Assembly (NCBI GenBank): GCA_038060895.1
Contig: JBBTCT010000027.1
Location: 1-64,000, forward strand
Length of the DNA stretch: 64,000 bases
DNA from: Planctomycetota bacterium
GTDB taxonomy: Bacteria > Planctomycetota > MHYJ01 > WSZJ01
Reading direction: 5' to 3'
The position numbers and the translations under genes were made by a program. The notes under the pieces are model-generated. The model was not told where the DNA came from. It was given only the letters and a program-made list of their open reading frames with translations, and did not search any database. Shown in pieces: positions 1 through 64,000 of the stretch; the stretch's first letter is position 1, and every line of letters begins with the position of its first letter.

Positions 1-60
1 GGGCGCGCGTCCTTTTGTGCGCCCCCCGACCCGCGACTTTTTTCAAGCCACCACTCGAAA

Positions 61-133
61 TGCGTCCTGAAGGATTCGAACCTTCGACCCAGTGATTAAG
101 AATCACTTGCTCTACCGGCTGAGCTAAGGACGC
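61..133 (-). tRNA. tRNA-Lys(CTT)
   Basis: Reverse complement GCGTCCTTAGCTCAGCCGGTAGAGCAAGTGATT-CTT-AATCACTGGGTCGAAGGTTCGAATCCTTCAGGACGCA folds as a cloverleaf with a GTTCGAA T-loop; CCA not encoded. Confidence 0.95.
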
Positions 134-253
134 GAAAGGGGCGCGGAGAATAGCAATGGACCCGGGGACGGTCAACAGACCGCGGCCATTTCTCTTGCGA
201 AGCGCCCGGGGCGCTTCCAACATCCGCCCCGGTCACCCTTTCCGGAGATTCCC

Positions 254-697
254 ATGGCAGGGCAGAAGCAGGGTTCGTGGTGCCACATCGAGATCCCCTG
301 CGCGTCTCCGCAAGGCTCGAAGAAATTCTACGGCAAAGTCTTCGGCTGGAAGTTCCAGGATGCGCCGGCGCTGGACTACGTCTTGTTCTCCACGGGAGAC
401 GGTGAAATCGGCGGCGGCCTCTGGAATCCTCCTCCCGGCATTCCCCGGATGATCACGAACTACATCTCGGTGGATCACGTGGACTCCATGGTGCAGCGCG
501 TCCAGGAGAACGGCGGCAAGCTGGTGCGCCCGCGGATGGAAGTCCCCGGCCACGGATGGTTCGCCCTCGTCGCCGACCCGGACGGGAACATCGTGGGACT
601 CTGGCAGAACGCGCCGCGACCGCCGGTCCAGGGGAAAGCCGCGGCGAAGAGCAAGCCGCGGGCGGCGGCGAAGCGGAAACCGAACAAGCGCCGGTAG
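254..697 (+). CDS. VOC/glyoxalase family protein with basic Lys/Ala-rich tail
   Basis: HIEIP...FYGKVFGW...YISVDHVD...GGKLV...DPDGNIVGLW pattern. Confidence 0.85.
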   Translation: MAGQKQGSWCHIEIPCASPQGSKKFYGKVFGWKFQDAPALDYVLFSTGDGEIGGGLWNPPPGIPRMITNYISVDHVDSMVQRVQENGGKLVRPRMEVPGHGWFALVADPDGNIVGLWQNAPRPPVQGKAAAKSKPRAAAKRKPNKRR

Positions 698-723
698 GCT
701 GCGAGCGGCGCTACACTCGAGCC

Positions 724-2001
724 ATGTCATTCGAAGTAACGGCACTCGACGCGCGACTGCGCTGGCTCGTCCGGCTCCGCTGGATCGCGGTGGCCGCCGT
801 TGTCGCGACCATTGCCGCCGCTTCAAGACTCGGCCGCATCGGCCACGCGGCGCCTCTCTATGAATGGACGGCCGTGCTCGTCGTGGCTAACGCGGTGTTT
901 GAACTGCTCAACCGCAGGAAGGCGGCCCTCGAGGCGAGTGCTGCGCTTCAGGTCGTCACCGACCTGATCGTGCTGACCTTCCTCATGCATTTTGCGGGCG
1001 GAAGCGGCAACCCGTTCGCGTTCTTCTACGTTTTTCACGTGATCATTGCGTCGATCCTCTTTGCGCCGCGCACGGCGTGGTTGACTGCCGTGCTGGCGGC
1101 CGTTTTGTTTGGCGGGCTTACGACCGCGGACCTCGTCACGGGGGCGCTCGCCTGTCCGCGGCATCCGATCCTGGGCCAGCCCAATGAGGTATCGAAGTCT
1201 TTCGCGCTCGGGCGTCTCGGTGCGTTCGCGGCGACGGTCGGCGCGGCGGCCTACTTCGGCACGACCATCATGTCGGGTCTCCGGGCGAAGCAGGCGGAAC
1301 TCGTCGAAAGCCGCGAACGGCTGGCGCAGGCGGAGAAACTGGCCGCGATTGGTGAACTCGCGGCGGGCATTGCGCATGAGCTCAACACGCCGCTCGGGTC
1401 GATTCTCGTCGCGGCTGAAGTCGTGAAGGAGGGGACTCCGGGCGGGAGCGAGGGCTCGCAGATGCTGGGTGACATCGTCCGCGAGACGAAACGTTGCAAG
1501 GAAATCACGCGGGCGCTTCTCGACCTGGCGCGCAAGCGCGAGCTGCAGCTGGAAGAAACGGACGCGGGGGAGGTGGTGAAGCATGCGGTGGAGCTGGTGA
1601 AGCGCGAGTCGGGAGCCAGGGCCGCCTGCGTCGAGGTGGAAGTTCCCCGGGGCCTGCCGAGCGTGCGGGCCGACGCCGGAGCGCTGGGCCAGGTCGTCGT
1701 CAACGTGCTCAAGAACGCGCTGGATGCTGTCGAAGGCCGCGACGGGGCGAAAGTGCGGGTGCTCGCGGGCTGCGACATGGGGGAGGTGACGGTTCGCGTG
1801 GAGGACAACGGGCCGGGAATCGGAAAGGAGGCGCTGAAACGGGTTTTCGAGCCTTTCTACACGACGAAAGCCCCGGGTCGAGGAACCGGCCTGGGCCTGC
1901 CGGTGTCGTACGCGATCATGCGGGACCTGAAGGGGGAGATCGCGATCGAGAGCGCCGAGGGGCGCGGGACGAGTGTGACGCTGATGCTTCCGATCGGGTA
2001 G
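724..2001 (+). CDS. Membrane sensor histidine kinase, RegB/PrrB-like input domain
   Basis: LRWLVRLRWIA N-terminus, multiple TM helices, GGSGNPF (GGxxNPF), H-box IAHELNTPL, RCKEI Cys, N/G boxes (KNALDA, DNGPG, GTGLGL). Confidence 0.85.
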   Translation: MSFEVTALDARLRWLVRLRWIAVAAVVATIAAASRLGRIGHAAPLYEWTAVLVVANAVFELLNRRKAALEASAALQVVTDLIVLTFLMHFAGGSGNPFAFFYVFHVIIASILFAPRTAWLTAVLAAVLFGGLTTADLVTGALACPRHPILGQPNEVSKSFALGRLGAFAATVGAAAYFGTTIMSGLRAKQAELVESRERLAQAEKLAAIGELAAGIAHELNTPLGSILVAAEVVKEGTPGGSEGSQMLGDIVRETKRCKEITRALLDLARKRELQLEETDAGEVVKHAVELVKRESGARAACVEVEVPRGLPSVRADAGALGQVVVNVLKNALDAVEGRDGAKVRVLAGCDMGEVTVRVEDNGPGIGKEALKRVFEPFYTTKAPGRGTGLGLPVSYAIMRDLKGEIAIESAEGRGTSVTLMLPIG

Positions 2002-2014
2002 CCTGTCGCTTCCC

Positions 2015-3349
2015 ATGGTCATCCGCGTCCTCCTGGTCGACGACGACGAAACGTTCCGGCGCACGGTTTCCGTGGCGCTGGCGAAACGCGGGCACCAGGT
2101 TTCCGCTGCGGCGGACGGGAATGACGCACTGCGTCAATTAAAGGCCGCCGATTTCGACGTCGCGTTCGTGGACCTGAAAATGCCCGGGATGGACGGCGTG
2201 GAGCTGCTCAAGCGGATCAAGGCGGAGCAGCCCGGCGTGGAAGTGATCCTCCTGACCGGTCACGGCTCCATCCCGAGCGCGATCGAGGCGATCAAGGCCG
2301 GGGCCTACAATTACCTGACGAAGCCCTGCGAGCTGGCCGAGATCGAGTCATCTCTTCTGAAGGCTGCAGAGCGCGGAGAGCTGGCCGCGTCGAACCGCCG
2401 GCTGGCCGACGCGCTCGCCCGCGGATCGAATTACCAGGGAATCATCGGGAAATCGCGGCCGATCCGCGAACTGGTCGCGCTGATCAAGCAGGTCAAGGAC
2501 TCGCCGACCCCCGTGCTCATCGAGGGAGAATCCGGCGCAGGGAAAGAGCTCGTCGCGCGCGCCCTTCATTTCGATTCGTCCCGCGCCCGCCACCCGTTCG
2601 TCGTCATCAATTGCGCGGGCCTCAAGGAGCAACTCCTCGAGTCCGAACTCTTCGGCCACGTCGAAGGCGCGTTCACCGGCGCCAGCAAGCCCAAGGAGGG
2701 CCTCCTCGACGTCGCCCACCAGGGCACCCTCTTCATCGACGAAATCGCCGACATGCCCCCGCCGGTACAGGCCGCCCTCCTTCGCGTGATCGAGACGAAG
2801 GAATTCCGCCCCGTCGGCTCGACGCGAGAGCGCCGGGTCGACGTTCGCATCGTCGCAGCCGCCAACCGCAATCTCGAGGAGGAAGTCGCAGCCCAGCGCT
2901 TCCGCGCCGACCTTCTTTTCCGCCTCAACGTCGTCCGCATCCGCGTCCCCGCTCTTCGCGAACGCCTGGAGGACGTCCCGCTACTGGTCGAGCATTTCCT
3001 GTCGAAAAACGCGACGGCGAAGGCGCGGGGCATAGCGGACGTGCCGGCCGAGGGGCTGCAACGGCTGTCGGTGCACGACTGGCCCGGCAACGTGCGCGAA
3101 CTGTTCAACGTCCTGGAGCGCGCCGTTCTGCTCTCGCCGCCTGGCTCCATCGACACCTCGTTCCTGTCGTCCGGGCCGCGCCGGGGCGGGGCCGCGACGG
3201 AGTCGCTGGACGAAGCGGAGAAACGGCACGTGGCGGGGCTGCTGGACAAGGAACGGGGAAACGTCACCCGCGTCGCGAAGGTGCTGGGAATCGACCGGCG
3301 GACGCTTCAGCGCAAGATGTCAAAGTGGGGACTGTCCGGAACGCTCTAG
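2015..3349 (+). CDS. Sigma54-dependent response regulator (NtrC-type REC-AAA+-HTH)
   Basis: LLVDDD/DLKMPG receiver, GESGAGKE Walker A, GAFTGA, FIDEI, WPGNVRE, HTH ending RRTLQRK. Confidence 0.93.
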   Translation: MVIRVLLVDDDETFRRTVSVALAKRGHQVSAAADGNDALRQLKAADFDVAFVDLKMPGMDGVELLKRIKAEQPGVEVILLTGHGSIPSAIEAIKAGAYNYLTKPCELAEIESSLLKAAERGELAASNRRLADALARGSNYQGIIGKSRPIRELVALIKQVKDSPTPVLIEGESGAGKELVARALHFDSSRARHPFVVINCAGLKEQLLESELFGHVEGAFTGASKPKEGLLDVAHQGTLFIDEIADMPPPVQAALLRVIETKEFRPVGSTRERRVDVRIVAAANRNLEEEVAAQRFRADLLFRLNVVRIRVPALRERLEDVPLLVEHFLSKNATAKARGIADVPAEGLQRLSVHDWPGNVRELFNVLERAVLLSPPGSIDTSFLSSGPRRGGAATESLDEAEKRHVAGLLDKERGNVTRVAKVLGIDRRTLQRKMSKWGLSGTL

Positions 3350-3464
3350 GCCGCGGCATTTGCGCTTCAGCCGCGGCGCCGCGGTACCCCCCGCCTGGCC
3401 TCGCCAAACCGCCCTTGAAGCGCAACCCCTTTCGTCCACTCCAATTGCCGAGGGCGAACATTTC

Positions 3465-3480
3465 TGGAACATCGGTTGCT
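3465..3480 (+). promoter_or_regulatory. Sigma54 (-24/-12) promoter for the respiratory cluster
   Basis: TGGAAC-ATCGG-TTGCT: GG-N10-GC spacing, close to the TGGCAC-N5-TTGC consensus, directly downstream of a sigma54 activator gene. Confidence 0.7.
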
Positions 3481-3546
3481 TTGAAAGCACCGGGTTTCCC
3501 CATTTCGTTGACGAAAACCATGAATTCCACGAAACTTCCGCGCCTC

Positions 3547-4515
3547 ATGGCTGAGAAAGTGGCCACCTTTAATCCGCCGCCTGAAATCCCCAACCTCGTG
3601 GAAGGGGAGCAGCGCTTTACGTCGATTGTCAGCCAGTTTTTCCTTATCCCGATGCTGATCGCCATCACGGCGGTCGGGATTTTCGTCGGGGTCAAGATGA
3701 TGACCGCCGAGGAGAAGGATCCGATTCTTCTCGTGAACGAGATCCGCCTCCAGCACGGCTCGGCCCGGTGGCAGGTCGCCTACGACCTGAATTCGCGGCT
3801 GGTGCGCGACCCGGAGGCGCGGAGCAACCCGAAGCTGGTCCCCGAAATCATGCGGGCTTTCTCGGAAATCCAGCCGTCCGGGGACCAGGACGACATGCGG
3901 ACCCGGACCTACCTCGTGACTATTCTGGGCACCCTTCGCAACCCGTCGGCGATGGCCGTCGTCCGGCCCGCGATGCACGACAAGGACGGCGCCACGCAGG
4001 TCGCCGCCATCCAGGCCGCAGGCTCGATCGGCGAAGTCGCCGTCATCCCGGAGTTGATCGAGTTCGCGAATCACGAGGACAACGGCCTTCGCAAAGCCGG
4101 CGTCTTCGCTCTCGGACTCTTCAGCCCTAAACGCCGCGCTGCAGAAGGGCGTCCGACGCTGGAAGACAGCGTTCGCGCCGGGGCGCTGGCGGCAATCTAC
4201 GGCGCGTTCCGCTCGCCGGTGGACGACGTTCGCTGGAACGCGGCCCTCGCGCTGGCGCGCTGGGGGGAGATCGAGTCGGCCAACACCCTTCGCACCATGC
4301 TCGACCGCGCTTACCTCGAGAAAACCGTGAAACCGGAAGACGCGTCGATCGCTTCCGGAATGGTCGACGAAGTCATGGTGAACGCCATGAAGGGCGTGCT
4401 CGAACTGAACGACGTGAGTTTCCGTCCGCTCCTCGAGACGCTTCGCACTTCGGATCGTTCGATGGAAGTGCGGCAGGCGGCGGGAACGGCGCTGGAAGCC
4501 CTGGGAAAATCGTAA
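3547..4515 (+). CDS. Membrane-anchored HEAT-repeat protein
   Basis: Single N-terminal TM, then HEAT-like repeats (VRWNAALALARWG, VRQAAGTAL); alternative start at 3520. Confidence 0.7.
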   Translation: MAEKVATFNPPPEIPNLVEGEQRFTSIVSQFFLIPMLIAITAVGIFVGVKMMTAEEKDPILLVNEIRLQHGSARWQVAYDLNSRLVRDPEARSNPKLVPEIMRAFSEIQPSGDQDDMRTRTYLVTILGTLRNPSAMAVVRPAMHDKDGATQVAAIQAAGSIGEVAVIPELIEFANHEDNGLRKAGVFALGLFSPKRRAAEGRPTLEDSVRAGALAAIYGAFRSPVDDVRWNAALALARWGEIESANTLRTMLDRAYLEKTVKPEDASIASGMVDEVMVNAMKGVLELNDVSFRPLLETLRTSDRSMEVRQAAGTALEALGKS

Positions 4516-4530
4516 GCACCTGGAGGACGT

Positions 4531-5406
4531 ATGGCGGACCCTGAGAAGCCTGAAGAGCCCAAGCCGGAAGCGCCGAAGCAGGCAGAGCCTGCGAAGCCTG
4601 CGGCCCCGAAACCAGCGGCTCCTCCGAAGGAGAAAGTCAGCCAGGCAGTCCCGGCCGAGCCGGGGCTTCCGGTGCTGCCAGCGAAGCCCGGCATGACGCC
4701 GGAAGCGGAAGCGGCGGTCGCGGCGGCTTCATTGATGGCGGGCAAGGCCGTGGCGCCCGGTGCGCCGGGGACGGCGACGACGGGAGTCGCGGGCGAGCCC
4801 AAGCCCGGGTACGCGCGGATGACACCGATGGCGCCGGGAGCGATCGTTCAGCCGCCGAAGAGCACGCCGGCAAAGAAGGAAGAAGAAGATCCTCGAAAGC
4901 GCCAGCTGGAGTTGTCGCGCCGGAAATTTCTCGGCCTCGTCTCCTGGTCCACTCTAGGCTGGGGCGCTTTCACGGGCGCTTCCGCGGCAGGCGGCGCCGT
5001 GACGGCGCGCTTCATGTTCCCGAACGTTCTCTACGAGCCGCCGGCGACGGTCAAGGTCGGTTTCCCGGACGACTATCCGCCGGATTACGTCGAGGAGAAA
5101 TTCAAGGACACCAACGGTGTGTGGGTCGTGCGCACGCAGGGGAAGATTTTCGCGCTGACGACGATCTGCACGCACCTCGGCTGCACGCCGAACTGGCTGC
5201 CGAACGAGGGGAAATTCAAGTGCCCGTGCCATGGGTCAGGCTTCCGCGCGACCGGGGTCAACTTCGAAGGCCCGGCGCCGCGACCGCTGGAACGCGCGGC
5301 GATCAAGATGCTCGACGACGGCCAGATGCTGGTGGACAAGTCGAAGAAGTTCCAGTTCGAGAAGGGTCAGTGGGACGACCCGGATTCGTTCATTCCCGTG
5401 ATCTAG
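4531..5406 (+). CDS. petA: Rieske [2Fe-2S] subunit of cytochrome bc complex
   Basis: CTHLGC...CPCHGS, GPAPRPL, Tat motif SRRKFL after a Pro/Ala-rich extension. Confidence 0.93.
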
Positions 5407-5500
5407 ACGGTTCTCTTCCCCTCCCGAAGCGATGGGGGGAAGTGGTGACGGGCGCCCTTGGAAACAGCACCGTGGTCAGGACGAACAGAGGAGACCAGAA

Positions 5501-6370
5501 GTGGCTGAAGTGAAAGCACCGCCGCCCCCGCCTCCGCCGCCTGCGGCCCCGCCGCCGCCGCCGGAGGGACCGAAGCATCCGGAGCCCGGGAAGAAGCCGT
5601 CGCTGATCGACCAGTTCTGGTCGGGCCAGATCTGGACGTCGATCTTCCGGCACGGGATGCCCGACACGCCGCGCAATCGCACGCTGGCGGTGATGTCGAA
5701 CGTGTTCCTGCACCTGCATCCGCCGAAGATCCGCAAGAGCGGGATCAGGATGAAGTACACGTGGTGCATGGGCGGCCTGACGTTCTTCCTGTTCCTGGTC
5801 GAGACGGTGACCGGCGTCCTGCTGATGTTCTATTACCGCCCGACGGCCGAGTTCGCGTACGCGGACATCGTGTCTCTTCGTGAGGACATCCCGCTCGGCA
5901 TCATGCGCGAGATCCACCGGTGGGGCGCGCACGCGATGGTCATCACCGTCTGGCTGCACATGATGCGCGTCTTCCTGACCGGCAGTTACAAGCCACCGCG
6001 GGAATTCAACTGGAACATCGGCGTCATTCTCCTCGTGCTCACGCTGTTGCTCTCGTTCACCGGCTACCTCCTGCCGTGGGACCAGCTTGCGATGTGGGCC
6101 GTCACGGTCGGCACCAACATGGCGCGCGCGACCCCGGTCGTCGGTCATGAAGGCCCGGGCGCCTCGTTCCTGAAGCTCGGCGACATCTCCCTCGTTCACG
6201 CCGGATCCGACGTCCGCTACGGCCTTCTCGCCGGGCGGTTCGTTGCGCCGGCCGCCTTGCTGCGCTTCTACGTGCTCCACTGCGTCGCCTTCCCGCTCGC
6301 AGCCGCAACGCTCATGGCTGCTCACTTCTGGCGCGTCCGCAAGGACGGCGGCATTTCGGGGCCCATGTAA
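5501..6370 (+). CDS. petB: Cytochrome b N-terminal subunit (b6-like)
   Basis: [15 protein letters not shown]...[38 protein letters not shown]; GTG start with GAGGAG RBS. Confidence 0.92.
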
Positions 6371-6373
6371 ACC

Positions 6374-7498
6374 ATGAACACCCTGAACCTGCTCGCCTGG
6401 CAGCCACCCGAGTGGTACACGGGCCTGGTGAATTCGATCGTCGGAAGCGCCGCCGTGTTCGTCACGCTCTCGACGGTCGGCCTGATGCTGGGGATGAAGT
6501 ATTACCGCGTGCTCACGAAGCCGAAGGTCGCCGGCCCGATTGCCATCGTCTCGGCGTTCCTGCTCTTCATCAGCTACAAGGATCCGCAATTCAGCACGGT
6601 CGCGTCGCTTCCCGACAACGTCCCGATCGTCATGATGGTCGCGAGCGTCGGCTTCTTCGTCTGGCTCGCTTTCCGCCAGATGGCGCTCAACGACGAACGC
6701 CTCGAGCAGGGGTTGCCGCCGAAGGAAGCGGAGGCCAAGGAAGCGGAGAAGACGTTCGTCTGGCCGGACCTGGTGTACATCGAGTTCATCTGCCTGATCC
6801 TGTTCACCGTCTTCCTGATCCTGTGGTCGATCGCGCTCAAGGCCCCGCTCGAGCAGATGGCCAACCCCGCGAAGACCCCGAACCCGTCGAAGGCGCCGTG
6901 GTACTTCCTGGGGCTGCAGGAAATGCTCGTGTACTTCGACCCGTGGATCGCGGGCGTGGTCCTGCCGACGATGATCATCACGGGGCTCATGATGCTCCCG
7001 TACATCGACAAGAATCCGAAGGGGAACGGCTACTACACGTTCAAGGAACGCAAGTTCGCCATTTCCGTCTTCATGTTCGGGTTCATCGTCACCTGGGTGC
7101 TCCTCATCTTCATGGGCACCTTCCTTCGCGGCCCGAACTGGAATTTCTTCGGCCCGTACGAGACGTGGGACATCCACAAGCTCGAGCCTCTCACGAACGT
7201 CAACCTGTCCGAGCTCGTCTACCTGAAGGCGTTCAGCGTCGGCATGCCGCACAACTGGTTCATCCGGGAGATCTGGGGAATCCTTCTCCTCCTCGGGTAC
7301 TTCGTCATCCTCCCGGGCGCCCTCGTCCGCTTCGTGCCGCTGTTCCGGAAGTTCTACGAGTCCCTGGGGATGGTCCGGTACAGCGTCTTCATCATCCACG
7401 TGCTCGTCATGGCGGGCATGGTCATCAAGATGCTGACACGCTGGACTTTCAACCTGAAGTACGTCGTGGCTATCCCGGAGTACTTCTTCAACATCTGA
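6374..7498 (+). CDS. Cytochrome b C-terminal / subunit IV-like membrane protein with extra TM segments
   Basis: APLEQMANPAKTPNPSKAPWYFLGLQE (PEWY-equivalent), LPYIDKNP; follows cytochrome b6. Confidence 0.85.
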   Translation: MNTLNLLAWQPPEWYTGLVNSIVGSAAVFVTLSTVGLMLGMKYYRVLTKPKVAGPIAIVSAFLLFISYKDPQFSTVASLPDNVPIVMMVASVGFFVWLAFRQMALNDERLEQGLPPKEAEAKEAEKTFVWPDLVYIEFICLILFTVFLILWSIALKAPLEQMANPAKTPNPSKAPWYFLGLQEMLVYFDPWIAGVVLPTMIITGLMMLPYIDKNPKGNGYYTFKERKFAISVFMFGFIVTWVLLIFMGTFLRGPNWNFFGPYETWDIHKLEPLTNVNLSELVYLKAFSVGMPHNWFIREIWGILLLLGYFVILPGALVRFVPLFRKFYESLGMVRYSVFIIHVLVMAGMVIKMLTRWTFNLKYVVAIPEYFFNI

Positions 7499-7550
7499 TC
7501 CGGGCCACGAAAGCCATGCTTGAAGCCAACACGTAAAGTCGGGCCCGGAT

Positions 7551-7582
7551 CACCCTGAGCGAGCGTAGCGAGTCGAATGGTG
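7551..7582. repeat. Dispersed REP-like palindrome, copy 1
   Basis: CACCCTGAGCGAGCGTAGCGAGTCGAATGGTG; related copies at 29032-29070 (inverted) and 38392-38424. Confidence 0.65.
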
Positions 7583-7650
7583 AGCTCGAAGATCGTCGTC
7601 CGCACAACCTGGTTTTCTTCTCAAAAGCCTAGTACCGGAGCCAAGGCCCC

Positions 7651-10600
7651 ATGCCAAAGCCGGCCGACCCACTGAGCGACACGCTGTATGACATGCCCAC
7701 GCTCAACAGGCTCTTCTTCGCATCGTCGATCCTGCTCATCGCCGTCACGGTCTGGATGACGTGGCAGGACTACGACCGCAACTGGAAACATTTCCAGCGC
7801 GATTTCAACGAGCTCGCCCTGAAGAAGGCGGAGAAGGAACGCGCAGACATCGAGAGCGCCCTGAAGAATTCCGAACGCGGCCAGGAACTGAGCGCCCTGC
7901 GCGAACAGCTCAAGTCGGCGGAGAGCGTGGTCGAGCAGAAGAAGAAGTCCATCGATGAGATCAACGAGAAACGCGAAAAGAACCGCGGCCCGATGGAGAA
8001 GGCCGTCCAGGAGTTCCAGTTCGACAAGTCGGAAGCGGACACGTTCAAGTTCAAGGCCGAGAAATCGGCGGTCGATTACGAGCACGCGAAGAAGCATGCC
8101 GAGGAGCTGAAGGGAAAGGACGGCGCCGCCCACGCGGAGGCCGTGTTGCCCGGGCTCAAGAAGGACATGGATGCCGCTGAGCTGCGCTTCGAGGAAAAGA
8201 ACAAGGAAACGATCGAAGCGAAGAAGGAATGGGAGAAGTTCGACGCGATCGACAGGGGATTCGCGGCGGAGATTGCCGTGATCCTGAAGGACACGGTCGA
8301 GGTGGGGAAGCAGATCGCGAAGATCGAGACGGACCTGGACGCGAAGAAGCGGCAGATCGCGAAGCTCGAGCCGAGCCTGGCGAAACTGCTGCTCAACGCG
8401 CCCGGCATGGATTTCGTCGCCCCGACCGAGAAAATTGACCAGAACATCCTGCCGCACTTCCTCGAGGACGTGAACTTCGAATCGAGCGTCTTCAAGATCG
8501 ACCGGTGCACGACGTGCCACCTGGCGATCAGCAAGTCGAAGGGCTGGACGAAGTCGGACCTGCCTGAGGGGACGTCGCCGGCGTTCTTCAGCCATCCGAA
8601 CCTGGACCTGTACGTGGGTGACAATTCGCCGCACCCGATTTCGAAGTTCGGCTGCACGATCTGCCACAACGGTCAGGGGAGATCGGTGGACTTCATCTAT
8701 GCGGCGCACACGCCGAAGAACGCGGAGCAGGAAAAGAAGTGGGAAGAGAAGTACTCGTGGAAGCCCGTGGCGCACTACGACACGCCGATGCTGCCGACGC
8801 CGTACGTGGAGGCGTCGTGCACGAAGTGCCATTCGACGCAGCACCGCGTGACGATGGCGGACAAGCTGAATGAAGGAAAGCGCCTGCTGGAGACGGTGGG
8901 GTGTTACGGCTGCCATCCGATTGCGGGGACGGAAGACCTTCGGAAGCCCGGGCCGAGCCTCTACGGGTTGAAGTACAAGGTTACGAAGGACTGGGCCTAC
9001 AACTGGATTGCGGATCCGACGCAATTCCGGCCGACCACGAAGATGCCCAGGCCGTTCTACACGTCGCCGGCGCTGAACGAGAAAGAGAAGGCGGACGTGG
9101 AGAAGCGGAACCAGGCGATGATCCAGGGGATCGTCGAGTACCTGTGGGAGAACGAGAATCTGCCCGGGGTTCCGAAGGCCGGGTATCCGGCGCCGCCGGC
9201 GGGCGATGTCGCGAAAGGGAAGCAGCTGGTGGAGGCTGTCGGCTGCATCGCGTGCCACGTTCTGGACAAGCCGGAAGAGAAGGGGGACCAGTACCGTTCG
9301 TTCGGGCCAAACCTGGCGGGAGTCGGGAGCAAGCTGAACCCGGGATGGACGTACGCCTGGCTCAAGGACCCGAGCCAGTATTTCCACGCCACGAACATGC
9401 CGAACCTGCGCCTCTCCGACCAGGAGGCCGCGGACGCGACGGCGTACCTGCTGTCGCTGAAGCATCACGACAAGTTTGAGGACCGCAAGTCGCCACCGGT
9501 AGACGAAGCCGTGCTGGAGCGGACGATCATCGACTTCAAGAAGGGCGCGATGTCGATGGCGCAAGCGGAGAAGGAGGCAAAGGAGCTTTCACCGCAGGGC
9601 AAGCTTCTCTGGCTCGGCGAGAAGGCGATCGGCCAGATGGGGTGCTTCGGCTGCCACGACGTGAAGAAGTTCGAGAAGACCAAGAAAATCGGAGCCGAGC
9701 TCACCGGCTCGAATTCGACCGGGACCAAGGACATCACGAAATTCGACTTCGGCTTCCGCCATGACCTGCAGCACGGCCACCACCCGCTTTCCAACGACAA
9801 GATCAACTGGGTCCGGGCGAAGCTCGCCGATCCGAGGACCTACGACGGCGGTCGCATTATGGCGTACGAGGACAGGCTGAGAATGCCGAAATTCAACCTG
9901 ACACAGGACGACATCGAAGCGCTGACGACCTACGTGCTGTCGTTCCGGCGAGAGGTGGTGAACCCGCTCTACAAGCGCAACATGTCGAACGAAGACACCG
10001 TGATCGACCGCGGAAAGCGCCTTGTCACGCTCTCGAACTGCGCTTCTTGCCACAAGACGGGCGTCTGGCCGACCCGCGTGGCCGTGACAGGCTCGGTGGA
10101 CGGCGAGAACAACATCGGCGTGATCAACGGGATGAACATCTACGCCGCGCGGAACATTCTCAACGACGGCCGCCAGGTGGACAGAATCAGCGACGAGGAA
10201 CTCGCCATCCTCAAGAAGAAGGGGATCGTCATCCTCGTGAAGAAGGGGACGTGGCTGAAAGGCCGTGTCGTGGAAGACCTGCTCAACAACAACATCCACG
10301 AAGTCATCGTCTACGGCGAGAACGAGGGCGCGATCCGGTATCTCGTGAACATCTCCGAAAAGGACAACAAGGCCCCGCCGGTCATCGTCGGCGAAGGCGC
10401 AAAAGTGAACCCGGAGTGGCTCTTCTCCTTCCTGAAAGCGCCCACCGAGATCCGTCCATGGTTGTCGGGCGCGGACGACAGGGGAGTGGTCGATCCGGCG
10501 AAGCGCGGCGTGCGCATGCCGACGTTCGGGTTTACCGACGACGAAGCGACCCTGATCGTCCAGCACTTCTCATATCTGTCAGGCGAGCGGACTCCCTTCC

Positions 10601-10905
10601 GGTACGAACCGCCCCTCGACCCCGCGGCGCGGGAGAAGATGCTGGCGAAGGGGAAGGCCGTTTTCGATGAGAACAAGTGCGCGAGCTGCCACGTAGTTGC
10701 CGGGGGGAAGCTCACGACGGACAATCCTGCGCCTGCGTTCGCCAAAGTTGCGCCGCGGCTCCAGAAGGACTGGTTCGGCCCCTGGATCCGCGATCCGCAG
10801 GCGTTTGCGCCGGGCGTCGGCATGACCAGCTACAACGAAGTCCAGATCAAACCGGAGGACGAGGATTCGCTCCGCGAGTACATCTGGAGCCTTCACGGAA
10901 AATAA
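7651..10905 (+). CDS. Membrane-anchored octaheme cytochrome c with coiled-coil stalk
   Basis: 8 CxxCH motifs (CTTCH, CTICH, CTKCH, CYGCH, CIACH, CFGCH, CASCH, CASCH), N-terminal TM, long E/K-rich coiled coil. Confidence 0.92.
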   Translation: MPKPADPLSDTLYDMPTLNRLFFASSILLIAVTVWMTWQDYDRNWKHFQRDFNELALKKAEKERADIESALKNSERGQELSALREQLKSAESVVEQKKKSIDEINEKREKNRGPMEKAVQEFQFDKSEADTFKFKAEKSAVDYEHAKKHAEELKGKDGAAHAEAVLPGLKKDMDAAELRFEEKNKETIEAKKEWEKFDAIDRGFAAEIAVILKDTVEVGKQIAKIETDLDAKKRQIAKLEPSLAKLLLNAPGMDFVAPTEKIDQNILPHFLEDVNFESSVFKIDRCTTCHLAISKSKGWTKSDLPEGTSPAFFSHPNLDLYVGDNSPHPISKFGCTICHNGQGRSVDFIYAAHTPKNAEQEKKWEEKYSWKPVAHYDTPMLPTPYVEASCTKCHSTQHRVTMADKLNEGKRLLETVGCYGCHPIAGTEDLRKPGPSLYGLKYKVTKDWAYNWIADPTQFRPTTKMPRPFYTSPALNEKEKADVEKRNQAMIQGIVEYLWENENLPGVPKAGYPAPPAGDVAKGKQLVEAVGCIACHVLDKPEEKGDQYRSFGPNLAGVGSKLNPGWTYAWLKDPSQYFHATNMPNLRLSDQEAADATAYLLSLKHHDKFEDRKSPPVDEAVLERTIIDFKKGAMSMAQAEKEAKELSPQGKLLWLGEKAIGQMGCFGCHDVKKFEKTKKIGAELTGSNSTGTKDITKFDFGFRHDLQHGHHPLSNDKINWVRAKLADPRTYDGGRIMAYEDRLRMPKFNLTQDDIEALTTYVLSFRREVVNPLYKRNMSNEDTVIDRGKRLVTLSNCASCHKTGVWPTRVAVTGSVDGENNIGVINGMNIYAARNILNDGRQVDRISDEELAILKKKGIVILVKKGTWLKGRVVEDLLNNNIHEVIVYGENEGAIRYLVNISEKDNKAPPVIVGEGAKVNPEWLFSFLKAPTEIRPWLSGADDRGVVDPAKRGVRMPTFGFTDDEATLIVQHFSYLSGERTPFRYEPPLDPAAREKMLAKGKAVFDENKCASCHVVAGGKLTTDNPAPAFAKVAPRLQKDWFGPWIRDPQAFAPGVGMTSYNEVQIKPEDEDSLREYIWSLHGK

Positions 10906-10956
10906 ACCACTGCTGAAAGAGCAGGCCATTTTCATCCCAGAAAGAGGAGCAAGAAG

Positions 10957-11778
10957 ATGACAAACGTCCTGAAGTGCAGCCTGGTCGTCGCGCTGGCGAT
11001 GGCCATGCTGTCGGGCTGCGGCAAGACCGAAGAGAAAAAACCCGCCGACGGAGGCGCAGGTGGCGGCGGCGGCGCGCCGGTCCCGGACAACACCGTGGAG
11101 GTCAAGCCCGACGCGGCGACGGTCGGGAAGATCACGGTCACCGTGAAGCTGAAAGGCGCCGCCCCTGCGCGCGCGCCGATCGACATGTCGGACGCGGAAT
11201 GCGCCGCGGCGCACGCTTCTGAACCGGCCCTCGACGAAACCGTCGTCCCCGGCTCCGGCGGGACTCTTCAGAACGCGATGGTCTGGATCGAGAAGGGCCT
11301 CGACGCCAAATACGTCTTCAAGGCGCCGGCCGCCGCCGTCCTCGTGGACCAGTCCGGCTGCATCTACAAGCCGCACGTCCTGACGATGATGACGAAGCAG
11401 TCGATCGAAGTGAAGAACAGCGACGGCGTGCAGCACAACATCCACGCGACGTCGAAGGCGAACCCGGAGTTCAACTTCAGCCAGGCCCCCAAGACTTCGC
11501 TGACGCTGACGACCGGCTCGAAGGACCGGACTTTCACGCAGCCGGAAGTGCCGCTGAAGATGAAGTGCGAAATTCACGGCTGGATGGGCGCGTGGGTCGG
11601 CGTGTTCAAGCACCCGTACCATGGGGTTTCGGGCGCGGACGGAACGGTCACGCTGAAGGACGTTCCGCCGGGAACGTACACGATCACGGTCTGGCACGAA
11701 AAGTTCGGGAAGAAAGAAGCCCAGGTGACGCTGAAGGACAAGGGCGCTGAAGCGGCGAGCGTCGAGTTCGGGGAGTAG
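10957..11778 (+). CDS. Lipoprotein, cupredoxin-like plus carboxypeptidase-regulatory-like domain
   Basis: Lipobox LSGC; HNIH...CEIHGWM putative type-1 Cu ligands; VPPGTYTITVWHE. Confidence 0.75.
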   Translation: MTNVLKCSLVVALAMAMLSGCGKTEEKKPADGGAGGGGGAPVPDNTVEVKPDAATVGKITVTVKLKGAAPARAPIDMSDAECAAAHASEPALDETVVPGSGGTLQNAMVWIEKGLDAKYVFKAPAAAVLVDQSGCIYKPHVLTMMTKQSIEVKNSDGVQHNIHATSKANPEFNFSQAPKTSLTLTTGSKDRTFTQPEVPLKMKCEIHGWMGAWVGVFKHPYHGVSGADGTVTLKDVPPGTYTITVWHEKFGKKEAQVTLKDKGAEAASVEFGE

Positions 11779-11833
11779 AAAGGCAGTGGGGAGTTGCTAG
11801 TCGGTAGTTGGCAGGAACGACCTTGTTGAAACG

Positions 11834-11867
11834 GCGGGAGCGCTTCGATGCGCTCCCGCTTTTTTTT
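11834..11867 (+). terminator. Rho-independent terminator
   Basis: GCGGGAGCGC-ttcgat-GCGCTCCCGC followed by T8. Confidence 0.85.
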
Positions 11868-12014
11868 GTGCGGCTCATTTCGCTGGAATTGAAAGTTTCG
11901 GCGCGACTGGCGCATTCGGCGCAAGGTCGCCGCACCCTGGAAGGACGACGCCGGGGGAGCGCGGGGTACGTCCTTTGCGTTCCGGAGGGGGATCTCTCAC
12001 TCAAGGTGGCCGAC

Positions 12015-12824
12015 ATGCGCGCCCCGATGCTCCGACGAATTGGCGTCGCCGTTCTTGCCGCGGCCGTCCCGGGCTGCCACGCGACCTGCGCACCCCCGAA
12101 AGCCACGCCGCCGCCCCACAGGAACCAGGTGCCGGTCGCCGTCCTGCTGCCTCCGGAAGATTCGCTCGGATCGATTTCCGGCCGCGTTCGCTTCGCGGGA
12201 ACCCCACCGAATCGAGCGCCGATCGACATGTCCGACCCCGCCTGCGCTTGCCTCCACCCCGGGGCTTCTCTGCTGGAAGAGAGCGTCGAAGTCGGCGACG
12301 GCGGAGGATTGAAAAACGTGATGGCCTGGGTTCTCAAGGGCCTCGACCCGAAGTACTCCTGGCCGGTGCCCGCCGAGGCGGTCATCCTGAAGCAGGCCGG
12401 GTGCGTCTACGCGCCTCATGTCATGACGATCCAGGCGCGGCAACCGCTCGAAGTGCGCAACGAAGACGACACCAACCACAATTTCCACACCTTTCCGCGG
12501 CTGAACGAACCCGATAACTTCAGCCAGTCGGCCCTGCAGATCGACTTGCTCACGACGAATACCCGGCACAGGACCTTCATGGTGGCCGAAGAACCGTTCC
12601 GGTGCGGCTGCGACATTCACGGTTGGATGCGCGCGTGGGTCGGTGTCTTCAAGCACCCTTTCCATGCCGTAACCGGCGATGACGGGCGATTTCGCCTGGT
12701 GGGCGTTCCGGAAGGAAAAGTCACGCTGCGGCTCTGGCACGAAAAGCTCGGAACGCGCGACATCGAGGTGGAGGTGAAACGCGGCGCGAACGCTTCCGTC
12801 GAAGGGGAGTTCTCCGCGCCATGA
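12015..12824 (+). CDS. Paralogous cupredoxin-like exported protein
   Basis: RAPIDMSD.AC, GCVYAPHV, HNFH...CDIHGWM; clear paralog of 10957-11778. Confidence 0.75.
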   Translation: MRAPMLRRIGVAVLAAAVPGCHATCAPPKATPPPHRNQVPVAVLLPPEDSLGSISGRVRFAGTPPNRAPIDMSDPACACLHPGASLLEESVEVGDGGGLKNVMAWVLKGLDPKYSWPVPAEAVILKQAGCVYAPHVMTIQARQPLEVRNEDDTNHNFHTFPRLNEPDNFSQSALQIDLLTTNTRHRTFMVAEEPFRCGCDIHGWMRAWVGVFKHPFHAVTGDDGRFRLVGVPEGKVTLRLWHEKLGTRDIEVEVKRGANASVEGEFSAP

Positions 12825-13831
12825 ACCCGGCGATTAGCGTTTGCCAAGTTGCGTCATCGCGGGTACAGCATGACACCGTGACTGGCCCCGCCATCGTTGT
12901 CCGCGCGCTCGAGAGGGAATTCGGCGAGAGGAAGGCGCTCGCCGGGGTGACATTTGAGGTCCGCGAGGGGGAGATTTTCGGGCTGCTCGGCCCGAACGGC
13001 GGAGGCAAGACGACGCTCTTCCGCATCCTCGCCACGCTGCTGCCCCCGACCCGCGGAATCGCGTCGATCCAGGGGCACGACGTCGTCGTTGATCCGGCGG
13101 CAGTGCGGCGCGCGATCGGCGTCGTGTTCCAGGCGACGAGCACGGACAAGAAGCTGACCTCGCTCGAAAATCTCATCTACCAGGGGCACATGTACGGGAT
13201 GAGCGGCGCTTCCCTGAAGAAGCGTGCCATGGAACTGCTGGAGCGCTTCGGCGTCGCCGACCGCGCGGGCGAGTACTGCGAGAAACTGTCGGGCGGGCTC
13301 CGGCGGCGCGTTGAGATCGCGAAGGGACTGCTGCACGGACCGAAAGTGCTGCTGCTCGACGAGCCGAGTGCCGGACTCGACCCCGGGGCGAGGCGCGAAC
13401 TGCGCGAAGTCCTCGAAGGACTGAAGAAGGACGGCACGACCGTGCTCCTCACGACGCACTTCATGGAGGAGGGCGCGATGTCCGACCGTGTCGCGATTCT
13501 CGATCGCGGACTGATCGTCGCCCTCGGGAAACCCGATTCCCTCTGCGCCGAGTCCGGCACCGACGTGATTTCCGTCCGCTCGCGCGAACCGGTAAAGCTG
13601 AAAGAGGCGATCGCCGCAAAGTTCCAGGCGCCCGTCAGCCTCCTCGACGGCCAGGTCCGGATCGAGCGCAGCCGCGGCCACGAGTTCGTGCCGCAGCTCG
13701 TCGAGTCGTTCCCGGGGCAGGTGGAAGCGGTGACGGTGTCGAAGCCGACGCTCGAGGACGTCTTCGTCCGCAAGACGGGGCGGTCCTTCGTCGAAGAACC
13801 GGCGCCGGCAGCGCCGAAGAAGGGCCACTGA
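12821..13831 (+). CDS. ABC transporter ATP-binding protein (DrrA-like)
   Basis: GPNGGGKTT, LSGG, LLLDEP, TTH; true start may be a little downstream. Confidence 0.9.
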   Translation: MNPAISVCQVASSRVQHDTVTGPAIVVRALEREFGERKALAGVTFEVREGEIFGLLGPNGGGKTTLFRILATLLPPTRGIASIQGHDVVVDPAAVRRAIGVVFQATSTDKKLTSLENLIYQGHMYGMSGASLKKRAMELLERFGVADRAGEYCEKLSGGLRRRVEIAKGLLHGPKVLLLDEPSAGLDPGARRELREVLEGLKKDGTTVLLTTHFMEEGAMSDRVAILDRGLIVALGKPDSLCAESGTDVISVRSREPVKLKEAIAAKFQAPVSLLDGQVRIERSRGHEFVPQLVESFPGQVEAVTVSKPTLEDVFVRKTGRSFVEEPAPAAPKKGH

Positions 13832-14580
13832 TGCTGCTTCCCGCCTTCTCGCTCGCGAAGCGCGAACTGGTGCGGTTCTTCCGCCAGCGCGGACGCGTCA
13901 TCGGCGCCCTCGCGACGCCCGTGATGTTCTGGCTGATCATGGGATCGGGGATCGGGCGGTCGTTCGCGGGAGAGGGAGGTGACTACCTCAAGTACGCGTT
14001 CGCCGGCACGACGACGATGATCCTGCTCTTCACGTCGATCTTCGCGTCGATCTCGATCATCGAGGACCGCCGCGAGGGATTCCTCCAGTCGGTGCTCGCC
14101 TCGCCCGCGCCGCGCGCGAGCATCGTGCTCGGGAAAGTCCTCGGCGGCACCGCGCTCGGGTTCGTGCAGGCGTTCCCGTTCCTGCTGCTGGCGCCGACCG
14201 TAGGACTCCCGCTCTCGGCCGTCGGCCTGGCTGCCGGCGCCGCTTCCCTCGCCCTCACGGCGTTCTTCCTCTCGTCCGTCGGCTTCTTCTTTGCCTGGCG
14301 ATCGGAGTCCGTCGCAGGATTCCACGGGATCATGAACGTCGTCTTAATGCCGATGTGGCTCATCTCGGGCGCGCTCTTCCCGCTCGCCGGCGCGCGAACC
14401 TGGATGGGCTACGCGATGCGCGCGAATCCTCTCGCCTACGGCCTCTCCGCCCTCAAGTCCGCCATCATTCCCGGCGCGCAGGAACCGTTCCGGATGGCCA
14501 CTTCCTTCGCCGTCATCGCATGTTGCGCCGCGGCGGCGTTCGTCGCGTGCTCTGTTTCGGTAAAAGGGGACAAGGCATGA
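13831..14580 (+). CDS. ABC-2 type permease
   Basis: Hydrophobic; DRREGFLQSVLASP, SGALFP, NPLAYG; coupled to the ATPase gene. Confidence 0.88.
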   Translation: MLLPAFSLAKRELVRFFRQRGRVIGALATPVMFWLIMGSGIGRSFAGEGGDYLKYAFAGTTTMILLFTSIFASISIIEDRREGFLQSVLASPAPRASIVLGKVLGGTALGFVQAFPFLLLAPTVGLPLSAVGLAAGAASLALTAFFLSSVGFFFAWRSESVAGFHGIMNVVLMPMWLISGALFPLAGARTWMGYAMRANPLAYGLSALKSAIIPGAQEPFRMATSFAVIACCAAAAFVACSVSVKGDKA

Positions 14581-15578
14581 AGCGCCTTGCGCTCGCGGCC
14601 GGCGTGCTGGCGCTCGGCGCGGGGGCGGCGCTGGGGCTGTGGGCGGTGCTGCAGCCGAGGCCTGACCTGCCGGTCATCCGGGAAGCGCCCTCCTTTACGC
14701 TCACGGACCAGGACGGCCGCGCGATCACGAAAGAGGCCTTGCGCGGGCGCGCGTGGGTTGCGGATTTCATGTTCACGAACTGCTCGGGCGTCTGCCCGGT
14801 TCTGCTCGGGCGTTTTCAGGAGCTCGATCGCGTTCTGCCTCCGGGCGTGGTGCTTGTCTCGTTCTCCATGGACCCCGCTCGCGACACTCCTGCCGCGCTG
14901 CAGAAGTACGCGACCGAGTCGAAGGTTGACCTGAAACGCTGGCGCTTCGTTTCTACCGGGTCCGTCGAGAAACGCAACGCCCTGGCGGCCGGGCTGATGG
15001 TGGACACCGGCGACAATCCCGGCGACGCGGTGAACTCGGTCGTGCACAGTTCGTACTTCGTCCTGGTGGATGCTGAAGGCGCGATCCGGGGCGCCTACTC
15101 GAGCGATGATCCCGACAAGATCCTGCAGCTTCGCAAGGATGCGCGGGCCCTCTCGCTCGCGGGGATTTATGGCCTGCCGGCCGTGAACGCCGCGCTGAAC
15201 GGGGCCAGCCTGCTCCTCCTCATCCTTGGGCTGTGCTTCGTTCGCGCGGGCCGTTTCGAAGAGCACGCCGCTCTCGTACTTGGCTCCGTCGCCTGCTCCG
15301 CGGTCTTCCTCGGCTGCTACCTGACATATCACTACCTTGCCGGCGCGACGCGCTTCCCCGGGACCGGCACGGCACGGGCGCTCTACCTCGCGTTGCTCAT
15401 CAGCCACACGATCCTGGCCGTCGCCGTCCCTCCGCTGATCATCACGGTGATCGTCAAGGCCGTCCGCCGGCGCTGGGAAACGCACAAGAAATGGGCCCGG
15501 TTCACCGTCCCGGTCTGGGCGTACGTTTCTGCAACAGGCGTCCTGATTTACTGGGTGCTTTTCCGCGGAAGCTCGTAA
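14577..15578 (+). CDS. SCO1/SenC - DUF420 (CtaM-like) fusion
   Basis: FMFTNCSGVCP and HSSYFVLVD (SCO), then LPAVNAALN...YLTYHY...ISHTILA...HKKWAR...WAYVSATGV (DUF420). Confidence 0.85.
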   Translation: MKRLALAAGVLALGAGAALGLWAVLQPRPDLPVIREAPSFTLTDQDGRAITKEALRGRAWVADFMFTNCSGVCPVLLGRFQELDRVLPPGVVLVSFSMDPARDTPAALQKYATESKVDLKRWRFVSTGSVEKRNALAAGLMVDTGDNPGDAVNSVVHSSYFVLVDAEGAIRGAYSSDDPDKILQLRKDARALSLAGIYGLPAVNAALNGASLLLLILGLCFVRAGRFEEHAALVLGSVACSAVFLGCYLTYHYLAGATRFPGTGTARALYLALLISHTILAVAVPPLIITVIVKAVRRRWETHKKWARFTVPVWAYVSATGVLIYWVLFRGSS

Positions 15579-15608
15579 TCCTCCACGGTTTAGGAAGGAC
15601 CGCATTCC

Positions 15609-15637
15609 TTGACACAAATTCCGCGTTCCGGTGTACT
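15609..15637 (+). promoter_or_regulatory. Candidate sigma70-type promoter upstream of cox genes
   Basis: TTGACA-N17-TGTACT in the intergenic gap; weak -10. Confidence 0.3.
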
Positions 15638-15703
15638 TCGCCCCTTAATCCCCGGGAAAATCCGGGCCGCTTCACCAGGACTTTTCACCCTTGGAGGGAT
15701 CCG

Positions 15704-16813
15704 ATGAAAGGATCCGCAAAACTCCTCATCCCGCTCGCCGCCGCGGCCTTCCTGCTCTTTGCCGCGCTTCCCGCCGCCGCCATTCCGAACTGGCTGCCGC
15801 AAAACGTGAATTCGGCGTACGGCGAGAAAGTCGACGGGCTGTACTTCGGGATCTACATCATCGTCGCGGCGTTCTTTTTCCTCACGGAAGGACTGCTTCT
15901 TTTCGCCTGCATTGCGTTCCGGGCGCGCCCGGGACACAAGGCGAAGTACCTGCACGGGAGCAACGTGATCGAAGTGATCTGGACGGTGATTCCCGCGCTG
16001 ATCCTGATCGGGATCGGCATCGCGCAGGCGGACACCTGGACGGAGATCCGGCTGAAGTTTCCGTCTGAGAGCAATCCGGACGTCACGGTAATCCAGACGT
16101 TCCCGAAGCAGTACGAGTGGCATTTCCGTTACGCGGGGGTCGACAAGCAGTTCGGAACGGCGGACGACGTGTACACGACCAGCATCCACGTTCCCATCGG
16201 AAAGAAAGTACTCAACAAGCTGGCTTCTTCCGATGTCATCCACTCCTACTTCGTCCCGCATGCGCGCGTAAAGCTCGACGCGATGCCGGGCATGTTGGGT
16301 CGCACGTGGTACACGATGGACAAGTTCTCGGTCTGGGACCTGAAGGCCGGGAAGATGCTGATCGTCAGCGCCGAGGAGCTTGCGGGCAAGAAGACGGCCT
16401 GGGCGATTACGAACAGCCCGACGCGCACGGCGTTCGCTTACAAGCTGGTTGAAGCCTCTACGGATGCGCCGGATGCGGCCATCAAGAAGGGGATGAAGAA
16501 GTATTCGTACGAGGTTTTGCCTGCCGAGAGGAAAACGGCGCAGGTCTGGTACCAGGGGAAGATCCAGGAAGTGCCGATTGGCGAAGTGGATTACGTCTTC
16601 CACCGCTACGAAATCGCCTGTGCCGAGTTGTGCGGCATGCAGCATTTCAATATGCGTTCCTTCGTCTACGTCGATCCTCCCGAGGTCTTCGCCGCGTGGT
16701 ACTCCGGCGTCAGCGAACAGGCCGCAAAGACGGGAGCGCCGGAGACGACGACGAGCCGCTGGAAACTGAACTGGGACAAAGCCCACCCCACCTGGAATAA
16801 GGCGATCGAATAA
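15704..16813 (+). CDS. coxB: Cytochrome c oxidase subunit II with insertion in CuA domain
   Basis: EVIWTVIP, QYEWHFRY, DVIHSY, CAELCGMQHFNM CuA ligands. Confidence 0.93.
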   Translation: MKGSAKLLIPLAAAAFLLFAALPAAAIPNWLPQNVNSAYGEKVDGLYFGIYIIVAAFFFLTEGLLLFACIAFRARPGHKAKYLHGSNVIEVIWTVIPALILIGIGIAQADTWTEIRLKFPSESNPDVTVIQTFPKQYEWHFRYAGVDKQFGTADDVYTTSIHVPIGKKVLNKLASSDVIHSYFVPHARVKLDAMPGMLGRTWYTMDKFSVWDLKAGKMLIVSAEELAGKKTAWAITNSPTRTAFAYKLVEASTDAPDAAIKKGMKKYSYEVLPAERKTAQVWYQGKIQEVPIGEVDYVFHRYEIACAELCGMQHFNMRSFVYVDPPEVFAAWYSGVSEQAAKTGAPETTTSRWKLNWDKAHPTWNKAIE

Positions 16814-18621
16814 TGAGCGAGCACGCCCAGGACCACGCGCACCCGGCGCCCCACGAACACATTCCCGTCGAGCCGACGGGATTCATCCGCAAGTACATCT
16901 TCTCGATCGACCATAAGTGGATCGGGAAGCAGTATCTCGTGACGTCTCTGTTCTTCCTGATCGTCGGCGGCGGACTCGCCATGCTGATGCGGTGGCAGCT
17001 CGCCTATCCGGAGTCCACGGTTCCTGTCATCGGGAACTTGCTCAAGGATTCCTGGATCTGCGGCCCGACCGGGGCCGTCAGCCCGGAGGGATTCAACCAG
17101 CTAGTCACCATGCACGGGTCGGTGATGATCTTCCTCGTCATCATCCCGATCCTCGTCGGCGCGTTTGGAAACTTCCTGATTCCGCTTCACGTCGGCGCGC
17201 GCGACGTGGCGTTCCCGATCCTGAACGCCTTGTCTTACTGGCTGTATCTTCCGGCCGGGTTCATCTTCCTCGCCTCGTTCTTCGTCGGCGACGGTGGCGC
17301 AGGCGCCGGCTGGACTTCGTATCCACCGCTTTCCGACCTGAATAACAGCGCCCCCGGGATGCACTACGGCCAGGTTTTCTGGCTCTTCGGCGTATTCCTC
17401 GTCGGGTTCAGCTCGATCCTCGGCGGCATGAACTTCATGACGACGATCATCAAGCTCCGCGCACCCGGCATGACGTGGACGCGCATGCCGCTCGTCACCT
17501 GGGCCCAGTTCGTCACAGCGCTCTTTCAGCTCCTCGCGACCCCGGTTCTCGCCTCGGCGATGATGCTGCTCATGATGGACAAGCTGTTCGGCTGCTCGTT
17601 CTTCATCCCGCGCGACCTCGCCATCTCGGGCGAGCCTACCGGGCGCGCAGGCGGCGGCCACCCGTTGCTCTGGCAGCACATCTTCTGGTTCTACAGCCAC
17701 CCCGCGGTGTACATCCTCATCCTCCCCGGCATGGGCCTCGCCAGCGACCTGCTCGCCACGTTCTCGCGTAAACCGATCTTCGGCTACAAGGTCATGGTCG
17801 TCTCCATGACCGGCATCATGGGCCTCGGCTTCATCGTCTGGGGCCACCACATGTTCCAGTCGGGCATGGACCCCCGCCTCGGCACCGCGTTCATGATGAG
17901 CACCATGCTCATCGCGCTGCCGTCGGGCGTGAAGTGCTTCAACTGGATCGCCACCCTCTGGCAGGGGAGCATCCGCTTTACCGTCCCGATGCTGCACGCC
18001 CTGTCGTTCCTCTCGATGTTCATCATCGGCGGCCTCTCCGGTCTCTGGATGGCCGCGACCCCCGTGGACATCTTCATCCACGACACCTACTACGTCGTAG
18101 CTCACTTCCACTACGTCGTCTTCGGCGGAACGTTATTTGCGGTCTTCGGCGGTCTCATCTTCTGGTTCCCGAAGATGTACGGTCGCATGATGAACAACAC
18201 GCTCGGGTACATCCACTGGACGCTCACCTTCATCACCTTCAACCTCGTCTTCTTCCCCATGCACATTCTTGGGGAAGCCGGCGCAATGAGGCGTGTTTCC
18301 ACGCACATGGTCTACGAGTACCTGCAGCCGATCCAGTGGATGAACGTGATGATCTCGCACAGCGCGTTCATCCTCGGGTTCTCCCAGCTGATCTTCATCT
18401 TCAACCTGTTCTGGAGCATGTACCGGGGCAAGGTCGCGACCGGGAACCCCTGGGAGTCGAACACGCTGGAGTGGTCCGGGCCGTCGCCTCTCCCGTACCA
18501 CAACTTCGACAAGGTCCCCATCGTGCATCGCGGACCTTACGAGTACTCGACCGGAGAGGGCACCAAGGACTGGATCGCGCAGGACGAACCTGCGTCGGCC
18601 GGCGGCCTCGGAGGGCACTAG
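16813..18621 (+). CDS. coxA: Cytochrome c oxidase subunit I, A2 type
   Basis: DHKWIG, TMHG, GWTSYPPL, FYSHPAVY (YS motif of A2), WGHH, HDTYYVVAHFH. Confidence 0.97.
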   Translation: MSEHAQDHAHPAPHEHIPVEPTGFIRKYIFSIDHKWIGKQYLVTSLFFLIVGGGLAMLMRWQLAYPESTVPVIGNLLKDSWICGPTGAVSPEGFNQLVTMHGSVMIFLVIIPILVGAFGNFLIPLHVGARDVAFPILNALSYWLYLPAGFIFLASFFVGDGGAGAGWTSYPPLSDLNNSAPGMHYGQVFWLFGVFLVGFSSILGGMNFMTTIIKLRAPGMTWTRMPLVTWAQFVTALFQLLATPVLASAMMLLMMDKLFGCSFFIPRDLAISGEPTGRAGGGHPLLWQHIFWFYSHPAVYILILPGMGLASDLLATFSRKPIFGYKVMVVSMTGIMGLGFIVWGHHMFQSGMDPRLGTAFMMSTMLIALPSGVKCFNWIATLWQGSIRFTVPMLHALSFLSMFIIGGLSGLWMAATPVDIFIHDTYYVVAHFHYVVFGGTLFAVFGGLIFWFPKMYGRMMNNTLGYIHWTLTFITFNLVFFPMHILGEAGAMRRVSTHMVYEYLQPIQWMNVMISHSAFILGFSQLIFIFNLFWSMYRGKVATGNPWESNTLEWSGPSPLPYHNFDKVPIVHRGPYEYSTGEGTKDWIAQDEPASAGGLGGH

Positions 18622-18625
18622 CTCA

Positions 18626-19510
18626 ATGACCGCGCACCGCCTCGCGCTGACGACCGCGGTGGCCACGCTCGCCCTGCTCTTCGCAGGCGGGCTCGTGACC
18701 ACCACGGCCTCGGGCGATGCCGTGCCCGACTGGTGGTTCGTGCCGATCTCCTTCGGGACGTTCTTCCCGCGCATGACCGGCGGCGTCCTGTTCGAACATG
18801 GCCACCGCCTCGTCGCGACCCTCGTCGGGTTGCTCACCCTTTCGCTTTGCTTCGTGCTCTGGAAGTCGGACTCGAGGGCGTGGGTGAAGCGTCTCGGGCT
18901 GCTCGCCGTCTTCGGCGTCTGCGCCCAGGGAACGCTGGGCGGACTGCGCGTGCACCATGTCGGCAGCCCCGCCGTGATCGCCATCATTCACGCCTGTTTC
19001 GCGCAGCTCTTCTTCGGCACCGTCGTCGCCCTCGCCGTCGTGACATCGAGGCGTTGGAAGGACGAAGCGCCTGCCCCCGAACCGTCGTGGCTCCCCTGGA
19101 TCACCACGGTCGCCTCGTTCGTCGTGTACCTCCAGATCATCCTCGGCGCGATCCGCCGCCATACCGGCCAGTGGATCGACGTCCACGCGACGTTCGCGAT
19201 CGTCGTCACTTTCGGGATCCTGCTGGCCGCCGCTGAATGCCTTCGCCGTGGCCGCTTCGGCTTCACCGCCGCCGCCCTCGTCACTCTCGTATTCGCTCAG
19301 GTTCTCCTGGGGCTCTGGTCCTACGTCCTGGTCCGCGGCGGTTTCGTCCGCTCCATCAACTCCTCCGCCGTCGACACCGTCGCCATCACGGGACACCTCG
19401 CCCTCGGCGGACTGATCTACGCCCTCAGTGTCGCTCTCGCCGTCCGCTCCTGGCGCGCATTCCGCCTGCCCGCAACCGCGGGCTCGTTCGCGGGGGAGGC
19501 CGTCCTGTGA
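18626..19510 (+). CDS. ctaA: Heme A synthase (COX15/CtaA family)
   Basis: GLVTTTASGDAVPDW, EHGHR, QGTLGG, HACFAQ. Confidence 0.85.
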   Translation: MTAHRLALTTAVATLALLFAGGLVTTTASGDAVPDWWFVPISFGTFFPRMTGGVLFEHGHRLVATLVGLLTLSLCFVLWKSDSRAWVKRLGLLAVFGVCAQGTLGGLRVHHVGSPAVIAIIHACFAQLFFGTVVALAVVTSRRWKDEAPAPEPSWLPWITTVASFVVYLQIILGAIRRHTGQWIDVHATFAIVVTFGILLAAAECLRRGRFGFTAAALVTLVFAQVLLGLWSYVLVRGGFVRSINSSAVDTVAITGHLALGGLIYALSVALAVRSWRAFRLPATAGSFAGEAVL

Positions 19511-20376
19511 AGCGCGCGCTCGCCACCTTCGCGGACTACGTCATGCTGACCAAACCAGGCATCAGCCTGATGGTCCTCGTCTCCACCCTCGCGGGCTATT
19601 TCATCGCGGCACGCGGCGTTCTCGAATTCGCCCCCGTCTTCGACCTGCTCTTCGGCACCTTCCTCACGGCCGCCGCCGCCAATTCACTGAACATGCTCAT
19701 GGAAGCGGACACCGACCGCCTGATGAAACGGACCGCCGGGCGGCCGCTCCCGACGGGACGGATGAACGGGAGCGCCGTCGCTGCGTTCGGCGGCGTCTGC
19801 TTCGTGGCCGGCGCCGCATGGCTCGCGCTTCGGGTGAATTTCCTGACGGCGGGACTCGCCGTGGCCACGGTCGCGACCTACCTGCTGATCTACACGCCGC
19901 TGAAGCGCCGCAGTTCGCTTTCCACGATCGCCGGCGCCATCCCGGGCGCCCTTCCGCCGCTCATGGGCTGGGCCGCCGCCGCGGGCACGCTGACCTTTGA
20001 TGCGTGGGTCCTCTTCGCCATCCAGTTCTTCTGGCAGCTCCCGCACTTCCTCGCGATTTCCTGGAACCTGCGCGAGGACTACACGCGCGCCGGCTTTCCG
20101 CTCCTGGCCGTGACCGACCCGGACGGAGGCTCGACCGCGCGCCAGATCGTCTTTCAGTCCCAGGCTCTCCTCGTGGTCTCCCTGATCCCGGCCGTCGCCG
20201 GCAAGTTCGACATCATCTACTTCTCCGCCGCCCTGGCCCTTGGCATCGGGTTCCTCGTCCTGGGGATCCAGTTCGCGATGTCGCCGTCGCGGGGAAGCGC
20301 CCGCCGGGTTTTCTTCGCCTCGGTCCTTTACCTGCCCTGCCTGCTCGCCCTTCTGGCCGGCAAGGCCGTCCTCTGA
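19507..20376 (+). CDS. ctaB: Protoheme IX farnesyltransferase (heme O synthase)
   Basis: LTKPG, DRLMKRTAGRPLPTG, YTPLKR, WQLPHF, EDY..AG. Confidence 0.93.
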   Translation: MKRALATFADYVMLTKPGISLMVLVSTLAGYFIAARGVLEFAPVFDLLFGTFLTAAAANSLNMLMEADTDRLMKRTAGRPLPTGRMNGSAVAAFGGVCFVAGAAWLALRVNFLTAGLAVATVATYLLIYTPLKRRSSLSTIAGAIPGALPPLMGWAAAAGTLTFDAWVLFAIQFFWQLPHFLAISWNLREDYTRAGFPLLAVTDPDGGSTARQIVFQSQALLVVSLIPAVAGKFDIIYFSAALALGIGFLVLGIQFAMSPSRGSARRVFFASVLYLPCLLALLAGKAVL

Positions 20377-20393
20377 CAGGAGCGCAATAACTC

Positions 20394-20978
20394 ATGGCCC
20401 ATGTTGAAGAAGCTCACGCCGATCACCCCTCGAGCCTCGATATCTCGAAGTTCGGGATGTGGCTCTTCCTCGCCAGCGAGGTCATGTTCTTCGCCGGCTT
20501 CATCACCGCGTACATCGTTTTGCGAACGGCCGACCGGGGAGAAGTGTTTTCGCACGGGCAGCACGGCCTGAACAAGGTGCTCGCGGCGCTCAACACCGCG
20601 GTCCTCATTTTCTCGTCGTTCACGATGGTCATGGCGGTGCACGCTTCGAAGAAGGGCAACACGCCGAAGATCAAGCTGAACCTGATCCTGACGATCCTGT
20701 GCGGCTTCGGGTTCATGATCATCAAGTTCATCGAGTACAAGGCGAAGTTGGATGCGGGCCACGGCCCGGGTTTCGACCTCTTCTATGCCACTTACTTCAC
20801 GCTCACGGGCTTCCACGGTCTCCACGTCCTCGCCGGGATGATCGCGCTGGCCATCGTTCTGGCCAACGCGGGGAAATTCAACGCCGCGTACAACACGCCT
20901 GTCGAGGTCACCGGTCTATACTGGCACCTCGTGGACCTGGTCTGGATTTTCCTGTTCCCCATCGTCTACCTCATCTAA
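20394..20978 (+). CDS. coxC: Cytochrome c oxidase subunit III
   Basis: WLFLASEVMFF, TGFHGLHV, YWHLVDLVWIFLF. Confidence 0.95.
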   Translation: MAHVEEAHADHPSSLDISKFGMWLFLASEVMFFAGFITAYIVLRTADRGEVFSHGQHGLNKVLAALNTAVLIFSSFTMVMAVHASKKGNTPKIKLNLILTILCGFGFMIIKFIEYKAKLDAGHGPGFDLFYATYFTLTGFHGLHVLAGMIALAIVLANAGKFNAAYNTPVEVTGLYWHLVDLVWIFLFPIVYLI

Positions 20979-20993
20979 CCGGGAGCCCTCGCC

Positions 20994-21416
20994 ATGTCCG
21001 AACACGCCCACGGCCAGGAAGCGGCCCACGAGCATTCGACGAAGCCGTACTTCGTCGTGTTCTTCGCGCTGATCGCCCTGACGCTGGTCACCGTCGGCAT
21101 CTCCTACGTCGACATCGGCTACGCGGGGAACAAGTTCCTCGGCGTGGCTGTTGCCGTCGTCAAGGCGTCACTGGTCGTCTGGATCTTCATGCACATGAAA
21201 GACGACGGGAAAAAGGACAAGTACCTCGTCACGGCCGTCGTTTTTCCGATCTGTCTGTTCTTCCTCCTGGTCGGGGCCTGCTTCCCGGACGTGGTCTTCC
21301 ACGGTGGCGACCAGGCGCGTCACATGGATCCGGGCCCGTGGGACAACATCGGGCACCACGCCGACGATGGGAAGAAGCCTGCGGACTCCCACGGGCACGA
21401 GGGGCACGGGCACTAG
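20994..21416 (+). CDS. Cytochrome c oxidase subunit IV family, His-rich termini
   Basis: VFFALIALT...KASLVVWIFMHMK. Confidence 0.85.
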   Translation: MSEHAHGQEAAHEHSTKPYFVVFFALIALTLVTVGISYVDIGYAGNKFLGVAVAVVKASLVVWIFMHMKDDGKKDKYLVTAVVFPICLFFLLVGACFPDVVFHGGDQARHMDPGPWDNIGHHADDGKKPADSHGHEGHGH

Positions 21417-21515
21417 TTCGGTGAGCGGCCTGGGTAAGGCAGCCGGTTGGGAGTCGGGAGTGGGAACGACTCCTGCTAGTGGAATGTCAAATTTGTCTCG
21501 GGAGGTCATTAAGGC

Positions 21516-21549
21516 GTGCCTGGTGCCTGGTGCCTGGTGCCTGGTGCCT
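21516..21549. repeat. Heptamer tandem repeat (GTGCCTG) x~5
   Basis: GTGCCTG four times plus GTGCCT, in the intergenic region after the cox operon. Confidence 0.9.
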
Positions 21550-21683
21550 TCGACCTGGTGCGACTTTTCACGCGAGACACGAGGCACTTCCCGGAAAAGC
21601 GAACTTCCACAATCAACCCTGACGCTCCGCTAGTAGCGGTCTTTTCTACCCTCTACCCCCTACCAACTACCCGCCTTCCTTGG

Positions 21684-22079
21684 TTACAGCGACCCACGCA
21701 CCCACTCCTCAAACGACGCCGCTTCCTGCGTCACATCGTCCCAATCCGAGCTCGACAGACCGAGCATGACGACTGACGGAAGCGGTCCTCGGCGGTAGTC
21801 GAAGGCGTACACGGTGAAGCCTTCGTTGCCGAACCCTATGAGTCCGCCGAACCACTGGAACACGGGAAGCACGCGATTCAGGCTCGCGATTTCGTCGATC
21901 TTCCACAGTCCGCGCCAGATTCCGCGCGGCGTCACGCCTCCGGCCTCGCGGAGAAACGCGCGATAATCGTGAGGAAGCGGCACGCGGAGGTTCTTCTCCA
22001 GCGCGACCACCGCAATTTCTTCGCACGTGACGCCCAGGGAAGCGCCCTTCCTGCGCATTTCAGCGACGAGGATTCGCAT
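21684..22079 (-). CDS. SMI1/KNR4 (SUKH) family protein
   Basis: EKNLRVPLPHDYRAFLREAGG...IGFGNEG...YAFD...ASFEEWV; start uncertain. Confidence 0.75.
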   Translation of the reverse strand: MRILVAEMRRKGASLGVTCEEIAVVALEKNLRVPLPHDYRAFLREAGGVTPRGIWRGLWKIDEIASLNRVLPVFQWFGGLIGFGNEGFTVYAFDYRRGPLPSVVMLGLSSSDWDDVTQEAASFEEWVRGSL

Positions 22080-22171
22080 GCGATCTGCGGCCAGTCGTGC
22101 CGCAGGATCGAATTCCGATTCGTCGTCGAACTTCCCCGGCGGAGACCCATCGCGGGGCAAGATGAGCCTGC

Positions 22172-22423
22172 TTAGGCCGTCGCCTGCGAGGCTGCGCGGC
22201 GGCGCGCGGCGGCCTGCTTGTCGGAGCGCAGGATCATCAGGATGATCCCGGCGGTCAGCAGGAAGGGGGTTGCGATCATCCCGTAGATCGTGACCTTGAA
22301 CCCCAGCGCCAGCGGCGCGGCCTCTTCTTCCTTGAGAGACTCCTTGCACATCGAGCACTGCGCCGCCGCGGGAGCGGCGACGGCGAACACGATGGCGAGG
22401 GAAAGGAAGCAGGCGCGAAGCAT
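22172..22423 (-). CDS. Small exported/membrane CxxC protein
   Basis: Signal peptide, AQCSMCK, then one TM helix. Confidence 0.6.
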   Translation of the reverse strand: MLRACFLSLAIVFAVAAPAAAQCSMCKESLKEEEAAPLALGFKVTIYGMIATPFLLTAGIILMILRSDKQAAARRRAASQATA

Positions 22424-22514
22424 GACCGTCAGCGTATTCGCGCGTGTTTGCGGAGTCAAGGAGCGGCCGCTGGCAAGTGGCCGCTGGCCACCCGTTTCGC
22501 TACTCTGGCGGGAC

Positions 22515-23849
22515 ATGCCTGAGTTCCTACCGTGGTCCGCAGACCTCACGCGCCAGGCCGGCAACCGTTTGCTCGCCGTCCTCTCCGGCGCTTCGTGGGA
22601 CCGCTGGATGCGCCCGCTTCTGGAATCGCTCGAGGATCCGGGGGTCGTGGTGGCGCTGGAGGACTTCGCGCTCGTCCGCATCGACAGCGACCTGCGCCCC
22701 GACGTGGCGCGGCGCCTCGCGCCGTCGGGCCTGCCCACTCTCGCCCTCCTCACTCCGGATGGATTCCCGCTCGCCGCAACCACCTGGGCTCCTCCGCGGA
22801 CGATCCGCGAGTTCCTCACCTCGGCCGCATTCCAGTGGAAGATCCGGGGGCCGTTGATCGCGGAAGAAGCGAAGCGCGCGCATGCGACGGCCGTGCAGAT
22901 GGGGCAGTTGACGCCCCGGCGCGGCCCCGTGGACGACGATTTCGTGAGGGCGTGCGTCGAGGAACTCATCGAGACTTCCGACCCGATCTGGGGAGGGTGG
23001 GGCGGAGCGCCGAAACTCCTGAACGTTCCCGCGATTTCAATCCTCCTTCGCCGCGCCGACCTGGCGGGGGCCCGGGCGGTCGCCTTCAGGACGCTGAAGG
23101 CGATCGTGGAATCTCCGATGCGGACGGAGTCCCTGCTGCTCTTTCATGAATCGGACTCTTCCGACTGGCAGTCACCCTCCGGCGTCATCCTCCCGCCCGA
23201 AAATGCGGAACTCATCTTCCTGAACCCAGGTCGGCTCTCCGAGTTCGGAACCATGTACACCGGGATTCACGGAGCGCTCCTCGAGACCATGTACGGCACC
23301 GGGCTTCCATGCGCCATGCGGGGCGAAGAGAAATTCCTGGCGACCGGCGCTTCAAGATTTGCCGCCGCCCAGATCAACATTCGATTTCCCGCGTTCGAGC
23401 GGCGCGAGCTCGTGAAGCCGCCCCATTCCCTCGTCTCCCATTTCGCAGAGTCCTGGGACCCGACATTCCATCTTGCCGACCAGGCCGCCGCGGTCGCCGC
23501 GTTCGCCAGTTTCTCGCACTATCCGGAATGGGATCACAGTTTCCGCACGATGGCCGAGCGCCTGGCCCGCGCCATTCTCGACAGTTTCTGGGACGACTCC
23601 GCCTGTGCCTTTCGTGACCGCTTTGGCCCTCCCGTGGAACTCGCCCCCCTGGACACAATCCAGGTCCCTGTCGAGGAAAACGCCATCCTGGCCGGCGCCC
23701 TGGCGCGCATGGGAGGGGAGTGGCTCGAGCTGGCGAAGGACTGCCTCGGCTCGTTCACGGACGCCTTCATCGGCCAGGGCGTCGGCGCCGCGCGGATCGC
23801 GCTCGCCGTGCAGGAGGTGCTTGAAGCGGAGACTGAAGCCTCCGCCTGA
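22515..23849 (+). CDS. DUF255/YyaL-like thioredoxin-domain protein (degenerate)
   Basis: FLPWS...ASWDRWM...RIDSDLRPDV...GLPTLALLTPDG, D..WGGWGGAPK; CxxC lost. Confidence 0.6.
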   Translation: MPEFLPWSADLTRQAGNRLLAVLSGASWDRWMRPLLESLEDPGVVVALEDFALVRIDSDLRPDVARRLAPSGLPTLALLTPDGFPLAATTWAPPRTIREFLTSAAFQWKIRGPLIAEEAKRAHATAVQMGQLTPRRGPVDDDFVRACVEELIETSDPIWGGWGGAPKLLNVPAISILLRRADLAGARAVAFRTLKAIVESPMRTESLLLFHESDSSDWQSPSGVILPPENAELIFLNPGRLSEFGTMYTGIHGALLETMYGTGLPCAMRGEEKFLATGASRFAAAQINIRFPAFERRELVKPPHSLVSHFAESWDPTFHLADQAAAVAAFASFSHYPEWDHSFRTMAERLARAILDSFWDDSACAFRDRFGPPVELAPLDTIQVPVEENAILAGALARMGGEWLELAKDCLGSFTDAFIGQGVGAARIALAVQEVLEAETEASA

Positions 23850-23926
23850 TCGAGGCGGGGGGAATTCCCGCGCGCATCAGCCCCCGCCTTGTCCCCGGCG
23901 CCTACTTCGATTAAAATGCACTCCTC

Positions 23927-24349
23927 ATGGCCACCAGTTCCCAGGGCGCGGACGTCAAACTCTTCACGAAAGAGGAAGCCGACAAGACGCTTCCACTCGT
24001 GCGCGTCATCGTGCGCGACATCGTGACGGACTACGACGTCTACACGAAGAAGTCGCAGGAGCTCAACGCCATCACCGCGCGCATGGCCGCAAAGCCGACG
24101 AAGGACGACCTGCGGTCTCAGCAGACGCTGGAGGAAGAGGTCGGCGTCGTGAAAAAGCGGATCGCGGAGGCGGCCATGGAACTGGAGAAGCTCGGGATCG
24201 AGCTCAAGGACTGCCAGCTCGGCCTCGTGGACTTCCCCGCGAAGGTCAACGGCGACATCGCCTATTTGTGCTGGAAATTCGACGAAGCCAAAATCGGGTT
24301 CTGGCACGGCCTGTCCGAAGCGTTCATTGGCCGTAAGCCGCTTTCATAG
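23927..24349 (+). CDS. DUF2203 family protein
   Basis: FTKEEADKTLPLV...GIELKD...GLVDFPA...YLCWKFDE...WH...F.GR.P. Confidence 0.85.
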   Translation: MATSSQGADVKLFTKEEADKTLPLVRVIVRDIVTDYDVYTKKSQELNAITARMAAKPTKDDLRSQQTLEEEVGVVKKRIAEAAMELEKLGIELKDCQLGLVDFPAKVNGDIAYLCWKFDEAKIGFWHGLSEAFIGRKPLS

Positions 24350-24404
24350 AAAGCGTCATCCGCGCTTGCGGCCCCTTCCGAATTGGCGGAACATCAGCAG
24401 TCCA

Positions 24405-25220
24405 ATGCCTTCCGCCGCCAAGCCGCTTCACGAATACTCGGAATTGAAACCCTGGAGGCTCCCGGAGGGGATCCTCTATGGGCCCTTTCCGACTCGCCGC
24501 AAGGGGCGCGCGTTGGGAGTCAACCTGCTTCCCCCGGGCGACAAGGCGTGCACCTTCAACTGCGTGTACTGCCAGTGCGGGTGGACGCCTGTGGACGTGT
24601 TCCGGAGCGGGGAGTGGAAAGCGAAGTGCCCTTCGCTGGAAGACGTCCGCAAGGGGATCGAAGAGGGTTTCGCGGGACTGCTCGCGGAAGGGAACGCTCC
24701 GGATGCGATCGTGGTGAGCGGAAACGGCGAGCCGACGCTGTACCCGGACTTTGAGGAAGCGGTCGGCCTGGTGCTCGCCGGGCGCGACCAGTGGTTTCCG
24801 AAGACCCGGACGATGGTCCTGACCGCGGGGACCGAACTGGGCCGGCCGGACATCCGCCGCGCCTGCGACCGGCTCGACGAGCGCTGCGTGAAGCTCGACG
24901 CGGGCGACGCGAAGACGCTGAAGAAGATCGACCTCCCGCTCGTGCCGTTCTCGCTCGACACGCTCGTTTCTAATTGCGCTAAGTTGCGCGACGTGACGAT
25001 CCAGTCGTTCTTCACGCAGGGCGTCGTGGACAACACGAAGGAGACGGCGATCGGCGCGTGGCTGGACCGGCTCGACGAAATCCAGCCGGTCGAGGTGCAG
25101 GTGTACTCGCTCGACCGCGTGCCGCCGGCGAAGGGGCTGAAGAAAGTGGCTCGCGCGGAGTTGGAATCGATCGCGGCTCGTGTGGCGCAGAGATTGGGTG
25201 TTCCAGCCCACGTCTTCTGA
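24405..25220 (+). CDS. Radical SAM protein (COG0731-like)
   Basis: [43 protein letters not shown]. Confidence 0.85.
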
Positions 25221-25416
25221 CCGTGGCGCATCCATTTCCTCGCGTGAATCGCGTACGCCTGCGCCATCGAGAGTCCCCCTCCAGGCAATCCCGCATCTAG
25301 TTTTGCGCCGTAACTCTCTTCGCCGACAACATTTGACGCGATTCCGGGGTCGTGCAAAAATAAACCCAACATTGGACCTCGACTTACCGCTCTTCCGCAA
25401 GACTCCGGAGGATTCC

Positions 25417-26064
25417 ATGCTCGAAGGCAAGGTCGGCGACAACATCATCATCACCAACGCGGACGCCCTGCTCAACTGGGCCCGCGAGTCCGCTCTCTGG
25501 CCGATGACGTTCGGCCTCGCCTGCTGCGCCATCGAAATGATGGCCGTCGGCGCCTCCCGCTTCGACCTCGACCGATTCGGCGCCGGCGCCTTCCGCGCTT
25601 CCCCACGCCAGAGCGACGTCATGATCGTCGCCGGGACCGTGACGCTGAAGATGGCGACGCGCGTGAGAAAGCTCTTCGACCAGATGGCCGAGCCGAAGTA
25701 CGTCATCAGCATGGGCTCGTGCGCGACGTGTGGAGGGCCGTACTGGGCGCACGGGTACCACGTGCTCAAGGGCGTGGACAATGTTGTGCCGGTGGACATC
25801 TACGTGCCGGGGTGTCCGCCGAGGCCGGAAGCGCTGATCCAGGGGATCATCAAGCTGCAGGAGAAGATCCACCAGGACCGGATGTTCCGTTATCGCGAGA
25901 GGAAGGAAGGGGAGGCATCGCTGGGTTTGCCCGCGGAGCCGGTGCCGATCATGCCTCCTCCCGCGCCGGTGGCCTCGCGGGAGAGTGTGGCACCGGGGTC
26001 GCCTGAAGCGATTGCGCTTGCCGCCGCCGTGAATACCGCGCCGGCCCCGGGAGCGAATTCGTGA
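25417..26064 (+). CDS. nuoB: NADH-quinone oxidoreductase subunit B
   Basis: [32 protein letters not shown]. Confidence 0.95.
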
Positions 26065-27212
26065 CGCCGATCGAGATCTTCAATCTGCTCAAAGAGAAAT
26101 TCGGGGACGCGGTGGCGTTCACGGAAGCGAAGCAGGCTCCAGCACCCAAGCCCGCCGCGCCGCCTGCTCCTGCGCCGGGAGCTGCGAAGCCGGCGGCGCC
26201 CGCCGCCGCAGGTGCCGCGAAACCCGCCGTTCCTGCCGCGCCCAAGCCCGCGGCCCCGCCGGCCCCGAAGCCAGCCGATGCGGCAGCGGCGCCCGCGGCG
26301 CAGCCTGCCGAGAAGCCCCAGGCGATGACGCCGCCTGCCGACAAGCCCGCCGAGTCGCCGAAGCCACACGCGCCGCCGGCGGCCGTTCCTGCCGTGCCTC
26401 CCGCCTCCGCGCCTGACGGCGCTACGGCGGGCAAGCCCGCTCCCGCAACTCCGGCGGCCCCGAAGCCCGCAGCCGCTGCCGGCGCCGCGGCGGCGCCCAG
26501 GCCCGCGACGCCCGCCGCGCCGAAGCCCGCCGCACCCGGCGCGATGGTCCCGGTCGGAGATCCCTTCATCAAGGTCTCCTCGCCCGACCGGATCCCCGAT
26601 GTCATGGCGTTCCTGCGCGACGACCCGCGCACGAACTTCGACCTGCTCCATGATCTTTCCGGGCTCGACCAGAAGGACTGCATCGAGGTCGTGTACCACC
26701 TGAACTCGCTTCCCAAAAAACACTGGATCGTCGTCAAGGTTGCGGTCCCCCGCGCGAATGGCGTCGTGCCGACGGTGGCGCACCTCTGGAAGACGGCGAT
26801 CTGGCACGAGCGCGAGGCGTTTGATCTCTTCGGGATGAAATTCGCCGGCAATCCGGACCTGCGTCGCATCCTGCTTCCGGACGATTGGGAAGGGCACCCG
26901 TTGCTGAAGGATTACAAGGTGCAGGAGTTCTATCGCGGCATGCCTGTGCCGTACCACGGGGAGCACTGGGTCGGGGAAGGGACGCTGGTGACGAAGAAGG
27001 AGGACGTGTCGGCGGAATCGCTGGAGCAGTGGTACCAGATGGGGCTGAAGCCTGCCGTGAAGGCCGCGGAACCCGTCGCTGCGGCCGCGCCGGCGCCTGC
27101 GGCTGCGAAGCCTGCGCCGCCGGTTCCCGCCACGCCCCCGGCGCCGAAGACCGAAAACAAAACAACGGGCGACGCCCCCAAGGCAGACCCCGGCGCTGAA
27201 AAGAAGGAATAG
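26061..27212 (+). CDS. nuoC: NADH-quinone oxidoreductase subunit C with long Pro/Ala insertion
   Basis: [34 protein letters not shown]. Confidence 0.9.
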
Positions 27213-27221
27213 GAGAAGTCC

Positions 27222-27848
27222 ATGGGCCTCGGATCCTACGTCAGCGATCTCGTCGAGGGTTTCTCGAGCGTCTGGGACGCCATGGTCGTCGGCCTCCAGG
27301 GTTACACCGACAAGCCCGTGACCGAGCTGTACCCCGATACGAAAATGCGCCTTCCCGAGCGCACGCGCATGCAGCTGTTCAACCGCTTCGAGGACTGCAT
27401 CGGCTGCAACATGTGCGCGATGGCCTGCCCCGTCGATTGCATCTACATCGACACGGTCAAGGCCGCCAAGGCCGACGCCATGCCGGAGCAGTACCTCGGA
27501 AAGACGCGCGACGGGAAAGAGAAAAAGCTGTACGTGACGAAGTTCGACATCGACATGGCGAAGTGCTGCTATTGCAACCTCTGCACGTTCCCGTGCCCGA
27601 CGGAGTGCCTGACGATGTCGCCGCGGTTTGAGGCGTCGGTGACGAACAGGAACGACCTGATCTATCACTTCTCGCCGATGACAAAGGCCGAAGTCGAGCA
27701 TGTCGGGAAGGCAGCCGAGGTTGAGAAGGCGGCGGCGGAAGCGGCGAAGGCCGCGGCGGCTGCGGCCAAGGCGGCTGCGCCGAAGCCCGCCACTCCGGCC
27801 GCGCCCGCGGCTCCCGCTCCTTCCGCGACCCCGGAACCCCCGAAATAG
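27222..27848 (+). CDS. nuoI: NADH-quinone oxidoreductase subunit I
   Basis: CIGCNMCAMACP and CCYCNLCTFPCP 2x[4Fe-4S]; VTELYP. Confidence 0.9.
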   Translation: MGLGSYVSDLVEGFSSVWDAMVVGLQGYTDKPVTELYPDTKMRLPERTRMQLFNRFEDCIGCNMCAMACPVDCIYIDTVKAAKADAMPEQYLGKTRDGKEKKLYVTKFDIDMAKCCYCNLCTFPCPTECLTMSPRFEASVTNRNDLIYHFSPMTKAEVEHVGKAAEVEKAAAEAAKAAAAAAKAAAPKPATPAAPAAPAPSATPEPPK

Positions 27849-27857
27849 GCGGACTCC

Positions 27858-29015
27858 ATGTACGTTGAATCCCGGCGGATGACCGACGAAGGCGAGGAAA
27901 TGGTCCTGAACATGGGACCGCAGCACCCGTCCACGCACGGCGTGCTGCGCCTCGAGCTCGTGACGGATGGGGAACTCGTCACGAAGGTGACGCCGCACAT
28001 CGGCTACCTGCACCGGTGCTTCGAGAAGCACTGCGAGAACATGAAGTACCAGCAGATCATCCCGTACGTCGACCGCATGGACTACCTGGCCGCGATGAAC
28101 AACGAGCTGGGGTTTGCGATCGCGGCGGAGAGGCTGCTGCCGGAAGTGAAAATCTCGCCGAAGCTCGAGCACATCCGCGTTCTCATCGCCGAATTGAACC
28201 GGATCGCTTCCCACCTCGTCGCGGTCGGCACGTACGGCCTCGACGTCGGAACGTTTACGCCGTTCCTCTACTGCTTCCGCGACCGCGAGCGCATCCTGGA
28301 CCTCTTCGAGTGGTGCAGCGGCGCGCGCCTTCTCTACAACTACCTCTGGATCGGCGGCGTCGCGTTCGACCTGCCGGAAGGGTTCATCGAGAAGACCGAG
28401 GAGTTCTGCGACGCCTTCGGCAAGACGGTCGACGACGTGGACCGGATGATGTCGTACAACCGGATCTTCATCAAGCGCACCAACGAGATCGGCGTGATTT
28501 CGCCGGAGACCGCGGTGCAGTACGGGCTGGGCGGGCCGAATCTTCGCGGGAGCGGGGTGAAGTGGGACCTGCGTCGGGACGAGCCGTACTCGATTTACCC
28601 GCAGCTGGAGTTCAACGTGATTGTCGGGACGGGCGAGAAAGGTCCGCTCGGGAGCTGCTGGGACCGATACATGGTGCGCGTCCGCGAGATGCGCGAGAGC
28701 GTGAAGATCGTCCGCCAGATCTGCGAGCGCTGGAAGAAGGCCGACTGGAGAACGACGGACCCGAACCTGAACCTGCCGCGTCGCATCAAGCCGGTCGCAG
28801 GCGCCGAAGCGTACAGCCGCAGCGAAACGCCGCGCGGCGAGCTGGCTTACTACATCGTGAGCGACGGGCAGGAGAAGCCGTACCGCGTCAAGGCGCGCAG
28901 CCCCGCGTTCACGGCAATTTCGTGCGTCGAGGAATGCGGGCCCGGCGTACTGATCGCGGACGCCGTGGCGTTCGTGGGATCGCTGGATATCGTGCTCGGG
29001 GAGATTGACCGGTAA
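27858..29015 (+). CDS. nuoD: NADH-quinone oxidoreductase subunit D
   Basis: NMGPQHPSTHGVLRL, GYLHR, DRMDY, ETPRGE, SLDIVLGEIDR; no NiFe-binding CxxC. Confidence 0.95.
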   Translation: MYVESRRMTDEGEEMVLNMGPQHPSTHGVLRLELVTDGELVTKVTPHIGYLHRCFEKHCENMKYQQIIPYVDRMDYLAAMNNELGFAIAAERLLPEVKISPKLEHIRVLIAELNRIASHLVAVGTYGLDVGTFTPFLYCFRDRERILDLFEWCSGARLLYNYLWIGGVAFDLPEGFIEKTEEFCDAFGKTVDDVDRMMSYNRIFIKRTNEIGVISPETAVQYGLGGPNLRGSGVKWDLRRDEPYSIYPQLEFNVIVGTGEKGPLGSCWDRYMVRVREMRESVKIVRQICERWKKADWRTTDPNLNLPRRIKPVAGAEAYSRSETPRGELAYYIVSDGQEKPYRVKARSPAFTAISCVEECGPGVLIADAVAFVGSLDIVLGEIDR

Positions 29016-29031
29016 GAAGAGGCTGTCGGAG

Positions 29032-29070
29032 GCCCTTCAACTCGCTCCCTTCGGTCGCTCGCTCAGGGTG
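29032..29070. repeat. Dispersed REP-like palindrome, copy 2 (inverted)
   Basis: GCCCTTCAACTCGCT-cccttcggt-CGCTCGCTCAGGGTG matches the reverse complement of the 7551 copy. Confidence 0.65.
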
Positions 29071-29108
29071 GTCTGGCTCGGGCGTTGGCCCCAACTCGGG
29101 AGTGATTC

Positions 29109-29801
29109 ATGTTCTGCCAATTCTGTGGCACCCCGATCGCGGTCGGCGGATCTGCCTGCCCCAAGTGCGGGGCGCCGGCGACGGGAGGGCTCGCTTCCGC
29201 GGCGGCACCACAGAACGCTTTCGCCCCGCCTCCTGGCGGAAACTGGACCGCCTCCCCCATCCCGCCGCGACAGGGCAGTTCCACCCCCTGGATCCTCATC
29301 GCAGCAGTCGGGTGTCTTGGGATTGTCTTCGTCGGCGCAATCGCCGCGGCGATCTTGCTGCCGGCGTTCGCGGCCGCCCGAAAGGCTACACGGACCGTGG
29401 ACTGCCGGAACGACATGAAGCAGATCGGTGTCTACGTTTTGCTCTATGAGAGCAAGTACCGCGATTATCCTGAAGCGCTTCGGGACATCTACCGGCCCGA
29501 CCTCGCCACCGACCCCAACATTTTCATCTGCCCCGTTAACGGCCAGCCTTTCAAGTCTCCGAGTTCCACTTCCATGAAGTGGGACGACTTCTCCTCGCGC
29601 GTCGGCATCGAATACCTGAAGCCGCCGTCCTTCGACCCTATGAACGACCGGGTTCGCGACATCAGCAAAGTCCTCATGGCTTGGGAGCGAACGCCCCACT
29701 CCGACGGCCGCAGGACCGTGCTCTTCGTCACCGGAAGGGTGGACACCGTGGACGACGCGATGTTCCAGGCGATCCTGAAGGCGCGGCGTGAATGGAAATA
29801 G
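29109..29801 (+). CDS. Zn-ribbon + TM + DUF1559/H-X9-DG-like protein
   Basis: CQFC/CPKC ribbon, ILLPAFAAARK...C.NDMKQIG, FICP, H.DG..VLF..G. Confidence 0.7.
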   Translation: MFCQFCGTPIAVGGSACPKCGAPATGGLASAAAPQNAFAPPPGGNWTASPIPPRQGSSTPWILIAAVGCLGIVFVGAIAAAILLPAFAAARKATRTVDCRNDMKQIGVYVLLYESKYRDYPEALRDIYRPDLATDPNIFICPVNGQPFKSPSSTSMKWDDFSSRVGIEYLKPPSFDPMNDRVRDISKVLMAWERTPHSDGRRTVLFVTGRVDTVDDAMFQAILKARREWK

Positions 29802-30370
29802 CACGGAGCGATGTCTGCGGAGCCTGTGGCGTTCCGGTCGGCAAGGATGCGACCACGTGTCCGAGTTGCTTCGCCCGGCGTGCCGGCCCCCCTGGGCCGA
29901 CGCGCGGAAAGAAACTCGGCGGCTGCCTTCTCGCCATCACCCTCCTCATTCCCGCCGCCGCCTGGCTCGCCGCGGCGATCCGGGCCTCCTGGCGTGCGGA
30001 GCGCGAATCGACCTGCAAGACACACGTGCAGCAGATCGGCGTGTTTCGCGAGATGTACAGGAAGAAGTTCAGCGTTGAGCCGCAGGAGTTGAGAAGCCTG
30101 TACCGGCCCGAGATCACCGTCGAAATGGGAGTCTTCGCCTGCCCCGTGACTGAGACGCACAAGGTGCCGTGGGATGGAGACTGGGGAAATGGGGATTTCG
30201 TCAGCTACGAATACCGCAATGCCGCCTCCGCGCCCACGGGCCAGCCGTACTGGCTCGTCGCGTGGGACAGGATCGCGCACCCCGACGGCCGCCGTTGCGT
30301 CCTCTACCTCGACGGCACCATCGCCATGCTCGATGAGCGCACCTTCGTGAAGTTGCGCGACGCGAAATGA
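29792..30370 (+). CDS. Paralogous Zn-ribbon + H-X9-DG-like protein
   Basis: CGAC/CPSC, TM, C..HVQQIG, LYRPE, FACP, HPDGRRCVLYLDG. Confidence 0.7.
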   Translation: MEIARSDVCGACGVPVGKDATTCPSCFARRAGPPGPTRGKKLGGCLLAITLLIPAAAWLAAAIRASWRAERESTCKTHVQQIGVFREMYRKKFSVEPQELRSLYRPEITVEMGVFACPVTETHKVPWDGDWGNGDFVSYEYRNAASAPTGQPYWLVAWDRIAHPDGRRCVLYLDGTIAMLDERTFVKLRDAK

Positions 30371-30405
30371 GGGCGGCCGTCCAGCTCCGGGCGTAAAATC
30401 CACCA

Positions 30406-31206
30406 ATGGCTTCACCCCGCTCCCTTCTCATCCGCACCGCCGGCACCAACTGCGAGGCCGAGCTGGAGTACGCCTGGAATCGCGCCGGCGCCGCCACGGA
30501 AATCCTGCATGTGAGACGGCTCATCGAGAAGCCCGAAACTCTTCGCGAATTTCAGCTCCTGTCGTTCCCCGGCGGTTTCAGCTACGGCGACGACCTGGGC
30601 GCGGGCCGCATCCATGCGATCGAAATCCGCGAACGACTCATCGCGCCTCTTCGGGAATTTGTCGAGGCCGGGAAGCTCATTTATGGCGTGTGCAACGGGT
30701 TCCAGGTGCTGGTGAAGGCCGGCCTCCTGCCGGGATTCGACTTCCTGAAGTCGGCCGAAGCGCCGCCGCTCGACGCGACTCTCACCGACAACGAGAACGG
30801 GAAATTCCAGGACCGGTGGATCACGCTTAAAGTCGTGTCGTCGCTCACGCCGTTCCTGAAAGAGGGGGCGGTGTTCCGCGTCCCGATCGCCCATGGCGAG
30901 GGAAACTTCATGCCGAAGGACGACGCGACTCTCTCGAGGCTCCACGCGAACCGTCAGGTCGTCCTCAAGTACGTCGCGCCTGACGGTTCGGCCGCGAAGG
31001 GCTGGCCGGACAATCCCAACGGATCGGTCGACGACATCGCCGGAATCTGCGACCCGACCGGCCGGATCTTCGGCCTCATGCCGCACCCGGAGCGCCACGC
31101 CGACAAGGTCCAGGGTCCCACATGGACGCGCGAGGGCGGCGGCGAAGGAGACGGGGAAGGACTGTCCGTTTTCCGCAACGCGGTCGAGTACGCCCGAACG
31201 CTCTAA
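30406..31206 (+). CDS. purQ: Phosphoribosylformylglycinamidine synthase subunit PurQ
   Basis: GTNC, PGGFSYGD, GVCNGFQ, AHGEG, NPNGS, MPHPER. Confidence 0.95.
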   Translation: MASPRSLLIRTAGTNCEAELEYAWNRAGAATEILHVRRLIEKPETLREFQLLSFPGGFSYGDDLGAGRIHAIEIRERLIAPLREFVEAGKLIYGVCNGFQVLVKAGLLPGFDFLKSAEAPPLDATLTDNENGKFQDRWITLKVVSSLTPFLKEGAVFRVPIAHGEGNFMPKDDATLSRLHANRQVVLKYVAPDGSAAKGWPDNPNGSVDDIAGICDPTGRIFGLMPHPERHADKVQGPTWTREGGGEGDGEGLSVFRNAVEYARTL

Positions 31207-31226
31207 ACGCCGGGCGAACTGCTAGA

Positions 31227-31703
31227 ATGGGGACGATGCGCGAAAGCAAATCCAGCCGGGGGCGGATTGCAAGTCGCGGGCGAAAGCTCTTCGGAGCCTC
31301 GTTGATGGCCGCCACCGCGGTCGTCCTGTGCGTCCTGTCGGCGAGGAACGCCGACAAGATCGACCTCTGGATGCGCGGAGCGCCGCCGCTTTCGTCGCGG
31401 TCCATGTCCTCGGCGACGGCCCACGACCTGGCCATCGCGATGAAGTCCTACGAAACCGAATTCGGCGTGTTCCCGGTTTCAGGAAACGCGTCGCTCGTCA
31501 GGTCCCTGTCGGCCGCGAACCCCGGGATGGCGCGTTCCCTGTTCCCGCCCGAGCGGCTCAACCGCCGCGGCGAGTGGCTGGACCCGCGAAACCGGCCCTA
31601 CATCTACGAGCGCCTCAAGACCGGCGCGTACCGACTCTACTCCATGGGCCCCAACGGCATCGACGACGGCGGCAAGGGCGACGACACGGTTCTGACGAAC
31701 TGA
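31227..31703 (+). CDS. GspG-like pseudopilin C-terminal domain protein
   Basis: TM, then AMKSYETEFGVFP...DPRNRPYIY...YRLYSMGPNG.D..G.GDD. Confidence 0.65.
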   Translation: MGTMRESKSSRGRIASRGRKLFGASLMAATAVVLCVLSARNADKIDLWMRGAPPLSSRSMSSATAHDLAIAMKSYETEFGVFPVSGNASLVRSLSAANPGMARSLFPPERLNRRGEWLDPRNRPYIYERLKTGAYRLYSMGPNGIDDGGKGDDTVLTN

Positions 31704-31716
31704 ACGCCCGGCTGAC

Positions 31717-32388
31717 TTACTTCGTGCCGAGCCTGCTCTGCAACTCCTCGATCAGCGCCTCGTCTTCCTTGAACACCCGGCTGTATGGCGACCAGTCGCC
31801 GCCATTCGTCGAGATCTCGGCCTCGATCTTGAGCTTGTATAGAAGCGGTTCCTTCTGCGCGACGCTCCCGGTAAATCGCGTGCGTACGCTGAACTGGCCC
31901 TTCGGGCTCCGGAACTTCCGCACGGTCGCAACGCTCCGGATGTAGCCGGACGAAGGGTCCATCTGCTCGAGGCTGGAATAGGCGCCGGTGACGGCGTCGA
32001 TCAGCTTCTGCCACATCGCCTCAGGGGTCAGCTTCGTGTCAACCTGGATGCGAAGCCACGCGTTCGTCGCTTCCGACGTCGTCGTCGCCTTCCAGGCTTC
32101 GTCCTCCGCGAGGACCAGACGGATCTCGAGGGTGCGGACGGCAGGGGAGCGCTTGGTAAGGACGTATTCTTCCGTGAAGTACCCGGTCATGGACCCTGCG
32201 ATCACAAACGTGTACTTGGATCCGAAATCGAACGTCTGGGAAATCGGCGCGTTTCCGGCGTTTTGGCCGTCGATCTGGATGAACGCCCCCGCAGGTTCCG
32301 AGCTGATGGTGATCTGCCGGGTGGAGTCGCAGCCGGCGACGACCGGTCCCAGCAACAGTGCCAACAGCAGGAAGCGTGAGCCGTTCAT
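31717..32388 (-). CDS. PEGA-domain lipoprotein
   Basis: Lipobox VAGC; ITISSEPAGAFIQIDG...GNAP...GY. Confidence 0.7.
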   Translation of the reverse strand: MNGSRFLLLALLLGPVVAGCDSTRQITISSEPAGAFIQIDGQNAGNAPISQTFDFGSKYTFVIAGSMTGYFTEEYVLTKRSPAVRTLEIRLVLAEDEAWKATTTSEATNAWLRIQVDTKLTPEAMWQKLIDAVTGAYSSLEQMDPSSGYIRSVATVRKFRSPKGQFSVRTRFTGSVAQKEPLLYKLKIEAEISTNGGDWSPYSRVFKEDEALIEELQSRLGTK

Positions 32389-32701
32389 GATGTCTTTTCT
32401 CCCCTGGGGCGCTTCTCGAGCGAGTGCCGGAGCCTCCGCGGGACAGACCCGGCAAGGCTACCGGGCACGGACGATACTCCACAGCCCGACCCGCGCAAAC
32501 GGAAAACCCCGCCCCGCGGCGCTTCAGTTGCCCCCCTAACCTGCCGATAACTTCCTCGCCTCCGACGCGCAGCGCCCCGGGCGGCGCCGGCAAGAGACGG
32601 GATTCGCCTGACCGAACGCGCGCGCCGGTAGTCCCCGAGACGGCGTTCTCCGGGCCCGCATCGTGGTGGGAGAAGCGCCGGCTCGGGTATTTATCACATT
32701 G

Positions 32702-33139
32702 ATGCCCCCTGACCTCATCATCAACGTCGACGGCGGTTCGCGCGGCAACCCCGGCCCCGCGGCGACCGGCGTCATCATCTCCACGCCGGACGGCATCGAA
32801 ATCCTCACGCGCGGGGAGTTCATCGGCGAAGCGACGAACAACGTCGCCGAGTACCGGGCGCTGATCGACGGTCTGAAGCGCGCCCCGGACTACCTTCGCA
32901 AGGTCGCGGCACCGGAACTCGAGGTGCGCAGCGACAGCGAGCTCCTGGTGAAACAGATGAAGGGGGAGTACCGCATCAAGAACGCGGGGCTGAAGCCGCT
33001 GGCCATCGAGGCCCAGAAGCTGATTCGGGCGTTCCGGAAGGTCAGTTTCGTGCACATCTACCGTGAAGCGAACGAGCGCGCGGACAAGCTGTGCAACATG
33101 GCGATGAACACGAGGGGCGTTGTTGAAGAGATCGATTGA
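32702..33139 (+). CDS. rnhA: Ribonuclease HI (archaeal-like subfamily)
   Basis: DGGSRGNPGPA, TNNVAEY, SDSELLVKQM.G.Y, REAN..AD. Confidence 0.92.
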   Translation: MPPDLIINVDGGSRGNPGPAATGVIISTPDGIEILTRGEFIGEATNNVAEYRALIDGLKRAPDYLRKVAAPELEVRSDSELLVKQMKGEYRIKNAGLKPLAIEAQKLIRAFRKVSFVHIYREANERADKLCNMAMNTRGVVEEID

Positions 33140-33173
33140 TCCAGAGTTGGGTGGGGGCCGTTACCATGAGGGT

Positions 33174-33872
33174 ATGCGCGCCACGACGCGATGTTTCCTC
33201 TTCCTCGCCGCACTTGTCGCGGTCCTCGCGACCTGGCATCGAGTAACCATCGTCCCTCCGCGAGAGCACCATTCTCCCCCCAAGGTTGCGATTCGGGAAT
33301 CCGCTGCTCGTGAAGAGGTCGCCGCGAAACGCAGGCCCTTGCCTCCGCGCCTGTCGGTTCCGGCCGAACCGGATTCCATTCCTCCACTGCCCGACGAAAA
33401 CCCCGATCCCGCTGGTCCCGAAGAAATACAGCGCATTCAGGGAATGACGGATTGGCCAGGTTTCTACGCTGCCCTTGGGCCGACCCATTTGTCCTACGAC
33501 GAGCGGATGGACCTCATCATCGATCGACTGAAGCAAGAGCGCAGTTGGAACGAAGAGGACTGCGAATTCCTGCGCGACGCCCTGCTCGAAGAGGATGCGG
33601 AAACTACCAACCGGGCGGAGAAAGCCGGAGTGACGGCGGAAGCCTTCAAAGCGACATTCATCAATGCCCGGAAGCGGCTCACGCTGGAAAACCGTGTCCG
33701 CGATATCCGGGTCGAAGTCCGGAGGGAACGTGAAGCGAAATTCAGATCTCGTTTCGACGAGCCGTCCATGGACGTGATCCGCGAGCACCTGCGCAACGAC
33801 CAGGTATGGTTTTGCGAGACCTTCGGCGAGGGGTGCCACATCTTCCTGCTGCGCGCCGGAGGCAAAAGCTGA
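33174..33872 (+). CDS. Hypothetical protein with N-terminal anchor
   Basis: Open frame with hydrophobic N-terminus and helical charged body. Confidence 0.55.
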   Translation: MRATTRCFLFLAALVAVLATWHRVTIVPPREHHSPPKVAIRESAAREEVAAKRRPLPPRLSVPAEPDSIPPLPDENPDPAGPEEIQRIQGMTDWPGFYAALGPTHLSYDERMDLIIDRLKQERSWNEEDCEFLRDALLEEDAETTNRAEKAGVTAEAFKATFINARKRLTLENRVRDIRVEVRREREAKFRSRFDEPSMDVIREHLRNDQVWFCETFGEGCHIFLLRAGGKS

Positions 33873-33965
33873 GAGACCCCCATCCGCGCCGCCGCTGAAA
33901 TTGAGAGGAACTTCGAACGCAGACGCCATCTCAGGCGTTATCCTTTGGTCTTCAGCCTTTCGCAG

Positions 33966-34097
33966 GTCCGCGAGAGGGGTGAAGTTGGGAAGTGAAGGGT
34001 GGGCGGCGGCGGCCTCCGGTCGATGAGGCAAGCCTCCCAGGACAGGAAGGCCGTCGCCATCCACCCTTCACTTCCCAACCTCACCCCTCTCGCGGAC
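33966..34097. repeat. Long inverted repeat (~52 bp arms) abutting the rnpB 5' end
   Basis: 33966-34017 is a near-perfect reverse complement of 34045-34097. Confidence 0.9.
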
Positions 34098-34560
34098 GGG
34101 CGGACGGCCGCTTTTCGAAGTGACTCCCTCCGCTTCCGCGGAGGACCGGCGCTTCGGGGGGAGGAAAGTCCGAGCTCCACAGGGCAGGGTGGTCGCTAAC
34201 GGCGACCGGGGCGTTCCCGCGAGGGGCGCTTCAGGGACAGTGCCACAGAGAACAAACCGCCCAAGTCGATTCAGCTCCCGGCTCACGCCGTGAGCGAGCG
34301 ATGGGCCGCGTAAGCGGCCCATGCGAGTCGAACGGTAAGGGTGAAAAGGTGGGGTAAGAGCCCACCGCCGTTCTGGCGACAGGGCGGGCACGGTAAACCC
34401 CACCCGGAGAAAGGCCAAATAGGGCGGCGCTCGAGATTGGCCCGGTCGATGCCGCCGGGTAGGCCGTTGGAGGCGACGGGCAACCGTCGTCCCAGATTAA
34501 TGGCCGTCGCCGTTGCCCCTTTTGGGGTGGCGGAACAGAACTCGGCTTACAGCCCGTTCG
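34093..34560 (+). ncRNA. rnpB: RNase P RNA (bacterial type A) with extended P3 and P12
   Basis: GAGGAAAGTCCGAGCTCCACAG, ACAGTGCCACAGAGAACAAACCGC, GGTAAACCCCAC, ACAGAACTCGGCTTA; P1 and P2 pairings present. Confidence 0.95.
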
Positions 34561-34566
34561 AAACTG

Positions 34567-34592
34567 GAGCCCCGGTCGAAAGACCGGGGCTC
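34567..34592 (+). terminator. Hairpin downstream of rnpB
   Basis: GAGCCCCGGTC-gaaa-GACCGGGGCTC. Confidence 0.7.
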
Positions 34593-34757
34593 CTTCTGCA
34601 TTTTCGGAAGCGCGTCCGGGCTGCGCTGCGGGTGGAATTGCCGGGCGATGGACGCGCTTTGGTAGACCTTCCCGATCGCAAATTACTGAAGCGCGTCCGC
34701 CGCCCGGCAATTCCGCCCTCCGCTCCGCCCCGACGCGCTTCCGAAAACGCAGAAGGA
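34591..34757. repeat. Long imperfect inverted repeat (~74 bp arms)
   Basis: TCCTTCTGCATTTTCGGAAGCGCGTC... pairs with ...GACGCGCTTCCGAAAACGCAGAAGGA. Confidence 0.9.
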
Positions 34758-34791
34758 GGAAAACTGCAACGTGGATCGCTGACCAAATGAA

Positions 34792-34817
34792 CGGGGCCGC
34801 GCGAAAGCGCGGCCCCG
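34792..34817. terminator. GC hairpin at the end of the protease operon
   Basis: CGGGGCCGCGC-gaaa-GCGCGGCCCCG. Confidence 0.7.
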
Positions 34818-34840
34818 AATTTCAGCGTTGCGGTCGAACG

Positions 34841-36115
34841 TTACTTTCTGGCTTCGAGCTTGATCTCCAGGTCCAGCTCCGCTTCGCCGCGTTTGACCAC
34901 AAGCGGCACGATCTTGCGCGGCCGGATTTTTGACAGGGACCGCAGCAGGCCTTCGGCGTTCTCGACGGCCTGGCCGTTGAACTTCACGATCAGGTCGCCC
35001 GCCTTGAGGCCCTTCAGCGCCGCGTCCGACTTGCTCCGGACCTTCGTGATTTTCACACCGGTGCCGTCCTCCAGGTTTTCGAACGTGGCGCCGAGGTCCG
35101 GCTTCATCTTGGCGAATTCCGTCCTGGGCATCTTGTCGAGGGTAACTTTGATGTCCACCGTTTCGCCGCCGCGCTTGACCTTGACGCCGATCTCCGTGCC
35201 GCCCGGATAGGCGCCGAGGGAGCCCATGAAGCGCCAGTAGTTGTGGATCACGTGGCCTTCGACATCGACGATGAGGTCGCCTTTCTTGAAGCCCGCCTTT
35301 TCCGCGGTGGATCCGGCCGAGACGGACTTGACGACGGCGCCCTCGGCCTCGGCATGGAGGTCGGGCCAGGTTGCAGCGCCCTGCAGTCCTTCGAGAAGGG
35401 CGTGCCGGACGTAGCCGCCCTTCTTCAGGTCGCGCATGAAATTCTTAATCTGGTTGATGGGGATGGCGTAGCCGATACCCGTGTTGACCCGGTTGGAGAA
35501 GCGGGTATTGATGCGGCCGTTGATGCCGAGCAGTTTGCCGTCCACGGAGAAGAGTGGGCCGCCGGAGTTGCCCGGGTTGACGGCGGCGTCGGTCTGGATG
35601 ACGTCGGTGTAGCCGGCATTGGCGTTGATGTGATTGGCGGAGACGGTGCCGAAAGTGACGGTGGGGTGGTAGTCCATGGAGCCGAGCATGAAGGGGTTTC
35701 CGACGGCGATGCACGCTTCGCCGGCCTTGACGGCGTCGGAGTCGCCGAGCTCGACGTAGGGGAGGTCGTGGGCGTCCTTGATTTTCCCGAGGCAGATGTC
35801 GCCGACGGGATCGAGGCCGACGATTTCGCAGCGATAAAAGTGTCCGCCGGCGAGGTTGCAGGTCTGGTCGAGCGCGTCGACCTGCATCGTCTGGGGGTTG
35901 GCGGCGACGTGGTGGTTCGTGAGGAACCAGCCGTCGCTGGAAATGAGGACGCCCGAGCCGCCGCCGATGAATACGAAAGCGGGGACGACCTTTTCGCAGG
36001 TTTCGCGGATCTGCTTTTCGATGCGCAGGGCTGCGGCTGCGTTGTCATCGGCCGTCGCGCGGGCGGAGAGGACGGCGGCGAACAGCGCCGCTGCGATGAA
36101 TCGGTGGGTGTTCAT
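34841..36115 (-). CDS. HtrA/DegP-like serine protease, 2 PDZ, intact triad
   Basis: LTNHHV, D.VGDICL, QTDAAVNPGNSGGP; signal peptide. Confidence 0.92.
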   Translation of the reverse strand: MNTHRFIAAALFAAVLSARATADDNAAAALRIEKQIRETCEKVVPAFVFIGGGSGVLISSDGWFLTNHHVAANPQTMQVDALDQTCNLAGGHFYRCEIVGLDPVGDICLGKIKDAHDLPYVELGDSDAVKAGEACIAVGNPFMLGSMDYHPTVTFGTVSANHINANAGYTDVIQTDAAVNPGNSGGPLFSVDGKLLGINGRINTRFSNRVNTGIGYAIPINQIKNFMRDLKKGGYVRHALLEGLQGAATWPDLHAEAEGAVVKSVSAGSTAEKAGFKKGDLIVDVEGHVIHNYWRFMGSLGAYPGGTEIGVKVKRGGETVDIKVTLDKMPRTEFAKMKPDLGATFENLEDGTGVKITKVRSKSDAALKGLKAGDLIVKFNGQAVENAEGLLRSLSKIRPRKIVPLVVKRGEAELDLEIKLEARK

Positions 36116-36124
36116 GGTGGATTC

Positions 36125-37183
36125 CTAAGGGTTGCTCGGCCGCTCGCCGAGGGTGGCTTCGATGTCGAGGTCTTCCTCGCCGCGCGTCACTTTGATCATG
36201 ACTTTTTCGCCGACCTTCTTCTTCTTGATGTAGTTCGTGAAATCGCCCCAGTCGCCGACCTTGACCTGGTCGATCTGCCGGACGACGTCGCCGGGCATCA
36301 GGCCGGCCTTCTCCGCCGCCGAGGCGGGCTGAATGGTGCCGATCACAACCAGGGTCGAATTCTCCTTGGGACCGACGCCGAGGAACGGAAGCTTCGGCTT
36401 GCCCAGGCGCTCGCCTGCCTTCAACTTCTCCAGGACTTCCTTGATCTTCCAGTTCGGCGTCGCGAAGGAAATGCCGGAGTTCTGCCCCCAGGGCGAGATC
36501 AGCCGGACGTGGGCCACGACTCCCACCAGCTTGCCGTTCAGGTCCACCACCGGCCCGCCGCTGTTTCCGTAGTTCGTCTTCGCGTCGAACTGGATCGACT
36601 GCTCCCAGATCGCGTTGAAGGCCTGGTCAATCCGGTCCACGGCGCTGACGATCCCGCGCGTCGCCGTGCCGCTCGCCGGCTCCGGCGACCGGCCGAGCGC
36701 CATGACAAATGCCCCGACCTCGGGCTGCTTTTCCGCCCACTCGATCGCGTGCAGGTGAAGCCCCTCAGGATCGACCTTGATCATCGCCAGGTCTTTCGAC
36801 TCGTCCACGCCCAGGAGCTTCCCGTCCGCGGATTTTCCGTCGGGGAAGAGCACCTTGATGCTTTTGACCTTGCCGTCCACGTTGAAGTACGACGTCAGGA
36901 TGTGCCCCTCCGTATCGATCACGAATCCGGAGGTCAGGCTTTTCGGCCGCTTCGTGTAATTCGGGTTGGAGGCGTCGTTCCCCATTTCCGGCACCGCGGG
37001 TTTCGGCGGGACGCGGAAGTCCGCCTTGACGTCAAGCGCCACCGTGGACTTGTGCCCGCTCTCAATCGCCGTCGCGAACGCCTCCTGGACCTTCTGCCAG
37101 GCGGTTTCGGGCGAGTCTTCGGCACGCGCCATCCCTGGAAGAGCGACGGCGCAGGCGGCAAGGAACGCGTAGATTCGATTCAT
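36125..37183 (-). CDS. HtrA-like protein, 1 PDZ, catalytic His absent
   Basis: LTSYFNV in place of LTNxHV; retains DLAMIK and GNSGGP. Confidence 0.85.
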   Translation of the reverse strand: MNRIYAFLAACAVALPGMARAEDSPETAWQKVQEAFATAIESGHKSTVALDVKADFRVPPKPAVPEMGNDASNPNYTKRPKSLTSGFVIDTEGHILTSYFNVDGKVKSIKVLFPDGKSADGKLLGVDESKDLAMIKVDPEGLHLHAIEWAEKQPEVGAFVMALGRSPEPASGTATRGIVSAVDRIDQAFNAIWEQSIQFDAKTNYGNSGGPVVDLNGKLVGVVAHVRLISPWGQNSGISFATPNWKIKEVLEKLKAGERLGKPKLPFLGVGPKENSTLVVIGTIQPASAAEKAGLMPGDVVRQIDQVKVGDWGDFTNYIKKKKVGEKVMIKVTRGEEDLDIEATLGERPSNP

Positions 37184-37192
37184 CGTTTCACC

Positions 37193-38269
37193 TTACATGG
37201 GCTGGTAGCCGAGTTTCACTTTGATGGTGAGCTGTTTCGCGTCGCGCTCGACGACGAGCGTGATCGTCTCTCCCGGCTGCTTTCCCTTGAGCGCTTTGGC
37301 AACCGAAGCGGGAGTTTTCATCTCCTTGCCCTCGATCGACAGGATCCGGTCACCGGCCTGCAATCTCGATTTCGAGGCAGGGGAGCCCTTGGCAATCGCG
37401 GCAATCACCGGTTCGTCCGCTTCCAGCGTCGCGCCAAAGTAGGGCGCGTTTTCATCCTCTTCAACCGGCGGCTCCGGGTCCGGCTTCTTCGGCACGACCT
37501 TCGGCGCGTCCTTCACGATCTCGCCCTTCTGCCAATGCTCGACCCGGTCGTTGATCACGTGCATCGGGATTGCGGCGCCGAGCCAGCGCGTCTCGTTGTA
37601 GGAGAGCGTCATGATTCCGACCAGCCGCCCCTTCGCGTCCACGAGCGGCCCGCCGTCCACCCCGGGATTCAGGGGCGCAGTCGTCTCGATGACCGAGCCC
37701 TTGTAGGTCGCCCCTTCGTACCAGTTCTTCCCCTCGAACACGTCGGTGATCTTGTAGAAACCCGAGACCTCGCCCTGGGCGAACGCGACCTGGTCGTCGT
37801 TCTCCATCACCCCGCCGTTCTGGCCGCCGCTCTGGCAGTTGCCGAAGGTGTAGACGACGTGCCCGAGTTTCAACGACTTCGAGTCGCCGAGCGGCACGTA
37901 CGGGTACTTGCCCTTCGGCAGCCGGACAAGCGTGACTTCAAGCTCGTCGCTTCCGCACACGAACTCCGCCTTCATCTGCTTTCCGCCCGCGAAGCTGACC
38001 AGGATGGAATCGGGCTTGGCGTCGGGGGGGACGACCGTCGCGGAAGTCAGGATCGCGCCGTCTTCGCTGATGACCGTGCCTGTTCCGAACCAGCTCATTT
38101 CGCGGCCGGCGGCGCCCATGCCGGCGCGCGGGGGCGACTTGCACTGAAGAGCGACGATGGCGGGTGAGACCTTCTCGACGACCGGCTCGTGCGTCGCCAC
38201 GCCCGGGTCGGCGGACAAGGGCAGCGCGGCGACCAGGGCAACAAGGAAAACGGACTTCAGGGAAACCAT
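37193..38269 (-). CDS. HtrA-like pseudoprotease, 1 PDZ
   Basis: LTSATVV (no His) and NPGVDGGP (Ser to Asp). Confidence 0.85.
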   Translation of the reverse strand: MVSLKSVFLVALVAALPLSADPGVATHEPVVEKVSPAIVALQCKSPPRAGMGAAGREMSWFGTGTVISEDGAILTSATVVPPDAKPDSILVSFAGGKQMKAEFVCGSDELEVTLVRLPKGKYPYVPLGDSKSLKLGHVVYTFGNCQSGGQNGGVMENDDQVAFAQGEVSGFYKITDVFEGKNWYEGATYKGSVIETTAPLNPGVDGGPLVDAKGRLVGIMTLSYNETRWLGAAIPMHVINDRVEHWQKGEIVKDAPKVVPKKPDPEPPVEEDENAPYFGATLEADEPVIAAIAKGSPASKSRLQAGDRILSIEGKEMKTPASVAKALKGKQPGETITLVVERDAKQLTIKVKLGYQPM

Positions 38270-38391
38270 GACGGGCCTCCAAGGGGGGACTGCGGACCCT
38301 AGATATTACGGAAGGGGCCGCGTCTCCGTTAGGAATCTAAGCCGGGCCGGGAAAGTCGCTTCTCATACCCTCGCCCCTGTCGGCCCGGTTT

Positions 38392-38424
38392 GCCCTGGGC
38401 GAGCCCGCAGGACGAGTCGAAGGG
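38392..38424. repeat. Dispersed REP-like palindrome, copy 3
   Basis: GCCCTGGGCGAGC-ccgcagg-ACGAGTCGAAGGG. Confidence 0.55.
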
Positions 38425-38551
38425 GGCCCGAAGTACGAGCGATGGCACGGTGAGAAAGAACTTACCCATGTTCGCGTAGAACGTCGCGCCGGCGCACGGC
38501 GTTCAATTTAGAAGCGCACCCCTTTCAATTCTGGTAAAAATGAGGGAGGCC

Positions 38552-38776
38552 ATGCCCGCTCCCGATGAAAAAGTTGAAGTTCGCTGCCCGAAGTGCGACC
38601 ACCGCCTTCGATTCGCGACGAAGTTCCTGGGGAGGAACGGGCTCTGTCCGTTGTGCGGCGCGAGCTTCAAAATTGCGCCTCCCGAACAGGCGGCGCAACA
38701 GCCGGCGCCGCCGGAGGACAAGTCCGAGGCGTGGAAGATCTCCACGTACTTCAGGAACCCGCCGCCAAAGAAATAG
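38552..38776 (+). CDS. Small Zn-finger protein
   Basis: CPKC...CPLC; GGGAGG RBS. Confidence 0.7.
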   Translation: MPAPDEKVEVRCPKCDHRLRFATKFLGRNGLCPLCGASFKIAPPEQAAQQPAPPEDKSEAWKISTYFRNPPPKK

Positions 38777-38826
38777 GGGGGGGCTGGCGGGGTCAGCAGA
38801 GATTACCGGCCACGACAAATCCCCGC

Positions 38827-40392
38827 TCAGTGCGTGTGCGTCGCCTCCTCATGCTCGCGCGTCGCCTGTGCGGCCGCCGCCGGCGGAGGAGTAACGTGCA
38901 CGTCCGGCATCTTGTCCAGCACCACCTCGTTCTGCTCAAGAAGCGAGCCGCCGCGGCCTGAGAGCACGCTCCGCACTTTGGCCTTGAAGTACCCGAACAG
39001 GAACTTCAACCCCCGGTAGAAATGGCCCGGGTGACGCAGGGTAAGCATCGTGTAGTGGTGCATGACCCGCGGCTGCAAGTAGAAGGATTTCAGGATCTCC
39101 TGGAATTCGCGGTCGAGCTGCTCAAAGGTCAGCCCGGGCGCAGCCCAGACGAAGTTCATCCCGTTCATCTTCTGCCAGTGGTCGTCGCGGATGTTCGTCC
39201 CGTAGATCTCGCGGTACACCGGCGATCCCGGGTACGGAGTGAACTTCGACAGGTTCATCATCGTCATCGGGATCCGCTTCACGAATGCCTTCGTCAGCTC
39301 GATCGTTTCTGCGTTCTCACCCGGGTAGCCGAGCATGAACAGCCCCTTTGAGCGGATCCCGGCCTTGTGGGTCCAGTTCAGCGCCTGCTCCGACTTCGCG
39401 ACGCTCGCAACCTTGTCCATCGCCTTCAGAAGCTCGTCCGAGCCGGTCTCGAGGCCAAAGCTGATCTCCCAGCACCCCGCTCGCTTCATGAGTTCGAGCA
39501 GGTCCGGCTTCACCGTGTCCACCCGCGCTGCGCACGTCCACGTCATGTTCAGCCCGTCCTCGATCAGGAGATTGCAGAGCGCTGTGACGCGCTCCCTGCT
39601 GGCGAGGAACAGGTCGTCCACGAACATCACGTGACGGACCCCGTACGTTTTGCGCAGGTGCTTCATCATCTCGAACACTTTCGGCGGAGAATACGCCCGC
39701 ACTGACGCGCCGAACGTCGAGGTGTCGCAGAACTTGCAATGGAAGGGGCAGCCGCGGGATGCCGCAATCGAAGCGACCGGTCCGCGTGGGAAGTCGTAGA
39801 TGGCGGGCTTGTAGCGGCGCGGGAAGTCAGGCAGCAGGTCCCACGCCGGCATCGGCAGGTCGTCGAGCGACTTGTTGATCGCATTCGGCAGGGACTTGCG
39901 CACTTCGGCGCCGTCGCGATAGATGATCCCGCGCACTTCCGACTCCGGCGTCCCCGCCTCCCAGGCCTTGAGCAGCTCGGTCAGGACCCGTTCGCCCTCG
40001 CCGACGATCGCGAGGTCGAATTCCGGGAAGCGCTGGATGGTTTCGACGCCCATCGACGAGATATGGGGTCCACCGACGAGGATTTTTGTCCCGGGAAGGG
40101 CTTTCTTGATGCGCCGAGCGATCCCGGCCGCGCCCCAGACGCCGACCGTGAAGAGGGTGATCCCGACGAAGGACGGCGATTCCTTGATGACCTGGTTTGC
40201 GACGTCCTCTTCGGTGAGCCCGAAAATGTCGCTTTCAATGATCGAAGGTTCGTAGCCGTGAAGGCGGACTTCCGCCGCAAGATGGAGGAGACCCAGGGCC
40301 GGGACGCCGTTCGTCACGTGCTTGACGAACTCGTAGCCTTTCGCGATGCGCTCGTAAGGCGGATCGATGAAGATGAACTTCCGGTTCTTCAT
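38827..40392 (-). CDS. B12-binding radical SAM enzyme
   Basis: N-terminal cobalamin-binding fold (LGLLHLAA, VGGPHIS, GEGE), SRGCPFHCKFC, FVDDLF, FMLGYPGE. Confidence 0.92.
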   Translation of the reverse strand: MKNRKFIFIDPPYERIAKGYEFVKHVTNGVPALGLLHLAAEVRLHGYEPSIIESDIFGLTEEDVANQVIKESPSFVGITLFTVGVWGAAGIARRIKKALPGTKILVGGPHISSMGVETIQRFPEFDLAIVGEGERVLTELLKAWEAGTPESEVRGIIYRDGAEVRKSLPNAINKSLDDLPMPAWDLLPDFPRRYKPAIYDFPRGPVASIAASRGCPFHCKFCDTSTFGASVRAYSPPKVFEMMKHLRKTYGVRHVMFVDDLFLASRERVTALCNLLIEDGLNMTWTCAARVDTVKPDLLELMKRAGCWEISFGLETGSDELLKAMDKVASVAKSEQALNWTHKAGIRSKGLFMLGYPGENAETIELTKAFVKRIPMTMMNLSKFTPYPGSPVYREIYGTNIRDDHWQKMNGMNFVWAAPGLTFEQLDREFQEILKSFYLQPRVMHHYTMLTLRHPGHFYRGLKFLFGYFKAKVRSVLSGRGGSLLEQNEVVLDKMPDVHVTPPPAAAAQATREHEEATHTH

Positions 40393-40651
40393 GGGTGGCT
40401 CCATGGCGTTCCCGGCGGCACGGCGCAGAGCGGCACTTTACACAGAAACTGCTTTATGAACGATGCCGAATCGCGCTGCGTCAATGACAGGCGGATTTCT
40501 TCTCCGTGCCGCAGCCTGAAGATTTTGCGCAGCCGGAGCAGCCCAGCCCGGCGCCTCCTTCGATTTTCCAGGACGGCACCTTGTCGCCCGAGAGTTCGCG
40601 TCCATCGATGAAAGGGGAGGCGCCACACGTGCGCCCGGCGGCCGAAGTCCC

Positions 40652-41146
40652 TCAGCCGCCGCCGCTGCTGGATCCGCATCCGCCGCCGCTCGTGCCGCAC
40701 CCGCCGCTGGAGCAGCCACCCTGGTCGACCTCTTCCTCGAACACCACGTCCACCCTCTGGAGCAGGACGTCGAGCACGCGGTTCAGCTGCCGAAGCGATT
40801 TCTTGTCGCTCTCTTCGAGAAGGCCGGCGGCCGCCTGGAATGGGACCCAGCGGGCGTCGTCGAGCCCCGACCAGTCGAGCCTTGCCTCGGGCGCTTCCAT
40901 CCGGATCGCCAGTGCGTGTTCCCAGATGCCCCGGCGAAGGTCCATGACGCGCTCGATCCCGGCGAGGCCGGCCAGGCCCGCAAGCCGCGCCGCCGCTTTC
41001 ACGCCGGACTCGTTCGGGTCGGCCTCACCGCGAAGCGGCTCCCACCGTTCGGCCCATGAAGCGCGTGGCCGAACGAGCAGAAACCAGGGCTCGTCGTCGA
41101 CGAGGGCGAAAGGGAAGAGAGAGATCGTGGTGGGAAGTGAGATCAT
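40652..41146 (-). CDS. Degenerate Nudix-fold protein with Cys/Gly/Ser-rich tail
   Basis: FLLVR...WEPLRGEADPNES...AAAR (truncated Nudix box), ARWVPF; tail GGCSSGGCGTSGGGCGSSSGGG. Confidence 0.55.
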   Translation of the reverse strand: MISLPTTISLFPFALVDDEPWFLLVRPRASWAERWEPLRGEADPNESGVKAAARLAGLAGLAGIERVMDLRRGIWEHALAIRMEAPEARLDWSGLDDARWVPFQAAAGLLEESDKKSLRQLNRVLDVLLQRVDVVFEEEVDQGGCSSGGCGTSGGGCGSSSGGG

Positions 41147-41202
41147 GAAGAGCGGGGATTGTACACGAGAAGGACGAGTTGCGAGTTCCGAGTCCAGGGC
41201 AC

Positions 41203-41235
41203 AAAAAGAAGCGCCGCGGGGTGTCCCGCGGCGCT
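41203..41235 (-). terminator. Rho-independent terminator
   Basis: AGCGCCGCGGG-gtgt-CCCGCGGCGCT preceded by an A-run on + (T-run on -). Confidence 0.75.
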
Positions 41236-41261
41236 GTTACCGTCAGTCGAGTCGCTACCGA

Positions 41262-42266
41262 TCACTTCACCCTGAGCACGTCCTTCTCATTCGAGCTCAG
41301 GATCTCCAGTTCTTTCGCCGGCACGTTGCCGCCCGAACCTGCTTCGCGATATCTCACCCTCTCGCCGAACGCCCGCTCCAGCAGATCGTTGTGCCGCAAC
41401 GAAAAGTCGCCTTTCGCCTCGCCATTGAACTCGCCAAGCATTCGCTTCGACCGCTTCAGCCCGTCCACGATCCACTTCCGCCTCGTGTCCGCCAGCATGA
41501 AGCTCTTTCCCTCGTAGCTCGTCAGCAGGTCGATCGAGTCATTGATCTCCTTGAGGAGCTTGTCAATGTCCCCCGCCATTCCCTCGGTCGAAGGCGGGGG
41601 ATTGTCCGGCGGAGGCGCCGTCTCGGCGGCTTTCTTCGTGCAGTGGAACTCCAGCGTGAGCGACGCCTTTTCGCCGTTCGGGAACGTCACCGTCACGTCC
41701 ACGGGGCTCGTCGCTTCCGTCAGCCACTTCGCATAGAACACCCCGTCCAGCTTGACGACTTCGAGGGCGCTCTTGTCGCTCGAAGCGAAGTTCTTCTTCG
41801 CGTCCAGCTGCGCGAGCGTCGAGGCGTCGAACGACTTCCAGTTCGCGCCGTCCCACGAATAGAACATGTTCAGGGGGACCAGGCAGAGACCGGTTTCCAG
41901 CCGGAAGCGGCTCTTCGACCGGATCTTGCCGGAGCCCTCGCCCTTGATGGCGGCGCGGACGGTGTACTCGGATTCGTCGAAGATTCCTCCGCCCGAGGTC
42001 AGCTTCTTGACCGTGATCACGCCCACCGTAGGGTCGTCGGTCGGCATGATCGACGCCCACCCCTCCGGCTGCTGCGAGAACTCGAGCTGGTCGATGTTCA
42101 TCTTGCTGGACTTGCCGCCCCCGAGGTCGGCGACGACCTCGAAGCGGATGTCCTTTCCGACGCTGAGGGGCTTGACTTCGTCGAGAAACTTGACCTCAAG
42201 TCGGGTCTGCGCCGAGGCGGCGGTCGAAAGGACAAGGGCGAACAGCAGGGCAACGACGAGTTTCAT
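41262..42266 (-). CDS. Secreted hypothetical protein
   Basis: Signal peptide MKLVVALLFALVLSTAASA, AAGGAG RBS, host-like codon usage. Confidence 0.75.
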   Translation of the reverse strand: MKLVVALLFALVLSTAASAQTRLEVKFLDEVKPLSVGKDIRFEVVADLGGGKSSKMNIDQLEFSQQPEGWASIMPTDDPTVGVITVKKLTSGGGIFDESEYTVRAAIKGEGSGKIRSKSRFRLETGLCLVPLNMFYSWDGANWKSFDASTLAQLDAKKNFASSDKSALEVVKLDGVFYAKWLTEATSPVDVTVTFPNGEKASLTLEFHCTKKAAETAPPPDNPPPSTEGMAGDIDKLLKEINDSIDLLTSYEGKSFMLADTRRKWIVDGLKRSKRMLGEFNGEAKGDFSLRHNDLLERAFGERVRYREAGSGGNVPAKELEILSSNEKDVLRVK

Positions 42267-42403
42267 GAAGAGCTCCTTGCGGATTAAGGGAAACGACCTG
42301 GAGAGGGAGGCGATTGTAGAAGCGGGGACGAGGAAGTCAAAGGCAGTCCCGACGTACGAGGCGCGCCGCAGACGGCAGCGGAATTGCACGCTATGATCCG
42401 ATC

Positions 42404-42835
42404 GTGACTCGGGTACTCTTCATCGTCGGCGCGCTGGCCGCCCTGGCCGTTCCGGGCGTCCCGCTGGCGGCGGTCTATATCGACAAGAAAATGTCGAAAG
42501 ACGTGACGTTGATCACGCCGTTCGACCAGGGGATCGTGGAGTTCAACCGGGATGACTGGAAGAAAGGGCAGCCGGTCGCCCCGTTGTACGGCCAGGTCGT
42601 CAACAAGCCGATCCGGGTCGTCCGCCCCGATCCCGCGTTCACGATCATCCCGGTGGAAGACCCTTCTCTGACGCTGCTCAAGGTGTCCGCCGACTATCAC
42701 CCGCTTCAACTTCAGAGTGTCGGATTTTTCGCGAAATGGATCACGGTGGCGAACGCGGCGGTGGCCGTGGTCTGCATGCTGGCTGTCATGGTGCGCAGCC
42801 GGAAGCGGCCCGTTGCGACTCCGGCCGGGGCCTGA
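42404..42835 (+). CDS. Small exported protein with C-terminal TM anchor
   Basis: Signal peptide plus C-terminal TM followed by RSRKR. Confidence 0.6.
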   Translation: MTRVLFIVGALAALAVPGVPLAAVYIDKKMSKDVTLITPFDQGIVEFNRDDWKKGQPVAPLYGQVVNKPIRVVRPDPAFTIIPVEDPSLTLLKVSADYHPLQLQSVGFFAKWITVANAAVAVVCMLAVMVRSRKRPVATPAGA

Positions 42836-42842
42836 CAGGGTC

Positions 42843-45800
42843 ATGCCTGCCGCCGCCCCTTCGGGTCAAGTCACGCTCGTCTTCACGGACCTGCAGGGCT
42901 CGACCGAACTCTGGGAAAAACTGGGCGCGCGCTTCCAGCCCGTCCTCGAACGCCACCACGCGATCCTGAGGGAACGGCTTGCCGCCCGCGAGGGGTTCGA
43001 GGTCAAGACCGAGGGCGACGCCTTCATGATCGCCTTCGCGCGCGCATCGGACGCGATTCGGTTCACGCTGGAAACGCAGGAAGCGCTGTCAGGCCACGCG
43101 TGGCCGGCGGAAACGGGGGAACTTCGCGTTCGCATGGGAGTCCACACGGGCGAACCGTTGTGCATCACGGACTCGGCGACGGGAAGGCCCGATTATTACG
43201 GGCCGGCGGTGAATCGCGCCGCGCGAATCGCCGCCGCGGCGCACGGCGGGCAGGTCCTTGTTTCCGGCGTGACCCTGGAACTCGCCGCGGAAGCGCGCGA
43301 CACGGCATTGGCGACGGACCTGGGCGAGCACAGGCTGAAGGGCCTGGAGAGGCCCGAGAGAATCTGGCAGGTGGCTCCGCGGGCGCTTGCGGGAAGGACC
43401 TTTCCTCCGCTGAAAACGCTCAGCGCCCTGCCGACGAACCTGCCCGTTCCCGCGACGAGCTTCATCGGGCGCGATCGCGAATTGCGCGAGCTCACGGACC
43501 TCTTCGAAATTCCCGCCACGCGTCTGGTCACTCTGACCGGCCCCGGCGGCACCGGCAAGACGCGTCTTGCGCTTCGGTTCGGCGCCGACGTCCTGGACCA
43601 CGTCGAGGGCGGCGTCTGGTTTGCGGATCTCTCCGAAGAGCGCAGCGGTTCCGGCGTTGCCGAAGCGGTGGCACGCGCGCTGGGAGTGCCGATCTCGGAG
43701 GGCGAAGCTCCCGCGGAACGCGTTGCGGCCGCTCTGGCGCTCCGCCGGCCGCTGCTCCTGGTGCTCGACAACTTCGAGCAGGTCGTGGAGGCGGCAGCCG
43801 CGACCGTGGGCGTGTGGCGCCGGCGGGCGCCGGAAGCGCGCTTCCTCGTCACAAGCCGCTCTCTCCTCGGGATCGCAGGCGAACGAGAGTTCGAGGTGCC
43901 GCCACTGGGAGTTCCGTCGGCCGCGCACGATTCCGGGGTCACGGCGCGAGTCGAGGCGTACGACGGGGTGCGCCTCTTCCTCGAGCGCGCTCGAGAGGCC
44001 GATGCGCGGTTCCGGGTCGAATCCGCGACGCTCCCGGCAGTGGCGGAGTTGTGCTTGAAGCTCGACGGGATCCCGCTCGCGATCGAGCTCGCCGCGGCGC
44101 GCATGAAAGTTCTCAAGCCCGCCGAGATGCTCGCCCGGCTCGACCAGCGCTTCCAGGTCCTTCGCTCCACCCGCCGCGACCTCCCGCCCCGGCAGCAGAC
44201 GCTTCTGGGCGCGATCGACTGGAGTTACGAGCTTCTCGCGCCCTGGGAGAGGGTGGCGTTGCAGCAGATCTGCGTGTTTCATGGGGGGTTCTTCCTCGAC
44301 GACGCGGAAGCCGTGCTGCAGCTTCCGCCGGAGGCGCCCGACGTGATCACGGCGGTGCAGATGCTGCGCGAGAAGAGCCTGTTGCGTTCATGGCAGACCA
44401 CCTTCGGTCCGCGCCTGGGCCTCTACCTGTCGATTCAGGAATACGGCCGCCAGAAGTGGCGCGAGTCGACGACGGCCGAGGAACGTGAAGCGATGAATGT
44501 GAGGCACGCCGCGCAATCCCTGAAGCGTCCGGAGGCGGCGCAAAGGGAGAGGCTGGAGTTTTCCGGGCGGGATGCCGCGCTTCTCGAACTGGACGTCCAG
44601 AACATCCGGGCCGCGCATCAATGGGCCGTGGAGACCCGGCAGGGCACGTGGGCTTGCCGGGCCGCAGTCGCCGTCGCGCCGCTTCTGCACTTCCGCGGTG
44701 CGCACAAGGATCTCGCAGGCCTGCTCGAGGCGGCGCTTTCGATCGGGGGACCTGCCGAGGCGGTGCGAGTGGAAGCGGCGATGTTTCTCACGCAGGAGTA
44801 TTCGTGGACGGGGGACTCGAAGAGTGCGCTGGCGGCCGCCGGGATGGCAGAAGGCTGGGCCGCAGAGATCGGTGACCGCGTCCAGCGGGCGCGGCTGCTG
44901 CTGAACCGTCACTCGCTGGGGGGCGGCCCTGCCGAAGAAAGCGGGGCGCTTGCGGAGCTTCGCGCGGCGGAGCGCGTCCTGGAGGAGGCGGGCTGGCTGT
45001 CGGACGCGTTGCGTGTCGAGGTCGCAATTTCCCGGCTCATCCGTCGCCGCGACGCGCGCGAAGCGCTCGCGGTTCTGAACCAGGCCGAGGCCCTGGCGCT
45101 TCGCTGCAAGGAGCGCTTCGCCATTCTCCCCCTGATCTCGGAGCGCGTTCTCGTGTTCGACCTGCTCGGCGACGTGGGTGCCGGGTTGAAGGACCTCGAC
45201 CGGATCGAGCCGCTCATCCGTGAAAGGGAGGATCTTCCCGGGCTGGCCAACTGGCTTCGCGCGCGCGGCCGGCTGCTGGGATTCGAGGGACGGCACGAAG
45301 AAGCGATGGCGATGCTGACGGAGGCCGAGCAGATTCTCAGGAAGACCGGGTCCCGGCCCGCGCTGGCGATGTGCCTCGGGGCGCAGGCGGGGGAGCTTCT
45401 GCGGAGCAGCGCGACCTGGGACGAGTCAGGCCAGAAAATTGATGAAGCGGAACGGCTGGCGCGCGAGATCCAGGCCGTGAGCTATGTCTCGACGATCCTG
45501 AACCTGAAGGCCCTGCGCCAGATTCGGCTGGGAAAGTTCGTGGAAGCGGAGAAGTTCCTTCTGGAGGCGATTTCGCTGGCCATAAGCGTGGAGGGCCCTG
45601 GCGGCATCGGATGTGCGCAGGCCAACAGCTTTCTGGCCGATCTACGGATCGCGCAGGCAAGGTGGGCCGAAGCGCTCGGTCCGATCAGCGAAGCGGTGGA
45701 TCGCTACGAGGCAGCGGGCCAGCGGCGGCTGGTTGCGCCATCGCGCATTGCCCGGGGTCTCGTGTTGCTGGAGCTGGGGCGAGCGGGCGAAGCGGTCACC

Positions 45801-46043
45801 GAAGCGGAGCGGGGAATTGTGGGTCTCCGGGAGATGGGGATTGAGGACTCTGAAGTAGGGATCCGCGGGCGGATTTACCTGGGACGTGCCCGTGCTGCGT
45901 CCGGGGATCTGGCGGGAGCGCGGGAACTCCTGGTGCGCACGCGGAAGGAAGTCGATGGTATCGGGATGCAGAAGGCGGAGTGGGGGGAAGCACTGCGCCC
46001 CTTGCTGGCGAAGCTGGAGTCTGCGGTGGGAGGTTCTGCTTGA
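42843..46043 (+). CDS. Class III adenylate/guanylate cyclase - STAND ATPase - TPR protein
   Basis: LVFTDLQGST, KTEGDAF, VRMGVHTG, GPAVNRAAR; GPGGTGKT, LVLDNFE, DGIPLAIELAA; helical TPR C-terminus. Confidence 0.9.
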   Translation: MPAAAPSGQVTLVFTDLQGSTELWEKLGARFQPVLERHHAILRERLAAREGFEVKTEGDAFMIAFARASDAIRFTLETQEALSGHAWPAETGELRVRMGVHTGEPLCITDSATGRPDYYGPAVNRAARIAAAAHGGQVLVSGVTLELAAEARDTALATDLGEHRLKGLERPERIWQVAPRALAGRTFPPLKTLSALPTNLPVPATSFIGRDRELRELTDLFEIPATRLVTLTGPGGTGKTRLALRFGADVLDHVEGGVWFADLSEERSGSGVAEAVARALGVPISEGEAPAERVAAALALRRPLLLVLDNFEQVVEAAAATVGVWRRRAPEARFLVTSRSLLGIAGEREFEVPPLGVPSAAHDSGVTARVEAYDGVRLFLERAREADARFRVESATLPAVAELCLKLDGIPLAIELAAARMKVLKPAEMLARLDQRFQVLRSTRRDLPPRQQTLLGAIDWSYELLAPWERVALQQICVFHGGFFLDDAEAVLQLPPEAPDVITAVQMLREKSLLRSWQTTFGPRLGLYLSIQEYGRQKWRESTTAEEREAMNVRHAAQSLKRPEAAQRERLEFSGRDAALLELDVQNIRAAHQWAVETRQGTWACRAAVAVAPLLHFRGAHKDLAGLLEAALSIGGPAEAVRVEAAMFLTQEYSWTGDSKSALAAAGMAEGWAAEIGDRVQRARLLLNRHSLGGGPAEESGALAELRAAERVLEEAGWLSDALRVEVAISRLIRRRDAREALAVLNQAEALALRCKERFAILPLISERVLVFDLLGDVGAGLKDLDRIEPLIREREDLPGLANWLRARGRLLGFEGRHEEAMAMLTEAEQILRKTGSRPALAMCLGAQAGELLRSSATWDESGQKIDEAERLAREIQAVSYVSTILNLKALRQIRLGKFVEAEKFLLEAISLAISVEGPGGIGCAQANSFLADLRIAQARWAEALGPISEAVDRYEAAGQRRLVAPSRIARGLVLLELGRAGEAVTEAERGIVGLREMGIEDSEVGIRGRIYLGRARAASGDLAGARELLVRTRKEVDGIGMQKAEWGEALRPLLAKLESAVGGSA

Positions 46044-46121
46044 CGGGAGCTCCGCCGCGTCAGAAAATGGCGGGCTCACGTTGTAACGCCTTGACGCCCT
46101 TTAACTTGCGAAGGAAGCCAG

Positions 46122-46730
46122 GTGCCTGACGGCCTCTTCATCGTCCTCGACGGCCCCGACGGCTGCGGCAAGTCAACCCAGGCCGCACGGCTCTTCAAAC
46201 GCCTCTCGGACGCCGGGAGACACGTCCTTCACCTTCGCGAACCAGGCGGAACGCCCGCCGGCGAGAGAATTCGCCAGATCCTCCTCGACCCCGCCGTGAC
46301 CCTCAACACAAGCGCAGAGACATTCCTCTTCATGGCCGCCAGGGCCCAGCTCGTGAACGAGAAGATCCATCCCGCACTTGCGCACGGCGACACCGTCGTC
46401 TGCGAGCGGTGGATCTCGAGCACCGTGGCTTACCAGGGCGTCGCCGGCGGCTTCGGGCCCGCAGCCGTCATGGACCTCGGCCGTCACGCGATCGGCACGC
46501 TTGCCCCGGACGTCCTCTTCGTCCTCGACGTTCCGCCGGAAGTCGGGCTTGCGCGCGTGAAGCGAGGGCTGGACCGGATGGAATTGAAAGGGCTGGAGTA
46601 TCATCGAAAGGTGCGCGACGGCTACCTCGCCACCCGGACGATGTTCCCGAAGGTCGAGGTCGTTGACGCAACGCGTCAAGAAGACGCCGTCGCCGCCGAC
46701 GTGTGGGCCTGCGTGGAGAAACTCCTTTGA
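46122..46730 (+). CDS. tmk: Thymidylate kinase
   Basis: DGPDGCGKST, REPGGT, ERW..S..AYQG. Confidence 0.95.
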   Translation: MPDGLFIVLDGPDGCGKSTQAARLFKRLSDAGRHVLHLREPGGTPAGERIRQILLDPAVTLNTSAETFLFMAARAQLVNEKIHPALAHGDTVVCERWISSTVAYQGVAGGFGPAAVMDLGRHAIGTLAPDVLFVLDVPPEVGLARVKRGLDRMELKGLEYHRKVRDGYLATRTMFPKVEVVDATRQEDAVAADVWACVEKLL

Positions 46731-47788
46731 CCTTCCGCGACATCCTCGGCCAGGACACCTCGATTTCTTTTTTCCGCCACGCGCGGAAGGCGGGGCGGCT
46801 TGCGCACGCCTACCTTTTCACCGGTCCGGAAGGCGTCGGCAAAGGGACATTCGCGCGCGCACTGTCGAAGTGGATTCTCTGCCTCAAGCCCGGCGACGAC
46901 GCCTGCGGCTCCTGCGATTCCTGCCGGCAATTCGACAGCGGCAACAGCCTTCGCTTCGTTCCCGTGACGCCGCCGCTGGACAAGAAAGGCGTCCAGAAAA
47001 CGGTCATCGACGTGGAAAGCGTCAGAAACCTCAACGCCCGCCTCTCGTCGAAAATCGCAGCCGGCGATTCGCGCGTCGTGCTCTTCGACGACCCGATCGG
47101 CGACGACGCGGCCAATGCGCTTCTAAAGCTGCTCGAGGAACCGCCGGCCGGAAATCTCTTCCTCATCGTCACCCAGTCGCCCGCTGCGCTGCCGGCGACG
47201 ATCCACTCGCGCTGCCACAGGGTGCGTTTCCGCCCGATCGCGGACGGGCTGATCTCAAAACGGCTCCAGGAACGCAGCGGCATGGCTGCGCCGGATGCGC
47301 ACTTCCTCTCCCGGCTCGCGCAGGGGAGCATGGGCAAAGCGGTGGCGTACGCGGAGGACGGGTGGAAGGAGACTCGGGACAAGTTGCGGGAGATCGCGGC
47401 AGGCCGCGCGCGGGATCCGGAGAACTTCGACATGGGGGAAGCGCTGGACGCGCTGATCAAGGAGGGGGCGGAGGCGGAAGAACCCGTGGAGAAAGAGGGC
47501 GAACCGGATGCGGGGGTCGCCGATTACAGGAAGTCATTGCGGAAGTCGCGGGAACGGGCGAGAACATGCCTCGCGATTCTGGCGTTGTTCTACCGGGATC
47601 TCGTGATGGAGCGGGAAAACGGGGCAGAAGCGGCGGATCCTGAAACGCTGGCGGAACTTGGGAAAGTGCTGGAGAAGGTATCGACGGACCGGTTGCTTGA
47701 ACGGCTGGAGACGTTGTTGCAGGCGGATGCTTACCTGAAACGGAATGCGAACGTTCGGTTGACGATTGAGTGGGCGCTGGTTGCATGA
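46727..47788 (+). CDS. holB: DNA polymerase III delta' subunit
   Basis: HAYLFTGPEGVGK, CGSCDSC, AANALLKLLEEP, TIHSRC; follows tmk. Confidence 0.9.
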   Translation: MTFRDILGQDTSISFFRHARKAGRLAHAYLFTGPEGVGKGTFARALSKWILCLKPGDDACGSCDSCRQFDSGNSLRFVPVTPPLDKKGVQKTVIDVESVRNLNARLSSKIAAGDSRVVLFDDPIGDDAANALLKLLEEPPAGNLFLIVTQSPAALPATIHSRCHRVRFRPIADGLISKRLQERSGMAAPDAHFLSRLAQGSMGKAVAYAEDGWKETRDKLREIAAGRARDPENFDMGEALDALIKEGAEAEEPVEKEGEPDAGVADYRKSLRKSRERARTCLAILALFYRDLVMERENGAEAADPETLAELGKVLEKVSTDRLLERLETLLQADAYLKRNANVRLTIEWALVA

Positions 47789-47794
47789 AGCTTG

Positions 47795-49738
47795 ATGGGC
47801 AAGGGCAAAAAGGAGCTTAACGTGCTGGTAACGGCCCGGTACGGAGAGATGCGGTACGTCGCGGACTTCATCTGCGATGTACCGAACGTCAAACGCGGTA
47901 CGAAGGCGGTCCTTGCGACGGACCGCGGAACGGAGCTCGGCGAAATCCTTGTCATCAACAAGGAGAAACCCGCGGAGCACCGCCATCGCGCGGAGGGCGA
48001 GCGGAGGAGCGAGTACGACAAGCCCGGGATCTCGGGCACCGTCGTCCGCATGGCCACGCCCGACGACATCTCCACCGCCCAGAAGCTCCACCTGAACGAA
48101 GAAGTCCAGGAGTACGACTTCTGCGCTTCCAAGATCGCCGCGCTCAAGCTCGACATGCAGCTGGTCTGCTCCGAGCACATCCTCGGCGGCGAGAAGGTCA
48201 TCTTCTATTTCCTCTCCGAGAACCGCGTGGACTTCCGCGACCTGGTCAAGGATCTCTCCGGGCAGTTCAAGGCCCGCATCGAACTGCGCCAGATCGGCGC
48301 TCGCGATTCGGCCCGGCTTGTCGGCGACTACAACTCGTGCGGGCGCCAGCTCTGCTGCCAGACCTTCATCAAGGACTTCGAGCCGATCACGATGAAGATG
48401 GCGAAGAATCAGCGGACGACGCTGGATCCCGAGAAGATTTCCGGGCGATGCGGGAAGCTGAAGTGCTGCCTGAAGTATGAGAACGACGTGTACCTCGAGC
48501 TGCGGAAGCTGCTTCCGAACATCGGCGCGAAGGTGAAAACGAAGAAGGGGGACGGCGAAGTCGCCGACCAGAACGTGATCGCGCAGGAATTCCAGCTTCA
48601 GCTCGAGACGGGGGAGTGGGTGAAGTGCTGGGGCTCGGACGTGATCGAGATCCTGACGCCCGGGAATGCCGACGCGCCGCCGAAGCGGCGGCCGAGGCTG
48701 CCGCTTCCGGGCGCGGAAGACACGAAAGGGAAGCCCGGGTTCCGTCCGCGTCCGGCGGTGGCGCCGGCGGCGGGGGCTCCTCCTGCAGCGGGAGTTCCTC
48801 CGGCGGCGACGGTGGCCCCTGGTGCCGCACCGGTTGCGGGTGCGCCGGCCGTGCCTGCCGCTCCCCGTGCCGATCGCTGGCCGCGCAAGGACAAGCCGTC
48901 GTTCCAGCTCCTTCCTGCGCCTCCGCGCGAAGAAGTCACGCCGGGCGATGCTTCGGCAAAACCTCCGTCCGAATCGACCGCAGCGCCGGGAAGCGGCATG
49001 GAAGAAATCGAGAAGTCTCCCTCGACGCAGAGCCACTCGCGCGGCGCAGGATCGCCGGGGGTGATGGCCCCGGGGCAGGTCGACGTGGACGACATCGCGG
49101 CGATGCTGGCGAAGTCGCCGACGGCGCCTCCGCCCTCGCATTCGGCGCCGCCGCTCATGCCCTTGAGCGGAGAACGCCGGCCGTCACAGCCGCCCTCCCA
49201 GCGCCGGGATTCTGCACCTCCGGTTCCCGGTCCGCGCCGTCCCGACCGCGACCGGCGGGATCGCGGACCGCGGGATTCGCGGGATCGGCGTCCTTCCGGA
49301 CCCAGGCCGCCCGAAGCGTCGCCAGGCGCGAGGGCGGGAAGTGCACCTCCTCCCGCCCCGGTGACGGGAGGCGCTCCGGCAGGCCCGCGGCCCGTGGATT
49401 CGGCCGACGATCGTCGCATCCGGCGGGAACGCCGGGAGAAAGAGTGGCGCGAGCGCGTGGAGAAGCGAATCCTCGAACGTCAGCAGCGGCCCGCCTCCGA
49501 GCCCGGCAGCGCGCCCCCTGCGCCGCCGGCCTCCGACGGGTCATCGCCGCTTCCGCCGACGCCTTCCGGCGCTCCGCCGTCCGGCCAGCGTCCTCCCGAG
49601 CATCGAGGCGGAGTCCGCGGCAACCGCCACCGCCATCGCGGAGGGCGCGGCCGCGGAGGTTCGCACGGCGGCCCCCGTCCCGGAGGAAATCCGCCACCCG
49701 CCGGCGGACCCCCCGCGCCTCCGCCCCCCGCACCGTAG
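47795..49738 (+). CDS. ricT: PSP1/RicT (YaaT) family protein with long Pro/Arg-rich tail
   Basis: FYF.SENRVDFRDLV, RIELRQIGARD, CGRQLCC, ISGRCGKLKCCLKYE. Confidence 0.88.
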   Translation: MGKGKKELNVLVTARYGEMRYVADFICDVPNVKRGTKAVLATDRGTELGEILVINKEKPAEHRHRAEGERRSEYDKPGISGTVVRMATPDDISTAQKLHLNEEVQEYDFCASKIAALKLDMQLVCSEHILGGEKVIFYFLSENRVDFRDLVKDLSGQFKARIELRQIGARDSARLVGDYNSCGRQLCCQTFIKDFEPITMKMAKNQRTTLDPEKISGRCGKLKCCLKYENDVYLELRKLLPNIGAKVKTKKGDGEVADQNVIAQEFQLQLETGEWVKCWGSDVIEILTPGNADAPPKRRPRLPLPGAEDTKGKPGFRPRPAVAPAAGAPPAAGVPPAATVAPGAAPVAGAPAVPAAPRADRWPRKDKPSFQLLPAPPREEVTPGDASAKPPSESTAAPGSGMEEIEKSPSTQSHSRGAGSPGVMAPGQVDVDDIAAMLAKSPTAPPPSHSAPPLMPLSGERRPSQPPSQRRDSAPPVPGPRRPDRDRRDRGPRDSRDRRPSGPRPPEASPGARAGSAPPPAPVTGGAPAGPRPVDSADDRRIRRERREKEWRERVEKRILERQQRPASEPGSAPPAPPASDGSSPLPPTPSGAPPSGQRPPEHRGGVRGNRHRHRGGRGRGGSHGGPRPGGNPPPAGGPPAPPPPAP

Positions 49739-49762
49739 ACCCTTCAAGGCAGACAACCCAGA

Positions 49763-51367
49763 ATGGCCAAGTTTTACATCACGACCGCGATCGATTACGC
49801 GAACTCGAGTCCCCACACCGGCACGGCTTACGAAAAAATCGGCGCCGATGCGATCGCGCGCTGGAAGCGCCTCCAGGGCCACGACGTCCATTTCGTCATG
49901 GGAATGGACGAGCACTCCATCAACGTGGTGAAGAAGGCCGAGTCGCTCGGGATGGACCCGGAAAAATACTGCGACGAGATGGAGCCGAAGTTCACCGGGC
50001 TCTGGAAGGCGCTGAACATCTCGTACGACGACTTCATCCGCACGACGGAGAAGCGGCATTTCGTGTCGGCGACGGAGTTCTTCCGGCGCGTGCACGCGAA
50101 AGGCGACATCTACAAGGCGAAGTACACCGGTCTCTACTGCGTCGGGTGCGAGGCCTACCTGAAGGCGTCGGACCTGGTCGACGGGAAATGCAAGAACCAC
50201 GGGACGCCTCCGCAGGCGATCGAGGAAGAGAACTGGTTCTTCCGGCTCTCGAAGTACTCGCAGGCGATGGTCGAGCACATCGAGAAGCACCCGGATTTCG
50301 TCCAGCCGGACGTGCGGCGCAACGAGGTGCTGAATGTCGCGAAGGACGGGCTCGAGGACATCTCCATCTCGCGCTCCACGTTCAAGTTCGGCATCCCGCT
50401 CACCTGCGACCCGGCCCACGTCATGTACGTCTGGTTCGACGCGCTGGTGAATTACATCAGCGCCGTAGGGTTCGCGAGCGACGAAGCGAAATTCACGAAG
50501 TGGTGGCCGGCCGATCTCCACGTCATCGGCAAGGACATCACCCGCTTCCACTGCCTCCTCTGGCCCGCGATGCTGATGAGCGCCGGCGTGGCGCTCCCGA
50601 AACAGGTCTGGGGGCACGGGTGGGTGCACTACAAGGGACTGAAGATGTCGAAGTCGACGGGCCATCTGCTCGACCCGTTCGACGTCATCGAGCCGCACGG
50701 CGCTGACGCGCTGCGTTACTTCCTCCTGCGCGAAGTGGCGTGGGACCGCGACGGGGATTTCACGTGGGAAGCGTTCATTGCACGGTACAACGCGGATCTC
50801 GCGAACGACATCGGGAACCTGCTGCACAGGACCCTGAAGATGGTTAACACGTACTGCGGCGGGGCGATTCCCGCAACGACGGAGCCCGGCGGGACCGACG
50901 CGGACCTCGTGGCGCACATGGACGCTCTGCCGAGGGACGTCGAGGCGCTCATGGAAAAACAGGACCTGAGCGGCGCGCTGACGCGGATCTGGGACGCCGT
51001 CCGGCGCGCGAATTCCTATATCGAGGAGAGCCAGCCCTGGGCGCTGAACAAACAGGCTAAGGCCGGGCGCGTGGCCGCGGTAATGACGAACCTTGCCACC
51101 TCGATCGGGCGCATCTCGGCGCTGCTTCACTCGTTCCTTCCGGCGACGGCCGAGAAGATCCGCGAGCAGCTTGGCCTGCCGGCGAAGCCCGACCGGATTC
51201 CCGGGAAGTGGGAGCCGCTTCCCGCGGGGCACAAGGTGAAGGAAGGGGCTGTGCTCTTTCCCAGGATCGAGACGGAGAAGAAGGAAGCAGGCGGGCAAGG
51301 GCAAGCGCAAGGGCAAGGGAAACGGAAAGGCAAGGATCAAGGCGGGGCCGCGGAGAAGTCGAAATAG
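49763..51367 (+). CDS. metG: Methionyl-tRNA synthetase (no C-terminal tRNA-binding domain)
   Basis: YITTAIDY, HTGT (HIGH-like), YVWFDAL, IGKDITRFH, KMSKS. Confidence 0.95.
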   Translation: MAKFYITTAIDYANSSPHTGTAYEKIGADAIARWKRLQGHDVHFVMGMDEHSINVVKKAESLGMDPEKYCDEMEPKFTGLWKALNISYDDFIRTTEKRHFVSATEFFRRVHAKGDIYKAKYTGLYCVGCEAYLKASDLVDGKCKNHGTPPQAIEEENWFFRLSKYSQAMVEHIEKHPDFVQPDVRRNEVLNVAKDGLEDISISRSTFKFGIPLTCDPAHVMYVWFDALVNYISAVGFASDEAKFTKWWPADLHVIGKDITRFHCLLWPAMLMSAGVALPKQVWGHGWVHYKGLKMSKSTGHLLDPFDVIEPHGADALRYFLLREVAWDRDGDFTWEAFIARYNADLANDIGNLLHRTLKMVNTYCGGAIPATTEPGGTDADLVAHMDALPRDVEALMEKQDLSGALTRIWDAVRRANSYIEESQPWALNKQAKAGRVAAVMTNLATSIGRISALLHSFLPATAEKIREQLGLPAKPDRIPGKWEPLPAGHKVKEGAVLFPRIETEKKEAGGQGQAQGQGKRKGKDQGGAAEKSK

Positions 51368-51376
51368 AAGGCAGCC

Positions 51377-51766
51377 ATGGCCGAAGAAACCACCGACTTT
51401 CCCGAAATGCTCCGCCAGATCCGCGAGAAAGACCCGCGCTTCACCGCCGAGGCCTACGCGTTCACGTTCCAGGGCCTCGACTACACGATGCACGAGATCA
51501 AGGGCAAGAGGCAGCACGTGACCGGGCAGGACCTGCTCGAGGGTATCCGGCGGCTCGCCGCGAAGGAATTCGGGCGGCTCGCGCCGATGGTGTTCAAGGC
51601 ATGGGGCGTGACGAAGAGCAGCCACTTCGGCGACATCGTCTACAACCTCATCGAGGCCGGCGTGATGAGCCGCCGCGACGAGGACAAGCGCGAGGACTTT
51701 GACGGTGGCTGGGATCTCGCGACCGCGTTCGACAAGGAAGAGGAAAGCGGCGCCGCCAAGGAGTGA
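51377..51766 (+). CDS. Verrucomicrobia/Planctomycetes-restricted protein (Minf_1886-like)
   Basis: DPRF..EAY.F...L..T...HVTGQ.L..G...A..EFG.LA..V...WG.....FG.IVYNLIE. Confidence 0.8.
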   Translation: MAEETTDFPEMLRQIREKDPRFTAEAYAFTFQGLDYTMHEIKGKRQHVTGQDLLEGIRRLAAKEFGRLAPMVFKAWGVTKSSHFGDIVYNLIEAGVMSRRDEDKREDFDGGWDLATAFDKEEESGAAKE

Positions 51767-51869
51767 CCTGCGCCGCGATCGGCGATTGTTTTGCCTCGCT
51801 CTCTCCCGCGGTTCATAATGCGTGCTTCCAGTTCGCTCCTCCTCTTCTTCGCCTCACACCCGGGACCGC

Positions 51870-53225
51870 ATGGAGAAGAACTCCGCCGTCATCCAGGAAC
51901 TCGCTTCGATACTCGAGCGAAAGGGAATTTCGCGCGACGAGCTGGACGGGATGCTGGAGATCGTCCATCCGGTGGACATGGCGTTCATCCTCGAGGACCT
52001 GACGGCCGAGGAGAAGGCGCAGGTCTTCAAGCTGTTCGACCTGGAGACCGCTGCCGCCGTGCTCGCTGAGCTGGACGACGATGCGACGCGCGACGTCATC
52101 AACGCACTTCCCCAGGACACCGTGCAGAAAGTGCTGGGCGCGATGACGGCGGACGACGCCGCCGCAACCGTCCGGCTGATCGCGCAGGAGCACGGGCGGG
52201 ATGCGGCGCTGGAGTTTCTTTCGAAGCGCCAGAAGGAGCAGGTCCGCGAGCTGCTGCGTTATGGCGAGAAGACGGCCGGCGCGCTCATGACGACGAATTT
52301 CGTCGCCGTCCCGGTCACGGCCACCGCGACGGAGGCGCTGAAGGCGCTTCAGGGCGCGGTGCAGTCGAACACGGTCGTCTACATCTACGTCGTGGACGCG
52401 GGGGGAGTCCTGAAGGGCGTGCTTTCGATTCGTTCGCTGCTGCGGGCTTCTTCAGAGACGAGGATCACGGACATCATGCGTCCTGACGCAGTCACGGTGC
52501 CGCCGCAGATGGACCAGGAGGAGGTGGCGCGCATCGTGCGGCGCTACAACCTGGACGCGATCCCGGTGACGGACGCGAACGGCCGGCTTCTCGGGGTCGT
52601 CACGGCGGACACGATTCACCAGGTGGTGGCCGAAGAGGCCGGGGAAGACCTGTTGAAGATGGCCGGCGCCGGCGGCCTCAACATGTTCGCGGACCCGGTG
52701 TTGAAGCGGGTGCTCCTCCGGATTCCGTGGCTGATTCCGCCGTTGCTCGGCGGGCTCGTCGTCGGGAAGATCCAGCACTCCTTCGCCGGCATGCGTGCCG
52801 CGGAGTTCATCTCCCTGGTGCTGTTCATCCCGGTGATGATGGGGACTGCGGGAAACGTTGCGGTGCAGTCCTCGACGCTCGTGGTGCGGGGGCTCGCCAC
52901 GGGCGAAATAAAAACATCGAGAATTCTCGGGATCCTCTTCGCCGAAACTCGCGTCGGGGCACTGATCGGCCTCGTCTGCGGCGCCCTCATCGGCGCGGCG
53001 GGCTGGCTCACCGCCTCCGCCCACATCGGCGCCATCGTCTCCATCTCGATGATCACCGCCATCACCGTCGCCGCGCTCAACGGAACCGCCTTTCCGCTGA
53101 TCCTGCACCGCTTCAAGGCCGACCCCGCCATCTCCGCCGGCCCCTTCATCACCGCCGTCAACGACATCTCCGCCACCCTGATCTACATGGGCTGCGCCAT
53201 CGCGCTTCTGAGGATCTTCGGTTGA
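51870..53225 (+). CDS. mgtE: Magnesium transporter MgtE
   Basis: CBS pair, R.PWL, FIP..MG.AGN...Q, DPA..AGPFIT..ND. Confidence 0.93.
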   Translation: MEKNSAVIQELASILERKGISRDELDGMLEIVHPVDMAFILEDLTAEEKAQVFKLFDLETAAAVLAELDDDATRDVINALPQDTVQKVLGAMTADDAAATVRLIAQEHGRDAALEFLSKRQKEQVRELLRYGEKTAGALMTTNFVAVPVTATATEALKALQGAVQSNTVVYIYVVDAGGVLKGVLSIRSLLRASSETRITDIMRPDAVTVPPQMDQEEVARIVRRYNLDAIPVTDANGRLLGVVTADTIHQVVAEEAGEDLLKMAGAGGLNMFADPVLKRVLLRIPWLIPPLLGGLVVGKIQHSFAGMRAAEFISLVLFIPVMMGTAGNVAVQSSTLVVRGLATGEIKTSRILGILFAETRVGALIGLVCGALIGAAGWLTASAHIGAIVSISMITAITVAALNGTAFPLILHRFKADPAISAGPFITAVNDISATLIYMGCAIALLRIFG

Positions 53226-54094
53226 TCCTCGCGGCCATCGACATCGGCTCGAACACCGTGAAGCTCCTCGTGGCCCGGGTCGAGGGGCGGAAACTGTCGC
53301 CGCTCAAGGAAGAAATCGCCTACACCAGGCTCGGAGAGGGGATCGGCGAGGGAAAGCCTCTGTCGGCGGAAGCCATGGTGCGCACCGTTGACGCTGCCGT
53401 GAAATTCGCCGCGGCAGCGCGCGAGGCCGGCGCTTCGCAAACGGTCGTCACGGCCACCGAGGCCGCGCGGAACGCGACAAACTCGGCCGAATTCCTCCAC
53501 GCGTGCCGAAGCCGCGGCCTTGAAGTGCGGGTGTTGAGCGGGGAAGAGGAAGCCCGGCTCTCGTGGCTCGGGGGAACGCTGGACCTGCCGCCGGGGCCGT
53601 CGGTCGTGCTGGACGTCGGAGGCGGCTCGGCGGAGATCACCGCGGGGGACGGCGAGATCGTCACCTGGTCCACACGCCTTCCCCTGGGCGCCGTCCGGCT
53701 CCGCGAGCGATTTCTCGTCGGCGCCGCGCCAGCCCGCCCCGGCGCCTGGACCCTGCTCGAGGACCACGTCCGCGCCGCGCTCGCTTCCGTCCCCCCCGAC
53801 CTCCCCGGCACCTTCGTCGGGGTTGGAGGCACGGTCGCCGCACTGGCGAAGCTCGCCCACCCGAAGGACCCGCTGCTGCCGCTTCCCGCCGAGCGAATCG
53901 CCTCCATGGCCGCCCTCCTGCGAACTCTCTCCCCCCCGCAGATCCTGGCGCTCGGTGTTCCCTGGGGCCGCGAGGACATCATCGCGGCCGGCGCCGCCAT
54001 CGTGAACCTTGCCGTCCAGCACCTGCACCGCGACCGCCTCATCCCCGTCGCCACCGGCCTGCGCTTCGGCCTCCTCCGGCAACTCGCCGAATAG
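53222..54094 (+). CDS. ppx: Ppx/GppA exopolyphosphatase family
   Basis: AIDIGSNT, AT.AAR.A.N, SGEEEA, DVGGGS.E, GGT, GLR.G. Confidence 0.9.
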   Translation: MILAAIDIGSNTVKLLVARVEGRKLSPLKEEIAYTRLGEGIGEGKPLSAEAMVRTVDAAVKFAAAAREAGASQTVVTATEAARNATNSAEFLHACRSRGLEVRVLSGEEEARLSWLGGTLDLPPGPSVVLDVGGGSAEITAGDGEIVTWSTRLPLGAVRLRERFLVGAAPARPGAWTLLEDHVRAALASVPPDLPGTFVGVGGTVAALAKLAHPKDPLLPLPAERIASMAALLRTLSPPQILALGVPWGREDIIAAGAAIVNLAVQHLHRDRLIPVATGLRFGLLRQLAE

Positions 54095-54280
54095 GTCGTT
54101 TTGACCGGAAAAGCGCATTTGCGCTTCATTTGTCCCGCCGCGAAGCCGTAGACTACTCCCAAGCCTGCTCCCCAAGGAGGGAATGGCAGTCGCGCTGGCG
54201 GCCGTGAGGGACGGCAGCCTCCGCGCGGAGACTCTGGTGCTTACTCCGCCGCCGGCGCAACTGATCAGGGGAGTCGATGC

Positions 54281-54589
54281 ATGTCCTACGTGGACAAGCA
54301 GCTCAGTTGCTCGGATTGCGGCGCGGCCTTTGTATTTACCGCGGCGGAGCAGGAGTTTCACCAGCAGAAGGGGTTCGCCAACGAGCCCCGGCGGTGCACG
54401 CCGTGCCGCGAGAAGCGCAAGCGGGAGGGGCGGGGGTTGTTGCCGGGGCAGCAGATGCACAAGACGAAGTGCGCCGGCTGCGGGGCGGAGGCGGAAGTTC
54501 CATTTGTACCCCGGCTGCAGAAGCCTGTATATTGCCGGGCCTGTTTCGACAAGCAGAAGGGCGGGGGCGGCGGTCGCCCCTACCACTAA
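54281..54589 (+). CDS. CxxC-x17-CxxC zinc-ribbon protein
   Basis: CSDCG..FVFT..EQ.F...KGF.NEP.RC..CR; C..CG...EVPF.P....PVYC..CF. Confidence 0.9.
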   Translation: MSYVDKQLSCSDCGAAFVFTAAEQEFHQQKGFANEPRRCTPCREKRKREGRGLLPGQQMHKTKCAGCGAEAEVPFVPRLQKPVYCRACFDKQKGGGGGRPYH

Positions 54590-54620
54590 ATTCCAGCGAC
54601 GAAAGGACTTCAGGCGGCGA

Positions 54621-54830
54621 ATGATCAAGATCAACATCGACAAGAAGGACCAGCTCGACCGTGCTCTCAAGCAGTTCAAGCGCATCTGCAACGACGCGGG
54701 GATCTTCAAAGAGATCAAGCGTTCGACGTACTACGAGAAGCCGAGCGAGCAGCGCCGCCGGGAAGCCAAGCAGAGAGAGAAGAACATCCGGAACATCGGG
54801 AAGAAGAAGGTGAAGAAGGTTTACCGGTAA
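54621..54830 (+). CDS. rpsU: 30S ribosomal protein S21
   Basis: LDRALKQFKR...GI..E.K...YYEKPS..RR. Confidence 0.9.
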   Translation: MIKINIDKKDQLDRALKQFKRICNDAGIFKEIKRSTYYEKPSEQRRREAKQREKNIRNIGKKKVKKVYR

Positions 54831-54882
54831 CTTGGGTTCGGAGTTTTGAGTGGAGATTGGTGGGTAGGAAAAGGAAAGCTTC

Positions 54883-54908
54883 AAACCCCGCGGAGACGCG
54901 GGGTTTTT
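54883..54908. terminator. Bidirectional terminator
   Basis: AAACCCCGCG-gaga-CGCGGGGTTTTT between convergent genes. Confidence 0.85.
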
Positions 54909-54940
54909 CATTTCTGTTGCTTCGAGTCGGCGCCGCTATC

Positions 54941-56122
54941 TCAGGGGAAACGAACTCCGTACACGTGCAGCTTCTCCCCAGCCTGCACACCCAGTGTCGT
55001 GCCGTCATCGCTGAAAGCAAGCTGACTGATCTTGCCCCCCGGTTGGAACTCAGCCAGCTTCTCCCATGTCGTCGAAAGCCGGATCAAGACTTTCCCGTCC
55101 GGGCTGCCCATCGCGATCCAAACGCCGTCCGGGCTCAGCGCAAGCGCGGAAAGGCCGCTCTTGCCGAGGCCGCTGGCGCGGGGTTTGTCAAATTCAAGCC
55201 AAACGGAGGTAGATAGCGCGACTTCCGCACTCTCTTTCGACCCGATTACGACGGCAGCGGTCTTGCGTGCCGCGTCCAGGAGACTCGGAACTTCAAGCGG
55301 TACGGCCTTTCGCACCATCAATTTCAAGGACCTGGAATCCCATCGAGCAACATGAAGTTCGGTATCCCGGCAGAGCGCGACGATTCCGATGTCCTGTGCG
55401 ACAGCCATCTGGATTTCTTTCTGCAATGTTGGAGTTGTCAGTTCCCATGACTCGCCCGTGGGCTGCTCGACCCAGAGCCCGTTTTCACAAACGCAGACAA
55501 AGCGGTTGTCGTCCAGGCGCAACACTGAACGAAGCTGACCACCACTATGGCCGAGGAATCCGGTCAGCTTTGGGACTAGCGACCCGCACCTGTCGGCCGA
55601 TTGTGGTTCAAAGAGCGCGATTTCGATGCGGTCGCGCAACGGGATGCCGATGCATCTCGCGCCCAGAAAGATCGGCGAGGCTACCTTTGGGGCAATCCCC
55701 ATTCGCGCACCTCGCTCTGCTTGTTCCCGGGGCGCGACACGCAGTTCTGAGTCCCTTGACTTGAAAAGCACTGACTTTTCGCTCTCGAAGGTTGCAAACG
55801 TCCTGCCATCGGTCGCCAGTGCGAACGGACCGATGGAATCGACGACCTCCCGTTCCTTGGGAAGGACCTCCAAGATCTCGATCACCGTCGCCAGGCGGTG
55901 TATTGCCTTCGGTTGAGTGCTCTTTTTCAACTTCGCACGAAGCAACGGCAAGGATGACGTCCCGGCGGTCAAGATGACTTGCCTGGCTTCATCGCGAACA
56001 AAGTCAATGTCGTGGACGACATCGCGTAGGGCTGACTCCATGCGGTCATTTTCCGGCGGTTGCGCGTCCTCGGCGCTGCCTGAGACGCAGGCGAACAGAA
56101 GGAACAGAGCGATGCGGTTCAT
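54941..56122 (-). CDS. Secreted WD40-like beta-propeller protein
   Basis: Signal peptide; ALSPDG..IA.G..DG.V, LAFS.DG..L repeats. Confidence 0.65.
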   Translation of the reverse strand: MNRIALFLLFACVSGSAEDAQPPENDRMESALRDVVHDIDFVRDEARQVILTAGTSSLPLLRAKLKKSTQPKAIHRLATVIEILEVLPKEREVVDSIGPFALATDGRTFATFESEKSVLFKSRDSELRVAPREQAERGARMGIAPKVASPIFLGARCIGIPLRDRIEIALFEPQSADRCGSLVPKLTGFLGHSGGQLRSVLRLDDNRFVCVCENGLWVEQPTGESWELTTPTLQKEIQMAVAQDIGIVALCRDTELHVARWDSRSLKLMVRKAVPLEVPSLLDAARKTAAVVIGSKESAEVALSTSVWLEFDKPRASGLGKSGLSALALSPDGVWIAMGSPDGKVLIRLSTTWEKLAEFQPGGKISQLAFSDDGTTLGVQAGEKLHVYGVRFP

Positions 56123-56238
56123 GCGTACCTCGATAGGGTGCCGCTTCCAATTCTAACGGAGTGAGGTCGTGCCTGTTCGTCCGTTCGCGCAGATGCGACG
56201 CCTTGCTGCTTCTTGGGCACCGTCTTACACTTTCGCGC

Positions 56239-56439
56239 GTGAAGATCACGCTCAATGGTGAGGCACGGGAGGTCCGCGAGGGGATGACCCTCGATGGGCT
56301 GCTGGGCGAGATCGGGCTCAAGGAACCGATGGTGGCGACGGAAGTCAACCTGGAGATCGTGGTGAGGGCGGAAAGGGCGGAGAAGGTGCTTCGCGAAGGA
56401 GACAAAGTCGAGGTTGTGAGTTTCGTCGGGGGCGGGTAA
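56239..56439 (+). CDS. thiS: Sulfur carrier protein ThiS
   Basis: ITLNGE...VA.EVN..IV...[14 protein letters not shown]. Confidence 0.92.
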
Positions 56440-56486
56440 TTGAAACTTCGGTGGGCAAGGGCAAGGGCAAGGGCAAGGGAGAGAGC

Positions 56487-57266
56487 ATGATCGACGGGGA
56501 TGGCTTTAGGGTCGGCAAGTACGATTTCCGGTCGCGATTGATCATCGGGACGGGGAAGTACGCGACCCTCGACGTCATGGCCGCGGCGCTCGACGCCTCC
56601 GGCACGGATTGCGTCACGGTTGCAGTGCGGCGGGTCGACCTCAAGGCGAAAGAGTCCATCCTCACGCGCATCGACCGGGCGCGCTTCAAGATTCTTCCCA
56701 ATACCGCGGGTTGCTTCAACGCTGATGACGCACTGCGTTATTCGCGACTGGGGCGGGAGGCCGGGCTGAGCGATCTCGTCAAGCTGGAAGTGCTGGCGGA
56801 CGAGAAGACGCTGCTGCCGGACGTTGAGGAAACGCTGAAGGCCGCTCGCGTCCTGGTGAAGGAAGGATTCGTCGTGATGGCTTACACCAGCGACGACCCG
56901 GTGACCGCCCTGAAGTTGCAGGACGCGGGGTGCGCTTCCGTCATGCCTCTTGGATCGCTCATCGGAAGCGGGCTCGGGATCCTGAACCCCCACAACTTGC
57001 AGATCATCCTCCACCGGCTCACCGTTCCCGTCATCGTCGATGCGGGCGTCGGCACCGCTTCCGATGTCGCGGTGGCGATGGAACTCGGCGCTGCGGGAGT
57101 GCTCTGCAACACGGGGATCGCCCACGCGAAGGACCCGGCGAAGATGGCGGCGGCGATGAAGCACGGCGTCATCGGCGGGCGGCTCGCGTTTCTGGCCGGG
57201 CGAATCGCAAAGCGGCCGTTCGAGGGGAGTCCGTCCAGTCCGGCGTCGGGGATGCTCGGCAGGTAG
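56487..57266 (+). CDS. thiG: Thiazole synthase
   Basis: [45 protein letters not shown]. Confidence 0.96.
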
Positions 57267-57276
57267 ACCGCTGGAC

Positions 57277-57718
57277 CTACTTGTCGCGCTCGGGCCGCGG
57301 AAGAAGCGCTTCTTTCAGCAGCTCGGACATCGGATTCGCCGGCTCGCGATGAACGAACGCCTCCGCCTCCTTCCGCTCTTCGCCGTAAGCCTGGCAGGCG
57401 CGCTGGAAATCCTCCAGCGCCCCGGCCCGATCGCCCGTCTCAAATCGGGAGATTCCGCGGCGATAACGGACTCCCGGCGAATCCGACCGCTTGAGGCAGG
57501 CGTCGTACGCCGCGACCGCACGAGCATGCTCGCCGAGCGCCTGGTGGCAGTCGCCGATCGGCCGGTAATCCTGGCCGCCCTCTGCCTCGAGGTCGGCGAG
57601 GGCGCCCCGGTAGTCCCCGGTTTCGATCCGGCAGCGCGCCCGGGCGCCCAGGACTGCGCTTCCCGGATGGTGCGGCTTGACCGCGAGTGACCGGGTGTAG
57701 TCTTCGATCGCGCGCTTA
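57277..57718 (-). pseudogene. C-terminal fragment of TPR gene disrupted by the island
   Basis: Startless open frame KRAIEDYTRSLAVKP...GDYRGALADL...GEHARAVAAYDACL...GDRAGALEDFQRA...RDK*; same strand and frame as 61096-61605. Confidence 0.8.
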
Positions 57719-57834
57719 GTGGACTTAACATTTTAGGAATTAGCATATAAACAAACCCGAACTCTTCAGGATTTGACAATTGTGACTCTTTGTGATAAGG
57801 ATGAACCAACTGGCATTTGAAGGGAGGTGGTTCT

Positions 57835-59094
57835 ATGACCAAGGCAACAGGTCTGCTTCTTACGAAGCATTCTTGCGCCAGTACGCTCTCCGTGGAAGAT
57901 GCAAGATTTTCAAGGAGGAAGTTCCTTAAGGTTGCTGGCGGTATTGTTGTTGCTTATACTGTGCTTGGCTCTCTTGATGATGTTTTTGCAGACCCTGAAG
58001 TTAAGGTTGAGACTGTTGTGAATAATGGTCCTTCTGAATTACGATACGATTTGGTTTGGATGCCTGAAGGTTATACTGTAAAGGAGCAGGCCAAATTCAA
58101 CAAAGATTTCGAGGCAATTATCAAAGCTTCCGAGAAACGTAAATTTTTCAAAGAGTATGGCAATTTGTTTAACTGGCACAGGATTTGGGTGCCGTCTGAG
58201 AATGCGTGGACAAAGTCAGGCGGAACTGGAACTGTTTTCGACATCGAAGATAAGGAAGGTCAAATCATGGTCAATAATAAACAAAAAATGAAGGAACTTT
58301 CTGGCAAAGCCAAAACTGATTTACCGTGTATACTTGTTAATGCTGCGGCAAGACTTGGATACACCACCCAGGAATTTTTAATAGCTGATCTTAATTTCAA
58401 TAGTGCAATTCACGAACTCGGTCATGGTATAGGCGCACTTGAAGACGAATATGATAAGTCTATTGACAAACGGAGCAAAGGCATTAATACATCTATTGAC
58501 GAAAAAAATCCTCCTTGGAAAAAACTTGTAGATAACAAAGTAAAAGGCATTGGTGTGTATCAATGCAAAGATTTCAATGGAAAAGTAATTCCGGGTTATT
58601 TCAAAGGTGAGGAAGCCAAGTGTTTGATGGAAGCTGTTGGTGAAGACATGGACTACGGCATCCTTTGCACTAACGGCATGATTCTCGGCTTGCGTAAAGA
58701 AATCGGCGTGATTGCTTCTGCTCCTGCAGAAGGTGTTATTAGTGTTAAGAAAAATGTTCCTGTTGGCATAGTTTTAGAAACTCTTGCTTCAAGAACTTAT
58801 ATTCCAACTGTGAAAGCAGGTTATGCTTCTGGCACTCCAGAAGAGATGGATGCTTTGGCAGGTCAATTGAGAGCTGGCAAGTTGTCTGTTGATTCTTTTG
58901 CAGACAAGACCAAGTACAAGTCAGCCACAATGGCTAATGTGAAGAACAAGTCAACCTTGACGGATAAGCTTGGTCCGGGTTCTTATGTTGTTGCTGTTGT
59001 TGTTCAGGATTCAAATCCTGCAATTCTTTTGGACCCGAATGGTGTTACAAGAGCTCAACGTGTTTATCGTGTTGATGTTGGTACTGATAAGTGA
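57835..59094 (+). CDS. Tat-exported M64 (IgA protease)-like metallopeptidase
   Basis: SRRKFLK Tat signal; NNGPSELRYDLVWMPEGYT; HELGHGIGALEDEY zinc motif; CLM; GGAGGTG RBS. Confidence 0.8.
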   Translation: MTKATGLLLTKHSCASTLSVEDARFSRRKFLKVAGGIVVAYTVLGSLDDVFADPEVKVETVVNNGPSELRYDLVWMPEGYTVKEQAKFNKDFEAIIKASEKRKFFKEYGNLFNWHRIWVPSENAWTKSGGTGTVFDIEDKEGQIMVNNKQKMKELSGKAKTDLPCILVNAAARLGYTTQEFLIADLNFNSAIHELGHGIGALEDEYDKSIDKRSKGINTSIDEKNPPWKKLVDNKVKGIGVYQCKDFNGKVIPGYFKGEEAKCLMEAVGEDMDYGILCTNGMILGLRKEIGVIASAPAEGVISVKKNVPVGIVLETLASRTYIPTVKAGYASGTPEEMDALAGQLRAGKLSVDSFADKTKYKSATMANVKNKSTLTDKLGPGSYVVAVVVQDSNPAILLDPNGVTRAQRVYRVDVGTDK

Positions 59095-59367
59095 ACTGAT
59101 TTAGCCGACACTCAGAATTGGAATTTTCAGAAGCGCTTGAATCTCTCTTGAATATGCTAAGTAAGGCTAGTTTATGCCCATATCTGTTGAACACCTAGGC
59201 ACGAATGATGCCATCTGTCGTCAAAAATTATGCTCCTCAAAGCGCCAGGGACGGACTTAACTTAGCTGTATTTTGAGGGTTAGGAGGACGCCTGCAAGAT
59301 TTTTCTTGACTGCACCGCCGTACTCGTTCATTCTATTGTACGGCTCAGACTCTTAAGGAGACTAAAG

Positions 59368-59592
59368 ATGATGCTCACTGTGGAAGAAGGTTCGACTCGA
59401 AAGACGTTCGCGGAAAGGTTCCTGAAAGACTACGAAAATAAAGAGCTGAAGTCAGTTGATGCGTGGCGGTGGACTCCTGTCAATCCGGTAACGACACCCA
59501 ATCTAAGCCCTACGTACGATACGTTCACCGCTACGACAGTTCCTACAGGAAACCCGCAATACGCTGATAGCCAGCCCGACAGCGATCCTTAA
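59368..59592 (+). CDS. Putative graspetide (ATP-grasp RiPP) precursor
   Basis: Leader TFAERFL (cf. PFFARFL), Thr/Ser/Asp-rich core ending DSQPDSDP; AAGGAG RBS; 2 nt before the ligase gene. Confidence 0.8.
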   Translation: MMLTVEEGSTRKTFAERFLKDYENKELKSVDAWRWTPVNPVTTPNLSPTYDTFTATTVPTGNPQYADSQPDSDP

Positions 59593-59594
59593 CG

Positions 59595-60572
59595 ATGGCC
59601 GGCAAGCCGACAGTTGTCATTATTTCCCTCGTCACAGATGAACACGTTGTTCATCTGTTGCCGTATTTAGAGAAAAACGCAGTAGTCTATTTTATTAAAC
59701 TTGATTCATTAGCCAATCATAAATTGGTCATAAGTGATTATGGCAAAAACCTGCTAGTTGATGGGCAACACATTGCATGCGAGGAATTGACCTCTCTATG
59801 GCTAAGGCGAAATATTGATATCCCAGACCCTGAGAAGGAACCTGCTAAAATCCTCCAGGTACGAGAAAGTCAGGCTTTATCTCGCTCTCTAAGATCCTTT
59901 CCAGCTAAGCGCAAGGTTTCGGACCAATGGTCAATAAAAGCTTCCGAGGACAAGCTTCATTGTCTACGCATAGCGCAAAGTTGCGGTTGGAAAGTTCCGG
60001 ATTCAATCATAACTAATAATCCGGAAGTCTTACTTGCTTTTTGGAAAAAATACGATGGCAAAATTTGTACAAAAACCATGTCAGTGCCAGTCATACTGAG
60101 CAAGAATGAAAAAGCGAAAGTGTTCTACACGAGTTTGCTCGACTACAAAGATATCGAAGAACGCGCTGCCCTCGCAGGTACAATTCCAATGCTCTTTCAA
60201 CAGTACATTGAGAAAGCATATGAAGTGAGAAGCACAGTAGTTGGAAAGCAGGTTTATTCTGCGGCGATCTATTCACAAAAATCAGATTTAACAAAGACTG
60301 ATTGGAGAAATTATGATTTCCCGAATGTGCCACACTTTCCTATTAACCTGCCACCGGAAGTTGAGCAGAGGCTCCTTTCAACGATTAAAAGGCTGGGTCT
60401 CAATTTTGCCGCTTGTGACTTGATCGTCACTCCGGATAACGAGTATGTATTTCTAGAAGCTAATCCAGTGGGACAATGGCTCTGGATTGAGCAATTATGC
60501 GGTTTGCCCATATCAGAAGCTCTCTGCTCGCTTCTTTGTTTTAACTCCGCGCCATTGATTGAAGAGAAATAA
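59595..60572 (+). CDS. MvdC/MvdD-family ATP-grasp RiPP macrocyclase
   Basis: SLWLRR, DK...L..A...G..VP.S.ITN, FQQYIEKAYEVRSTVVG, DWR, GL.F.A.D, FLEANPVGQWLWIE. Confidence 0.92.
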   Translation: MAGKPTVVIISLVTDEHVVHLLPYLEKNAVVYFIKLDSLANHKLVISDYGKNLLVDGQHIACEELTSLWLRRNIDIPDPEKEPAKILQVRESQALSRSLRSFPAKRKVSDQWSIKASEDKLHCLRIAQSCGWKVPDSIITNNPEVLLAFWKKYDGKICTKTMSVPVILSKNEKAKVFYTSLLDYKDIEERAALAGTIPMLFQQYIEKAYEVRSTVVGKQVYSAAIYSQKSDLTKTDWRNYDFPNVPHFPINLPPEVEQRLLSTIKRLGLNFAACDLIVTPDNEYVFLEANPVGQWLWIEQLCGLPISEALCSLLCFNSAPLIEEK

Positions 60573-60575
60573 ATC

Positions 60576-60941
60576 TTAGCATTGGTATCTTATGGGTACA
60601 TCCAAATTCGACAGTTTGATTCCACGAGGTCTTTCTCGCAGAATATAATGAAATGCCTGTTGCCTCATCAACTTTCGCTTAATTCGAATTGGCCTAACAT
60701 TGGTTCGTCCATACCTTTCCCAGATCAATCCACGGTCCTCTATAGGTTGCATAATTTCATGTTCAAGAACTCGACGAGCATGCATTATGCTTTGAGTTTT
60801 ATCACCTGTAATCTCGGCGGTTAAGAGAAAATCAAACGTATCATATTTAGCATACCTTAGCCTTAGGTTTCGGGTAATGCCCAGTCCTGAATTTTTAAGA
60901 TTACGCGATATCTCTTGTCTGATGGTCTGTAACTTCGGCAT
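60576..60941 (-). CDS. Small basic hypothetical protein
   Basis: 121-aa AT-rich ORF, Arg-rich, convergent with the ligase. Confidence 0.5.
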   Translation of the reverse strand: MPKLQTIRQEISRNLKNSGLGITRNLRLRYAKYDTFDFLLTAEITGDKTQSIMHARRVLEHEIMQPIEDRGLIWERYGRTNVRPIRIKRKLMRQQAFHYILRERPRGIKLSNLDVPIRYQC

Positions 60942-61000
60942 ACCGTTCTTCCAGACTCGATAGTATTTAATATTTACGGCTAAGCGTTTTATTTGATCTC

Positions 61001-61058
61001 TCCCGAATCTCCCGAATCGCTCCCGAATCTGTCAGACGGAGTTATTCCGTTCCCGAAT
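61001..61058. repeat. TCCCGAAT direct repeats x4
   Basis: Copies at 61001, 61010, 61021 and 61051, near the island right end. Confidence 0.8.
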
Positions 61059-61095
61059 ACCTTGAAACGCCTTGAGTGGATGCCGTCATCCGGCT

Positions 61096-61605
61096 TCAAA
61101 GGTTAAGTACAGCAAGAGCGCCGGCGTGGTCCCCCCCGCCGCACCGGAGCCGCGCGCGCTGGTACCACGCGAGGTCGTTCTGCGGGTCGCGGCGGATCAA
61201 TTCATCGTAGTCCTGCCTCGCGGCCTTTTCCTGGTCGGAATACGCACGCCAGTAGGCGCGGTCATGAAGCGCTTCGAGGTGACCCGGGTCGATTTCGAGC
61301 GCGCGCGAGTATTCGCGGATCATGTCCGAAATGACGCTTTTCGGAAGGTAGATCGGACCCACCCCGAGCCGCCCGCACGCTTCCCTGGAAATCTCGGACG
61401 CCCTCTCGCAGTGCGCATGCGCTTCGGTCTGCCGTTCGTCCGGCGTCAACCGCGAGATCCTCCACCGGTCCAGGCCCTTGACGAACCCGATTCCCAGGAT
61501 CAGACCGACCAGCGGGGCACGAATGATCCGCCACGCCTTGCGTGCGCGCCCCCCGGCCTGCGGCGAGGTCGTTTCGGTCTGTGGATCGGGCTCCACTTTG
61601 TACAC
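61096..61605 (-). pseudogene. N-terminal fragment of TPR protein (truncated by the island)
   Basis: TM then TPRs (EYSRALEIDP, DYDELIRRDP...WYQRAR...GDHAGALA); ends VLNL* inside the island end motif. Confidence 0.75.
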
Positions 61606-61631
61606 TCGCGCCCCTTCAAAAGGAGACGCCC

Positions 61632-62360
61632 GTGAAAGGAATCGTCCTCGCCGGCGGCCTCGGCACGCGAATGATGCCGCTGACCAAGGTGACCAACAAG
61701 CACCTGCTGCCGGTCTACAACAAGCCGATGGTCTATTACCCGATCCAGGCGCTCGTCGACGCGGGGATCCGGGACATCATGATCGTAACGGGCGGCAATT
61801 CGGCGGGGGACTTCCTGAAGCTGCTGGGGAACGGGGAAGAATTCGGGCTGAAGCAGATCAATTATGCGTACCAGAAGGGCGAGGGCGGGATTGCGGAAGC
61901 GCTGGGGATCTGCGAGCAGTTCGGGAAAGGTGAGCGGATCGCGGTGGTGCTCGGGGACAACATCATCGAGCGGAACATTGCCGAAGCGGTGACGAAGTTC
62001 AAGGCGCAGGCGAAGGGCGCGAAGATTCTTCTGAAGGAAGTGCCGGACCCCGAGCGGTTTGGCGTGCCGGAGCTGAAAGGCACTCAGGTCGTGAAGATCG
62101 AGGAGAAGCCGAAGAATCCGAAGTCGAAGTTCGCCGTCATCGGCATCTACATGTACGACGAGCAGGTGTGGGAGTTCATCAAGCGCTGCAAGCCGTCCGG
62201 CCGCGGCGAACTCGAGATCACGGACGTGAATAATTTCTACATCGAGCAGGGGACGATGACGCACGACGTGCTCGATGGTTGGTGGTCTGACGCGGGAACG
62301 TTTGATTCGCTGCTGAAGGCGTCGAAGCTGGTTGCAGAGGGCGGGGCGAACAAGAAGTAG
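61632..62360 (+). CDS. Glucose-1-phosphate thymidylyltransferase-like (RmlA/SpsI short form)
   Basis: KGIVLAGG.GTR..P.T...NKHLLPVYNKPM.YYP, LGDN, EEKP, S.RGELEITD, W.DAGT. Confidence 0.9.
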   Translation: MKGIVLAGGLGTRMMPLTKVTNKHLLPVYNKPMVYYPIQALVDAGIRDIMIVTGGNSAGDFLKLLGNGEEFGLKQINYAYQKGEGGIAEALGICEQFGKGERIAVVLGDNIIERNIAEAVTKFKAQAKGAKILLKEVPDPERFGVPELKGTQVVKIEEKPKNPKSKFAVIGIYMYDEQVWEFIKRCKPSGRGELEITDVNNFYIEQGTMTHDVLDGWWSDAGTFDSLLKASKLVAEGGANKK

Positions 62361-62411
62361 GAGTCTCTCGAGTCGCGTTCAGTTGCCTCTAACGGGCGCG
62401 CCCCCTTGTGG

Positions 62412-63521
62412 CTATTTCAGCGCAGCCGCAACTCCGGCGGCGATCAGCGCCGCGAACGGAAGAGTTGTCACCCACGCGAGCAGGATCGCCGCGATCATCT
62501 TCCACTTTGCGGTGCCGTTGACGGTGCCGATGCCGAAGAGGGCGCCGCAGGAGACGTGGGTGGTTGAGACGGGGAGGCCGAACGCAGTGGCGCAGATGAC
62601 GAGGGATGAGGTGACGAGAGAAGCTGTGAATCCCTGGCCGGTGTTCATGTCGGTAACTTTCTCGCTCATGGTCCGTGCGACCTTCTTCGCGAGTGCGAGC
62701 CCGCCGACCGCCATGGCTGCGGCGACGACCGCTACGCTTCCGCGCACGCCCAGGATCGAAGCGGCCACCGCGAGTGCCGCGATTTTCGGCGCGTCGTTGA
62801 GTCCGCGGGCGAAGGACATCGCGCCTGCCGTCAGGAAGTGGAGTGAGTCGAGGGCCTGCTGGGCGGAGACTCCGGCGACGGCGCCGTTGTAGCGCTGGGT
62901 GCAGCAGGCGGTGGTGCCCGTCTCGAGGGTCGGAATGACCTGGTCCTGCATGTAGGCCAGCGCCGCTGCGGGCGTCGGGCAGGTGGCGACGACTTTCTGG
63001 CCGATGCAGACACAGGATTCGGCGGTGACGCCGAGAGCAAGCCGGGCGCGGCGGAAAAGCAGGTAGAGGAGGAGCGTCGCGAGCATGGCTGCGAGCGGAG
63101 AAAGCGCCAGCGGCAGGGCAAACTTCGTCCCCAGCGTGATCCACTTGAGGTCGCCCGGCGCAAGCACGAGGCCGGCGCCGACGAGCGCTCCGGTCAGGCC
63201 GTGGGTCGTGGAGATCGGGAATCCGATGAGCGTGGCGAGGAGGACTGCTCCCGCGGCGCCGCACGCGGCGCTGAGCAGGAAGGCGGGCTTCGTCGCGACG
63301 GCAGCGGGAACGAGACCTGCGCCCCCGAACGCATTGAAGAGCGCCTCAGCGAACCAGATCGAGATGACGGCCCCGGCGAGTGTCGTGATGGTCGCCCACG
63401 CCATGGCGGGCCAGTAGCGCGCCGTACGCGACCCGAGAATCGTCGCGACGCCCTTTACGTTGTCGTTGGCGCCATTGGCAAAGGCGACGGCGAGGACCGC
63501 GAGGATGAGCGCCGCGGTCAT
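62412..63521 (-). CDS. PiT-family inorganic phosphate transporter with Cys-rich loop
   Basis: NGAND, PISTTH, GLND.PK, GLPVSTTH; loop with CVC, TCP, CCT; TAATG overlap with the upstream gene. Confidence 0.88.
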   Translation of the reverse strand: MTAALILAVLAVAFANGANDNVKGVATILGSRTARYWPAMAWATITTLAGAVISIWFAEALFNAFGGAGLVPAAVATKPAFLLSAACGAAGAVLLATLIGFPISTTHGLTGALVGAGLVLAPGDLKWITLGTKFALPLALSPLAAMLATLLLYLLFRRARLALGVTAESCVCIGQKVVATCPTPAAALAYMQDQVIPTLETGTTACCTQRYNGAVAGVSAQQALDSLHFLTAGAMSFARGLNDAPKIAALAVAASILGVRGSVAVVAAAMAVGGLALAKKVARTMSEKVTDMNTGQGFTASLVTSSLVICATAFGLPVSTTHVSCGALFGIGTVNGTAKWKMIAAILLAWVTTLPFAALIAAGVAAALK

Positions 63522-64000
63522 TAGCAGCATTTCCCGTCGGCGCCGCAGCACTGCCAGTCGGCGGGGCGCTCTCGAGTCGGGTCCGTCACCGCGAACATGC
63601 CCGCCCACGGCGCTTTCTGCAGCTTCGCGGCGGTGTCGGTGCAGACCTCGACGGCGACGCCGCGCGGGAAAAAGTGTCCTTCCTCGTCCACAACGGCTTT
63701 GGCCGGGCCCTGGTAGATGGCCTTCTGCCCGATGAAAACGCAGCCGGCCGTCTTCTCAAACTTGTATCCGCGCACGGTCACGGAGTAGAACGCGAATTGC
63801 TCGACGTTTTTCCACCAGGTTTTCTTGAGGACCTGCAGGCCGTAGAACCCGGCCTTCTCGAGACCCGCCATGAACGCGTCCTCGGTCAGCGCGCCGCTCA
63901 GGCACTCGCCCCAGAGCCGCTCGTTGCCGCGCAGGTGCGCAGGAACCTCTTCCTCGCTCACGATGTCGCTCACCACGATCCGGCCGTGGTCCTTGAGGAC
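63521..64000 (-). CDS. ArsM/AS3MT-like methyltransferase, C-terminal part (runs off window)
   Basis: VSDIV...LWGECLSGAL.E..F...LEKAGF, YSVT.RGYK, CVF.GQ.AIY.GP, D..GH.F.RG...VC; C-terminal CC pairs. Confidence 0.75.
   Translation of the reverse strand, partial: VLKDHGRIVVSDIVSEEEVPAHLRGNERLWGECLSGALTEDAFMAGLEKAGFYGLQVLKKTWWKNVEQFAFYSVTVRGYKFEKTAGCVFIGQKAIYQGPAKAVVDEEGHFFPRGVAVEVCTDTAAKLQKAPWAGMFAVTDPTRERPADWQCCGADGKCC

Follow-up and report, generated by a model that had tools for sequence, protein, structure and literature searches.

A probable foreign graspetide cassette in a low-GC island that interrupts a TPR-repeat gene of a planctomycete

Genes and features of the island

The 64-kb stretch of DNA analysed here (the window) contains a low-GC island in which two cassettes lie in tandem within a host gene for a TPR-repeat protein. 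The features to which we refer are listed below, each with its basis; L090 denotes a related contig that is described in a later section.

57723..61125, no strand: low-GC island of ~3.4 kb, two tandem cassettes, interrupting the host TPR-repeat gene (GC content and the junctions of relatives)
57817..59094, plus strand: cassette 1, gene for a zinc metallopeptidase (M64 family, 425 aa) that looks secreted (Pfam Peptidase_M64, 1.6e-15)
59203..59256, no strand: internal junction between the cassettes, a degenerate copy of site R and then GGACTTAAC (alignment and comparison of junctions)
59355..59360, plus strand: Shine-Dalgarno sequence AAGGAG, 7 nt 5' of the precursor start (read from the sequence)
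59368..59592, plus strand: gene for the putative graspetide precursor, 74 aa (ORF reading; RODEO-listed in Carter et al. 2026, PMC13097080)
59404..59427, plus strand: putative leader recognition motif TFAERFLK, residues 13-20 (likeness to sister-clade and group 10 leaders)
59464..59487, plus strand: second leader motif WRWTPVNP, residues 33-40 (the pattern W.W.P.N matches at residue 33)
59595..60572, plus strand: gene for the predicted graspetide synthetase, a 325-aa ATP-grasp ligase of the MvdC/MvdD (MdnC) type (profiles, PDB matches and fold)
60576..60941, minus strand: orf121, orphan basic protein of 121 aa, convergent with the ligase gene and within the mobile block (conservation in L090)
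61079..61121, no strand: site R, 43 nt, right end of the insertion, putative recombination (att) site (match in L090)
61126..61605, minus strand: N-terminal part of the disrupted host TPR gene (translation compared with intact relatives)

The precursor gene begins with ATGATG and ends in a TAA stop codon at 59590-59592, and after a gap of 2 nt the ATG of the ligase gene follows; as read from the sequence, the ligase is translationally coupled to the precursor. The 74-aa ORF, its ribosome-binding site and the 2-nt spacing, all of which had been reported in the initial annotation, were borne out, and the translation was identical. The leader, which by our placing of the boundary spans approximately residues 1-41, contains ...RKTFAERFLK..., and the Thr/Asp-rich core (approximately residues 42-74; 59491-59589) gives the peptide its C-terminus, ...TTPNLSPTYDTFTATTVPTGNPQYADSQPDSDP. 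Comparison with the single ortholog, in L090, revealed 13 synonymous and 3 non-synonymous changes (dN/dS 0.056, a value drawn from two sequences only); all 3 replacements fall within residues 10-34, and residues 42-74 of the core carry 7 synonymous and 0 non-synonymous changes. Because synonymous changes far exceed non-synonymous ones, the substitution pattern marks the 74-aa ORF as a real coding gene. The ligase has likewise diverged from its L090 ortholog at a low dN/dS (0.107).

The precursor and its ligase compared with known graspetide systems

The ligase, encoded by a single-copy gene in the genome, scored 179 bits against MvdD, 176 against MvdC and 165 against SAV_5884 in NCBIfam, all under the respective equivalog cut-offs of 475, 425 and 350. 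By sequence it matched, in the PDB, MdnC (5ig9; 1.1e-37), MdnB (2e-35), AMdnB (2.3e-35) and CdnC (8.7e-31), and more weakly PruB (5.8e-15) and PsnB (6e-4). The best Foldseek match of an AF2 model of the ligase (pLDDT 85.7) was the structure of MdnC with MdnA (5ig9), with a TM score of 0.82-0.87 over 324-325 columns; sequence identity to MdnC is 26-28%. Residues D236-W237-R238 (the 'DxR' motif), K207, E210, R212, D275, E288 and N290 show no variation among 16 aligned relatives, and the DFR motif is critical according to Carter et al. 2026 (PMC13097080). The locus therefore combines, by the criteria applied to graspetides, a ligase of the MvdC/MvdD clade that retains its ATP-binding and DxR motifs and an adjoining short precursor in which a leader precedes a core of donor (Thr/Ser/Lys) and acceptor (Asp/Glu) residues.

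The 74-aa ORF very probably encodes a graspetide precursor whose core can form esters only. The graspetide candidate first proposed, consisting of a precursor and a single ligase, is supported by the gene layout, the ligase family and purifying selection, and RODEO independently scored the same ORF as a graspetide precursor in the table of Carter et al. 2026 (PMC13097080). To call the peptide new, however, was an overstatement, in that the exact precursor is already a row in those RODEO data, with coordinates 59367-59592, the organism given as 'Planctomycetota bacterium' and an empty group column. The precursor falls outside all 43 defined graspetide groups. Among 1.84 billion representatives, phmmer detected one relative, the ortholog (P0035), beyond two repetitive proteins that we judged spurious (E 5e-4 and 8.5e-4), and neither the HMMs of neighbouring precursor families nor those of the PFxxxFxE...TxTxT...DxDxD precursor family matched the peptide.

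As had been described, the core is free of Lys, and it is free of Glu as well: the last 33 residues comprise 8 Thr, 3 Ser, 4 Asp, 0 Lys and 0 Glu. Only esters to Asp, four at most, would therefore be possible. The three motifs said to be missing (T.K.PSD, TT....EE and T..T...E..D) were all absent when sought as regular expressions. The pattern TxxxTx(6-10)Dx(1-4)D is found twice, at T52 and T56, and 15.5% of shuffled cores of unchanged composition match it too, so that it hardly constrains ring topology.

In three tree runs the ligase fell into a clade of 12-14 members with ligases of CPR/Patescibacteria, with FastTree supports of 0.915 and 0.84 and, in the third tree (IQ-TREE --fast), an aLRT of 81; these trees held no group 10 ligase and no published branch 1 sequences of Makarova 2022. 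The named members of the clade come from Saccharibacteria (2), from Buchananbacteria and from one 0.8-Mb genome, and precursors of sister-clade ligases carry KLFAEQFIER and STFVEQFLER. Besides the ortholog, the closest ligase by local identity (48% over residues 115-318) is that of locus L092, the precursor of which is labelled group 13, Patescibacteria, in the table of Carter et al. 2026 (PMC13097080).

Graspetide loci of CPR bacteria have been described as ATP-grasp branch 1 (Makarova et al. 2022, Biol Direct 17:7; PMC8939145). From what that account gives, they are minimal loci of one MdnC-like ligase and one short precursor, as is the locus here; their leaders have in common a short hydrophobic helix motif, their cores are mutually unalignable and notoriously diverse, and most of these cores fit TxxxTx(6-10)Dx(1-4)D, likewise the core described here (with the proviso on shuffles given above). 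Metallopeptidases occur in some of the branch 1 loci, and the island carries an M64 peptidase. In contrast to branch 1, the host here is a planctomycete with a genome of 5.4 Mb, the leader has a Thr where the branch 1 motif 'Phhx(1,2)h' has a Pro (by regular expression), and an orphan 121-aa gene stands in place of a cluster-23 lipoprotein or TPR partner. Strings from the precursor were absent from the 4 files of the Makarova 2022 supplement that were searched (file 4 not among these).

A second comparison is with group 10 in the RODEO numbering (Lee 2020 and Ramesh 2021, as used by Carter et al. 2026, PMC13097080), and it raises the question of whether the peptide is a divergent member of group 10 as opposed to one of a separate family related to CPR clusters. 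The initial annotation had called the leader microviridin-like; its motif is closer to M[KN]VF[AG]xx[FY]LE...WxWxPxN(P) of group 10 than to the microviridin leader PFFARFL, which activates its own ligase (Makarova 2022, PMC8939145). Group 10 leaders, as tabulated, read xVF[AG]xx[FY]LE and, 12-16 residues on, WxWxPxN(P), and accompany a single ligase; in our leader TFAERFLK has K for E and WRWTPVNP is present, a resemblance at the level of motifs only. In particular, one group 10 row (Lewinella sp.) contains the exact string FAERFL, reading VFAERFLEE, group 10 rows have WNWTPANP at about the same spacing as WRWTPVNP here, and both cores share TxT, 'YA' and a terminal DSD(R)P. Set against these likenesses, the group 10 core ...STYAxExDxRxDxD[RK]PNEG, including its D.D[RK]PNEG end, is absent from the precursor (by regular expression), a helicase neighbour is absent here, and phmmer detected no group-10-like peptide at E <= 1e-3 among the 1.84 billion representatives. 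Membership of the ligase in group 10 of the sequence similarity network (alignment score 70) was not found, the group column of its row in the Carter table being empty, and the ligase grouped with CPR-type ligases in all three trees, which were built without group 10 ligases. Taken together, these observations make it unlikely that the peptide is a divergent group 10 member.

Further searches for peptides of either kind returned little. By regular expression, none of the other ORFs in the comparison loci searched had both leader motifs, and the precursor gave 2 weak matches in 401 Bacteroidota genomes. With tblastn against plasmids it hit 2 records (E 3-9), of which the one inspected lay inside a riboflavin-synthase-like ORF and was spurious, and the ligase hit 89 records, with a group-10-like precursor in 0 of the 2 loci inspected. 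A degenerate DRPNEG pattern was found in 0 of the 401 Bacteroidota genomes and in 3 of 401 genomes from the class of genome G064, where the two loci read were Mur-ligase-like ORFs; in viral sequence it occurred in 1 contig, an RdRp-like and spurious case. We found no characterised group 10 structure in the literature, Carter 2026 being the sole paper found on group 10 graspetides.

Two characterised classes are also instructive. Microviridins (group 1) are made by two ligases, one forming esters and the other amides, usually encoded together with a GNAT and an ABC transporter, and contain two esters and one amide. Among solved structures, the microviridin system (MdnA with MdnB/MdnC, equivalent to MvdC/MvdD) provides the best homologue in both sequence and fold, and the likeness extends to a PFFARFL-type leader helix and, as predicted here, to ATP-dependent esterification of Thr/Ser with Asp/Glu. 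Unlike microviridin loci, the island has one ligase and has no GNAT or ABC transporter, and the core motif TxKxPSDx(D/E)(D/E) is absent (by regular expression); without that motif and without Lys, no lactam and no cage topology would be expected. In graspimiditides (group 13, for example fuscimiditide) a co-encoded O-methyltransferase of the PIMT type makes an aspartimide. An ester-only stem-loop with Thr/Ser-to-Asp links, as in that group, is predicted here, whereas no methyltransferase was found by Pfam among the island ORFs (57723-61125), in agreement with the earlier statement that a PIMT partner is missing. In L090 a class I methyltransferase, matching general SAM-methyltransferase Pfam families, lies 2.3 kb from the block shared with the island and outside it.

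Acquisition of the island and its fate in the host

The GC content is 0.39-0.46 within the island compared with 0.60-0.69 in the flanks. The island is absent from 3 of 7 genomes of the same genus, in which positions 57712/57722 are joined directly to 61118/61126, and the intact TPR protein of the relatives (294-305 aa) is the one that the island splits; the C-terminal part of the gene runs on the minus strand from 57722 downwards. A block of ~1.8 kb, which spans the precursor and ligase genes together with orf121, has 85% identity to a stretch of L090, a CPR-like contig with a GC content of 42% in which a serine recombinase gene follows the shared block. On this evidence the graspetide genes are not native to the planctomycete and form a horizontally acquired cassette with relatives in CPR-type bacteria. 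The low-GC island and its CPR-like relative DNA had been passed over in the initial annotation. Its assignment of the host to the planctomycetes holds: members of the ThiG cluster at 90% identity bear Planctomycetota names, as does the row in the table of Carter et al. The host genome is a metagenome-type assembly of 47 contigs that is 86.5% complete.

Site R is 97.7% identical to positions 5608-5650 of L090, where it lies to the left of the shared block, and not, as here, at the right end. It occurs once in the host genome, and host sequence restarts at 61126. The sequence ACTTAAC of the internal junction reappears at the left end of the island (about 57723). (R was also considered as an integron attC site, which was ruled out: its hairpin potential is no greater than that of shuffles, with z about 0.)

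Whether the imported genes yield a peptide in their present host is a separate matter, and they might be silent passengers, intact but with no productive expression, processing or export in the planctomycete and hence no mature peptide. The foreign GC content and the position of the insertion within a host gene would suit such a fate, as would three negative results: neither a protease nor an exporter was found in the graspetide cassette by Pfam and NCBIfam (the M64 gene not being conserved with it), no sigma-70-like promoter was flagged 5' of the precursor, and the 64-kb window, unlike L090, has no recombinase beside the cassette. Against this, the three ORFs are intact, the substitution pattern indicates selection since the two copies split, and runs from two other studies contain the island sequence with 0 differences. 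In addition, two RNA libraries of one sample yielded contigs that match the ligase gene at 59859-60089, 60242-60530 and 60258-60473 with 0 differences, and RNA-library contigs also match the M64 gene; these provide a weak hint of ligase transcription, weak because carry-over of DNA into RNA libraries is possible. None of the contigs from these two libraries falls on the precursor gene, which, contigs being what they are, does not indicate that its transcript is absent. On balance, we regard silence of the cassette as improbable.

The other island genes bear on what the ligase modifies. The M64 peptidase carries an HELGH motif (residue 199) and, close to its N-terminus, the twin-arginine-like sequence SRRKFLKVAGG, lies outside the block common to the window and L090, and is present in single copy in the host genome; tblastn found only this copy among the comparison loci, and there were hits in 0 of 5 CPR genomes. 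The protein encoded by orf121 shares 66% amino acid identity with its L090 counterpart (dN/dS 0.23), matched no family in Pfam, NCBIfam, PHROG, PADLOC or Atlas, and in an AF2 model (pLDDT 79.7) adopts an alpha+beta fold with no significant match in the PDB (best E 2e-3, TM at most 0.51). That the ligase acts on orf121, on the M64 peptidase or on a distant peptide, or is a RimK-like amino-acid ligase, is a reading that could draw on Pfam, which names only RimK (2.7e-6) and R2K domains in the protein, and on the ATP-grasp branches described as having no detectable precursor in the locus (Makarova 2022, PMC8939145). We consider it very improbable: the nearest proteins by fold and sequence are macrocyclases solved with their precursors (MdnC, CdnC and PsnB), with RimK scoring far lower, and the small ORF, which is translationally coupled and strongly constrained, encodes a leader motif and a Thr/Asp tail. 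That the low-GC block reflects chimeric assembly of DNA from two organisms in one groundwater sample, as the fragmented, incomplete assembly and the existence of a CPR-like relative might suggest, is scarcely credible, given that the block differs by 15% from the CPR-like copy, that both its ends meet a host gene, intact in relatives, at a single exact position, and that an independent run (X3) gave depth in 30 of 30 bins of 57300-61400 and a contig that bridges the left junction with 0 differences over 57614-57888.

A predicted ester-only peptide and its significance

We favour the reading that the locus is a self-contained graspetide (omega-ester RiPP) cassette, foreign to its host, that was inserted together with the M64 cassette into the TPR gene and came from a CPR/Patescibacteria-like source, and we think this is probably correct. 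Site-specific recombination would have inserted a promoter region, the precursor, the ligase and orf121, along with the M64 cassette, into the TPR gene. The ribosome would make the 74-aa precursor, the leader of which (the helix motif TFAERFLK and WRWTPVNP) may dock on the MdnC-type ligase and activate it. With the class chemistry taken from Carter et al. 2026 (PMC13097080), the ligase and ATP would phosphorylate core Asp carboxylates (D67, D71, D73 and possibly D51), and Thr/Ser hydroxyls would attack the acyl phosphates to give side-chain-to-side-chain macrolactones. The turn register of P59-T60-G61-N62-P63 would favour a nested hairpin in which a T56-D67 link lies inside a T52-D71 link, perhaps with a third link to D73. 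The nested topology of up to about 3-4 links put forward in the initial annotation is likewise conjectural. We infer, in the same conditional sense, that the leader binds, that esters form in this ring pattern, and that the peptide loses its leader, is exported and is biologically active. For graspetides the usual precedent for activity is protease inhibition.

A bolder version of these events seems to us a long shot. The ~1.9-kb unit of precursor, ligase, orf121 and R might be a cassette mobilised by a recombinase from a Patescibacteria (CPR) episymbiont to its planctomycete host, the peptide, as a nested hairpin closed by esters alone (T56-D67 enclosed by T52-D71, D73 being optional), might be the first of a new graspetide group, and the product of orf121 might be a needed partner or an immunity protein. 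If so, the island would document, in DNA, the pairing of a CPR bacterium with a host that now makes the peptide of its symbiont itself.

Graspetides are compact, multiply stapled peptides, several of which are potent protease inhibitors, and predicted graspetide clusters number in the thousands. The cassette does not overturn current understanding, and its peptide already stands in a published table. The precursor is nevertheless an orphan, with one sequence relative among the 1.84 billion representatives and a core predicted to be all-Asp and all-ester, and it lies outside all 43 groups, so that its ring pattern is worth solving; every further core pattern of the graspetides is an added scaffold, with its enzyme, for peptide engineering. 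Under the reading that we favour, the locus is a concrete case of a RiPP cassette moving between phyla in groundwater, and the presence of its nearest copy in a CPR-like genome may be a clue to the organisms with which CPR bacteria associate.

The precursor–ligase pair

Reading of the ORFs and of the sequence confirmed the gene pair that the initial annotation had described: a 74-aa precursor ORF whose TAA stop is separated by a 2-nt gap from the ATG of a 325-aa ligase ORF. These genes lie among the features listed here.

Features of the island and its flanks (coordinates, strand, description)
57817–59094, +: left module; M64-family zinc peptidase gene (Pfam 1.6e-15, HELGH, twin-arginine-like signal)
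59203–59256: degenerate copy of site R, between the left and right modules
59296–61094: right module; upstream region, precursor, ligase and convergent orf121, 84.6% identical to positions 5701–7501 of L090, a metagenome locus
59355–59360, +: Shine-Dalgarno AAGGAG, 7 nt 5' of the precursor start
59368–59592, +: precursor ORF, 74 aa, start ATGATG, stop TAA
59595–60572, +: ligase ORF, 325 aa, MvdC/MvdD-type ATP-grasp (NCBIfam, Pfam and PDB matches)
61079–61121: site R, a 43-nt putative recombination site that closes the island; a 97.7% identical copy lies left of the block in L090 (5608–5650)
61126–61605 and from 57722 downwards, −: split host TPR-repeat gene, from comparison with intact relatives

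The precursor has a single relative (P0035, 96% identity, encoded at L090) by both a shared-word search of 5.8 billion proteins and phmmer against 1.84 billion representatives; two long repetitive proteins that also matched in phmmer (E 5e-4 and 8.5e-4) were judged spurious. Between the precursor gene and its L090 ortholog 16 codons differ, 13 synonymously and 3 non-synonymously (T10A, A32E and R34Q), giving a dN/dS of 0.056, and within residues 42–74 there are 7 synonymous and 0 non-synonymous changes. For the ligase the corresponding dN/dS is 0.107. Taken at the level of two sequences, the substitution pattern of the precursor fits a peptide that is translated and under constraint.

The ligase, the only one of its kind in the 5.4-Mb host genome, scored 179 bits with MvdD, 176 with MvdC, 165 with SAV_5884 and 129 with grasp-with-spasm among the NCBIfam RiPP ATP-grasp models, all four well below the equivalog cut-offs, and matched RimK in Pfam (2.7e-6). 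By sequence, the closest solved structures were MdnC (5ig9, 1.1e-37), MdnB (2e-35), AMdnB (2.3e-35) and CdnC (8.7e-31), with PruB (5.8e-15) and PsnB (6e-4) far weaker. An AlphaFold2 model built from an alignment of 16 relatives (pLDDT 85.7, pTM 0.86) superposed best on MdnC with its bound precursor MdnA (TM 0.82–0.87 over 324–325 columns), followed by CdnC, AMdnB, MdnB, PruB and PsnB, and then by RimK, LysX and ArgX. Because this superposition is full-length, the N-terminal ~50 residues, which lie outside the NCBIfam alignments, are also predicted to belong to the macrocyclase fold. Residues K207, E210, R212, D236-W237-R238, D275, E288 and N290 do not vary across the 16 aligned sequences. Carter et al. 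2026 describe the DFR motif as critical.

An island inserted into a host gene

Between about 57750 and 61000 the GC content drops from 0.60–0.69 to 0.39–0.46. The ligase is found in none of the seven same-genus genomes, and any ligase match at all occurs in 7 of 61 relatives (host included), the best being a microviridin-type pair at 32–33% in a same-phylum genome. In three of the seven same-genus genomes (G003, G004 and G006) the site is empty, window position 57712/57722 being joined directly to 61118/61126, and the uninterrupted sequence encodes a TPR-repeat protein of 294–305 aa; in the other four the flanks were not seen adjoining in the loci compared. In the window this gene is broken between ...RLRCGGGDH and (T)KRAIEDYTRS..., and its upstream part now terminates within the foreign site R. 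The direct joins and the split gene together identify the 3.4-kb island (57723–61125) as a precise insertion. No tRNA gene was found within 55000–64000.

The arrangement recurs in independent sequencing. Run X3, from another study, gave depth in 30 of 30 bins of 57300–61400 and a contig covering 57614–57888, over the left junction, with 0 differences, and runs of a third study contain parts of the stretch; the samples of matching runs were groundwater or aquifer, or unlabelled. Two RNA libraries made from a single aquifer sample gave contigs that match the ligase and M64 genes with 0 differences, a weak hint of expression given that DNA carry-over is possible.

The junctions share a pattern. 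At the left (about 57716–57730) host sequence ending in GTGG is followed by ACTTAAC, in the middle R ending in GG is followed by ACTTAAC, at the right (61079–61125) R ending in GTGG is followed by host sequence, and in L090 R ending in GTGG is followed by ACACAAC. R is single-copy in the host genome; a search for an attC-like hairpin in it found none. Two cassettes that entered in tandem through site-specific recombination would be expected to leave such a layout.

L090 lies on an 875-kb metagenome contig and has about 42% GC over all 13 kb read. There the shared block is flanked by genes for a VirB4/TraC-type ATPase and a large serine recombinase, the latter starting 9 nt past the shared DNA. 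The position of R beside a GTGG/AC crossover-like motif at the junctions, together with this recombinase, raises the possibility of a cassette-shuttling system. The VirB4-like protein has matches of E ~1e-100 (35–37% identity) in five of five CPR genomes and none in five of five non-CPR genomes, the planctomycete host included. These matches and the ligase tree suggest that the donor lineage was probably CPR/Patescibacteria-like, an estimate that we hold at this level because the control set is small. Just past the recombinase gene, outside the shared block, L090 also carries genes for a class I SAM methyltransferase (9699–10322, +) and a PLP-dependent enzyme (10292–11404, −).

The M64 gene, on a separate low-GC cassette, is missing from L090 and from the surroundings of every other fetched ligase. 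Its product could act as leader peptidase, be targeted by the peptide or be unconnected cargo; as a candidate for leader removal it is not conserved with the cassette. The basic 121-aa protein of orf121 shares 66% identity with the L090 copy (dN/dS 0.23), its one relative, and had no family in Pfam, NCBIfam, PHROGs or PADLOC and no Atlas neighbour. In its predicted structure (pLDDT 79.7) the elements run alpha-beta-beta-alpha-beta-beta-beta, and no PDB entry matched this fold convincingly (best E 2e-3, TM at most 0.51). The protein differs from the cluster 23 partners of Makarova et al. 2022 (PMC8939145) in having neither signal peptide nor lipobox. Partner-dependent graspetide synthetases exist (Carter et al. 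2026, PMC13097080), and ligase partner, immunity factor and mobility function are candidate roles for orf121.

A probable CPR-branch ligase with a group-10-like leader

The L090 ortholog of the ligase is 89% identical, and the next-best ligases reach only 30–48%. From 166 ligase ORFs in fetched loci, 17 were dropped for length or X residues, leaving 149 of 270–420 aa, and in the resulting tree the window and L090 ligases belonged to a 12-member clade (FastTree support 0.915). Members with names come from Saccharibacteria (L013, L025) and Buchananbacteria (L073); all others are metagenome contigs, L109 and L156 being of groundwater origin. A re-aligned subset of 47 sequences (5 outgroups and the 42 tips of a clade that contains the pair) agreed, placing the pair as sister to L142, L151, L156 and L167 (0.80; aLRT 87.7) within a clade of 14 (0.84; aLRT 81.1).

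Neighbouring precursors share only the leader helix (KLFAEQFIER in L156, STFVEQFLER in L167 and PFLTRFIEK in L013, against TFAERFLK in the window), and no alignment was possible among their cores or between these and the window core. The CPR branch 1 clusters of Makarova et al. 2022 (PMC8939145) present the same picture: the precursor clusters are mutually unrelated but have Phhx(1,2)h in common as leader motif, and most of their cores read TxxxTx(6-10)Dx(1-4)D. The window leader lacks the Pro of that motif; its core matches the branch 1 pattern from T52 and T56, as do 15.5% of shuffled cores. The precursor also falls outside a larger neighbouring family of 31 ORFs (PFxxxFxE...YDExxQ[VI][WF]...TxTxT...DxDxD, E < 1e-3), a member of which, L092, is listed as group 13, Patescibacteria, by Carter et al. 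2026.

Three observations concern other fetched loci. The sister-clade precursors of L167 (115–390) and L142 (3253–3519) have a common Cys-containing core, TFCT[WF]R...DD[AP]D, and possibly constitute a small separate family. L008, in a same-phylum genome (G057:C1:6605-10390), has two tandem microviridin-type precursors 5' of an ATP-grasp ligase, with FFARFL leaders and TLKYPSD cores, so Planctomycetota relatives also have classic group 1 clusters. L010 and L045, titled 'uncultured Gammaproteobacteria' and 'uncultured Pseudomonadales', come from genomes of 0.8–1.0 Mb (the 'class' of genome G064 spans 0.5–1.8 Mb), and these titles probably mislabel CPR-size organisms.

In the table of Carter et al. 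2026, group 10 leaders read M[KN]VF[AG]xx[FY]LE, 12–16 residues, then WxWxPxN(P), one row having, for example, VFAERFLEE and others WNWTPANP. In the window leader TFAERFLK is followed 19 residues later by WRWTPVNP, a striking likeness that holds at the motif level only. The group 10 core (...STYAxExDxRxDxDRPNEG) is missing from the precursor by regular expression, and phmmer against the 1.84 billion representatives returned no group 10 peptide at E 1e-3. 'Microviridin-like', as the leader was initially called, is a fair first description; we prefer a group-10-like leader on a CPR-branch enzyme as closer.

Core chemistry and prior listing

The last 33 residues contain 8 Thr, 3 Ser, 4 Asp and 6 Pro, with no Lys, Glu or Cys, and the microviridin, plesiocin and thuringinin motifs are, as first noted, absent from the precursor. 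In this class the synthetase uses ATP to phosphorylate a side-chain carboxylate, and the resulting acyl phosphate is then attacked by the side chain of Ser, Thr or Lys (Carter et al. 2026, PMC13097080). With Asp acceptors (D51, D67, D71 and D73) and only Thr/Ser donors, the window core would form esters only, no more than four. If positions are counted out from the P59-T60-G61-N62-P63 turn, T56 faces D67 and T52 faces D71. From this register we infer that a nested hairpin is favoured, in which T56–D67 and T52–D71 would be paired across the turn.

Carter et al. 2026 list the identical 74-mer in their supplementary file 2 among the graspetide precursors predicted by RODEO; the entry runs from 59367 to 59592, is named 'Planctomycetota bacterium', gives the synthetase HMM an E of 6.7e-75 and leaves the 'Graspetide Group' field blank. 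Groups there are sequence similarity network (SSN) clusters at alignment score 70, and 19 new groups with at least 20 members were added to the previous 24. The pair is thus catalogued, yet ungrouped and undiscussed: full-text literature searches and four supplementary files of Makarova et al. 2022 returned no further mention of it. The initial claim of novelty was overstated.

Judged from its sequence, the locus carries a genuine and intact graspetide cassette of a well-known class, whose orphan core is predicted to form esters only. It sits among CPR-type clusters that have already been described as hyper-diverse; what the island adds is clean evidence of a mobile cassette that moved across phyla into a planctomycete.
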